Under the pieces are notes generated by a model, which did no database searches, was not told the DNA's origin, and saw only the letters and a program-made list of their open reading frames with translations. This document shows positions 1 through 32,000 of a stretch of DNA of 32,000 nt, one piece after another (the first letter of the stretch is position 1; every line of letters starts with the position of its first letter). The position numbers were made by a program, and so were the translations under genes. The DNA is from Methanothermobacter thermautotrophicus str. Delta H. Lineage in GTDB: Archaea; Methanobacteriota; Methanobacteria; Methanobacteriales; Methanothermobacteraceae. The stretch lies in contig NC_000916.1 of NCBI RefSeq assembly GCF_000008645.1, forward strand, positions 120,001 through 152,000, in the 5' to 3' direction.

Positions 1-990
1 GCAGAGGAGGCCCTGATCGTCAGCAAGGAGAAATTCAGGGAACTCTTCAGGAACATGAGGAGCGGCATAATTGCTGTTGAATCTGATGGAAAGGGATTCC
101 GGGTTAAATCCATGAACCCGGCAGCCGAGAGGATGGAGGGCGTCTCCTGCGCCGCCATCCAGGGTATGGATCTTCAGGAGGCACTCCCTGAGATCTGGAA
201 CTCCCCCATCAGGAGGGCCCTCCAGGAGATCAGGGAGACCGGTGAGGCCATCCATTGTCCGGAGGTTGAATGTGGGGAGGGATGGTTTGATGTGCACCTC
301 CACCAGCTATCAACCGGGGAGGTGGTCATCATCTGCACCGACATAACCCTCAGGAAGCAGTATGAGGATGAACTCAGAGCATCGCTCAGGGAGAAGGAGG
401 CCCTCCTCAGGGAGGTGCACCACAGGGTCAAGAACAACTTCCAGGTAATATCCAGTCTCATAAATCTTCAGCTCGATGATGCTGAGGATCCAGCGCCCCT
501 CAGGGACCTTCAGAGCAGGATCCAGTCCATGGCCCTCGTCCATGAACTGCTCTATGAGTCAGAGGATCTCACAAGCATTGACATGGGGCGCTACATAGAG
601 AGGCTCACCTCCTCCATAGTTAACAGCCACCATAACGGGGAAATAGAAGTTGAGGTGGCGGTGGGTGACATAACACTTCCCCTTGAAACAGCCATCCCCC
701 TGGGTCTCATCATCAACGAACTCGTCACCAACTCCTTCAAGCATGCCTTCACGTCCGGTGGAATGATAAGCGTAGAACTGGAGGAACATGGCGGTGAATT
801 CACACTCACCATCACAGATAATGGTGTGGGTCTTCCCCCTGATTTTATAATTGAAGATTCGGATTCCCTGGGCCTCAGGCTGGTGGCGGGCCTTGTGGAT
901 CAGATTGACGGGACCCTCGAGGTTTCCGGGGAGGATGGGACCAGGTTCAGGTTAACCTTTGGAGTTGTTCCTTACCGTCGGAGGGTCTGA
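1..990 (+). CDS. Sensor histidine kinase (PAS + HisKA_2-type phosphoacceptor + HATPase_c); 5' end lies outside the window
   Basis: The frame of ORF 55..990 stays open back to nt 1 (AEEALIVSKEKFRELFRN...), so the ATG at 55 is probably internal. H-box 'HHRVKNNFQVISSLINLQ', N-box 'NELVTNSFKHAF', G-boxes 'DNGVGLP' and 'GLRLV'. Confidence 0.85.
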   Translation, partial: AEEALIVSKEKFRELFRNMRSGIIAVESDGKGFRVKSMNPAAERMEGVSCAAIQGMDLQEALPEIWNSPIRRALQEIRETGEAIHCPEVECGEGWFDVHLHQLSTGEVVIICTDITLRKQYEDELRASLREKEALLREVHHRVKNNFQVISSLINLQLDDAEDPAPLRDLQSRIQSMALVHELLYESEDLTSIDMGRYIERLTSSIVNSHHNGEIEVEVAVGDITLPLETAIPLGLIINELVTNSFKHAFTSGGMISVELEEHGGEFTLTITDNGVGLPPDFIIEDSDSLGLRLVAGLVDQIDGTLEVSGEDGTRFRLTFGVVPYRRRV

Positions 991-1118
991 TGATCTGTGA
1001 TTTGAGGGTATTCCTGTGGGTCTTGGAGGGTCTGAAAATCATAACTTGATGAGCAGGCACCGACTCTGATTCAGGGGTAATGGCAAAATTTAAGTTGTAA
1101 TTACTGTATCATTTAACC

Positions 1119-2315
1119 ATGGCTCTCACACCAAGAGGGGACGTCCTCAGGACAGTCATGGATTACCTTGAGATAGAGTCCAGGGATTCTGTGGACAGAA
1201 GGAGGGACCTGTGGAGGTCAATCTCGGATAAATTCATAAGGACGGCTGATGGATCCTACACCCTGAAATCTGAGGCCGGAGAGGCGATGCACACCCGGGT
1301 GGGGGCCCTAACAGAGGCCATTGAGAAATTTGTAAAACCCACGGTTTCAGGGATCAAAGACGATTTAAGGGTCCTGGACCTCTGCTCAGGTCTGGGATAC
1401 AATACCGCAGCCCTCCTGGAGTTCACAGACGCATCCAGTGTAACGGTTGATATGGTGGAGATCTCAGCAGGGACCATGGCCACCGCCCTCATTGTACCAT
1501 CCCCGAATCCAGCCCATAAAATCGTTAAGGGGGCTTATGAGGACTTTCTGTTATCTGAGGGATTACTGTCCCTCAGGACCTCACCTCCAGCACCCTCAGG
1601 CATCGAGCTGAGGGTCCACTGTGGGGATGCAAGGGCAGTGGTACCCCTTCTTGAGAGGGAATACTATGACGCCATATTTCTGGACGCATTCAGTCCAAGG
1701 GTGGCCCCTGAACTCTACACTGTCGAATTCATCTCACTCCTCGCAGGGGTGCTGAAGAAGAGGGGCGTACTTGCGACATACACCTCCGCAGCCCCCATGA
1801 GGGCAGCCCTCATCGAAGCAGGATTCCATGTGGGCCAGGGACCTGTGTTCGGGAGAAAATCAGGGGGAACACTGGCCTCCATGGACCCCCGGATGGTCAG
1901 AAAGCCCCTTGACTGGAGGGATGAACGCATGATAGCCCTCAGTGATGCAGGGATACCCTACAGGGACCCTGAATTATCTGCAGATGCCCTGGAAATAATG
2001 GGGAGACGGAGGGTCGAGAGGATGTCTGCGAGGGGCGTTACAAGGATATCATCAGCGGTTAAAACCCCACTCTACCTTGGTTCAGAGCAGGTAGAGGGGA
2101 GAACCGGGAGGCGCGTCCGGAGAAACCTCAGCAGAATAGGTATAGATGACCCTTCAGGTCCGGAGGCGCTATACATAATCTGCCCCCAGATGGATGAATG
2201 CATATGTGGCTGTGGGGAGGATAGACCAGCCAGCTCAAGGGATAGGGTCATATCCATGAGGAGGAGGCTGATGGACCTGGTTAACCTGCGACACCTTGCT
2301 GATAAAGCAGGTTAG
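1119..2315 (+). CDS. SAM-dependent methyltransferase, MnmC-methyltransferase-domain-like, with an Arg/Cys-rich C-terminal extension
   Basis: 398-aa ORF. 'RVLDLCSGLGYNTAALLE' is a SAM motif I. 'YDAIFLDAFSPRVAPELYTVEF' resembles the D-x-F-x-P-x-x-N-P-E-L-W signature of MnmC-type enzymes. The C-terminal ~150 aa are unassigned and contain 'CPQMDECICGCG'. A TATA-like AAATTTAAG lies ~30 nt upstream. Confidence 0.7.
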   Translation: MALTPRGDVLRTVMDYLEIESRDSVDRRRDLWRSISDKFIRTADGSYTLKSEAGEAMHTRVGALTEAIEKFVKPTVSGIKDDLRVLDLCSGLGYNTAALLEFTDASSVTVDMVEISAGTMATALIVPSPNPAHKIVKGAYEDFLLSEGLLSLRTSPPAPSGIELRVHCGDARAVVPLLEREYYDAIFLDAFSPRVAPELYTVEFISLLAGVLKKRGVLATYTSAAPMRAALIEAGFHVGQGPVFGRKSGGTLASMDPRMVRKPLDWRDERMIALSDAGIPYRDPELSADALEIMGRRRVERMSARGVTRISSAVKTPLYLGSEQVEGRTGRRVRRNLSRIGIDDPSGPEALYIICPQMDECICGCGEDRPASSRDRVISMRRRLMDLVNLRHLADKAG

Positions 2316-2540
2316 TATGTGATCCAGCCCTGCTTCCAGTGTTTCTGAGGCATGGATTATGTGGGAGGATTTTTAGGGTGCTGATTACATATTAATCAGT
2401 ATCATCGTGGATATACACTGATCTGAGCATGTAGTATCTGGTGGTAGCCACTGCAGAGTACCTGTTAATCAGTATCATTCTGCTTGATTTCACTGATCAG
2501 CAGGGGGAACACCCTGCTAATGACTTTATGGGAGGATTTC

Positions 2541-4481
2541 ATGTTTGAAATAAAATCAAAGGACGGCCTCGGAAGGACGGGGATCCTTAAAACAGAGCAT
2601 GGGACCGTAAGGACACCAGCGCTCATGCCTGTAATACATCCAGGTAAACAGACCATCGATGTTAAGGGCCCCGGAGCCGAGATTGTGATAACGAATGCAT
2701 ACATAATCTACAGAAACCCTGAACTGAGGGAGAGGGCTCTCAGTGATGGAGTTCACAGACTGATAGACTTCGACGGACCCATAATGACGGATTCAGGTTC
2801 ATTCCAGCTATCAGAGTACGGGGACATTGAGGTCGAGAACCCTGAGATAATACGTTTCCAGGATGAGATAGGCACAGACATAGGCACATCACTGGACATA
2901 CCAACACCACCTGGTGTTAGCCACAGGAGGGCCATAGAGGAGGTTGAGGTCACCCTTGAGAGGGCCAGGGAGTCCATTGAGTACAGGGAGAGAATGATGC
3001 TCAATGCCGTTGTACAGGGTTCAACACACCCTGACCTGAGGAGGTACTGCGCATCACGCCTGGCCGAGCTACCGGTGGAGCTCCACCCCATCGGTGCTGT
3101 GGTGCCTCTAATGGAGTCCTACCGCTACAGGGAACTCGTCGACGCCGTACTTTCATCGGTATCTGAGCTCCCACCCTCAAGGCCAAGGCACCTCATGGGG
3201 GCAGGCCACCCAATGCTATTCGCCCTGGCAGTTTCAATGGGGTGCGACCTCTTTGATTCAGCGGCCTACATACTCTACGCAGAGGATGACCGCCTCCTCA
3301 GCACTGAGGGAACATACAAACTTGAGAACCTCCAGGAGATGCCATGTTCCTGCAGTGTCTGCACGGATTACACACCATCAGAGCTCATGGGGATGGACAG
3401 GGAGGAGCGGAGGAACCTGATAGCGGAACACAACCTGCATGTGAGCTTCGCAGAGATAAGGAAGGTCCGCCAGGCAATCCACGACGGAAACCTCATGGAA
3501 CTGGTCGAAGAGCGCTGCAGGGCACACCCCCGCCTCCTTGAGGGGTACAGGCGCATGTCAGAGTACCTTGATCTCATTGAAAAATTTGAGCCCAGGTCCA
3601 AGAGGTCGGCCTTCTTCTACACAGGCCCAGAGTCACTGGGGCGCGTGGAGGTCCACAGACACCTTAAAAGGGTTAAGGAGCACCTCGGGGAAAGATTAGC
3701 CCTCGTGGCCCCATCAAGGAGGCCCTACTCATCCAGCCTCCCCGCCAGGATCGGGGGTTTCAGTTCACTGAGACCCCAGAGTGGGGGACCATGGAGGGTC
3801 GTGGTGGTGGACCTCCCCTTCGGTATAATCCCCCTGGAACTTGACCAGGTATACCCCCTGGCCCAGAGCGATGCCCCGGGTATAATGGACCTTGACGGGG
3901 AGGAGTTCCTTAGGGGCCTTGTCAGGGACCTCATGGATGGAGATGCAATAGTGGACGATGCCCTCTGCAGCGAACTTGGAATTGAACTCCCCTACAAGTA
4001 CATGGGTGAAGTTGAAACCACCGTTGATGACCTGGACCGTGTGAGGATGGTGGCAGACTACCAGTTCGGTATGGGCGCTGGTGAACTCCTCTTCACCGAT
4101 GATGTGAGGATTGAGAGGAGCCGCAACACGGGTAAGATAAGGCACATATATGCAGGGGATGAGCTCATCTGCACCATGAGGGCATCAGATGGTCTCCTGG
4201 TCCTCGGGGCAGAGGGGGCGGTCAGGCTCCACAAGGGAACAGACTACCCTGCCTGGAGGGTGGCAGTAAATGAGGAGTCTGAACCCTTTGCAAGGAAGGG
4301 TAAAAGTGTTTTTGCAAAGTTTATAATAGACTGCGACAATAATATAAGGGCCAACGATGAAGTTTTAATTGTTAATGCTGATGATGAACTTCTGGCCACA
4401 GGCAAGGCACTCCTCTGTGCCGAGGAGATGATGGACCTCAACCATGGCCAGGCAGTTAAAACCAGGAAAGGAGGATTTTAA
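2541..4481 (+). CDS. tgtA: Archaeosine tRNA-guanine transglycosylase (ArcTGT) with C-terminal PUA domain
   Basis: ATG 2541 is preceded by GGAGGA (2531-2536); the 19 extra codons of the ORF-track call (2484) have no support. Motifs 'GRTGILKTEHGTVRTPALMPV' and 'DSGSFQ', Zn-site 'CSCSVC...H', and a PUA-like C-terminus 'KGKSVFAKFIIDCDNNIRANDEVLIV'. Confidence 0.93.
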   Translation: MFEIKSKDGLGRTGILKTEHGTVRTPALMPVIHPGKQTIDVKGPGAEIVITNAYIIYRNPELRERALSDGVHRLIDFDGPIMTDSGSFQLSEYGDIEVENPEIIRFQDEIGTDIGTSLDIPTPPGVSHRRAIEEVEVTLERARESIEYRERMMLNAVVQGSTHPDLRRYCASRLAELPVELHPIGAVVPLMESYRYRELVDAVLSSVSELPPSRPRHLMGAGHPMLFALAVSMGCDLFDSAAYILYAEDDRLLSTEGTYKLENLQEMPCSCSVCTDYTPSELMGMDREERRNLIAEHNLHVSFAEIRKVRQAIHDGNLMELVEERCRAHPRLLEGYRRMSEYLDLIEKFEPRSKRSAFFYTGPESLGRVEVHRHLKRVKEHLGERLALVAPSRRPYSSSLPARIGGFSSLRPQSGGPWRVVVVDLPFGIIPLELDQVYPLAQSDAPGIMDLDGEEFLRGLVRDLMDGDAIVDDALCSELGIELPYKYMGEVETTVDDLDRVRMVADYQFGMGAGELLFTDDVRIERSRNTGKIRHIYAGDELICTMRASDGLLVLGAEGAVRLHKGTDYPAWRVAVNEESEPFARKGKSVFAKFIIDCDNNIRANDEVLIVNADDELLATGKALLCAEEMMDLNHGQAVKTRKGGF

Positions 4482-4835
4482 TTGATACCGGGTATGGGAA
4501 TGAACCCCAAGCAGCTGAAACAGATGCAGAGGGCCATGAAGCAGATGGGAATGGATATGAAGGATCTTCGTGGCGTTGAAGAGGTTGTTATCAAACTCAA
4601 GAGGAAGGAGATCATAATAAAAAACCCCAAGGTCAATGTAATGGAGTTCATGGGACAGAAGACATACCAGGTGACTGGTAAGGCCCGTGAAAGGTCCCTT
4701 GAAGCTGAAATGGAGATACCCGAGGATGACATCGAACTGGTCATGAACCAGACCGGTGCAAGCAGGGAGGACGCCACAAGGGCCCTCCAGGAGACAGGGG
4801 GGGACCTTGCAGAGGCAATTATGAGGCTGAGCTGA
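4482..4835 (+). CDS. nac: Nascent polypeptide-associated complex protein (archaeal NAC, NAC domain + UBA)
   Basis: ORF starts with TTG immediately after the tgtA stop (alternative ATGs at 4494/4500). NAC domain 'VIKLKRKEIIIKNPKVNVMEFMGQKTYQVTG'. C-terminal UBA-like 'EDDIELVMNQTGASREDATRALQETGGDLAEAIMRL'. Confidence 0.9.
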   Translation: MIPGMGMNPKQLKQMQRAMKQMGMDMKDLRGVEEVVIKLKRKEIIIKNPKVNVMEFMGQKTYQVTGKARERSLEAEMEIPEDDIELVMNQTGASREDATRALQETGGDLAEAIMRLS

Positions 4836-5425
4836 TGGTACTGATAGCCCATATCTCGGACCTCCATGTGGGCGCACCCAATTTCAAGGAGGACATACTC
4901 CTTGAGGCCATAAGACAGATCAACAAACTCAAACCCGATGCAACTGTCATAACTGGGGACCTCACAGATAACGGCTACTACCTTGAATTCCTTCAGGCAG
5001 CAGAGTACCTCAGCGACCTTAAGGGACCCCACATATTTGTACCAGGAAACCATGATGCCAGGCACGTGGGCAATGAGACCTTCGAGGATGTTTTCAGGTA
5101 CCGCCGGGGAACCTTTGTGATGGACGGTCTCACCATCATAGGACTGGACAGCAGTGAACCCGACCTCGATTACGGGAAGATAGGGAGGTCCCAGCAGATC
5201 TGGATGGAGGATGAACTTGACAGGGCGTCCTCGAGGGGGCACATCCGGGTCATAGCTCTGCATCACCACATAATCCCCGTGCCCAAGACGGGACGTGAGA
5301 GGAACGTCCTTGCAGATGCAGGTGACATACTCCAGTCAATAATCAGTAAGGGCGCCGACCTGGTCATATCGGGCCACAAGCATGTTCCCCCACGTCTGGA
5401 GGCCTGGAGAACACCTTCTTTGTAA
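4835..5425 (+). CDS. Calcineurin-like metallophosphoesterase, apparently truncated by frameshift(s) just after the GHKH motif
   Basis: The ATG overlaps the nac stop (TGATG). Ordered motifs 'ISDLHVG', 'ITGDLTDNG', 'VPGNHD', 'ALHHH', 'ISGHKH'. The ORF ends 14 codons after GHKH, while family-like sequence continues in another frame (next feature). Confidence 0.8.
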   Translation: MVLIAHISDLHVGAPNFKEDILLEAIRQINKLKPDATVITGDLTDNGYYLEFLQAAEYLSDLKGPHIFVPGNHDARHVGNETFEDVFRYRRGTFVMDGLTIIGLDSSEPDLDYGKIGRSQQIWMEDELDRASSRGHIRVIALHHHIIPVPKTGRERNVLADAGDILQSIISKGADLVISGHKHVPPRLEAWRTPSL

Positions 5426-5568
5426 CTGCCGGGACGGTCTCATCCCTCAAACTGAGGGGTAAAGATATTAACTCATATAATACATATTACATTGATGAGG
5501 ATTCCATGAGAATAGTTCTCAATCAGGTGCAGGGAGAGAGCATTGAACTGGCATCCTGCAGCCTGTAA
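5404..5568 (+). pseudogene. Out-of-frame 3' continuation of the metallophosphoesterase (LENTFFVTAGTVSSLKLRGKDINSYNTYYIDEDSMRIVLNQVQGESIELASCSL*)
   Basis: This frame is open from 5404 to TAA 5566-5568. It ends 13 nt before the RBS of the next gene, filling an otherwise unexplained 165-nt gap. 'HVWR' is encoded in the third frame at 5391-5402. Confidence 0.6.
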
Positions 5569-5590
5569 AATATCAGCTAAAGGTGGTTAC

Positions 5591-6616
5591 TTGAGGGTAA
5601 TTATAGATGCATCGAACGTGGCCCATTCAAGGAAGAACGATGAGGAGAAGCCATGCATAGAGAACATACTGTCAGCGGCAGAGGAACTTGAGAAACTTGG
5701 CTACGAACCTGTTATAATCGCCGATGCATCCCTGCGACATGAGATAGATGATAAGGAGCAGTTCAGGAAGCTCCTTGAGGAGGGTAAATTCCAGCAGGTC
5801 CCCTCAGGTACCAGTGCCGACCACTTCATACTGAAGATGGCTGAGGAGGAGGATGCCAAGATACTCTCAAATGATGTTTTCAGGGACTACAAGGACGAAT
5901 TCCAGGATATAAACAGCAGGAGAATACCCTACACCTTCAGGGAGGATAAGATTCTGATAGGGACCTCCGGGAAACCAAAGAAGGTCAAGAATATACTTCA
6001 GAAGATATGCAATGAGGCCCTCAGGGAATTTGAGAGGAAGAGGATCGACGCATATAAGGTTAAAAGGGGCAAGAAACTCAGCGGTATAGCCATAGCAAAG
6101 GAGGCAATAGACAGAATAAGCAGGAGTCAGGAGGAGGGTCTCGAACCCAGACTTGAGGGCATATTCATGAAGCTACCCCTCTTCGAAAGGTTCATGAGCA
6201 TGGTTGAGGAGGTTGAGAGGACCAGCAACTACATAATATTCGTCCTTGTTCATCCAAAGGATTACCGTGATGCTGTGAAGTACGCCGGGAACATCGCAGT
6301 CACCGTCGGCGACAGGCTGAAACTGGAACACGCCCCCCTGGTGGCTGTCAGGAATGATCTCTTCCTCAAACCAGGCACCTTTGAGCTCAACATAATGTAC
6401 TCGGAGGATGTCATGGAGGAGGCCCCCTACAATGTTAACATAACCATAAATGATCATGATTACAGCTTCGTTAAGAAGAACTCAAGGAACATAGCGAGCA
6501 CCCTCGCGGCAAGGATAGGTTCATGGAGATTCCCCATAGTGTCTGTTAAACCAAGCATGCTCCTTGAGAAGCCAGGGGAGTTTGAGGTAGTCCTGGAGAA
6601 GGGAGGCAATGATTGA
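5591..6616 (+). CDS. NYN / Zc3h12a-like (PIN-like) ribonuclease domain protein with an unassigned ~200-aa C-terminal region
   Basis: TTG 5591 is preceded by AGGTGG (5581-5586). The ORF-track start at 5543 is also TTG but lacks an RBS and would overlap the phosphoesterase tail. N-terminal 'VIIDASNVAH', 'PVIIADASLRHEI', 'SADHFILKMA', 'ILSNDVFRDY' follow the NYN-domain residue order. Confidence 0.65.
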   Translation: MRVIIDASNVAHSRKNDEEKPCIENILSAAEELEKLGYEPVIIADASLRHEIDDKEQFRKLLEEGKFQQVPSGTSADHFILKMAEEEDAKILSNDVFRDYKDEFQDINSRRIPYTFREDKILIGTSGKPKKVKNILQKICNEALREFERKRIDAYKVKRGKKLSGIAIAKEAIDRISRSQEEGLEPRLEGIFMKLPLFERFMSMVEEVERTSNYIIFVLVHPKDYRDAVKYAGNIAVTVGDRLKLEHAPLVAVRNDLFLKPGTFELNIMYSEDVMEEAPYNVNITINDHDYSFVKKNSRNIASTLAARIGSWRFPIVSVKPSMLLEKPGEFEVVLEKGGND

Positions 6617-7821
6617 TGGTCATGGATTATCTGCTGCGGAAGATACTGGGTTTCTTCCTGGGATACAGGGTCCTCAGCATAGGGACCAGGTACATGCCCA
6701 CCAACAGTACAGAGCGCGAATACGTGGAAATGCTAAACTACACCAGAACAATGCTCATAGAGATTGAAAGGGCCCATATAAACACCAGCAACATATTCGA
6801 TAACCTCACAAGGGAGCTGGGGACAGAAAACATACCAGGAAACAGGAAGTTCATTGAAATCAAACCCGCTGATGAGGAGGTCGACGAATACGCCCTCCTG
6901 AGTAACATAATAATGGGAAGTGACCGCTACCTCTACATCGAGATATTCAACGGCGGCCGGATAGTGGATGAATTCGTGGATATCATCGAGAATGAAAATG
7001 GAAAGATAATCGAGAAGAGCTCAAGTGAGGTGCTTGCCAGGTTCCTCTCCAAGAATGACGCCATAAGGGTTGCTATAAAAATTATAGGCGCTGGAAGCAG
7101 GAGAGGGATAAATGTGAGGGCCGCGGCGGGCATGACAGGCGCTGCAGCCATTGAAAGGGCCATAAACCTCAACAGGGAGATAGGGGAGGTCCCGGGTGTC
7201 GGGTTCACAAAGCTTGGGGGTGAATTTGCCATAATATTCACAGGTGAATTTGAAACCCCCACCGGAGCGCCGTCCTACCGTGACAACTACCTCTTCACCG
7301 ACATGATCGACTCCACAGCATTCATAGAGAGGTATGGCCGTGACAGCCTCGTTGAGATAATGAATGACATAAAGGCCTACATGGAGAACGACTGCAAGGG
7401 GAAGATTGAGGGTTACCGTGAGGGTGGAGACGACCTCATAGCCAACTTCCCAACCAAGGACATGGCCCTCAGGGCCGGTATAGATTCTGCATGGCATGCA
7501 ATGGATAACGGCGCAAATATAAGGGTCGGGATTGGCCGCACAAGGAGGGAGGCCGGTGAGAGGGCCCAGCTGGCCGATGAGATAATGCTCTGGAACCCCA
7601 CATCCATCATGGTATTCGATGTTGCAGATGGCCTCTACGGGTACTTCATACCATCACCCTTCACACGGTCAGTCATAGATTTCTTCATGAACAGGAAGTC
7701 TGTGGCCTTCCTCGTGTTTATCTTTGTCTTCGTTGCAACCTTCCTCGGGTGGAACATGGGTCACTGGGAGTTTGGCCTCGTCGCAATCCTGCTTGCTGTT
7801 ATCTATGGGGCCACGGCATGA
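6616..7821 (+). CDS. Membrane-anchored protein with a class III nucleotidyl cyclase / GGDEF-like palm domain (GGDD motif), preceded by a degenerate copy; two C-terminal TM helices
   Basis: ATG 6616 overlaps the upstream TGA (TGATG) and is preceded by GGGAGG (6601-6606). Motifs 'YLFTDMIDSTAF', 'YREGGDDLIANF', 'IRVGIGRT' occur in the order and spacing of cyclase/GGDEF palms. Hydrophobic C-terminus 'VAFLVFIFVFVATFLGW' and 'FGLVAILLAVIYGA'. Confidence 0.55.
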   Translation: MVMDYLLRKILGFFLGYRVLSIGTRYMPTNSTEREYVEMLNYTRTMLIEIERAHINTSNIFDNLTRELGTENIPGNRKFIEIKPADEEVDEYALLSNIIMGSDRYLYIEIFNGGRIVDEFVDIIENENGKIIEKSSSEVLARFLSKNDAIRVAIKIIGAGSRRGINVRAAAGMTGAAAIERAINLNREIGEVPGVGFTKLGGEFAIIFTGEFETPTGAPSYRDNYLFTDMIDSTAFIERYGRDSLVEIMNDIKAYMENDCKGKIEGYREGGDDLIANFPTKDMALRAGIDSAWHAMDNGANIRVGIGRTRREAGERAQLADEIMLWNPTSIMVFDVADGLYGYFIPSPFTRSVIDFFMNRKSVAFLVFIFVFVATFLGWNMGHWEFGLVAILLAVIYGATA

Positions 7822-7870
7822 AAAGAAATCTATTTAAGGATACTTCAAGATAATATTAAGGGGAATTGAA

Positions 7871-8158
7871 ATGAGACCTGAAACCGAGGCTAAAATCATT
7901 GTTAGCTTCCTGATTTCCCTTATAGCCTTTGGGTGCGGGTCAGGCCTGGGCATTGCAATCGGTCTTTCCGGCGGAGACATCACATCTGTTGATATTAATA
8001 ATACATCGTCCACTGATAATGTCCAGCTGACCCCCAGCAGCACCAACCACCTTCCCCTTAACGGTATAAAGGAGCAGGGAAGGGAGGTAGCTGAGAACGG
8101 CAATGGGGAAGTCAACGTTGTTAACAACCAGGGGTCCTCCAACAACACCACCTACTGA
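7871..8158 (+). CDS. Small membrane-anchored hypothetical protein with an Asn/Ser/Thr-rich tail
   Basis: ATG is preceded by AAGGGGA (7858-7864). One TM segment 'IIVSFLISLIAFGCGSGLGIAIGL'. The tail carries N-x-S/T sequons (NNTS, NNTT). No homology recognised. Confidence 0.45.
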   Translation: MRPETEAKIIVSFLISLIAFGCGSGLGIAIGLSGGDITSVDINNTSSTDNVQLTPSSTNHLPLNGIKEQGREVAENGNGEVNVVNNQGSSNNTTY

Positions 8159-8203
8159 TGGGAGACGACCCCAGCGAACTTTTTTTACGGGAGAGTGTAT
8201 ACA

Positions 8204-9403
8204 ATGGAACTGAGATTTATAAGGGGTGGTGTCTGCGCTGTTGACGGAGTCCTCGCTGCCGGCTGCCGTGAGGGCAAATATGGTGTTGGACTGATCATCA
8301 ACAGGGGTTCAACCGCAGCCGCGGTCTTCACCTCAAACAGGGTTCGAGCAGAACCAGTTAAACTCACAGAGCGCGTAATTGCAGATGGAAGTATATCAGC
8401 CATCGTGGCAAACAGCGGGAACGCCAACTGCTTCACAGGCAGGGAAGGAATGGATGACGCCAGGAGGATGGCCAGAAAAGTGGCAGAGTCCCTCTCCATG
8501 GATGAAAGTGAGGTTGCAGTGGCTTCAACAGGCGTTATAGGAAGAAGGATGCCCATTGATAAAATAGAGTTCCTCATCCAGAGTGCTGCAGCTCAACTGG
8601 AAAACTCAGAGGCGGCATCGGGGGCTCTTGCAGAGGCGATAATGACCACCGACACCTTCCCCAAGGAGGTGGCAGTTGAGTTTGAACTTGAAACAGGCGA
8701 AAAGGCGCGTATAGGTGCTGTTGCCAAGGGCTCCGGGATGATAGCCCCCAACATGGCCACAATGCTCTCATTCATAACAACCGATGTCGATGCATCGTCT
8801 TCTGAACTGACGGAGGCCCTCAGGGTGGCAGTTGATGAGAGCTTCAACATGCTCATAGTGGATGGTGATGAGAGCACCAATGACATGGTCATAATATCCT
8901 CAACCAGGACCTCAGGAAGGATAGATTCAAACTTCAGGGAGGCTCTCGTTGCTGTGTGCAGGGAACTCGCCCGTATGATGGCCCGGGACGGTGAGGGGGT
9001 CACCAAGTCCTTCCAGGTGGATGTTGTAAATGCAGGGACACATGAGGATGCAAAAATGGCTGCAAGGGCCATAGCAGGTTCATCCCTTGTTAAAACAGCC
9101 ATATTTGGAGCCGACCCCAACTGGGGGCGTATAGTTGCAGCTGCAGGCTACTCTGGAGCAGAGTTTGACCCTGAGGAGATAAGCGTCACCCTTGAGTCTG
9201 ATTCAGAATCCGTGGTAATAGTTGACCATGGTGATATCCTGGCATTTGAGGGTACAGAGGAACTTGAAACTGCTGAGAGGGTCATGACCAGCAAGGAGAT
9301 AAGGATAATCGTTGACCTGGCTGCTGGAGATGAATCAGCCACTGCCTATGGCTGCGACCTCACCTATGATTATGTAAGGATAAATGCAGAGTATACCACA
9401 TGA
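8204..9403 (+). CDS. argJ: Bifunctional ornithine acetyltransferase / N-acetylglutamate synthase
   Basis: ATG 8204 lies downstream of GGGAGAG (the ORF-track start 8195 is GTG). 'GNANCFTG'; autoproteolysis site 'PNMATMLSFITTD'; 'DGDESTNDM'; C-terminal 'CDLTYDYVRINAEYTT'. Confidence 0.92.
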   Translation: MELRFIRGGVCAVDGVLAAGCREGKYGVGLIINRGSTAAAVFTSNRVRAEPVKLTERVIADGSISAIVANSGNANCFTGREGMDDARRMARKVAESLSMDESEVAVASTGVIGRRMPIDKIEFLIQSAAAQLENSEAASGALAEAIMTTDTFPKEVAVEFELETGEKARIGAVAKGSGMIAPNMATMLSFITTDVDASSSELTEALRVAVDESFNMLIVDGDESTNDMVIISSTRTSGRIDSNFREALVAVCRELARMMARDGEGVTKSFQVDVVNAGTHEDAKMAARAIAGSSLVKTAIFGADPNWGRIVAAAGYSGAEFDPEEISVTLESDSESVVIVDHGDILAFEGTEELETAERVMTSKEIRIIVDLAAGDESATAYGCDLTYDYVRINAEYTT

Positions 9404-9421
9404 CTGGCTGAAGGTGTTTTT

Positions 9422-10303
9422 ATGAAAACAGTTAACATCCTCGTTGAGGCACTGCCCTACATAAAGAAGTTTCACAGAAAGAAGATCATGATCAAGTATG
9501 GTGGCCATGCCATGATAGACGAGGCCGCCATGGACTCGACCGCCCGGGATACGGTCCTGCTCAAGTATGTGGGTATGGAACCCGTCGTGGTCCATGGAGG
9601 AGGACCCGAAATTTCCCGTGCAATGAACAAGATGGGTAAGGAGCCGAAGTTCATTGAGGGCCTCAGGGTGACTGATGAGGAGACCATGGAGATAGTGAAG
9701 ATGGTCCTCGTTGGTAAGATAAACACCAGCATAGTCTCAAAGATATGCTACCATGGCGGGAGGGCCATAGGATTATCAGGTAAGGACAGCAACCTCCTCC
9801 TTGCAAGGAAGAGGGCGCCCCACGTTGTGAGGGACGATGAGACCGGTGAGAGGAGGGAGATAGACTTGGGCCTTGTGGGTGAGATAGAGTCCGTTGACCC
9901 CGGCATAATCAACATGCTAACAGATAACAATTACATACCCGTTATATCACCCATAGGGGTTGACAGGGATGCAAATACACTTAACCTCAACGCAGATACC
10001 GTTGCTGGTGAGGTTGCAGCGGGTATAGGGGCTGAAAAACTCATAGTACTGACAGACGTCCCGGGGATACTCGAGGACCCTTCAGACCCTGATACCCTCA
10101 TAAGGCGGATAAGTGTTGACGAGCTCAGTGACCTTGTAAAGAGCGGCATAGTGGAGGGTGGCATGCTCCCCAAGACCCTCACCTGCATACAGGCAATCAA
10201 TGATGGGGTGTCCTCTGCCCACATAATCGATGGAAGGGTTGAGCACTCACTGCTCCTTGAAATCTTCACAAAGAAGGGAATAGGGACCATGATAACAGAG
10301 TGA
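9422..10303 (+). CDS. argB: Acetylglutamate kinase
   Basis: 'IKYGGHAM', '[10 protein letters not shown]', '[13 protein letters not shown]', '[11 protein letters not shown]'. Lies directly downstream of argJ. Confidence 0.93.
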
Positions 10304-10395
10304 ATGCCTGTTATACTGTTTCAGTGAATGGAGTAGTTAGCAGAGTTAATTGTTTTATGTCGCGGTGCTGATAGAAGCTGGCTCTTGACCTGAAA

Positions 10396-11391
10396 CTACT
10401 CCCCTTTTACTATTTCCTCTTTTATGGCCTCTGCCATCTCCATGGTACTGGCAGTACCCCCAAGGTCCGGTGTCATGATACCCCTCATGAGGGTTTTTTG
10501 GAGTGCTTTTTCTATTTTTTGGGCTTCTTGTTTTTTGTTGAGGTGTTTTAGCATTAGTGTGGTTGTTAGTATCATGGCTGTGGGGTTGGCTATGTTTTTT
10601 CCTGCGATTTGGGGTGCTGATCCGTGTACTGGTTCGAATAGTGCGTTTTTTTCTCCTATGTTTGCTGATGGTGCGAGTCCGAGTCCTCCGATGAGTCCTG
10701 CGGCTTCGTCTGATAGTATGTCTCCGAATAGGTTGGTTGTGACGATGGTCTGGAATTCCTGGGGCTGGGTTATGAGGTACATTGCTGTGGCGTCAACGTA
10801 GTAGTCATTGGCCTCCATCTGGGGGTATTCTGATGCCACTTTATAGAATTCGTCTCTGAAGATTCCGTCGGTTTTTTTGAGCACGTTGGCCTTGTGGACT
10901 GCTGTTACCTTTTGCATGCCCTCTTTCTGGGCGTACTGGAAGGCGAATTGGCTGATTCTCCTGGAGGCGGTTCTTGTTATGATTCTTTTTGCAACGGCGC
11001 CCTCAGGGGTGTACTCCTCGTCACCGACATAGAGGTCCTCGGTGTTCTCCCGCACAATAACAAAGTCAAGGTCCGGGTAGAGGCAGGGGACACCTGGCAG
11101 GGACTTAACTGGCCTCAAATTCGCAAAAAGATCCAGCTCACGCCTCAATGTGATTATGGCACTCTTCTGTCCTGGCACAGTCGTCACAGCACCGAAGAGT
11201 GTTGCATCAGCCTTCCTGACAAGCTTCAGGGTTTCCTCCGGCAGTGTGTCGCCGCAGCGCCTGAAGCACTCATTACCTGCCTCTGCATGTGTGAATTCAA
11301 ATTCAATTTCAAGGGCCTGGAGGACGTGAAGGGCTGCCTCCATCACCTCCACTCCGATCCCATCACCGGGTATGACCGTTATCCTGTACAT
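10396..11391 (-). CDS. Beta-decarboxylating dehydrogenase of the isopropylmalate / homoisocitrate / isocitrate dehydrogenase family
   Basis: 331-aa ORF. 'ITVIPGDGIGVEV', 'LRRELDLFANLRP', 'IVRENTEDLY', 'NLFGDILSDEAAGLIGGLGLAPSANIG', 'FEPVHGSAPQIAGKNIANP'. By eye I cannot separate LeuB from AksF-type specificity. Confidence 0.88.
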   Translation of the reverse strand: MYRITVIPGDGIGVEVMEAALHVLQALEIEFEFTHAEAGNECFRRCGDTLPEETLKLVRKADATLFGAVTTVPGQKSAIITLRRELDLFANLRPVKSLPGVPCLYPDLDFVIVRENTEDLYVGDEEYTPEGAVAKRIITRTASRRISQFAFQYAQKEGMQKVTAVHKANVLKKTDGIFRDEFYKVASEYPQMEANDYYVDATAMYLITQPQEFQTIVTTNLFGDILSDEAAGLIGGLGLAPSANIGEKNALFEPVHGSAPQIAGKNIANPTAMILTTTLMLKHLNKKQEAQKIEKALQKTLMRGIMTPDLGGTASTMEMAEAIKEEIVKGE

Positions 11392-11537
11392 TTAAATTCC
11401 TCTTGAAGTGTTCTCATGAAGCTGAATGATCTGCATGGGATAATATTTTAAGGCTGTAATGATAAAAATAGTTTGGAAGCTGGGGGTTTTTATGATGTCT
11501 TCATATTCCCTTTTATGTGTCATGGGGACGGGATTTT

Positions 11538-12428
11538 ATGATGTTTTATCTTAATCTTCTGAGCATTTTTGAGTCTCTGAGGGATGATCGCAGTGCCCTC
11601 AGACACTACAAGAAGAAACTTCATGAGTACCAGGAGCACGAGGCAGAGGTCCTCATAGACATCGGAGTCATATACCTGGACCGGGGCGAACTTGAAAGGG
11701 CTGTCAGGAACTTTGAGGAGGCCCTTGAGACCTACAGAAAACTCAAATTTCCTGAGGGAGTTGCCTATGCCTCTGAACTTCTTGGTGATTCACTCATGGC
11801 TCTGAGGGAATTTGACAGGGCAATGGAACACTACTCAGAGGCTCTCTCCATATATTCTGATCTCAATCCACCCCTTGCAGAGGAACTCAGGGAGAAGATC
11901 TATGAGGCAGGCAAGATAAGGGAGGCACTGACCACTCAGGAACCACCTGAAGAGGAATCATGTGAGGAACCGTCAGAGAACCCTGGACTGGGCTCAGAGA
12001 CAGTGGCCGTCTTCAGGTTTTCGGACAGACTGGTGGAGCTACTTGAAGGCTTTGAGGATTATGCGGTTTGCTGGGAGAATCGTGACATTGAAGTCCTGGA
12101 GGACAACCTCGAATCAGCAGGGGTCATACGTGATAGGCAGACAGAGGGTCTCCTCAACATCCTCATCGGGAGGTATCATCTGGAGGAGGGTGAGATCTAC
12201 GAGGCACTAAAGTTCATTAAGAGAGCCACAAGAATCTTCAGGGACGCCGGGGACTCCAGGGGTGCTGCCGTGTCCCTGGTGATAATGGGGGTTATTCTCT
12301 TCATCATGGACGAGCGGGAAAACCTTTACAAGGTATTCAAGGAGGCCCTTGAAATATTCAGGTCCCTTGAAATGGGGGAAGCTGAATCTGTGACCATGAA
12401 GATCATAAACACCCTCAGCAAGATGTAA
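11538..12428 (+). CDS. TPR-repeat protein
   Basis: Repeated A-x-x-x-Y-x-x-A-L TPR-like units ('AVRNFEEALETYRKL', 'AMEHYSEALSIYSDL', 'EALKFIKRATRIFRDAGD', 'VFKEALEIFRSL'). The start is uncertain: ATG 11538/11541, or GTG 11517 as in the ORF track. Confidence 0.6.
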   Translation: MMFYLNLLSIFESLRDDRSALRHYKKKLHEYQEHEAEVLIDIGVIYLDRGELERAVRNFEEALETYRKLKFPEGVAYASELLGDSLMALREFDRAMEHYSEALSIYSDLNPPLAEELREKIYEAGKIREALTTQEPPEEESCEEPSENPGLGSETVAVFRFSDRLVELLEGFEDYAVCWENRDIEVLEDNLESAGVIRDRQTEGLLNILIGRYHLEEGEIYEALKFIKRATRIFRDAGDSRGAAVSLVIMGVILFIMDERENLYKVFKEALEIFRSLEMGEAESVTMKIINTLSKM

Positions 12429-12559
12429 CTCATATGGGATGTCCTGATATCTGAGTGGTGCAGTCCTTTCTGAATAAAATAGCTATTCATGCCCATGTTT
12501 CCTCCAGATCCGCGATAAACATATCTATCTTTCTGAACATAATATGTAAAGGTGGTATT

Positions 12560-12779
12560 ATGCAGAGAAGAGAAAACATTGAGAGGCTCATTGAGCAGTT
12601 AAGGGAAGGCGATGAACATATGAGGGCAGATCGTTGAGCTCCTATCTGAAATAGGGGAACCCGCTGTTGAACAGCTCATTGAGGCCCTTGATGACAGTGA
12701 CAAATCTGTTAGGAGGGGGGCCGCAGCAGCCCTGGGTAACATTGGAGATCCCAGAGCAGTTGAACCCCTCATAAAGGCT
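12560..12779 (+). pseudogene. 5' part of the HEAT/PBS-lyase-repeat gene, separated from the called ORF by a frameshift near 12630
   Basis: ATG 12560 has the RBS AAAGGTGG (12548-12555) and encodes [24 protein letters not shown] before TGA 12635-12637. The frame of ORF 12780 is open from 12624 and encodes [52 protein letters not shown], which are clear HEAT repeats. That frame has no ATG/GTG/TTG between 12624 and 12780. Confidence 0.6.
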
Positions 12780-13115
12780 ATGGCCGATGAGAACAAGTGG
12801 GTGAGGAGGGATGTTTCAACAGCACTATCCAGGATGGGTGATGAGGCCTTTGAGCCCCTCCTTGAGAGTCTCTCAAATGAGGACTGGAGGATAAGGGGTG
12901 CCGCTGCCTGGATCATAGGTAATTTCCAGGATGAAAGGGCTGTTGAACCCCTCATAAAGCTCCTTGAAGATGACAGTGGATTTGTGAGGAGTGGTGCCGC
13001 TCGCTCACTGGAGCAGATCGGCGGTGAAAGGGTCAGGGCTGCAATGGAGAAACTTGCAGAGACAGGTACCGGTTTTGCAAGGAAGGTGGCAGTTAACTAC
13101 CTTGAAACCCACTAG
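12780..13115 (+). CDS. HEAT / PBS-lyase-like repeat protein (the ORF as callable from the first in-frame ATG)
   Basis: Three repeats of the pattern '[26 protein letters not shown]' ([26 protein letters not shown]; [27 protein letters not shown]; [19 protein letters not shown]). Confidence 0.85.
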
Positions 13116-13126
13116 GAGGAACCCCC

Positions 13127-14104
13127 TTGAAGGTAAGTATAATTGGGTCAACGGGACGTGTTGGAAGGGCAACGGCCCTCTGTCTTGCAGAGGAGGAGGC
13201 TGTGAAGACCCTCCACCTCATCTCAAGGAAGGAGAGTCTTGAACAGAACCTCGGCGAGGTCCTTGATATGAGCGACGCCCTCGCAGCCAAGGGTGTTTCA
13301 GTCAAGCTGGAAAACTCTGCAGACATTGAAAACGTCTACGGTTCAAGGATAGTGGTGATAACTGCGGGTGTCCCCAGAACGGCTGATATGGACAGGGATG
13401 ATCTTGCATTTAAGAACGGCAGGATCGTTGCAGATTATGCAAGGCAGATCGCAAGATTCGCCCCGGATTCAATTATACTGGTTGTTACAAACCCTGTGGA
13501 TGTGATGACCTATGTTGCCCTCAGGTATTCGGGTTTTCACCCCAGCAGGGTCTTCGGCCTTGGAAACCACCTGGACTCCCTGAGGCTCAAGAACTACATG
13601 GCAAGGCACTTCAATGTCCATGTGAGTGAGGTTCACACCAGGGTTATAGGTCAGCACGGTCCCTACATGGTCCCACTCATAAGTTCAACCTCCATAGGGG
13701 GCATACCCATAGAGCACTATGCCCGGAGGGACTACTTCTCAGGTTACAAGAAGTTTGACCTCAAAAAGACCATAGACAAGGTCATCCATGCAGGGAGCAA
13801 CATCATAAGCAGGAAGGGGGCCACCGAGTATGGACCGGCCTTTGCAATATCCAACATAGTCACCACCATCCTGAATGATGAACGCAGGATACTCACGGTT
13901 TCAACCCTCATGGAGGGTGAAATCGATGGTATAAGGGATGTTTGCCTCGGAGTACCTGTTAAACTGGGTAAGAACGGCATTGAGGGGGTTGTACCTGTGC
14001 TGATGGATCGTGATGAAAGGGAGGCATTCAGGGAAGCCGCCAACCATGTTAGAGACTCCACCAGGAGGGTTATGGAGTTTCTTGATGAGGAACTTCCACT
14101 ATAG
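13127..14104 (+). CDS. mdh: Malate dehydrogenase (LDH-like family)
   Basis: TTG 13127 lies 6 nt after AGGAGGA (13114-13120). 'MKVSIIGSTGRVGRATA', 'VVITAGVPR', 'LVVTNPVDVMTY', 'VIGQHG'. Confidence 0.88.
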   Translation: MKVSIIGSTGRVGRATALCLAEEEAVKTLHLISRKESLEQNLGEVLDMSDALAAKGVSVKLENSADIENVYGSRIVVITAGVPRTADMDRDDLAFKNGRIVADYARQIARFAPDSIILVVTNPVDVMTYVALRYSGFHPSRVFGLGNHLDSLRLKNYMARHFNVHVSEVHTRVIGQHGPYMVPLISSTSIGGIPIEHYARRDYFSGYKKFDLKKTIDKVIHAGSNIISRKGATEYGPAFAISNIVTTILNDERRILTVSTLMEGEIDGIRDVCLGVPVKLGKNGIEGVVPVLMDRDEREAFREAANHVRDSTRRVMEFLDEELPL

Positions 14105-14322
14105 TCCGGTTCAGTGTGATGGGGTGAAGGGTTTACCATGGCCGGACCTTCAGTGTGCATTCAACCTCCCTGAGGTCATTTCCTTCCATCTTTCAGTAAC
14201 CCCATGGAAACTTTTATATACTTGTTCAATTATAAGTTAGTTCAAGACCTTATTTCTGAACATTGTGCACCTGATTTCCTGCAGGGTTCAGGGTTCAGAA
14301 ACAACCGGCAGACATCTTCCGG

Positions 14323-14333
14323 TATATTTATAT
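14323..14333 (+). promoter_or_regulatory. TATA-box-like element upstream of pdxT
   Basis: TATATTTATAT lies ~50 nt upstream of ATG 14383, which has the RBS AAAGGAGA. Position is compatible with an archaeal promoter and a short leader. Confidence 0.4.
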
Positions 14334-14382
14334 GGTCACATCATGAAAAAGGTAACCAGAAAAAATTCTCAAAGGAGACACC

Positions 14383-14961
14383 ATGATAAGGATAGGTATT
14401 CTTGCTCTTCAGGGAGATGTATCCGAACACCTCGAGATGACCAGAAGGACAGTCGAAGAGATGGGCATAGATGCAGAGGTTGTGAGGGTCAGGACAGCAG
14501 AGGAAGCCTCCACAGTCGATGCAATAATAATATCCGGCGGCGAGAGTACGGTAATAGGTAGGCTGATGGAGGAGACAGGGATAAAGGACGTCATAATCCG
14601 CGAAAAGAAACCTGTGATGGGCACATGTGCCGGCATGGTGCTCCTTGCAGATGAAACAGATTATGAACAGCCCCTTCTGGGACTCATAGATATGAAGGTT
14701 AAGAGAAACGCCTTTGGAAGACAGAGAGACTCCTTTGAAGATGAGATCGATATACTTGGAAGGAAATTTCATGGAATATTCATAAGGGCGCCGGCTGTCC
14801 TTGAAGTGGGAGAGGGAGTTGAGGTTCTCTCAGAACTCGATGATATGATAATCGCAGTAAAGGACGGCTGCAACCTCGCACTGGCCTTTCACCCTGAACT
14901 CGGAGAGGACACAGGACTCCATGAATACTTTATAAAGGAGGTATTGAATTGTGTGGAATAG
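14383..14961 (+). CDS. pdxT: Pyridoxal 5'-phosphate synthase glutaminase subunit
   Basis: 'IGILALQGDVSEH', 'IIISGGESTV', 'PVMGTCAGMVLLA', 'LALAFHPEL' (class I GATase triad context). Confidence 0.9.
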   Translation: MIRIGILALQGDVSEHLEMTRRTVEEMGIDAEVVRVRTAEEASTVDAIIISGGESTVIGRLMEETGIKDVIIREKKPVMGTCAGMVLLADETDYEQPLLGLIDMKVKRNAFGRQRDSFEDEIDILGRKFHGIFIRAPAVLEVGEGVEVLSELDDMIIAVKDGCNLALAFHPELGEDTGLHEYFIKEVLNCVE

Positions 14962-15866
14962 CGGGAGTGGTCTACAAGGATGGTAAACTGCACTCAGTCG
15001 GGGCAGACATGACAAGGATGCTCCATGCACTGCAGCACAGGGGACCAGACTCAGCAGGATTCGCGATATATGGAGGTCTTGGGCTTGAAGAAAACGATTA
15101 CCTCCTTAACATAGAGGTTAAGGATAAACCAGGACTTCTTGACATGGTTAAGGAAACAGTTGAACTTGTAAGCCCCATAGGATCAGATGAGGTCATACCA
15201 TCAGTTGAGAACCACATAATCTACCGGTGCAGGATAACCCTGGAATCATTCTCACAGCTTAAACCACTCATAATGGATATAGACAGCATAGATGACGTTA
15301 TAGTACTGAACGGTAGCCACTCATTTGAGATGATAAAGGATGTGGGTTCGGTTCTTGAGATAGCAGACCGCTACGACACCTGGTCAAAGAAGGGCACCCA
15401 TGCCATAGGCCACACAAGGTTCTCAACAGAAAGTATAGTTGACAGGTACCATGCCCACCCATTCCAGAGCTACATCATCCCCGACATAACCGTCGTCCAC
15501 AATGGCCAGATAACAAACTACTGGAAGATAAGGGAGCCGCTGGAGCGCAAGGGCCACATATTCGAAACAAACAACGACACAGAGTGCATAGTCCACTACG
15601 TGGCAGATAAACTGGCATCAGGTTACAGCCTCGAGGAAGCCCTTGAACAGTCAGTAAAGGACATGGATGGCCCCTTCTCATACATAGTGGGAACACCCCA
15701 GGGTGTTGGAATAGCCAAGGACCAGCTTGGACTGAGGCCAGGGGTCATGGCAGAGAATGATGAGGTCTTCGCAGTCGCATCAGAGGAGGTCTCCCTCAGG
15801 GAGGTCATGGACACAAGTGAGGTTGAACAGATATCCCCTGGAGAGGTAAGGGTCTACGAGATATGA
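14949..15866 (+). CDS. Glutamate synthase amidotransferase-domain protein (class II/Ntn glutamine amidotransferase, archaeal split GOGAT)
   Basis: The TTG start gives 'MCGIAGVV' (N-terminal nucleophile Cys). 'GHTRFST', 'HNGQITNY', 'NDTE'. Overlaps the pdxT end by 13 nt. Confidence 0.85.
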   Translation: MCGIAGVVYKDGKLHSVGADMTRMLHALQHRGPDSAGFAIYGGLGLEENDYLLNIEVKDKPGLLDMVKETVELVSPIGSDEVIPSVENHIIYRCRITLESFSQLKPLIMDIDSIDDVIVLNGSHSFEMIKDVGSVLEIADRYDTWSKKGTHAIGHTRFSTESIVDRYHAHPFQSYIIPDITVVHNGQITNYWKIREPLERKGHIFETNNDTECIVHYVADKLASGYSLEEALEQSVKDMDGPFSYIVGTPQGVGIAKDQLGLRPGVMAENDEVFAVASEEVSLREVMDTSEVEQISPGEVRVYEI

Positions 15867-15876
15867 GGGTGATACC

Positions 15877-16566
15877 ATGAGGGAAGCGGTAATTGATGCA
15901 GGATCAAAAACCCCGAGGGAGGTTAACAGGGCAATAAAATCCCTTGCAGCCGACCACGACAGGATAGTCGTTAAAAACCCCAACGCAATGCACTATATAG
16001 GCGCAGGTCTTACAGGGGACGTTGAACTCATAATAGATGGCTCAGCAGGATACTTCGCAGCCACCATGATCCACGGCCCAAGGGTCAGGATAAATGGTAA
16101 CGCAGGGTGGTTCCCTGCAGACAACATGACAGAGGGTGAAGTGGTGGTGGATGGCTCAGCAGGTGACGGCGTGGGTCAGGGAATCTACGGGGGAACCGTG
16201 GTTGTTAAAAAAAGCGCCGGTTCAAGAACAGGCGAGATAATGAAAAATGGGACCATAATCATAGGCGGGAATTCAGGTTTCATGACAGGCCTCTTCATGA
16301 TGGGCGGCCGCATAATAGTACTCGGCGACCTCGCAGAGGATGCAGGTGAATCCATCATAAGGGGAACCATCTATGTCAGGGGCGAAATAAAGAGCCTCGG
16401 GAAGAACGCCAGGGTTGAGGATATAACCCCCGAGGATGAGAAGGAACTGAGGGAAACACTCACCGGTTACGGATTTAACCTTGATGATGAAGACTATCAG
16501 GCCTTCAGGAAGATCGTGCCAAGGAGTAAAAGACCATTTTATGGTGAAGAATCGGAGGAAGGATAA
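15877..16566 (+). CDS. Glutamate synthase GXGXG-motif (alpha-subunit C-terminal domain-like) protein
   Basis: Repeated beta-helix G-x-x-G-x-x-x-G units ('IDGSAGYFAA', 'INGNAGWFPA', 'VDGSAGDGVGQG', 'IIGGNSGFMTG', 'VLGDLAEDAGES'). RBS GAGGGTGA. Confidence 0.85.
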   Translation: MREAVIDAGSKTPREVNRAIKSLAADHDRIVVKNPNAMHYIGAGLTGDVELIIDGSAGYFAATMIHGPRVRINGNAGWFPADNMTEGEVVVDGSAGDGVGQGIYGGTVVVKKSAGSRTGEIMKNGTIIIGGNSGFMTGLFMMGGRIIVLGDLAEDAGESIIRGTIYVRGEIKSLGKNARVEDITPEDEKELRETLTGYGFNLDDEDYQAFRKIVPRSKRPFYGEESEEG

Positions 16567-17624
16567 TGACCAGAACCTATGCAATGGTTGGAACACCCTG
16601 CCAGATAACAGCAGCCACACTCATGGACAGATACACAGAGGACTTTCCGGTTGAACTCAAACTCGGACTCTTCTGCATGGAAAACTTCTCCTACACATAC
16701 CTCAAAAAACTCGCCGAGGAGGAGGGCATTGACCTTGCAGATGTATCAGAGCTCAGGATAGAGAAGGGCAGGCTCTGGTTCCACCTTAACGATGGAAGCA
16801 AAGTTTCAGTTTCCCTGGAAAGGGCGAGAGCCGCCATGAGGAAGAACTGCTCAGTGTGCATGGACTTCACATCAGAACAGTCCGACATATCCATAGGATC
16901 CGTGGGATCACCTGAAGGATGGTCAACGATCATAATAAGGACAGAGAGAGGCCATGAACTCATAGAAAAGGCCAGGAAGGCAGGATACATTGAAACAAAA
17001 CCCTTAACAGAGAGGGGAATCAGGATACTTGAGAAACTCGCATCAGGTAAGAAGGAGGATAACCTCCAGGAGATAAAAAGAAGGGAGTCTGTTGCAAGGC
17101 CGGTCCTCTACTGGAGGGTGATGCCAGATGAGGAATATCTCGAGGAGGTCACTGACTACCAGTTCGATGACCTGAGGTCTGATGTGATAGATGTGGGGGC
17201 CTGCGTCCTCTGCGGGGCCTGCGTGGCCTCATGCCCGGAGGACATAGTCAGCATAAAGGATAGAAAGCCAGAGGTGGAGGGTACATGCCCGGAGGGCTGC
17301 AATGCCTGCTATGTGGCATGTCCCAGAACCTATGTACCCGACAGCATAATAGGTCATGACTCAGCAATTACTCCCCTTGGGGAATACATTGAGATCCTGT
17401 CTGCGAGGGCACCCATGTTCAGGGGCCAGGATGGTGGTGTTGTAACAGCCCTCCTCACATACGCCCTCAGGGAGGGAATCATCGACGGGGCCCTGGTGGT
17501 TGACAGGGACCAGGAAAGGCCATGGAAACCTTTACCTGTACTGGCAGAGGAGCCCCAGGACATTGTGAAGGCTGCAGGAACCAAATACTCGGCATGTCCA
17601 TTACTGAAGGTTTTAAAGGAATAA
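16566..17624 (+). CDS. FrhB/FdhB-family (F420-binding) protein with an internal 2x[4Fe-4S] ferredoxin segment; the domain order looks permuted
   Basis: The ATG overlaps the upstream TAA (TAATG). N-terminus 'VGTPCQITAA...GSPEGWSTIIIRTERG' (FrhB C-domain-like). Then 'CVLCGACVASCPE' and 'CPEGCNACYVACPR'. Then 'FRGQDGGVVTALLTYALREGIIDGALVV...AAGTKYSACP' (FrhB N-domain-like). Confidence 0.75.
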   Translation: MTRTYAMVGTPCQITAATLMDRYTEDFPVELKLGLFCMENFSYTYLKKLAEEEGIDLADVSELRIEKGRLWFHLNDGSKVSVSLERARAAMRKNCSVCMDFTSEQSDISIGSVGSPEGWSTIIIRTERGHELIEKARKAGYIETKPLTERGIRILEKLASGKKEDNLQEIKRRESVARPVLYWRVMPDEEYLEEVTDYQFDDLRSDVIDVGACVLCGACVASCPEDIVSIKDRKPEVEGTCPEGCNACYVACPRTYVPDSIIGHDSAITPLGEYIEILSARAPMFRGQDGGVVTALLTYALREGIIDGALVVDRDQERPWKPLPVLAEEPQDIVKAAGTKYSACPLLKVLKE

Positions 17625-17636
17625 GAGGGGTTAAAA

Positions 17637-19136
17637 ATGCCTTTTAAGGTTGAAAGAAAGGAAGAGGTATGTAAGAGGAACTTTGATCGTCCCGGCTGCT
17701 GCTGGTACATGTGCGATAACAGGGACGAGTCACTCTGTGCAAACTGTTACTCATGCTACAACAACTGTCCACATGACGTATACGAGATAATAAACGGGGA
17801 ACCCGTACCAGTAAGGCATGAAAACTGTGTAGGGTGCCGCATATGTGAAGAAATGTGTCCTAACAATGCGATAGAGGTTAACGCGGTACCTGAAGATCGC
17901 AGGAACGTGTGGTCATTTGCTGACCTCCTTGAAATAGAGAGGAAGTCAAGGGAAGGCTCATACAAGGTCCGTGGCTGCGGTGCCGTCAGGAGGATACCAA
18001 CCTTTGATGACCTTGTCATCATCCCGGCCCAGGTATCCAGGCCACCCATAGACAAGTACAGGGAGCCCTGCAACACCAGGGTCGTGATAGGTGACAGGTA
18101 CGCCGAGAACCCCCTTGAACTTGACACACCCATCATGATAGCCGCCATGTCCTTCGGCGCCCTCAGCAAGGAGGCCAAGATAGCCCTCGCAATGGGTGCC
18201 AGCCTCGCAGGAACAGCCACCAACACAGGTGAGGGTGGAATGCTCCCTGAGGAGCGCAGATACGCCTCCAAGCTCATTGCACAGTACGCATCAGGCCGCT
18301 TCGGTGTATCAGCAGAGTACCTCAACAACTCAGAGGCCATCGAGATAAAGATAGGTCAGGGCGCCAAGTCAGGTATGGGCGGCCACCTCCTTGCAGAGAA
18401 GGTCACAGCCGAGGTCTCAAGGATAAGGATGATACCGGAGGGGACCGATGCACTGAGCCCTGCCAGGCACATGGACATAGTGGGTCCTGAGGATCTGAGC
18501 ATGAAGATATCACAGCTGCGTGAGATAACAGACTGGAAGGTCCCCATAATGGTCAAGTTCACCTCAGGCAGGGTTGCAGATGATGTTAAGATAGCTGCAA
18601 AGGCGGGTGCAGACGCCGTTGTTGTGGATGGTATGCAGGGCGGTACAGGGGCCGGTCCCGATGTTGTAACCGAGCACTCAGGTATACCCACAATCGCGGC
18701 CATAGTGGAGGCAGATGAGGCACTCAAGGAGGTCAACCTCCGTGATGAGGTGAGTCTTATCGCTGCAGGGGGTATAAGGAGCGGGGCTGATGTTGCAAAG
18801 GCCATAGCCCTCGGTGCAGATGCAGTCTACATAGGTACAGCAGCCCTGGTGTCAATCGGCTGCCGTGTCTGCCAGATGTGTTACACAGGCACCTGCAGGA
18901 AGGGTATCGCAACCCAGGACCCCCGCCTCAGGAAGCGCCTTGACTATGTGGAGGCAGGTAAGAACGTTGCAAGGTACATAGAGGCAATGACAGAGGAGGT
19001 CTGCATGCTCACACAGCAGGCAGGTAACACCGATGTGAGCAAACTTGAAAAGGACGACCTCAGGGCCCTTACAGTTGAAGCCTCCGCACTCACAGGGGTT
19101 AAACTGGCAGGTATGGAGTCACCGGCCAGGTTCTAA
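17637..19136 (+). CDS. Glutamate synthase FMN/Fe-S (GltB central domain) protein with N-terminal ferredoxin domain
   Basis: 'CANCYSCYNNCP' and 'CVGCRICEEMCP'. Then 'PIMIAAMSFGALS', 'NTGEGG', 'IEIKIGQGAKSGMGGHL', 'DAVVVDGMQGGTGA', 'LIAAGGIRSGADVAKA', and the 3Fe/4Fe Cys cluster 'CRVCQMCYTGTC'. Confidence 0.9.
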   Translation: MPFKVERKEEVCKRNFDRPGCCWYMCDNRDESLCANCYSCYNNCPHDVYEIINGEPVPVRHENCVGCRICEEMCPNNAIEVNAVPEDRRNVWSFADLLEIERKSREGSYKVRGCGAVRRIPTFDDLVIIPAQVSRPPIDKYREPCNTRVVIGDRYAENPLELDTPIMIAAMSFGALSKEAKIALAMGASLAGTATNTGEGGMLPEERRYASKLIAQYASGRFGVSAEYLNNSEAIEIKIGQGAKSGMGGHLLAEKVTAEVSRIRMIPEGTDALSPARHMDIVGPEDLSMKISQLREITDWKVPIMVKFTSGRVADDVKIAAKAGADAVVVDGMQGGTGAGPDVVTEHSGIPTIAAIVEADEALKEVNLRDEVSLIAAGGIRSGADVAKAIALGADAVYIGTAALVSIGCRVCQMCYTGTCRKGIATQDPRLRKRLDYVEAGKNVARYIEAMTEEVCMLTQQAGNTDVSKLEKDDLRALTVEASALTGVKLAGMESPARF

Positions 19137-19148
19137 TCCCCTAAAACC

Positions 19149-19219
19149 TTTTTTGATCCTTTTTACTTCAGATAAACTGGATTCAGACAATTTTTCATTT
19201 TTCTGTTTTTAAATTTTTT
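19149..19219 (+). terminator. Cluster of oligo-T tracts downstream of the glutamate synthase cluster
   Basis: T6 19149-19154, T5 19160-19164, T5 19191-19195, T5 19206-19210, T6 19214-19219. Oligo-T is the established archaeal termination signal. Confidence 0.55.
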
Positions 19220-19293
19220 CATTTCATTCGCTCTGAAAATTATTTAAATGGCCCACCCTATAGTAATAACCAGTTTTTTCTGGAGGGAAAAAT

Positions 19294-20670
19294 TTGAATG
19301 AGTACAATGACAGGTCACTGCGTTTGTATGTGCTTATAGCGGCAACACTTTCATCATTTCTCACCCCCTTCATGGGTTCATCAATCAATGTGGCGCTTCC
19401 TGTTATAGCGCTGCAGTTTAAAATCGATGCAATACTCCAGACATGGATACCCACGGCCTTTCTCCTGGCAGCCGCCATATTTGCGGTCCCCTTCGGGAGG
19501 CTGTCTGAGATATACGGGATGAAGAGGGTCTTCGTCTATGGTAACATAATCTTCACTGTTTCAGCGATTCTCTCGGCCTTCTCACCCTCAGCCATGGCAC
19601 TGATAGTGTTCAGGGCCATCCAGGGCGTCGGGTCGGCCATGATATTCGTGACGGGCCTTGCCATACTCACAAGGGTCTTCCCGCCCTATGAGCGGGGTAA
19701 GGCCATAGGGATAAACACGGCCGCAGTCTACATTGGCCTCTCAATGGGACCGGTCCTCGGGGGATTCCTCACAAGGTTCCTGGGATGGCAGAGCATATTC
19801 CTCTCTACGGTACCCCTGACAGTCATCGTCCTCGCGGTTAGTCTCCTTAGAATTGATGGTGAATGGGCAGATGCTGCCGGCGAAACCTTCGATATCCCCG
19901 GATCCATATCCTACTGTATCTTCCTGTTTCTACTCATGTATGGATTCTCAGCTCTCCCTGATACCATGGGGGCCCTCATGATCCTCCTGAGCATAGGGGC
20001 CTTCGCTGTTTTCCTCAGAATGGAGCTGTCATCAACCAGCCCTGTCTTCAATGTGAGGCTCTTCAGGAACCTTACCTTCAGCTTCTCAAGCCTTGCAGCC
20101 CTCATAAATTACAGTGCAACCTTTGCAGTATCACTCCTCCTCAGCTACCACCTCCAGTATATCAAGGGCCTTGACCCTGGCTCAAGCGGCCTCATACTGG
20201 TGACACAGCCCATCGTCATGGCCCTGGTGGCGCCAGTGGCGGGCAGGGCATCTGACAGGTTCAACCCCCAGACACTTGCAGGTATCGGCATGGCTGTGAC
20301 CTCCCTGGCGCTCCTAAGCCTCAGCATACTCGATAGAACCACCCCTGTGCCAATGATAATCGTATCACTCTTCGTGCTGGGACTGGGCTTCGGTTTCTTC
20401 TCATCACCCAACACCAATGCCATAATGGGTTCCGTTGAGAGGAAGGACTATGGTATTGCATCGGCAACCGTCAGCTCCATGAGGCTCATAGGCCAGGCCT
20501 TCAGCATAGGGATAGTGACGCTTATCTTCGCATTCCTCATAGGGAGGGTTCCAATCTCTCCTGCAAACTATGACCTCCTCATAGAGAGCACAAGGATATG
20601 CTTCCTGATATTCGGCGTGCTATGCTTTGTGGGGGTCTTCGCTGCAACTGCCCGCAGAAACGATGGTTAA
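19294..20670 (+). CDS. MFS transporter, 14-TMS drug:H+ antiporter (EmrB/QacA-like) type
   Basis: TTG 19294 lies 6 nt after GGAGGG. About 14 hydrophobic segments. 'GRLSEIYGMKRVF' (MFS motif A-like), 'FRAIQGVGSA', 'RASDRF'. Confidence 0.85.
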   Translation: MNEYNDRSLRLYVLIAATLSSFLTPFMGSSINVALPVIALQFKIDAILQTWIPTAFLLAAAIFAVPFGRLSEIYGMKRVFVYGNIIFTVSAILSAFSPSAMALIVFRAIQGVGSAMIFVTGLAILTRVFPPYERGKAIGINTAAVYIGLSMGPVLGGFLTRFLGWQSIFLSTVPLTVIVLAVSLLRIDGEWADAAGETFDIPGSISYCIFLFLLMYGFSALPDTMGALMILLSIGAFAVFLRMELSSTSPVFNVRLFRNLTFSFSSLAALINYSATFAVSLLLSYHLQYIKGLDPGSSGLILVTQPIVMALVAPVAGRASDRFNPQTLAGIGMAVTSLALLSLSILDRTTPVPMIIVSLFVLGLGFGFFSSPNTNAIMGSVERKDYGIASATVSSMRLIGQAFSIGIVTLIFAFLIGRVPISPANYDLLIESTRICFLIFGVLCFVGVFAATARRNDG

Positions 20671-20753
20671 ATGGATCCTTATCTACTTAAATCATTTTCT
20701 TTTGCAGTTAGGTGCTGTAATAGGGATGCCGGGTCTGGTCCTCTAAAGAACAT

Positions 20754-22130
20754 TCACTCAGGGCTAAACTTTAGGTTTTCTATATCCTCAAGATCCCAGA
20801 TTAGGCCCCCTTTAATTTTCTCTTTATCTTTCACTCTTTTTGCTATTATTCCATGGTATTGTTCCCATTCTTTCATTTTAAGGATCTTGGATTTTCTATT
20901 GAGGTCTTTCAGGATCTTGTTTGCCTCTATTTTGTTCAGAGTTTTCCATTTAACCTCGATGAGAATTGCTTTCTCTTCCTTTTCATTGAAAGCTACAAGG
21001 TCTATTTCTTCGTTCTTGTGCCACCAGCGGCCAATTTTCAGGGGTTTGAATGGTAGTTTATTGGATATTAGGGGGAGGAATTCTATTGCAACATTTTCAA
21101 AGATTCCGCCCAGGTAATTTGGAAGATCGTCAATGATTAATTCTAGCAGTTCTTTTCTTCTTTCGCTTTCTATGAAGTCAATGTTTGGGTGGATGTAACG
21201 GAACCAGAAGGCAAAATAGTTGTCCTTTATGTAATAGCGTCCCCTTCTACTTTTTCGGCTTGCGGTTATCGGGATTTCGCGCTTTACAAAATCCAGCTCA
21301 ATGAGAACGGACAGGTATTTGGCTACAGTTGCTCTGCTAAGACCCGTTTCGTTCATTATTTCTCCTAGAGAAGTTTTTCCAGCTGCTACTGCTTCCATTA
21401 TGGCGAAATAATTTCTTGGTTCTTCAAGTTCTTCTCGGAGAACGAAAAAGGCGTCCTGATAAAGTAATGAATCACTCCTCAGATATTCTAAGAGATTTTC
21501 TTTGATGGTTTTACTATCATCAAATTCCAGTAGATGGGCTGGGCTTCCTCCAAGAATACCGTAGGCTTTTATGAAATCTTCAAGTGAATATCCTGGCAAA
21601 AATTCTCTTGCATGCAAAAAATCCACGGGTTTAAGGTTTATCTGGCCTGTTCTCCTCCCATAGATAGGGCTTTTGTAGCCGAGCAGTTTCTCCATCATGC
21701 TGATGGAAGAACCACAAATTATGAGGAAGATCCTGCCATTTGAAAGTTTTAAATCCCAATATTCCTGAAGAATTGATGGGAGTGACCGATCACCCTTAAC
21801 CAGGTAAGGAAACTCGTCTATTACCACTACCAATCTTTCAGTGGCTTTTTGATTTAAGTATTCTAAGAAGGCGTCCCAATTTTGGAATGGGTTCCTTTTA
21901 AGAAAATCATCCCCAAAATATTCGGATAATCTATCAGAAAAACGTTTTAGATTTTCGAGATTGCTTGTCTCCCTGGCCAGTAAGTATATTCCACCATGTC
22001 TACTTATAAATTCCAGTAAAAGAGCTGTCTTTCCCACTCTCCTTCTCCCGTAGATAACTATAAACTCTGGTCCGCCCATTTCATATCTTCTTTCAAGGAA
22101 TTGCAATTCCCTTTCACGATCCAGAAACAT
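20754..22130 (-). CDS. Archaeal ATPase family (Arch_ATPase P-loop) protein with C-terminal DUF234-like region
   Basis: 'FIVIYGRRRVGKTALL' (Walker A), 'LVVVIDEFPYL' (Walker B), winged-helix-like 'GKTSLGEIMNETGLSRATVAKYLSVLIELDFV', C-terminal 'EIDLVAFNEKEEKAILIEVKW'. The gene is visibly AT-rich relative to its neighbours. Confidence 0.85.
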   Translation of the reverse strand: MFLDRERELQFLERRYEMGGPEFIVIYGRRRVGKTALLLEFISRHGGIYLLARETSNLENLKRFSDRLSEYFGDDFLKRNPFQNWDAFLEYLNQKATERLVVVIDEFPYLVKGDRSLPSILQEYWDLKLSNGRIFLIICGSSISMMEKLLGYKSPIYGRRTGQINLKPVDFLHAREFLPGYSLEDFIKAYGILGGSPAHLLEFDDSKTIKENLLEYLRSDSLLYQDAFFVLREELEEPRNYFAIMEAVAAGKTSLGEIMNETGLSRATVAKYLSVLIELDFVKREIPITASRKSRRGRYYIKDNYFAFWFRYIHPNIDFIESERRKELLELIIDDLPNYLGGIFENVAIEFLPLISNKLPFKPLKIGRWWHKNEEIDLVAFNEKEEKAILIEVKWKTLNKIEANKILKDLNRKSKILKMKEWEQYHGIIAKRVKDKEKIKGGLIWDLEDIENLKFSPE

Positions 22131-22447
22131 TATTTACTCACCAGTAATTTACTTAAGAGTAAACTATTATAAAAATTTTGGGACACTCAAAAGGGCCTTG
22201 TGGATAGATCCAAAGATATACCCTTCATGCTTTGATGGGTTCTGTACCTTTCTGTCGTGTCCGGGATCCCACCGCTGTATTTTATGAGATTTTACATGTA
22301 TCTGCAGCTTGTGTAACGCTCCCACCTTGGTGGCAGAGGTCTGCACGTTTTTCACTCATGACCTGCTGAATGATCCCTCAGTTCATGGAATCACATATTT
22401 AGATTGGTCAACATAATTATACTGGAAGATGAAGAGGGATCATAATC

Positions 22448-23167
22448 ATGCTCTCACGGCGTGGTAAAATGAAGAGGATAAAGGTGCTCAGGAACGGCCC
22501 CTACCTTGTTGAGGGCTCAGTACCCCTCTATGAAGAGGTCATAGTAACCGATGAGGAGGGCCATACAAGGGAATTTGTTGAGAGGAGACAGTTCCCCCTT
22601 AAGGAGAGGTACGTGCTCTGTCGCTGTGGGGAATCAGGGAATAAACCCTACTGTGACGGTACACACATCAGAACAGGATTTGACGGGACCGAGACAGCAT
22701 CACTGGAACCCTACATTGAAAGGGCAAGGGTCTTCAGGGCGGGAGACCTTGAACTCACAGACGTACCCGAACTCTGCGACCATTCAAGGTTCTGCCTCAG
22801 GGCCGGCGGTATAAGGGAACTCCTTAGGAAGGGAGATAGGGAGAGCATACAGATAGCCATAGAGGAGGCAATGATCTGCCCGTCCGGCAGGCTGGTCCTC
22901 TGGGACAGGAAAACAGGTAAACCCTATGAGAGGGACTATGAGAAATCCATAGTGGTCATCCATGATAAACAGAAGAGGTGCGAGGGCCCCCTCTGGGTGA
23001 GGGGTGGCATACCCATAGAGTCTGCCGATGGAAGGGAGTATGAGGTTAGAAACAGGGTTACCCTCTGCCGCTGCGGATTATCTGAGAACAAACCCTTCTG
23101 TGATGGAAGCCACTGGATGACTGCAGAGGAAAAACTTGAGTTTAAAAGAAAATGGGGGATTGAATAG
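22448..23167 (+). CDS. CDGSH-type iron-sulfur domain protein (two CDGSH motifs plus a central Cys cluster)
   Basis: 'CRCGESGNKPYCDGTH' and 'CRCGLSENKPFCDGSH'. Central 'CDHSRFCLRAGG...ICPSGR'. An alternative start is ATG 22469. Confidence 0.8.
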   Translation: MLSRRGKMKRIKVLRNGPYLVEGSVPLYEEVIVTDEEGHTREFVERRQFPLKERYVLCRCGESGNKPYCDGTHIRTGFDGTETASLEPYIERARVFRAGDLELTDVPELCDHSRFCLRAGGIRELLRKGDRESIQIAIEEAMICPSGRLVLWDRKTGKPYERDYEKSIVVIHDKQKRCEGPLWVRGGIPIESADGREYEVRNRVTLCRCGLSENKPFCDGSHWMTAEEKLEFKRKWGIE

Positions 23168-23170
23168 CAG

Positions 23171-23647
23171 TTACTCCACTTTTCTTTTCATCCACAGGGC
23201 CCCGATCACCATGCCCAGGGTAACCCCTATGAGGGCACCCGATGAGAATGGTGTCAGAAAGTCTGTGCCCCCCTCCTCGGGGTTAACAGAGTTCAGCTCA
23301 AGGAGCTTATCCCTTACTGATGCCTCATCGGCGCTGCAGTACATTACCCTGTATGCTACCTCGGGGTGAGCCTTAAGGAAGGAACTCACGGTGTCCTGGT
23401 AGGCAACTGCAAGTATCTTCTTATTCGGGTTTCCGAGGGCATGCTCCAGTTCATGCTCAACATCAGCGGCACTCTGGAAACGGTATACCGTGACGTTGAC
23501 CCCGAGATCATCCGCAACTGATCTTGCAAGTTTTCCCGTTGAATTATCAGCTATTACAATGAAGGACTCAGGGGTTATCTCCATCCCGTGGGCAGCCACT
23601 CCACCCATGAGGAGGAATACCAGGAGAACTGCCAGTTCAATTCTCAT
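23171..23647 (-). CDS. Secreted / C-terminally membrane-anchored hypothetical protein, translationally abutting the CbiM-like gene
   Basis: Signal-like N-terminus 'MRIELAVLLVFLLMGGVAAHG'. C-terminal TM 'ALIGVTLGMVIGALWMKRK'. The start codon directly follows the upstream TAA (TAAATG). Confidence 0.6.
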   Translation of the reverse strand: MRIELAVLLVFLLMGGVAAHGMEITPESFIVIADNSTGKLARSVADDLGVNVTVYRFQSAADVEHELEHALGNPNKKILAVAYQDTVSSFLKAHPEVAYRVMYCSADEASVRDKLLELNSVNPEEGGTDFLTPFSSGALIGVTLGMVIGALWMKRKVE

Positions 23648-24271
23648 TTACACCCTCTCCATCATGGTTAATTCTGGTTTCATCCTCTCAAGGAAGGATA
23701 CAATGAATATGTTCGCAGCACCCTCTATGACCCCCACAAAGATGTAGAACGGTATAAGTGTCGCCATCAGCATTTCAGGACCAGCAACACCCGCTGCAAG
23801 GAGTATCATGATGTGGAACACCGTGGCAACCATTATACCGAAGAAGGTGGCGGTGAAGACTGCGAGGCTCCTGTCAAGTTCACTCACAACACTGTAGACC
23901 GCGTATGTACCGACACCGAGGCCTATACCCATTGTGAGTATGTTGGCACCCATACTTGTCAGGCCACCCATACCCAGTATGAAGAACTGGATTACCAGGC
24001 AGAGGGTTGCAACGATGACGGCTGTGAGGGGTCCCAGCAGTATGGCTGCGAGGGGTATGAGGAAGAAGTGTACCGGGACACCGAAGGGTGATGGTACGGA
24101 TATGGAGGATACAGCCGCTGCAGCCGCAGCAAAAAGGCCCGTTCCAACGATTCTCCTTTCCTTCTGGGGTTTCTTTGAGAATATGTAGAAGAATATTCCT
24201 ATGTTTATGAGCGCCACAGCCCAGTAGACTGCGCACTGCCATAATGGTATGATTCCGTCGGGTATATGCAC
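23648..24271 (-). CDS. cbiM: CbiM/NikM-family metal (Co/Ni) transporter substrate-capture component
   Basis: N-terminal 'MHIPDG' signature. 'QFFILGMGGLTSMGANILTMG'. About 6 TM segments. Confidence 0.8.
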   Translation of the reverse strand: MHIPDGIIPLWQCAVYWAVALINIGIFFYIFSKKPQKERRIVGTGLFAAAAAAVSSISVPSPFGVPVHFFLIPLAAILLGPLTAVIVATLCLVIQFFILGMGGLTSMGANILTMGIGLGVGTYAVYSVVSELDRSLAVFTATFFGIMVATVFHIMILLAAGVAGPEMLMATLIPFYIFVGVIEGAANIFIVSFLERMKPELTMMERV

Positions 24272-24303
24272 TTATCCAGCCTCCATGGGTTAATTAAGAG
24301 AAA

Positions 24304-24738
24304 TCACTGCCTTGGAAATCTTAAGGCTGTTAAACCGAAAACCAGGGAGAGCCCTGCAACTGCCGGGATGAACCCGTACCCTGAGGTTCCTTGTTTCTCT
24401 TTTCCGGTTATGTTCCCTGATGGGGTACTTTCATTCCCATCCTGTCCCTGAATATCGGTTTTATTCTGTGCTGAAACGTCAGCTGCTTCTCCCTGAGCTG
24501 AACCTGTTTCCACACCTCCACTCGGGGATTTACTGGTCTTTGTCCCTGAACCTGTGCTGCTCCTGTCTGAAGTCTTTTTGGTGGGAGCAGGGGATGTGGT
24601 TGTTGATGAATCAGAGTCGCTGTCACCTGAATCTGAGGGTTCCTCAAGGTAGTAACCGTGACCTGGATGGGCGCATGCATGGTGTGATAAACCGATCACC
24701 AGTGACACCGCAGCCAGCAGTATAAGGATCCTTTTCAT
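24304..24738 (-). CDS. Secreted protein with His-rich N-terminus, Ser/Thr/Asp-rich linker and C-terminal hydrophobic anchor
   Basis: ATG 24738 is preceded by GGTGA (the ORF-track start 24747 is GTG). 'MKRILILLAAVSLVIGLSHHACAHPGHGYY', then a low-complexity 'SDSGDSDSDSSTTTSPAPTKKTS...' linker, ending 'GYGFIPAVAGLSLVFGLTALRFPRQ'. A TATA-like TTTATATAT (minus strand) lies at ~24771-24779. Confidence 0.6.
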   Translation of the reverse strand: MKRILILLAAVSLVIGLSHHACAHPGHGYYLEEPSDSGDSDSDSSTTTSPAPTKKTSDRSSTGSGTKTSKSPSGGVETGSAQGEAADVSAQNKTDIQGQDGNESTPSGNITGKEKQGTSGYGFIPAVAGLSLVFGLTALRFPRQ

Positions 24739-24993
24739 GATGATCACCGCTAACTACTTGGTTATCTTCAATATATAAAATCTTTTATTACTCATTCCCA
24801 GGATTTACAGAATAAAAGTAATACAGAATGGTCTTCAGGGCGGTGGTGCATGTTAAAATCTGGCAGGCCCGGTATTTCCCCCTCCCCAAAAGGGTGTTGA
24901 AGTCAGTTAACTGGTCATCCGGTGGTAACCGTCTCATGGAATGATCTGGAAACACCTTTAACGTGCCGGCGATCAGGCATCTTAAAAATAGCG

Positions 24994-25020
24994 GCTGATG
25001 GATCTTTTTCACCCATCAGC
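24994..25020 (-). other. 8-bp stem hairpin (GCTGATGG / CCATCAGC, 11-nt loop) followed on the minus strand by T5
   Basis: Read directly: 24994-25001 pairs with 25013-25020. A5 on the plus strand at 24984-24988 is U5 after the hairpin on the minus strand. Function unknown: a second terminator for the helicase gene, or the end of an unannotated RNA. Confidence 0.35.
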
Positions 25021-25075
25021 TGTTATGATAATTTAAAGCGTTATTTGCCACTTTCGAGGTATGATGAACTCAGTC

Positions 25076-25097
25076 AAAAAAGGTTATTGCTCAAAAA
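25076..25097 (-). terminator. Oligo-T tracts immediately downstream of the DEAD-box helicase stop
   Basis: Plus-strand A6 25076-25081 and A5 25093-25097 are T6/T5 on the coding strand, within 30 nt of the stop at 25102-25104. Confidence 0.5.
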
Positions 25098-25101
25098 TTG
25101 A

Positions 25102-26379
25102 TTATTTGGATGATTCCAGTACATCCAGAAGGGCGTGTGAGATGTCCCTGAAACTGTAACCCTCACCAGCAAGGCTCTCAAGGATTTCAGAGTCACTGTA
25201 AGTCTTTGATTCCAGGTTCCTCCTGAGGATCTCCCTGAGGTCCATCTCATATCCCCTCCTTATCTCCTCAGGGGAGGGCATGTTGCTCTGCTTTATCCTC
25301 TTACCTGTGAATGACTGGATCCTTCTCAGGCGGTGAACCTCACTTCCAACGACGAGGGTGAAGGACTTCCCGCTTGAACCGGCTCGCCCTGTACGGCCTA
25401 TACGGTGAACGTAGTACTCGTTCTCAAAGGGCAGGTCATAGTTCACAACGGCCTCGACATCGGGTACGTGAATACCACGGGCAGCAACATCCGTTGCAAC
25501 AAGGAGACTGAAATCTCCCCTTCTGAATCTCTCCATGACACGCTCACGCTTTGACTGTGAAAGATCACCGTGGATCTCATCTGCAGAGTAACCCATACGG
25601 TTCAGCTGCCTTCTCAACCTCTGGACCCTTCTCTTGGTGTTACAGAATATGAGTCCCATCCTGATATTGTTTGATGAGAGTATCCAGTCGAGGAGCTCAA
25701 CCTTATCCTCCTCCCTGGTTTTGAAGTAGAACTCATCTATCTTGGGGCTGTGCTTCTTCTCCACACGCATAACCTGGGGGTTCCTCATGTACTTCCTTGC
25801 AATCCTGAGTATGGGCTTTGAAACCGTTGCAGAGAAGAGCATGGTCTGCCTTCTCTCAGGTACATGGGATAGTATACGCTCTATGTCATCAATGAATCCC
25901 ATGTTCAGCATTTCATCTGCCTCATCAAGGACAACGGTGGATATACCTCCCAGATCAACGGTCCCCCTCTCGATGTGGTCTATCAGTCTACCAGGGGTTG
26001 CAACGATGACATGAACCCCCCTCCTTAGCTGTGCTATCTGGTTACCGATACTCTGACCACCATAGACCGCGAGGACCTTCACCTTCATGTATTTACCTAT
26101 CCTCTTGATCTCCTCTGAGACCTGGAGACAGAGCTCGCGTGTCGGACAGATTATGAGGGCCTGGGGCACCCTCTCGGCTTCAAGGTTCTCAAGTACGGGT
26201 ATGGCGAATGCAGCTGTTTTTCCGGTCCCTGTCTGGGCCTCACCAACAACGTCCATACCGTCAAGTGTAACAGGTAGTGTAAGTGCCTGGATTGGAGTTG
26301 TGCTCTCAAATCCCATATCATCAAGGGCCCTGTTTATATCCCCTGAGATATCAAACTCACTAAATTCTAATCCTTTCAT
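25102..26379 (-). CDS. DEAD-box ATP-dependent RNA helicase
   Basis: Q-motif context 'FESTTPIQ', 'AQTGTGKT', 'PTRELC', 'VLDEADEM', 'SAT', 'HRIGRTGRAG'. RBS AAGGAAG. Confidence 0.93.
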   Translation of the reverse strand: MKGLEFSEFDISGDINRALDDMGFESTTPIQALTLPVTLDGMDVVGEAQTGTGKTAAFAIPVLENLEAERVPQALIICPTRELCLQVSEEIKRIGKYMKVKVLAVYGGQSIGNQIAQLRRGVHVIVATPGRLIDHIERGTVDLGGISTVVLDEADEMLNMGFIDDIERILSHVPERRQTMLFSATVSKPILRIARKYMRNPQVMRVEKKHSPKIDEFYFKTREEDKVELLDWILSSNNIRMGLIFCNTKRRVQRLRRQLNRMGYSADEIHGDLSQSKRERVMERFRRGDFSLLVATDVAARGIHVPDVEAVVNYDLPFENEYYVHRIGRTGRAGSSGKSFTLVVGSEVHRLRRIQSFTGKRIKQSNMPSPEEIRRGYEMDLREILRRNLESKTYSDSEILESLAGEGYSFRDISHALLDVLESSK

Positions 26380-26521
26380 TTTATCTTCCTTAGATTCTTA
26401 AAAATCGATTTATCAATTATCAGCTGCCATCTGGCAGACCATTTTCAAACTGGAAGTTCAGGATTCTGCCAGGCACAGATAATTAAAAATCAGTACACAG
26501 CTACTCTATTGTACCCGGGAG

Positions 26522-26529
26522 TATTTAAA
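26522..26529 (-). promoter_or_regulatory. TATA-box-like TTTAAATA (minus strand) ~145 nt upstream of the helicase ATG
   Basis: The plus strand reads gTATTTAAAc. An A-rich BRE-like stretch lies upstream on the minus strand. This would give a 5' UTR of roughly 115-120 nt. The element is nearly palindromic, so its orientation is ambiguous. Confidence 0.35.
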
Positions 26530-26563
26530 CTGTTGGTTTTTTCATCCGTGAGGTGTTCCTGGA

Positions 26564-26689
26564 GTTGTCTGGGTGGTGTATTCTTTTGTTTGTGGTGTTT
26601 TTTGGGGCTGGTCGCTGTTGTCTGGGTGGTGTATTCTTTTGTTTCCGGTGTTTTTGGCTGCTCTCGAGCGGTGCTGTATTCTTCTGTTT
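26564..26689. repeat. Tandem direct repeat, 53-nt period, 2 full copies plus 1 partial copy, strongly G+T-rich on the plus strand
   Basis: The 28-mer gttgtctgggtggtgtattcttttgttt is identical at 26564-26591 and 26617-26644. Both copies are followed by ggtg-T5/6-gg-ctg. A degenerate third copy, gtgctgtattcttctgttt, lies at 26671-26689. Confidence 0.85.
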
Positions 26690-26693
26690 CTCT

Positions 26694-27710
26694 TTAGACC
26701 ACCCGGGGTATCCGGTCATCCAGGAGGGGCCTGATCACCCGTAGTGGTGTTACTATCATGTTTATCATCTCATCATGCTCCTCAACCGGGACCCTCCTTA
26801 TTATCTGGAGTTCATCAACGGTTGTTGCAAGGGGTGTATCCTCATCTATTGCACCCTGACCCCTGAGTTCAGATATCTCCCTGTCACCGTAGCCTCCACC
26901 CTTACCGAGACGGTTTCCCTGAAGGTCAACAGCCACGGATCCCTCCACAACAAGGTCAACCTGAGGGAACTCCCTGATGGGTGAACCGTACATGTAGGCA
27001 CCCCCTATCGTTGACGCGGCTTCAGCATCAGGTACATCACCCCCTATGAGGAGGTAGCCATCCTTTATCTTTGGGGTGGGCATTATGAGGTCCTTCCCGG
27101 CCTCAAGCACAAGTCTTCTAACCGGGCTCTGGGCCGAGTCAGGGGAGCAGAACACTACACCAGCCCTCTCCCATTCAACTGTCCTCGAAAGCCGCTTCGC
27201 AGCATCAAAAGAACCCTTAAAGTCTGGTATTCGTCCATGGGGCCTCTTACTGACACCCTTCTCCACGAGGAGATCCCAGATGTGGTACTCAACCAAGCGT
27301 TCTCCTCCATCATCGACCTTCCTGGTCCTGATGACACGTGTCCTGGCAATGGCATCAAGGATCCTTAAATGCCCCAGCGGGTAACCCACCAGGAGATCCA
27401 CTGCCAGGGGAAGCCAGAGCACCTTTGAAAGGTTCGTCAGAATCACCTGCCAGGGCTGAAGATCACCCTCCGCTGAGACAACCATAAGGCCCTGCATCCT
27501 CTTACCAGGGGTTCCGCCATGATATTCCAGGTAGCTGAAGTATATAAGTGTTATTAATGCAAGGAGGGGCAGCCAGTAGCTGTAGATGCTGAACAGGTTA
27601 AGGAGCAGCACGGCAGGGTAGACAGCCACCGTGAGGATGTACATTATTGCGGTGACAATCAGAAAGTCCACGATGAATGCATATAACCTCTCTTTCCATA
27701 ACTCAACCAT
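26694..27710 (-). CDS. Fusion protein: N-terminal RDD-family membrane domain + C-terminal 5-formyltetrahydrofolate cyclo-ligase-family domain
   Basis: Strong RBS AAGGAGGGG. N-terminal TM helices with 'GGTPGKRMQGLMVV' (RDD-family-like). The C-terminal half has 'GVVFCSPDSAQ', 'LIMPTPKI' and 'RLGKGGGYGDRE' (the GKGGGYYD-type motif of the MTHFS family). Confidence 0.7.
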   Translation of the reverse strand: MVELWKERLYAFIVDFLIVTAIMYILTVAVYPAVLLLNLFSIYSYWLPLLALITLIYFSYLEYHGGTPGKRMQGLMVVSAEGDLQPWQVILTNLSKVLWLPLAVDLLVGYPLGHLRILDAIARTRVIRTRKVDDGGERLVEYHIWDLLVEKGVSKRPHGRIPDFKGSFDAAKRLSRTVEWERAGVVFCSPDSAQSPVRRLVLEAGKDLIMPTPKIKDGYLLIGGDVPDAEAASTIGGAYMYGSPIREFPQVDLVVEGSVAVDLQGNRLGKGGGYGDREISELRGQGAIDEDTPLATTVDELQIIRRVPVEEHDEMINMIVTPLRVIRPLLDDRIPRVV

Positions 27711-27731
27711 ATCACCCCTCCTTCAGGGCCT

Positions 27732-28742
27732 TCAACACACCCTCGGGACAGGATCAGCCACAGGGGCCTCAAGTATCCTTCTTCCCCCAAGGCTGGTCTC
27801 AAGGATCACATGTTTATCATCTGTTACCTCACCTATTATCCGGGCCTCCTCACCGTAGGGGGCACTCCTAACAGCAGCCAGGACGTCCTCGGCGTATTCC
27901 GGGTCCACGCCGATGATAACCTTGCCCTCATTTGCAACCTCATAGGGGTCTATTCCAAGCATCTCGGAGACGGCCTTCACCTCCTCCCGTACGGGTATGC
28001 TGTCCTCATCCAGGACCATACCCACACCTGATTTATCAGCCATCTCATTGAGGGCATTGGCTATACCGCCCCTGGTGGGGTCCTTCATTGCTGTAACACC
28101 CCCCACGTTCAGGGCTGCCTCCACTATACCCCAGACAGGGGCCACATCTGATTCGAGGTCTGTGTCGAATCCGAATCCCTCACGGAATGCCATGAGGGCC
28201 ATCCCATGGTCCCCGACACTCCCGGTCAGTATGATCTTATCACCGGGCCTCAGTCCGGAGTCCCTGACTGTTTCACCACGCCCAACGACACCTATACCTG
28301 TGGTTGTTATGACCATCCTGTCAAGTTTTCCCTGTTCCATGACCTTGGTGTCGCCTGTGACAATGGACACGCCGGTCTCCCTTGAAACTGCGTCCATGGA
28401 CTTTATGATCCTCTCAAGGTCCTCCCCAGGGAATCCCTCACTTATTATCATTGCATTTGCAATTGCAAGGGGCCTTGCCCCCATGACAGATATATCATTG
28501 ACGGTACCTGCAACGGCTATCCTGCCTATGTCCCCTCCCGGGAAGAAGAGGGGGTCAATGGTGTGACCATCCGTACTGATAACGATCTCATAGTCCCCAA
28601 GGGGTATGCTTGCACCGTCGTCGAGGTCCTCGAGGCCAACTCCGCCGTTAACCCTCGTGTTATGGATGTTTGATAGTATTATATCTGATATAAGGTCCTG
28701 CATCACTTCTCCGCCTGCACCATGGGACATGCCGATTTTCAT
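27732..28742 (-). CDS. hypE: Hydrogenase maturation protein HypE
   Basis: ATG 28742 is preceded by AAGGTGA; the 40 upstream codons of the ORF-track call have no support. 'MSHGAGGEVM', AIR-synthase-like fold motifs 'ISTDGHTIDPLFFPGGDIG' and 'VTGDTKV', and the characteristic C-terminal 'PRVC'. Confidence 0.92.
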   Translation of the reverse strand: MKIGMSHGAGGEVMQDLISDIILSNIHNTRVNGGVGLEDLDDGASIPLGDYEIVISTDGHTIDPLFFPGGDIGRIAVAGTVNDISVMGARPLAIANAMIISEGFPGEDLERIIKSMDAVSRETGVSIVTGDTKVMEQGKLDRMVITTTGIGVVGRGETVRDSGLRPGDKIILTGSVGDHGMALMAFREGFGFDTDLESDVAPVWGIVEAALNVGGVTAMKDPTRGGIANALNEMADKSGVGMVLDEDSIPVREEVKAVSEMLGIDPYEVANEGKVIIGVDPEYAEDVLAAVRSAPYGEEARIIGEVTDDKHVILETSLGGRRILEAPVADPVPRVC

Positions 28743-29026
28743 AGATTCACCTTGCATAATCTCTTGCCTATAGGGTATCTTGCTGATTGTATAAAACCTT
28801 TCACGGACCTCTGTCTGGATTTTATCTGTGTCTGAGAAGCCAGGATATGTATGGATGAACACCCTGATCTGGGGGAATGCATTTATCTGTGACCGGGAAA
28901 ATTAATTACTGTGGCTGCAATCCACTTAAAAAGTGGGAGTGGTACTGCCTTCCGGGCGCGGCCAGGTTTATCTTCCAGCATGATCCTGTGAAGCACAATC
29001 TTTTTAAATGGTGCGGCCCATACTAT

Positions 29027-29040
29027 AGATAAATTTATCT
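29027..29040. promoter_or_regulatory. Perfect 14-nt AT-rich palindrome AGATAAATTTATCT in the hypE / rps8e divergent intergenic region
   Basis: Read directly. It lies ~70 nt upstream of the rps8e ATG. It could be a TATA element, a regulator site, or both. A second TATA-like TTTTTAAA lies at 29001-29008. Confidence 0.35.
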
Positions 29041-29042
29041 GT

Positions 29043-29074
29043 ACTGAGTCACTAAGTTTCTTAAACTCAGTTTT
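29043..29074 (+). other. Hairpin followed by T4 in the putative rps8e leader
   Basis: ACTGAGT (29043-29049) pairs with ACTCAGT (29065-29071). An inner TAAG/CTTA stem has a TTT loop. TTTT lies at 29071-29074. The RBS GAGGTGA follows at ~29097. Confidence 0.35.
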
Positions 29075-29107
29075 ACTGATTCTTGTATGAATGATTGAGG
29101 TGAAATA

Positions 29108-29491
29108 ATGGCAATCTGGCAAGGTAAATCAATGAAAAAACCCAGTGGCGGAAGAGCCAAGATGAATCGTGGTAAAAGGAAGTACGAACTTGGAAGGGAG
29201 CCTGCTGAGACAAAGATCGGTGACAGGCGTGTAAGGCTGATAAGGACACGCGGAGGTAACACCAAGGTCAGGCTCGCTTCAGATACAAGGATAAACGTTG
29301 TTGACCCTGAAACCGGTAAGGTTGAAATTGCAGAGATAAGGAACGTTGTTGAGAACACAGCGAACCCCCACTTCGTAAGGAGGAACATCATAACCAGGGG
29401 TGCTGTCGTTGAGACAAACCTCGGGAACGTCAGGGTCACATCAAGGCCAGGTCAGGACGGTGTCATAAACGGAGTCCTGATCAGGGAATAA
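29108..29491 (+). CDS. rps8e: 30S ribosomal protein S8e
   Basis: '[16 protein letters not shown]...[16 protein letters not shown]...[11 protein letters not shown]...[18 protein letters not shown]'. Confidence 0.93.
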
Positions 29492-29509
29492 AAGGATTGA
29501 ACCCCAGCG

Positions 29510-30181
29510 GTGTCCCAGTTGTCTAAGGTGGAGGATGAGATACTCTCCCAGGTGAAAAGGTTCCTGAAACACATAAACAGTAACCTCCCTGAGGGTATGG
29601 AACTGGAATTTGAGGGCTTCTACCGCAGGGGCTTTTTCGTAACAAAGAAGCGATACGCCCTCATAGAGGATGACACAATAGTTGCAAAGGGTCTTGAACT
29701 TGTAAGGCGTGACTGGGCACCAATAGCTAAAAAAACCCAGCGAAAGGTTCTTATGGCCATCCTCCGCGATGGATCTCCTGAGAAGGCAAGGGAGATAATA
29801 AGGGAAGTCGTGGGGCGCATAAGACGGGGTGACGTGGAACTCGATGACCTGGTGATACACACCCAGATCACAAGGGACCTCTCTGAGTACAAACAGATAG
29901 GTCCCCATGTCATCGCTGCAAAGAGATCCCTGGAGAAGGGAAGGCGTGTTGAGAGGGGCTCCATAGTTAGATACATCATCGTGAAGGGAAGGGGCCCCAT
30001 AAGTCAGAGGGCCTTCCCGGTTGAGGACGCAGAAGGCATGGGATACGACCCCGACTATTACATTGAAAACCAGGTGATGGCTGCGGTATCACGCATAATG
30101 TCATCCCTGGGTTACTCCACAGAGGATATGAATTCGTTATCCTCGGGTGAAAGGCAGAGCAGCCTCGACGCGTTCTTTTAA
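29510..30181 (+). CDS. polB: Family B DNA polymerase, stand-alone C-terminal (post-motif-C palm/thumb) fragment
   Basis: GTG start. '[19 protein letters not shown]' (K-x-Y region), '[21 protein letters not shown]', '[10 protein letters not shown]', '[14 protein letters not shown]'. No exonuclease motif, motif A/B or DTD motif is present in this ORF or upstream of it. Confidence 0.85.
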
Positions 30182-30344
30182 TTGGCTGAAGGCTTTCTTT
30201 TAACACTTTTCGTTATTTCTAATCAGCTGGAAGCTATCCTTTGTTTTAAGACACCATCTCCATGATTTCCGCATCCCACAGTTAAACCAACAATGTTATA
30301 ATTGATTAGTTATAGAGTTTCATTACAGAGAAATAGGTGGGACG

Positions 30345-31025
30345 ATGCTGAAGGCGGTTTTCTTTGATATTGATGATACTCTCTATGACACCTCAGGATT
30401 TGCTAAACTTGCAAGAAAGGCTGCTCTGAACGTCATGATAGACGCAGGTCTCCCATTAACACAGGAGGAGGCCTACAAGCTTCTCAGGGAGATAATATCC
30501 GAGAAAGGATCAAACTATGACAGGCATTTCAATGTCCTGACAAAGACGGTTTTCGGTGAGGAGAAACCACTGCTCATTGCCCTTGGAATGATAACATACC
30601 ACAACGTCAAGTTCGCCCTCCTGAGACCATTCCCCAACACCACATCCACACTCATTGACCTCAAGAGTAAGGGGTACAGGCTTGGGGTCATCTCAAACGG
30701 CATAACGATAAAGCAGTGGGAGAAGCTCATAAGACTCGGCATCCACCACTTCTTCGATGAGGTCGTCACCTCAGACGAGGTCGGCTTCGAAAAACCCAAC
30801 ATAAGGATCTTTGAGGAGGCCCTCAGGAGGATGGGCTGCAAACCCGAAAGATCAGTGATGGTTGGTAACAAGTTCAATGAGGACATACTGGGAGCCACAA
30901 ATGCGGGTATGTCAGCCATACTGGTCAACTCAGAGTTAACGGAGGCAGAAAGGGATCACGTTGAGAAGAACGGTCTTGATGTTACGGTCATAGATGATAT
31001 CAGTCAGCTTAAGGAGATCCTTTAG
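30345..31025 (+). CDS. HAD-superfamily hydrolase (subfamily IA-like phosphatase)
   Basis: RBS AGGTGGG. 'VFFDIDDTLYD' (DxDxT), 'GVISNG', 'KPNIRIFEEAL', 'MVGNKFNEDILGATNAGM'. Confidence 0.85.
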   Translation: MLKAVFFDIDDTLYDTSGFAKLARKAALNVMIDAGLPLTQEEAYKLLREIISEKGSNYDRHFNVLTKTVFGEEKPLLIALGMITYHNVKFALLRPFPNTTSTLIDLKSKGYRLGVISNGITIKQWEKLIRLGIHHFFDEVVTSDEVGFEKPNIRIFEEALRRMGCKPERSVMVGNKFNEDILGATNAGMSAILVNSELTEAERDHVEKNGLDVTVIDDISQLKEIL

Positions 31026-31125
31026 TTTTCATGTAAGGAGGGATTTCAGCGGGCCTTCCCCGTTCCCATGAAATCTCTCATCCACGGGGGATGAACATGA
31101 TGGACATCGATAAGGGGGATGAATT

Positions 31126-32000
31126 ATGAACTGCGAAGCCTACTACCACGATGAGAACATGGTTGAAATCTTTGAGGAACTGAAACAGCCAAAGACGCTG
31201 GAAGAGCTGGGGTTATCCTATTTCTTCGTAAGGGACCTTATACTGAAGATAATGTTAACCTACGGGACCGTTAAAACCCAGAGAATGACGGATATAACGG
31301 GCATACACCTTGATATACTTGAAGAGATCCTGGGTCAGATGGAGAAGGACGGATTCTGCGCCCAGGTTGGGGGCAGTTTCCTGTTTTCCAGTGTCGAATA
31401 CACCCTCACAAGGAGGGGTGTTGAGAAGGCCCGCCTTGTAATGGAGGAAAACCCCTACATAGGGATAGCTCCGGTGCCCTATGAGAGATACTTTGAGCTG
31501 ATGGATAAGCAGCTGAGTAACCGTTTCCCCATCAGGATACCTGATGAGGTTATTGAAAAGACCTTCAGGGATGTGGTGGGACTATCCTATGCAAAGGAGT
31601 GTCTCGTGGAGTCCTGCACAATAGGTAAGGGGCTCTTTGTCTATGGAGCTCCCGGTACAGGTAAGACATTCATAATAAGCAAGGCCTCCGACCTCCTGCC
31701 TCCCCTCGTGATCCCCCGCTTCATAGAGTTCAGCGGAAGGGTTATACAGATCTATGACCCTGACTTCCACAGGCCATGCCCTGAAGAACCCGAAGACCCC
31801 AGATGGATAAAGATACACGCCCCATTCGTTTTCACGGGCTCAGAATTAAGTTTAAATGAACTGGAGACAACCTACAACATGAACAAGGGGGTCTATGAGA
31901 CCTCACCCATCATAAAGGCCAATGGTGGAGTCCTTCTCATAGATGACCTTGGAAGGCAGCGGGATGACCATGAGGTGATCCTCAACCGCCTCATCGTCCC
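31126..32000 (+). CDS. AAA+/P-loop ATPase with an N-terminal winged-helix-like region; 3' end lies outside the window
   Basis: ATG 31126 is preceded by AAGGGGGA. The frame is open to the window end and is absent from the ORF track because it has no stop. 'LFVYGAPGTGKTFI' (Walker A), 'VLLIDDLGRQ' (Walker B). N-terminal 'TQRMTDITGIHLDILEEILGQMEKDGF'. Confidence 0.75.
   Translation, partial: MNCEAYYHDENMVEIFEELKQPKTLEELGLSYFFVRDLILKIMLTYGTVKTQRMTDITGIHLDILEEILGQMEKDGFCAQVGGSFLFSSVEYTLTRRGVEKARLVMEENPYIGIAPVPYERYFELMDKQLSNRFPIRIPDEVIEKTFRDVVGLSYAKECLVESCTIGKGLFVYGAPGTGKTFIISKASDLLPPLVIPRFIEFSGRVIQIYDPDFHRPCPEEPEDPRWIKIHAPFVFTGSELSLNELETTYNMNKGVYETSPIIKANGGVLLIDDLGRQRDDHEVILNRLIV

Follow-up and report, generated by a model that had tools for sequence, protein, structure and literature searches.

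A membrane-tethered tandem-palm protein and its NYN ribonuclease-fused partner: a possible housekeeping nucleotide-signal module of pseudomurein-walled methanogens

In type III CRISPR and CBASS-like systems, a nucleotide-synthesising palm or CD-NTase domain is paired with an effector nuclease. Palms of this kind can also occur in unlike pairs: two differing copies pack as a pseudo-heterodimer in the C1/C2 core of mammalian adenylyl cyclase, in soluble AC and in Cas10. Palm domains are related to the palms of nucleic-acid-binding polymerases, and the ribonucleases RNase Y and RNase E are membrane-bound. The gene pair examined here is already in print, listed without analysis, and is not a new sighting: it corresponds to 'cluster D' of Lupo et al. 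2025 (mSystems, PMC11915815), a syntenic cluster specific to pseudomurein-containing archaea whose orthologous groups OG0001213 and OG0001214 include WP_048060764.1 and WP_048060765.1, respectively. The cyclase label of cluster D was derived from its Methanopyrus member alone, and the cluster was judged probably unrelated to pseudomurein synthesis (PMC11915815). For the Methanopyrus kandleri orthologue of the second gene, the annotation 'diverged member of adenylate cyclase 3 family' is of long standing. The published account of cluster D (PMC11915815) does not include the tandem palm, the Methanopyrus partner gene without an NYN domain or the phosphodiesterase-like neighbour that are described below.

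The module consists of MTH179 (gene 1) and MTH180 (gene 2), two adjacent core genes of Methanothermobacter thermautotrophicus Delta H. Positions refer to the window, that is, the whole stretch of 32,000 nucleotides that was analysed (Table 1). The reading frames, translations and motif positions of an initial annotation of this DNA were all recovered in the sequence, among them the TGATG at 6614-6618, in which the stop of gene 1 overlaps the start of gene 2, and the GGGAGG preceding it. The same type of overlap is found in locus L001 and several other loci and is not universal, as other Methanobacteriales show between 0 and ~190 nt between the two genes, with 50-190 nt in several genera. Gene 1 lies directly 5' of gene 2 in all Methanobacteriales loci with upstream DNA present, and both its NYN domain and its C-domain were detected upstream of gene 2 in 74 of the 80 Methanobacteriales loci.

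Table 1. Coordinates of the gene pair, its domains and two flanking genes in the window
Feature	Position (nt)	Strand	Description
MTH178	4835..5568	+	Icc/CpdA/Rv0805-like metallophosphoesterase; Pfam Metallophos E 3e-22
Gene 1 (MTH179, WP_048060764.1)	5591..6616	+	341 aa; NYN RNase domain, then C-domain; exact sequence match to M. thermautotrophicus
NYN domain of gene 1	5594..6001	+	Zc3h12a-like NYN (PIN-like) endoribonuclease domain, aa 2-137; Pfam PF11977, Foldseek
C-domain of gene 1	5981..6613	+	aa ~131-341; part shared with Methanopyrus
Gene 1/gene 2 junction	6601..6618	+	GGGAGG 6601-6606; TGA stop 6614-6616; gene 2 ATG 6616-6618
Gene 2 (MTH180, WP_048060765.1)	6616..7821	+	401 aa from ATG; predicted membrane-tethered tandem-palm cyclase-like protein
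N-terminal region of gene 2	6616..6915	+	aa 1-100; amphipathic helix, then small beta-alpha-beta-alpha-beta-alpha domain (model)
Palm-N	6922..7254	+	degenerate palm copy, aa 103-213; hhalign, parallel secondary-structure order
Palm-C	7282..7656	+	catalytic-looking palm, aa 223-347; D229, GGDD270-273, RVGIG303-307, R310, E315
C-terminal hydrophobic helix hairpin	7696..7815	+	aa 361-380 and 385-400; model helices, hydropathy
Small conserved membrane protein	7871..8158	+	95 aa; N-terminal TM helix and Ser/Thr/Asn-rich tail; between gene 2 and argJ

The pair is restricted to the pseudomurein-walled methanogens, i.e. the Methanobacteriales and Methanopyrales. Orthologues of gene 1 form ~427 clusters, all from Methanobacteriales and all of 340-342 aa, opening with M[KR]VI[IV]DASNVAH. 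Those of gene 2 form 872 clusters, and in a collection of 1.84 billion representatives the family forms one cluster at 50% identity, to which the Methanopyrus homologue is added, with no full-length homologue outside Methanobacteriales/Methanopyrales. The two families share the same narrow phyletic range, and Table S2 of Lupo et al. gives an agreeing range for gene 2 (PMC11915815). None of the Methanobacteriales loci examined is without the pair, and the five genomes of Lupo et al. all contain it.

For gene 1, a start at the TTG at 5591, with AGGTGG just 5' of it (5581-5586), is favoured over a longer ORF from 5543, as it fits the lengths and N-termini of the orthologues. The translation, M/L-RVIIDASNVAH...SADHFILKMA...ILSNDVFRDY, had been read as that of a Zc3h12a/NYN RNase, and this assignment is borne out by the Pfam model PF11977 (E 7.7e-33, 113.8 bits against a cut-off of 23, profile positions 4-153 of 154), by PDB sequence matches to ZC3H12A/B/C and KHNYN, and by Foldseek comparison of the AlphaFold model (pLDDT ~85-91 within the domain) with ZC3H12B/C/A (E 1.5e-8 to 4e-7, rmsd ~3 A over ~140 columns, 27-31% identity). 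The domain thus belongs to the same Pfam family and fold as MCPIP1/Regnase-1 (ZC3H12A), KHNYN and N4BP1. The acidic active-site residues of MCPIP1 are D141, D225, D226, D244 and D248 (PMC5499597). The candidate catalytic residues of gene 1 are D6, N9, D77, D95 and D99, of which D6, D77, D95 and D/E99 align with MCPIP1 D141, D226, D244 and D248, and Ala76 takes the place of D225, so that four of the five acidic positions are retained in addition to the Asn. In all complete orthologues D6, N9, D77 and D95 are kept and position 99 is D or E. The active site therefore appears to be intact, and RNase activity is predicted. Unlike the eukaryotic enzymes MCPIP1, KHNYN and N4BP1, gene 1 has no CCCH zinc finger or KH domain, and its NYN domain is fused instead to a clade-specific domain of ~210 aa that pairs with a cyclase-like protein.

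This C-domain, which had been left unassigned as a stretch of ~200 aa following the NYN part, indeed found no match in Pfam, PDB or PADLOC. Its AlphaFold model has a pLDDT below 50 and no recognisable nucleotide-binding fold. It is nevertheless better conserved than the NYN half of gene 1, with the motifs PLVxVRNDL, SRNIAST.A.R and FPxVxVK. In Methanopyrus, a stand-alone protein of 238 aa is homologous to the C-domain only (32% identity, E 7e-28), and its gene, which has no NYN domain, precedes the gene 2 homologue at a distance of 1 nt, in a neighbourhood entirely different from that of the Methanobacteriales pair. This NYN-less partner gene is new in the present analysis. Because the Methanopyrus pair has the C-domain without the NYN domain, the C-domain and the cyclase-like protein are the conserved couple, and RNA cleavage would not be the core output. 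The proposed pairing of an NYN RNase with a cyclase thus holds in that the genes are co-conserved, in the Methanobacteriales loci as well as in Methanopyrus; the NYN domain itself is not the conserved partner.

For gene 2, residues are numbered here from the ATG, so that D229, D272 and D273 correspond to D230, D273 and D274 of the initial annotation. The motifs FTDMIDST (D229 codon at 7300-7302), GGDD (aa 270-273, nt 7423-7434) and RVGIG (aa 303-307) had been taken to mark a single palm of the cyclase/GGDEF/Cas10 type at aa ~224-335. The fold was upheld by both a PDB profile search and Foldseek, and the protein contains not one palm but two: hhalign of aa 103-213 against aa 223-350 gave a probability of 97% (E 1e-10), as compared to a probability below 1% for the gene 1 C-domain as negative control, and the order of secondary structures is parallel in the two copies of the AlphaFold model (pLDDT 84.8, pTM 0.76). 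Gene 2 is accordingly described here, for the first time, as an internal duplication, made up of a degenerate palm followed by a catalytic-looking one. In Palm-N, the metal-Asp positions are occupied by E109 and E138 and the 'ERA' helix motif is retained; all 81 species-level genomes have E138, R151, E180 and R181, and 80 of them have E109. In Palm-C, D229, G270, G271, D272, D273, R310 and E315 are invariant in all 81. Neither these palm motifs nor the NYN match can be put down to chance. The conservation of the Asp residues asked of orthologues in the initial annotation thus extends to the Methanopyrus homologue, which keeps D229 and GGDD at 26-28% overall identity. From the duplication and the pTM, a head-to-tail packing of both copies into a pseudo-heterodimer is most likely, with a putative active site between them. 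The N-terminal region gave a CARF3 match (PADLOC, E 6e-4) in 1 of 21 orthologues, which was treated as chance.

The two C-terminal TM helices noted earlier are seen in the model as a hairpin, of which the helix at aa ~361-380 is strongly hydrophobic (Kyte-Doolittle up to 2.26) and that at aa 385-400 is short. Two TM segments were predicted for WP_048060765.1, and 1-2 across orthologues, by Lupo et al. (PMC11915815). The hairpin is interpreted here, as a new element of the description, as a predicted membrane anchor, with a loop too short for an external sensor. The fold of aa ~224-335, the conservation of the Asp residues and the co-conservation of the genes, on which the initial annotation had let its idea depend, have all been examined, and none of the three spoke against it.

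No Pfam family matched gene 2, which fails the class III cyclase, GGDEF and mCpol models alike; for PF00211 there was no match up to E 10 in any of 21 orthologues. The profile search of the PDB returned only class III cyclases (Rv1900c, E 0.0075, and Ma1120), over aa 219-311, and these two are also among the structural matches. With one low-probability exception at rank 23, the Foldseek top 50 consists of class III cyclases and cyclase-fold relatives (E 1.5e-6 to 8e-4, probability 1.00). AC9 ranks first, the matches include the two-domain enzymes AC9, sAC and GTP cyclohydrolase III, and the single-domain cyclases Ma1120 and Rv1900c give a TM of 0.5-0.58. With the class III two-domain cyclases (membrane AC C1/C2 and AC10) gene 2 has in common the palm fold, two tandem copies per chain of which only one carries both Asp residues, the F-x-D-x-x-x-S-T strand-loop with the first metal Asp, the G-D hairpin with the second, the R-[IV]-G-I strand and, for the membrane AC, membrane association; D229 and D272 align with the metal Asp residues of Rv1900c. 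It differs from them in the missing PF00211 match, in its invariant GGDD, which is not a class III feature, in an anchor formed by a C-terminal hairpin rather than the 6+6 TM helices of mammalian membrane AC, and in the direct succession of strand 302-307 and helix 310-322 in the model, which leaves out the beta-hairpin dimerisation arm that class III cyclases carry ahead of helix 4, after strand 4. The Asn...Arg transition-state pair on helix 4 could not be clearly placed, with no aligned Asn, and the base-specifying residues of class III cyclases were not identifiable in gene 2; R316 and R181 of the 'ERA' motifs are possible counterparts of the Arg.

The GGDEF diguanylate cyclases share with gene 2 a compact, arm-less palm and a GG-acid-acid hairpin, and the helix that follows strand 4 (ERAQLADEI) is reminiscent of their 'ADxALYxAK' helix. 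However, gene 2 has GGDDL in place of GG[DE]EF and FTDMIDST in strand 1 with no DxDxFK strand, and it is a tandem repeat whereas GGDEF enzymes are homodimers of single domains; it gave no match to PF00990, and no GGDEF structure appeared in the Foldseek top 50. Cas10 and mCpol (Panoptes) resemble the pair in the GGDD motif and in the adjoining nuclease or effector gene, and Cas10 also in having two palms with GGDD on the second only, yet gene 2 gave no Cas10/mCpol match in Pfam or PADLOC and no such structure in the Foldseek top 50. Moreover, the pair is without cas genes, a robust CARF or an HD domain, and it is a clade-universal part of the core genome as opposed to the patchy and mobile Cas10/mCpol systems.

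The failure of gene 2 against curated cyclase HMMs is one reason to consider a membrane-localised RNA-processing complex, in which the palm of MTH180 would be a non-catalytic scaffold that tethers or regulates the NYN RNase and binds nucleotide or RNA without making a messenger. The tight coupling of the two genes, an anchor without an external sensor domain and weak RdRp/RT matches in a viral structure library are all compatible with such a scaffold. It is rather unlikely, since the invariance of D229 and of all four GGDD residues at ~26% overall identity would argue for retained catalysis, and in Methanopyrus the pair is retained even though the RNase to be tethered is absent. A metabolic role is unlikely too, but deserves to be weighed: MTH180 could be a nucleotide-transforming enzyme of a pathway of the pseudomurein clade rather than a signal generator, either similar to GTP cyclohydrolase III (ArfA) or a nucleotidyl transferase activating a cell-wall precursor, with the gene 1 C-domain as second subunit and the NYN fusion as a secondary event. 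Like gene 2, the GTP cyclohydrolase III MJ0145 is a methanogen enzyme of two cyclase-like halves, and its structure (2qv6) was matched by Foldseek with E 1.2e-4 over 272 columns, consistent with the same double cyclase-like fold. The range of the pair is exactly that of the pseudomurein-containing archaea (PMC11915815), the protein is predicted to be membrane-tethered, and the Methanopyrus pair is without the RNase. On the other hand, global superposition on 2qv6 is poor (TM 0.31-0.33, rmsd ~14 A) and the single-domain class III cyclases fit better; there is no Pfam or NCBIfam match to the GTP cyclohydrolase III family, which is soluble, with ~250 residues in the solved chain, and has no RNase partner. 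It would be hard to explain why a biosynthetic enzyme should have, throughout the Methanobacteriales, a partner fused to an RNase that looks active, the judgement of Lupo et al. on cluster D points away from the cell wall (PMC11915815), and the match with pseudomurein may reflect phylogeny because both orders share ancestry.

The neighbours of the pair are the genes for aTGT, NAC, a metallophosphoesterase, ArgJ and ArgB. The small membrane protein encoded between gene 2 and argJ has no Pfam or NCBIfam match; loci L001 and L009 encode a protein with a similar N-terminus in the corresponding place, and tblastn detected it in 16 loci. Since the whole aTGT-NAC-MPE-NYN-cyclase-argJ block is syntenic across Methanobacteriales, adjacency within this order is weak evidence of linkage, and genes 1 and 2 could be unrelated operon neighbours that work independently, as the spacing seen in several genera might also suggest. 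This is nonetheless improbable, given that the C-domain and cyclase homologues lie side by side in the otherwise different Methanopyrus neighbourhood and that both families share their narrow range.

The analogy drawn originally, to type III CRISPR and CBASS-like systems, would make the pair a self-contained antiviral signalling system, for which Pycsar and Panoptes (mCpol) are further models, with the palm making an alarm or decoy nucleotide and the NYN protein acting as an abortive-infection nuclease. A palm of the nucleotide-synthesising type does adjoin a nuclease, its GGDD matches Cas10 and mCpol, constitutive 'inverse' signalling by mCpol is known, and weak PADLOC matches to PycC (E 0.014-0.034) were found in 2 of 21 orthologues. 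The analogy does not hold up against the distribution of the pair, which occurs across both orders, is single-copy and 55-95% identical among genera, and in Methanobacteriales is fixed in one housekeeping neighbourhood. Phage and plasmid collections and viral structures contained no relatives, PADLOC gave no robust match for the pair in the 21 orthologues, and the Foldseek top 50 held no Cas10 or mCpol structure. As had been noted from the outset, no cas, CARF or SAVED genes lie nearby and the composition is that of the core genome, with a GC content typical of the window. The locus is not a defence island, and a defence function is very improbable; the core, syntenic and non-mobile distribution favours the housekeeping role that had been offered as the alternative.

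Just upstream of the pair lies the phosphodiesterase-like gene MTH178, whose position is newly pointed out here. A gene of this type precedes the pair in 72 of the 80 Methanobacteriales loci. In the window its reading frame is broken near 5385-5412, and the truncated product of 196 aa is AAB84684.1 of Delta H, compared with 243-245 aa in other strains. For an intact orthologue of 245 aa the best solved relatives are Rv0805 and Icc (E 4e-12), and NCBIfam gave sub-threshold matches to CpdA and SpdA. MTH178 is a possible phosphodiesterase for the signal; its membership in the module is uncertain, and the link is weak because it is based on adjacency alone within a syntenic block.

The best reading of the pair is one of housekeeping regulation and not of anti-virus defence, and the form tentatively preferred, at somewhat less than an even chance, is a nucleotide-signal module that gates an RNase. 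Points against this form are the failure of MTH180 against the Pfam cyclase models, its missing dimerisation arm, the transition-state pair that could not be clearly placed, the C-domain without a recognisable nucleotide-binding fold, the NYN-less Methanopyrus partner and the synteny of the whole block. MTH180 would be a cytoplasmic enzyme tethered at the membrane by its C-terminal helix hairpin, in which the Palm-N/Palm-C pseudo-heterodimer would form a single complete metal site with two Asp positions (D229, D272/D273), the other pocket being degenerate. It may convert an NTP into a nucleotide second messenger, most simply a 3',5'-cNMP, for instance cAMP. Because the GGDD is GGDEF- and Cas10-like, a dinucleotide or oligonucleotide is kept in view as an alternative product. 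The ancestral partner would be the C-domain of MTH179, either regulating the cyclase as a subunit or binding its product as a receptor. In Methanobacteriales this partner would have acquired the N-terminal NYN endoribonuclease, and as the active site of the latter is apparently intact, the output in this order would be regulated RNA cleavage, possibly through physical or allosteric coupling. MTH178 may remove the signal.

In favour of the preferred form, a measurement of cAMP in M. thermautotrophicus dates from 1986, and characterised archaeal proteins for the synthesis, degradation or reception of cAMP are lacking (reviewed in PMC10249747). A more speculative and, on present evidence, unlikely extension is that MTH178-MTH179-MTH180 represent a complete ancestral cyclic-nucleotide cassette, with MTH180 as cNMP synthase, MTH178 as phosphodiesterase and the C-domain as a receptor that switches the NYN domain. 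If this were true, MTH180 would be the synthase of cAMP, or of another cNMP, behind the 1986 measurement, the C-domain would define a novel type of nucleotide receptor, and the three genes would be the first archaeal synthase-degrader-receptor set for cNMP signalling.

The two genes that the initial annotation had read as a candidate nucleotide-signal and nuclease module encode products exactly matching WP_048060764.1 and WP_048060765.1, and the order of accessions gives the names MTH178, MTH179 and MTH180 to an upstream metallophosphoesterase gene and the two genes of the pair, respectively. The window is DNA of Methanothermobacter thermautotrophicus. All motifs listed in that annotation were found where it had placed them, the stop/start overlap within the pair was seen, and both fold assignments proved right; the interpretation as a whole is partly supported. 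The neighboring genes have housekeeping functions, encoding archaeosine tRNA-guanine transglycosylase (aTGT), NAC, the metallophosphoesterase (MPE), ArgJ, ArgB and isopropylmalate/isocitrate dehydrogenase, and the GC content of the pair equals that of the remainder of the window.

Features of the MTH178-MTH180 locus (window coordinates; MTH180 residues numbered from the ATG)
Feature	Position	Strand	Remarks
MTH178	4835-5568		frame broken near 5385-5412
MTH179 (gene 1)	5591-6616	+	stop TGA at 6614-6616
GGGAGG	6601-6606	+	before the start of MTH180
MTH180 (gene 2)	6616-7821	+	ATG shares a base with the TGA of MTH179
MTH180, part 1			small N-terminal alpha/beta region
MTH180, part 2			degenerate palm; E109 and E138 in place of Asp residues
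MTH180, part 3			catalytic-looking palm; D229, GGDD270-273
MTH180, part 4			two hydrophobic helices at the C-terminus
Small conserved ORF	7871-8158		between MTH180 and argJ

For MTH180, no Pfam or NCBIfam family was matched, and its cyclase-type palm was recognized by PDB profile and Foldseek searches. A profile of the family compared with all PDB sequences retrieved class III cyclases only (Rv1900c and Ma1120); in the Rv1900c alignment (E 0.0075, aa 219-309), D229 and D272 are aligned with the pair of metal-binding Asp residues, and RVGIG is aligned with the RIGIH strand. The AlphaFold model is confident (pLDDT 84.8, pTM 0.76, from an input alignment of 21 orthologues), and its best 50 Foldseek matches in the PDB consist of class III cyclases and cyclase-fold relatives, except for a low-probability match at rank 23; they include AC9, soluble AC, photoactivated AC, Ma1120, Rv1900c, Cya2 and GTP cyclohydrolase III. 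The last of these names brings in a metabolic alternative, an enzyme similar to GTP cyclohydrolase III or one linked to the cell wall, which seems rather unlikely. As the top matches were two-domain cyclases, MTH180 was tested for an internal repeat: hhalign aligned aa 103-213 with aa 223-350 (probability 97%, E 1e-10), and the two halves have an identical order of secondary structure, while the C-domain of MTH179 (aa ~131-341), used as the control, showed no relation to either half (probability <1%). The repeat and the matching secondary structure together divide the protein into four parts.

The Asp residues singled out in the initial annotation are conserved: none of the 81 species-level genomes departs from D229, any of the four GGDD residues, R310 or E315, and Methanopyrus, whose homologue has only ~26-28% overall identity, is among them. 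It is against this invariance that another reading has to be weighed, in which MTH180 serves the RNase as a membrane scaffold and has no catalytic activity of its own; we regard it as unlikely. The FTDMIDST of strand 1 and RVGIG resemble class III cyclases, whereas the invariant GGDD, the absence of the dimerisation arm and the ERAQLADEI helix resemble GGDEF and Cas10 proteins. Given these mixed details, MTH180 was assigned to the nucleotide-cyclase palm superfamily, with class III as the nearest group, and its membership in a curated family is not proven. An assignment to GGDEF or Cas10/mCpol was rejected, as there was no HMM match and no such protein among the best 50 Foldseek matches, leaving a resemblance at the level of motifs only. 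A CARF domain at the N-terminus was likewise dismissed; PADLOC CARF3 matched the window protein (E 6e-4), yet only 1 of 21 orthologues, and the match was judged to be due to chance.

For MTH179, aa 2-137 form a Zc3h12a-type NYN domain (Pfam PF11977, E 7.7e-33) whose PDB sequence matches are ZC3H12A/B/C and KHNYN; the portion that AlphaFold models confidently matches structures of the same proteins (E ~1e-8, ~30% identity). With the active-site residues of MCPIP1 taken from PMC5499597, D6, N9, D77, D95 and D/E99 are the counterparts of D141, N144, D226, D244 and D248 and are kept in every complete orthologue, and the counterpart of D225 is Ala. The C-domain is more conserved than the NYN half. 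It gave nothing credible in Pfam, PDB-profile and PADLOC searches, its AlphaFold prediction is unreliable (pLDDT <50, from a low-diversity alignment of 20 sequences), and the 120 matches listed by a profile search for remoter relatives were all NYN fusions from Methanobacteriales.

MTH180 has 872 orthologue clusters, and among 1.84 billion representatives at 50% identity it is represented by one cluster, fragments and one distant full-length relative, which is from Methanopyrus (P0251). Across 80 genomes of Methanobacteriales, the NYN gene directly precedes the MTH180 orthologue wherever the contig extends far enough; however, since the whole aTGT-NAC-MPE-NYN-cyclase-argJ block is syntenic across this order, such adjacency proves little. 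In Methanopyrus the surroundings are wholly different, the flanking genes being aspartate kinase at one end and a ThiC-like gene with an RNA ligase at the opposite end, and still a 238-aa gene is located 1 nt upstream of the MTH180 homologue. The proposed linkage of the pair is thus upheld, and it is improbable that the two genes are unrelated neighbors, even though they are adjacent in Methanobacteriales within a block conserved as a whole. The 238-aa protein is homologous to the C-domain of MTH179 only (32% identity, E 7e-28) and lacks an NYN domain; hence the conserved couple consists of the C-domain and the cyclase-like protein, and not, as had been supposed, of an RNase and a cyclase. The RNase is an addition to the couple in Methanobacteriales, and the module is limited to Methanobacteriales and Methanopyrales.

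In Methanopyrus (contig L081, 9356-11732) the MTH180 homologue overlaps the start of the ThiC-like radical-SAM gene by 4 nt, and the RNA ligase gene comes next; a ligase adjoining the module whose counterpart in the sister order carries an RNase may or may not be meaningful. Two contigs with the typical Methanobacteriaceae block are in bins labelled 'Methanomicrobiales archaeon' (L026) and 'Candidatus Bipolaricaulota bacterium' (L040), and were probably mis-binned.

The initial annotation had also drawn an analogy to defence systems, in which nucleotide-synthesising domains are paired with effector nucleases. No relatives of the pair were found in phage collections, plasmid collections or viral structure predictions, PADLOC gave no support, and the location is core; despite the partnership of a palm domain with a nuclease, a defence role is very improbable.

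Among solved structures, MTH178 is closest to two cyclic-nucleotide phosphodiesterases, Rv0805 and Icc (E 4e-12), and it is called CpdA or Icc-related in several sources. It fits a degrading role, with synteny alone as its link to the pair. Compared with a close Methanothermobacter genome, the window copy of the gene contains two additional bases in a stretch of ~27 nt, and the frame-broken product of 196 aa is the same as AAB84684.1 from the original Delta H genome; in other strains and in another M. thermautotrophicus assembly (1,751,429 nt) the protein has 243-245 aa. A sequencing error in the original genome, and not decay into a pseudogene, probably explains the break.

Several other proteins were noted. 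The product of the small ORF downstream of MTH180 carries an N-terminal TM helix (MRPETEAKIIVSFLISLIAFGCGSGLGIAIGL) before a tail rich in Ser/Thr/Asn; it matches no family, and its N-terminus recurs at the same position in other genera. A 251-aa protein (P0276) encoded on a low-coverage (2.7x) metagenome contig (L082, 128-883) combines a weak vWA-like N-terminus with the last ~65 residues of MTH180 (ANGLYAYYIPSDFTR and the TM hairpin). The 'ADGxYxYxIPSxFTR + TM' tail was considered as a mobile module and rejected: the P0276 gene occupies the place of MTH180 itself upstream of argJ, and a rearrangement of the orthologue or a chimeric assembly is the likelier explanation. P0258 (447 aa) has a stretch 44% identical to aa 47-139 of MTH180 within otherwise unrelated sequence; either a degenerate paralogue or a chimeric protein could account for it. 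Separately, a PAS-HisKA_2-HATPase histidine kinase gene is present at 55-990 of the window, with no adjoining response regulator among the genes scanned.

Exactly this pair was reported as 'cluster D' by Lupo et al. (2025, PMC11915815), who looked for genes restricted to archaea with pseudomurein and whose supplementary tables give the same accessions. There OG0001213 is labelled NYN, its Methanopyrus member having no NYN annotation, and OG0001214 'Nucleotide cyclase', a label derived from the Methanopyrus member alone (Gene3D 3.30.70.1230, SSF55073); a homologue of OG0001214 was absent from other Euryarchaeota. Moreover, the M. kandleri orthologue of MTH180 has long been named 'Predicted diverged member of adenylate cyclase 3 family'. 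The pair, a palm-domain nucleotide enzyme with an effector, was therefore flagged in print before, and neither the sighting nor the fold label is new; the analysis of architecture and partner domain appears to be, and literature searches under MTH179 and MTH180 returned no relevant work.

Our tentative preference, held at a little under even confidence, is for a housekeeping nucleotide-signal module. MTH180 would be a membrane-tethered pseudo-heterodimeric cyclase with a single active site, the C-domain of MTH179 would regulate it or act as the receptor of its product, in Methanobacteriales the output would come from the fused NYN RNase, and MTH178 would be a candidate degrader of the signal; catalysis by MTH180, its product and the coupling to the RNase are what we infer. 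If MTH180 is metabolic or inactive, the finding shrinks to a lineage-specific operon of obscure function already listed in the literature. A 2023 review (PMC10249747) reports that archaea contain cAMP, M. thermautotrophicus (detection in 1986) among them, and that no archaeal enzyme making, degrading or sensing it has been characterised, with no synthase, phosphodiesterase or receptor known; the locus is therefore a concrete, testable candidate for these three roles. The C-domain, which is conserved together with the cyclase-like protein as its partner and matches nothing known, has the best chance of all parts of being new biology. M. thermautotrophicus is now genetically tractable. The confinement of the module to Methanobacteriales, which include the human-gut Methanobrevibacter, and Methanopyrales makes it a clade-specific target, and the locus could reveal how RNA cleavage is connected to a nucleotide signal in systems that do not serve defence.

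Follow-up and report, generated by a model that had tools for sequence, protein, structure and literature searches.

A saturated tract of A- and C-ending codons in the homoisocitrate dehydrogenase gene of Methanothermobacter strain delta-H was found at the 3' end of a ~640-bp block which recurrent gene conversion keeps near-identical between this aksF-type gene (MTH184) and the leuB-type gene MTH1388. The tract shares its 3' edge with the block, the strand bias changes sign inside the block and the arrangement is conserved across the genus, while A and C turn over freely in the tract and a flux of G>A changes is still going on in the delta-H lineage. The force acting at the block is persistent, strand-asymmetric and direction-switching, and is not conservation, import or a high-expression codon set. 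We read the tract as the 3' arm of the conversion block and attribute the directional force within it to recombination itself, a reading to which we give roughly even chances; its link to the polarity of resection and its molecular cause are what we infer. The original prediction knew of no description of such a tract, and our literature searches retrieved none either.

The features of the window, by which we mean the whole stretch of 32,000 nucleotides that was analysed, are as follows.

10396..11391, minus strand: gene for homoisocitrate dehydrogenase (331 aa), the MTH184 / O26286-type paralogue A (ORF; NCBIfam equivalog match)
10490..11133, minus strand: block of gene conversion (concerted evolution) common to this gene and paralogue B, covering nt 259-902 or codons 87-301 of the gene (the copies differ at 7 of 644 nt)
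11113..11148, minus strand: 12 consecutive codons ending in G or T (codons 82-93), what is left of the G/T 5' arm in delta-H (codon reading and run scan)
10750..10992, minus strand: extended, unsaturated A/C-enriched zone, codons 134-214, in the delta-H/L100 clade only (54:13 A/C:G/T)
10489..10749, minus strand: the A/C-ending tract, saturated over codons 215-301 and forming the 3' arm of the block (A or C at the end of all 85 degenerate codons)
10424..10801, plus strand: antisense ORF of 125 aa, a by-product of the skew (third positions of both frames coincide)

Identity of the gene and its paralogue

The protein of the gene matched the NCBIfam equivalog model AksF2_Meth (NF040626) at 554.2 bits, above the NCBI cut-off of 540, and was exactly matched by AAB84690.1 / WBF06509.1. 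The gene (hereafter A) lies on CP064324.1 with TPR, argB and argJ genes as its neighbours. Paralogue B is of the leuB type (MTH1388 type) and belongs to the leucine pathway; its protein scored 500.9 bits on AksF2_Meth, which is below the same cut-off, and passed the LEU3_arch subfamily model alone. The two types can be told apart by their N-termini, GAVTTVPGQKSA in A and GAAGESAADV in B, and in the delta-H group their C-termini are likewise split into types A and B.

The A/C-ending tract

Codon-by-codon reading of the minus-strand ORF confirmed the tract at its full predicted length. Two of its 87 codons are ATG (codons 273 and 280) and the other 85, all degenerate, end in A (62%) or C (38%), among them (counts following the codons) AAA8, GAA5, CAA4, GGA8, CTA6/CTC6, GCA7/GCC4, ATA5/ATC3, TCA3, ACA4/ACC4 and CCA2/CCC2. 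The G+C content of the tract is 0.452 compared with 0.499 for the window, with C at 0.38 and G at 0.00 of its third positions. The tract spans the most conserved segment of the protein, as had been claimed.

If this protein were encoded with the codon usage of 23 other genes of the window, 85/85 would have a probability of 4e-24, and the second-longest A/C run, across every open frame of 120 codons or more in the window, has 20 codons; chance and local codon usage were rejected as causes on these grounds. In a further 21-kb delta-H-type locus, the 17 genes other than Iso_dh had A/C runs of at most 13. A scan of ~80 called genes in 30-codon windows, with a threshold of at least 90% A/C, matched every Methanothermobacter Iso_dh gene, one tenebrarum-like NrdD and one short Methanobacterium FBPase stretch, and no further gene reached this level in the delta-H-type loci (the window, L006, L007, L008 and L011). 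High-expression (translational) codon bias was also rejected, as the bias is confined to part of the gene and has the opposite sign in the 5' arm, and as rps8e (29108..29491, plus strand; third-position A+C 0.55) uses other codons (AGG14, GGT8, GTT6, AAG5), in agreement with what had been noted for it. An A/C-rich tract of the same kind is present in the non-coding DNA of the window at 26530-26700.

The antisense ORF of 125 aa was rejected as a gene, as it had no NCBIfam match and its openness is explained by the absence of A at third positions: the plus strand never carries A there, so TAA and TGA cannot occur and the frame stays open.

The conversion block shared with the leuB-type paralogue

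Paralogue B was taken from the delta-H-type genomes L101 and L102, and the window genome encodes an identical protein, WBF05910.1. Between A and B in delta-H-type genomes only 7 differences were found in nt 259-902, against 82 in nt 1-258 and 46 in nt 903-996, and the identity of the block to the leuB-type paralogue amounts to 98.9-100% over 644 bp. Gene A and L006 also match at 100% between about codons 131 and 301, except for 3-4 bases near codons 195-199. The identity of A and B stops at window position 10489/10490, which is the sharp 3' edge of the A/C tract. The sharp 3' boundary originally described was hence recovered as the end of paralogue identity, although the tract is followed first by ATG (10486-10488) and only then by AGG.

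Within a lineage, A and B share 95-100% of positions in alignment columns ~85-301, and their identity falls to 47-65% outside the block, whereas orthologues from different lineages (A with A or B with B) share 68-93% over columns 101-300, going down to 68-72%. Paralogues are thus closer than orthologues within the block, which has discrete edges and flanks grouping by orthology, as expected of gene conversion. In the tenebrarum clade both the similarity of A and B and the A/C arm continue as far as the stop codon.

One of the two original explanations, a recombination or gene-conversion tract from a homologue with different codon usage, was upheld as to conversion, the block being near-identical to the leuB-type paralogue and the sharp edge marking the end of identity. 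The composition is not owed to a donor with different codon usage: the private regions of paralogue B are unremarkable (A/C:G/T 41:32 N-terminal and 12:16 C-terminal), the bias occurs in both copies across the sampled lineages and the 5' arm is biased in the opposite direction.

Reversal of the bias within the gene

The coding strand is G/T-enriched in the 5' part and A/C-enriched in the 3' part of the gene in 9/9 Methanothermobacter sequences. Over alignment columns 81-135, the A/C:G/T ratios were 23:32 in delta-H, 13:42 in DP, 15:40 in wolfeii, 12:43 in L012 and 4:51 in tenebrarum; eight Methanothermobacter genes ranged from 4:51 to 23:32 in the 5' arm and from 82:12 to 91:3 in the 3' arm. 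The G/T arm is weak in delta-H, with its 12-codon run, and the run of G/T-ending codons reaches 34 in L103. Leucine shows the corresponding swap, being encoded by TTG in the 5' arm (M. tenebrarum) and by CTA/CTC in the 3' arm. The fitted switch point varies by lineage from column 117 to ~200 and is not always at the centre of the block.

Pyrimidine-ending codons have switched more completely in both arms. In the A/C arm 0-3 T are left against 3-12 G in the delta-H-group sequences, with equal counts in two tenebrarum-clade sequences, and in the G/T arm the residual A is at least as frequent as the residual C. As the favoured strand flips inside the gene, the pattern points to a bidirectional DNA transaction and not to one exposed plus strand.

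Ongoing change in the delta-H lineage

The gradual 5' decay of the bias noted originally corresponds to the zone of codons 134-214, where delta-H has an A/C:G/T ratio of 54:13, compared with 33:34 (DP) and 35:34 (wolfeii). Of the polarised changes of the delta-H lineage in codons 134-204, 7-10 are G>A or T>C and 1 is A>G or C>T; the G>A changes include nonsynonymous R>K, V>I and A>T.

In the genes flanking it, delta-H differs from its close relative L100 at ~20% of third positions, symmetrically. Within the tract 9/97 third positions differ, six of them by A<->C transversions, which is the flank rate, and three by transitions, at all of which delta-H has A or C. The wobble sites of the tract therefore swap A<->C at the neutral rate while G and T are excluded, and this is not sequence conservation.

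Distribution among lineages and other skewed domains

To describe the reversal by one value, D was defined as the third-position A+C of the 3' arm minus that of the 5' arm. D was +0.53 to +0.88 in 9/9 Methanothermobacter sequences; among homologues of other genera, one Methanobacterium-like contig had +0.39 and the remaining 69 lay between -0.17 and +0.21, so that the pattern is missing from 69/70 of them, and the Methanobacterium paludis orthologue shows no skew. The A/C arm occurs in each Methanothermobacter lineage of the sample, whichever of the two paralogues represented it, while four same-contig paralogue pairs of other lineages have neither a homogenised block nor skew. The search of genome contigs for relatives gave nothing above 51% identity, and the relatives of at most 64% identity from a metagenome search served as the outgroup set. 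Strains L012-L014 were identical to one another and thus without polymorphism.

L103 has another domain of 5'G/T->3'A/C polarity, which does not follow the coding strand: SNO and GATase6 have a third-position A+C of 0.90 and the adjoining co-oriented MDH has 0.28. The tenebrarum-like genomes carry long A/C patches in genes without a known paralogue, such as NrdD (0.81), UGSC (0.91) and GATase6 (a run of 102), which indicates that paralogue conversion is not necessary for the skew; a protein search for NrdD gave fragments only. The skew is far more intense in the tenebrarum clade than in the delta-H group. In most of these tenebrarum-like patches it is the coding strand that is A/C, so a cause at the level of RNA or translation may still be at work. 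By our own count, 13 of the ~16 skewed gene segments of L099 are A/C-rich on the coding strand regardless of the DNA strand, and the codon repertoire is identical in all A/C patches.

A recombination-linked drive as the proposed mechanism

Correlation and polarity suggest the link to recombination. Bidirectional 5'-3' resection at a break leaves one strand with C-type changes on its 5' side and G-type changes on its 3' side (PMC6786661), and the polarity of the arms in 9/9 Methanothermobacter sequences is this single-switch polarity. Under the proposed mechanism, breaks would arise within the homology block and would undergo 5'->3' resection, after which the surviving or invading 3' strand would be the coding strand upstream of the break and the template strand downstream of it. 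Sites at the 3' edge of the block would nearly always lie downstream of breaks and those at the 5' edge nearly always upstream. Every site that is free to change would then be driven towards G/T on the coding strand of the 5' arm and towards A/C on that of the 3' arm. A model of uniformly distributed breaks would predict a switch point at the centre of the block, and its varying position, like the weakness of the G/T arm in delta-H and the patches in genes without a known paralogue, counts against our reading.

The force itself may take two forms, both of which would render the 3'-ended strand G/T-rich. In the form that we prefer, strand-asymmetric biased gene conversion, G.T mismatches of the heteroduplex would be recognised and destroyed, as by EndoMS/NucS, and A.C mismatches tolerated, so that donor alleles would pass only if they carry A or C on the newly copied strand. 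EndoMS/NucS cleaves G/T, G/G and T/T mismatches and leaves A/C, C/C and A/A uncut (PMC4838380), and it suppresses homeologous recombination (PMC8228993); this non-canonical mismatch repair (PMC4838380, PMC8228993) offers the asymmetry that is required. NucS is present and abundant in Methanobrevibacter smithii, a member of Methanobacteriales (PMC12134362). No compositional effect of this asymmetry in recombination tracts is reported in the EndoMS/NucS literature examined. In the second form, heat-accelerated deamination of exposed overhangs would turn C into U and A into hypoxanthine, against which stands the more complete removal of T than of G from the A/C arm. Repair of the heteroduplex by a G.T-specific thymine glycosylase was rejected on paper, as it yields a GC bias without strand asymmetry.

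More generally, and with considerable doubt, we suggest that conversion in these archaea may be strand-biased and not GC-biased through a G.T-specific nuclease, leaving the 5'G/T->3'A/C signature at recombination hot regions because a different strand is copied on either side of a break, overriding codon usage and replacing amino acids, with the Iso_dh block kept genus-wide by paralogue conversion.

Alternative explanations

A purely mutational origin is unlikely. It would have repeated 3'-overhang or other single-strand exposure at 65 °C deaminate C and A until synonymous sites saturate, with conversion only spreading the result, and so sets the original explanation by strand-specific transitions in a context of recombination. 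Every change it requires is a transition of the right kind, and the polarity is a resection signature (PMC6786661). The contrast of Leu TTG with CTA means that first positions are affected as well, and the strong cases fall in a thermophilic genus, with M. paludis free of skew. Deamination kinetics would also fit the G/T arm, where C is depleted more than A, but not the A/C arm, which in the delta-H group loses T more fully than G (equally in the tenebrarum clade), the reverse of fast C- and slow A-deamination. Judged by general rates, deamination per event multiplied by a plausible break frequency in 640 bp is unlikely to rise at least 50-fold over background, as 85/85 needs, and repair from the sister chromosome would dilute the skew by exposing both strands equally. 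Strand-specific transitions, the other original explanation, were correct in direction, as seen in codons 134-204; a fixed plus strand does not agree with the flip inside the gene, and plain deamination is doubtful in amount and kinetics.

It is quite unlikely that selection on the transcript or its translation is responsible, keeping the A/C arm free of G/U against mRNA folding or for strict Watson-Crick reading by G34/U34 tRNAs, with slow codons in the G/T arm and conversion incidental. The RNA of the tract is indeed far less structured than synonymous recodings at 65 °C (-5.3 vs -22.8 +/- 3.8 kcal/mol, none of 300 recodings being as weak), and the coding-strand preference in L099, the single codon set of all patches and the placement of the tract over the most conserved protein segment are in line with such selection. 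However, the bias ends where the conversion block does and coincides with no structural or domain limit of the protein, the 5' arm is equally conserved yet oppositely biased, and the switch point shifts among lineages. The MDH gene of L103 is G/T-rich throughout beside co-oriented A/C-rich genes, rps8e lacks this codon set, a similar tract lies in non-coding DNA (26530-26700), and 100% over 85 codons is beyond the usual reach of weak codon selection.

Import of the tract, as in the gene-conversion explanation originally offered, from a lineage with A/C-only codons, such as the tenebrarum-like clade with its many patches, followed by copying to the paralogue, is very unlikely: the codon repertoire is identical in the common tenebrarum-like patches and nucleotide identity between delta-H and tenebrarum peaks in the tract (82-87% vs 53-72% just upstream), but a two-letter wobble alphabet alone gives that identity, a near-identical donor is absent and the delta-H tract is as pure or purer (91:3 vs 89:4 and 85:8), has gained zero G/T-ending codons at a normal A<->C rate while the flanks diverged by 20% at third positions since the split from L100, and was extended to codon 134 by G>A steps within the delta-H/L100 clade, with the G/T arm left unexplained.

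Transcription-linked asymmetry was rejected, as exposure of the non-template strand should make the coding strand rich in G/T, contrary to what the tract shows, and as the co-oriented neighbours in L103 have opposite skews. A long hairpin between the G/U-rich and A/C-rich arms was rejected as well: a repeat search gave three nested imperfect pairs, and a full diagonal scan gave none above the compositional background, the best 120-nt diagonals having 0.41-0.47 Watson-Crick pairing spread over many offsets. The window contained no Rfam match to known RNA families and no tRNA.

Comparison with known systems

Concerted evolution by gene conversion is known for instance from the duplicated tuf genes of enterobacteria and the chaperonin subunit genes of archaea. 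The Iso_dh block resembles these paralogues in having an internal block that is near-identical within a genome and diverged between species, flanks that follow orthology and discrete boundaries. It is unlike them in its saturated strand skew that reverses sign within the block, and we know of no description of such a skew for blocks under concerted evolution. GC-biased gene conversion is similar in that a fixation bias linked to recombination mimics selection, both at synonymous sites and at nonsynonymous ones of mildly deleterious effect. Unlike it, the Iso_dh block favours A+C or G+T depending on the strand, with the sign set by position, and the raised G+C that characterises GC-biased conversion is not found (0.45 in the tract vs 0.50 in the window).

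With replication-associated GC/TA skew the pattern shares a keto-versus-amino strand signature in which the more exposed (leading) strand becomes G/T-rich. Replication skew was nevertheless rejected as the cause because the scale is wrong, being hundreds of bases and not a replichore, two unlinked loci are involved and the sign changes within a gene. The single-switch strand-coordinated clusters of yeast have the same polarity, C-type 5' and G-type 3' on one strand, at the kilobase scale; they are scattered mutations of single events caused by an added deaminase or damaging agent (PMC6786661), whereas the Iso_dh block is an evolutionary steady state that involves C/G and A/T sites, is filtered by the protein and is conserved across the genus.

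If our reading holds, a directional evolutionary force operates in archaea that is neither protein selection nor ordinary mutation bias, and it would fix 85/85 synonymous choices and drive conservative amino-acid replacements. A signature legible from sequence alone (G/T then A/C on either strand) would mark where recombination starts, which is testable, as genetic tools exist for the organism. Were conversion strand-biased, skew domains would chart where recombination is initiated in the genomes of archaea. Codon-based predictors of expression or horizontal gene transfer would be expected to misread such tracts, and the leuB/aksF phylogenies of Methanothermobacter to be mosaic. MAG assemblies break inside the identical block or chimerise across it.

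Identity and codon composition of the dehydrogenase gene

The gene that carries the codon-biased tract encodes exactly the protein AAB84690.1 / O26286 (MTH184) of M. thermautotrophicus delta-H, which is also encoded by CP064324.1, a 1.75-Mb Methanothermobacter chromosome, and it passes the NCBI equivalog AksF2_Meth for methanogen homoisocitrate dehydrogenase (554 bits against a cut-off of 540). TPR, argB and argJ genes surround it. Methanothermobacter possesses two paralogues of this enzyme, the window gene (type A) and a type B that lies inside an aconitase large/small-subunit operon and is annotated as 3-isopropylmalate dehydrogenase (MTH1388 / O27441). In a complete delta-H-type genome (L101, 4566-7932) the type-B operon directly adjoins radA and replication protein A genes, which is probably a coincidence. 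The features concerned are:

10396..11391, minus strand: homoisocitrate dehydrogenase gene, type A
10490..11133 (gene nt 259-902): gene-conversion block, near-identity of the A and B genes
10424-10801, plus strand: antisense ORF of 125 aa overlapping the dehydrogenase gene, its openness explained by the skew
10894-11406, plus strand: antisense ORF of 170 aa overlapping the dehydrogenase gene
29108..29491, plus strand: rps8e, third-position A+C 0.55

The original observation of a saturated tract at 10489..10749 (codons 215-301) was confirmed: of its 87 codons 2 are ATG and the other 85 all end in A or C, the codons in use (AAA, GAA, CAA, GGA, CTA/CTC, GCA/GCC, ATA/ATC, TCA, ACA/ACC and CCA/CCC) being in keeping with the list first given. 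Given the same protein and the codon usage of 23 other window genes, this wobble pattern has P = 4e-24. As an empirical null, the second-longest A/C run among all window open frames of at least 120 codons was 20. When about 80 called genes were scanned in 30-codon windows at a threshold of 90% A/C, the only genes other than Iso_dh to reach it were a tenebrarum-like NrdD gene and a short stretch of a Methanobacterium FBPase; no gene besides Iso_dh did so in the delta-H-type loci scanned, and a further 21-kb delta-H-type locus had A/C runs of at most 13 outside Iso_dh. The tract is real and far beyond chance. Its gradual weakening in the 5' direction also held, the bias persisting to codon 134 at 54:13 (codons ending in A or C against G or T, hereafter A/C:G/T). 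As had been noted, rps8e does not use the codon set of the tract (AGG, GGT, GTT and AAG are frequent), which excludes a high-expression codon set.

A conversion block shared by the two paralogues

Between about codon 131 and codon 301 the type-B gene L006, from a metagenome, matches the window gene base for base, save 3-4 bases near codons 195-199, and it diverges at the codon right after 301. Comparison of the window gene with the B-gene DNA of two complete delta-H-type genomes, whose B protein is identical to that of the window genome, gives 7 differences among the 644 positions of gene nt 259-902; nt 1-258 contain 82 differing positions, and nt 903-996 contain 46. The sharp 3' edge of the tract is therefore the end of a gene-conversion block. 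In 20-codon windows across this block A and B are 95-100% identical within one lineage, whereas between lineages the identity of orthologues drops to 68-72%, which marks the block as evolving in concert. Four other genomes with both paralogues on one contig had neither a homogenised block nor the skew.

Many copies of both paralogues in metagenome-assembled genomes (MAGs) are "partial", truncated at contig ends, and one MAG contig (L103, dehydrogenase gene at 6001-7008 with flanks) joins the type-A upstream context (TPR, MDH, SNO, glutamate synthase) to the type-B downstream context (aminotransferase, DMRL synthase, TiaS). Either the assembly is chimeric across the identical block, or A and B have truly crossed over there. 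Evidently the repeat is so long and exact that assemblies break or chimerise at it.

Opposite biases at the two ends of the block

The A/C arm is a feature of both paralogues and of all lineages sampled (delta-H, the close MAG L100, strain DP, M. marburgensis, M. wolfeii, M. tenebrarum and two tenebrarum-like genomes, comparing whichever paralogue was retrieved for each), at A/C:G/T ratios of 82:12 to 91:3 over alignment columns 205-301, and it reaches the stop codon exactly where the A-B similarity does too. The 5' arm has the opposite bias, its A/C:G/T over columns 81-135 being 23:32 in delta-H, where the G/T arm is weak, 13:42 in DP, 15:40 in M. wolfeii, 12:43 in the Methanothermobacter strain L012 and 4:51 in M. 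tenebrarum, whose clade has runs of 31-34 G/T-ending codons there. First codon positions obey the same rule, leucine being written TTG on the 5' side and CTA/CTC on the 3' side. The fitted switch from G/T to A/C lies between column 117 and about 200, depending on the lineage. In third-position A+C the arms differ (3' minus 5') by +0.53 to +0.88 in 9 of 9 Methanothermobacter sequences, by +0.39 in one Methanobacterium-like contig and by -0.17 to +0.21 in 69 other homologues. The weaker pattern was seen at L028 4001-4978 (metagenome contig NPID01002946.1, Methanobacterium-like, GC 0.38), with third-position A+C of 0.34 in the 5' arm and 0.73 in the 3' arm, a 26-codon A/C run in the latter and normal adjacent genes.

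Of the two explanations originally offered, a conversion tract from a differently biased homologue stands as far as conversion goes, as the block is common to A and B. The donor did not supply the composition: the stretches that B does not share with A have ordinary wobble usage (A/C:G/T 41:32 and 12:16), as have its operon neighbours (third-position A+C 0.56-0.58), which rules out inheritance from the paralogue.

An ongoing directional force

Comparison of delta-H with L100 shows changes at about 20% of third positions in the flanking genes, symmetric in direction. The tract has 9 differences among 97 third positions, 6 of them A<->C transversions, which is the flank rate; transitions are nearly absent, delta-H holding A or C wherever they are present. 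Wobble sites can thus switch freely between A and C, whereas G and T are excluded. When the delta-H lineage was polarised with outgroups, codons 134-204 showed 7-10 transitions towards A/C and 1 towards G/T, so that the second explanation originally offered, strand-specific saturation of synonymous transitions, had captured the other half of the matter. Several of these A/C-ward changes replace an amino acid (R>K, V>I, A>T). The directional force persists today and is strong enough for amino-acid change. What emerges is a strand skew that switches sign inside a block under concerted evolution, extends across the genus and is upheld by this force; we know of no description of such a skew in a conversion block.

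Other candidates fell away. A functional nucleotide sequence is excluded since the tract sequence is not conserved, and recent import since the flanks diverged by 20% while no G/T-ending codon accumulated in the tract, and no candidate donor is purer than the delta-H tract. The 125-aa antisense ORF was excluded as a gene, the sign expected from transcription-linked exposure of the non-template strand is opposite to that of the tract, no diagonal exceeded composition for a long hairpin between the arms, and no Rfam family matched.

Skewed domains in the tenebrarum clade

At 1014-4411 of L103, a tenebrarum-clade MAG (GCA_038887835.1), the co-oriented GXGXG, GATase6 and SNO genes have third-position A+C of 0.73, 0.90 and 0.90, one of them with a run of 102 A/C-ending codons, and the co-oriented malate dehydrogenase gene next after has 0.28. 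This 3-kb domain is G/T-rich and then A/C-rich in 5'->3' direction on the DNA, independent of the coding strand, with its switch in an intergenic gap near 3250. As the same polarity appears on whichever strand is read, it is intrinsic to the domain. The window orthologues (13127-16566) retain a faint echo at most (0.51, 0.56, 0.63, 0.63).

Besides, tenebrarum-like genomes have, as seen at L099 972-20671 (GCA_036679325.1), many near-pure A/C patches in unrelated genes: UGSC (0.91), NrdD (codons 20-375 and 650-771), AIRC (0.75), the UbiD N-terminus and the LysRS C-terminus, one patch spanning the borders of the LysRS C-terminus, UGSC and the next ORF. These genes are without known paralogues and most of the patches are A/C-rich on the coding strand, whereas their delta-H-type orthologues in L101 are ordinary. 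The force is thus general and varies in intensity among lineages, and the Iso_dh block is the one domain that the whole genus retains.

Proposed mechanism

A recombination-linked drive is, with moderate confidence, the best explanation. A break with bidirectional 5'->3' resection, in which the 3'-ended surviving strands turn G/T-rich, would leave G/T 5' and A/C 3' on either strand. Resection-derived clusters in yeast carry C-type changes to the left of G-type ones, an experimentally established signature (PMC6786661), and the block has the same order. Repair from the other paralogue would be limited to breaks inside the shared block, so that 3'-edge sites would nearly always lie downstream of the break and 5'-edge sites upstream. 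The A/C arm would then be saturated right up to the homology boundary and stop sharply there, the opposite end of the block would form a G/T arm, and the switch in between would be diffuse and movable, which the lineage-dependent position of the fitted switch matches.

Two routes to such a drive may be envisaged. In biased conversion by synthesis-dependent strand annealing, the downstream heteroduplex would pair a copied donor-type coding strand with the recipient template, and at a transition difference donor A or C on the coding strand would form A.C, donor G or T G.T. Rejection of G.T heteroduplex by the candidate EndoMS/NucS would restrict conversion to A/C-ward changes downstream of the break and to G/T-ward changes upstream of it. 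The mismatches G/T, G/G and T/T are bound and cut by EndoMS/NucS, whereas A/C, C/C and A/A are not (PMC4838380); the enzyme suppresses homeologous recombination (PMC8228993) and is abundant in one Methanobacteriales member (PMC12134362). This specific mismatch discrimination is put forward as a testable hypothesis. The other route would be deamination of C and A on overhangs at 65 C, but its local rate would have to be at least fifty-fold background both for C and for A, whose deamination is much slower, and the A/C arm loses T more completely than G. We prefer biased conversion, as a fixation bias would saturate sites with a modest conversion rate. An RNA- or translation-level cause stays alive, as the tenebrarum-like patches are mostly A/C on the coding strand; the RNA of the tract moreover has almost no structure, with -5.3 kcal/mol at 65 C where synonymous recodings have -22.8 kcal/mol.

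Other observations in the window

A second tract of the same composition, non-coding, lies at 26530-26700 (plus-strand G+T reaching 0.84, the minus strand being A/C-rich), between the stop of the 5-formyl-THF cyclo-ligase/RDD gene (26694..27710, minus strand) and the TATA-like box of the DEAD-box helicase gene (25102..26379, minus strand). It holds the following repeats:

26564-26609, 26617-26662 and 26670-26690: three imperfect direct repeats containing GGTGGTGTATTCTTTTGTTT, spaced by 53 and 45 nt

Just downstream of rps8e, a 223-aa ORF (29510-30181, plus strand) aligns to family-B DNA polymerase in its C-terminal part alone (positions 243-452 of the 453-position profile), which fits the split PolB known in M. 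thermautotrophicus.
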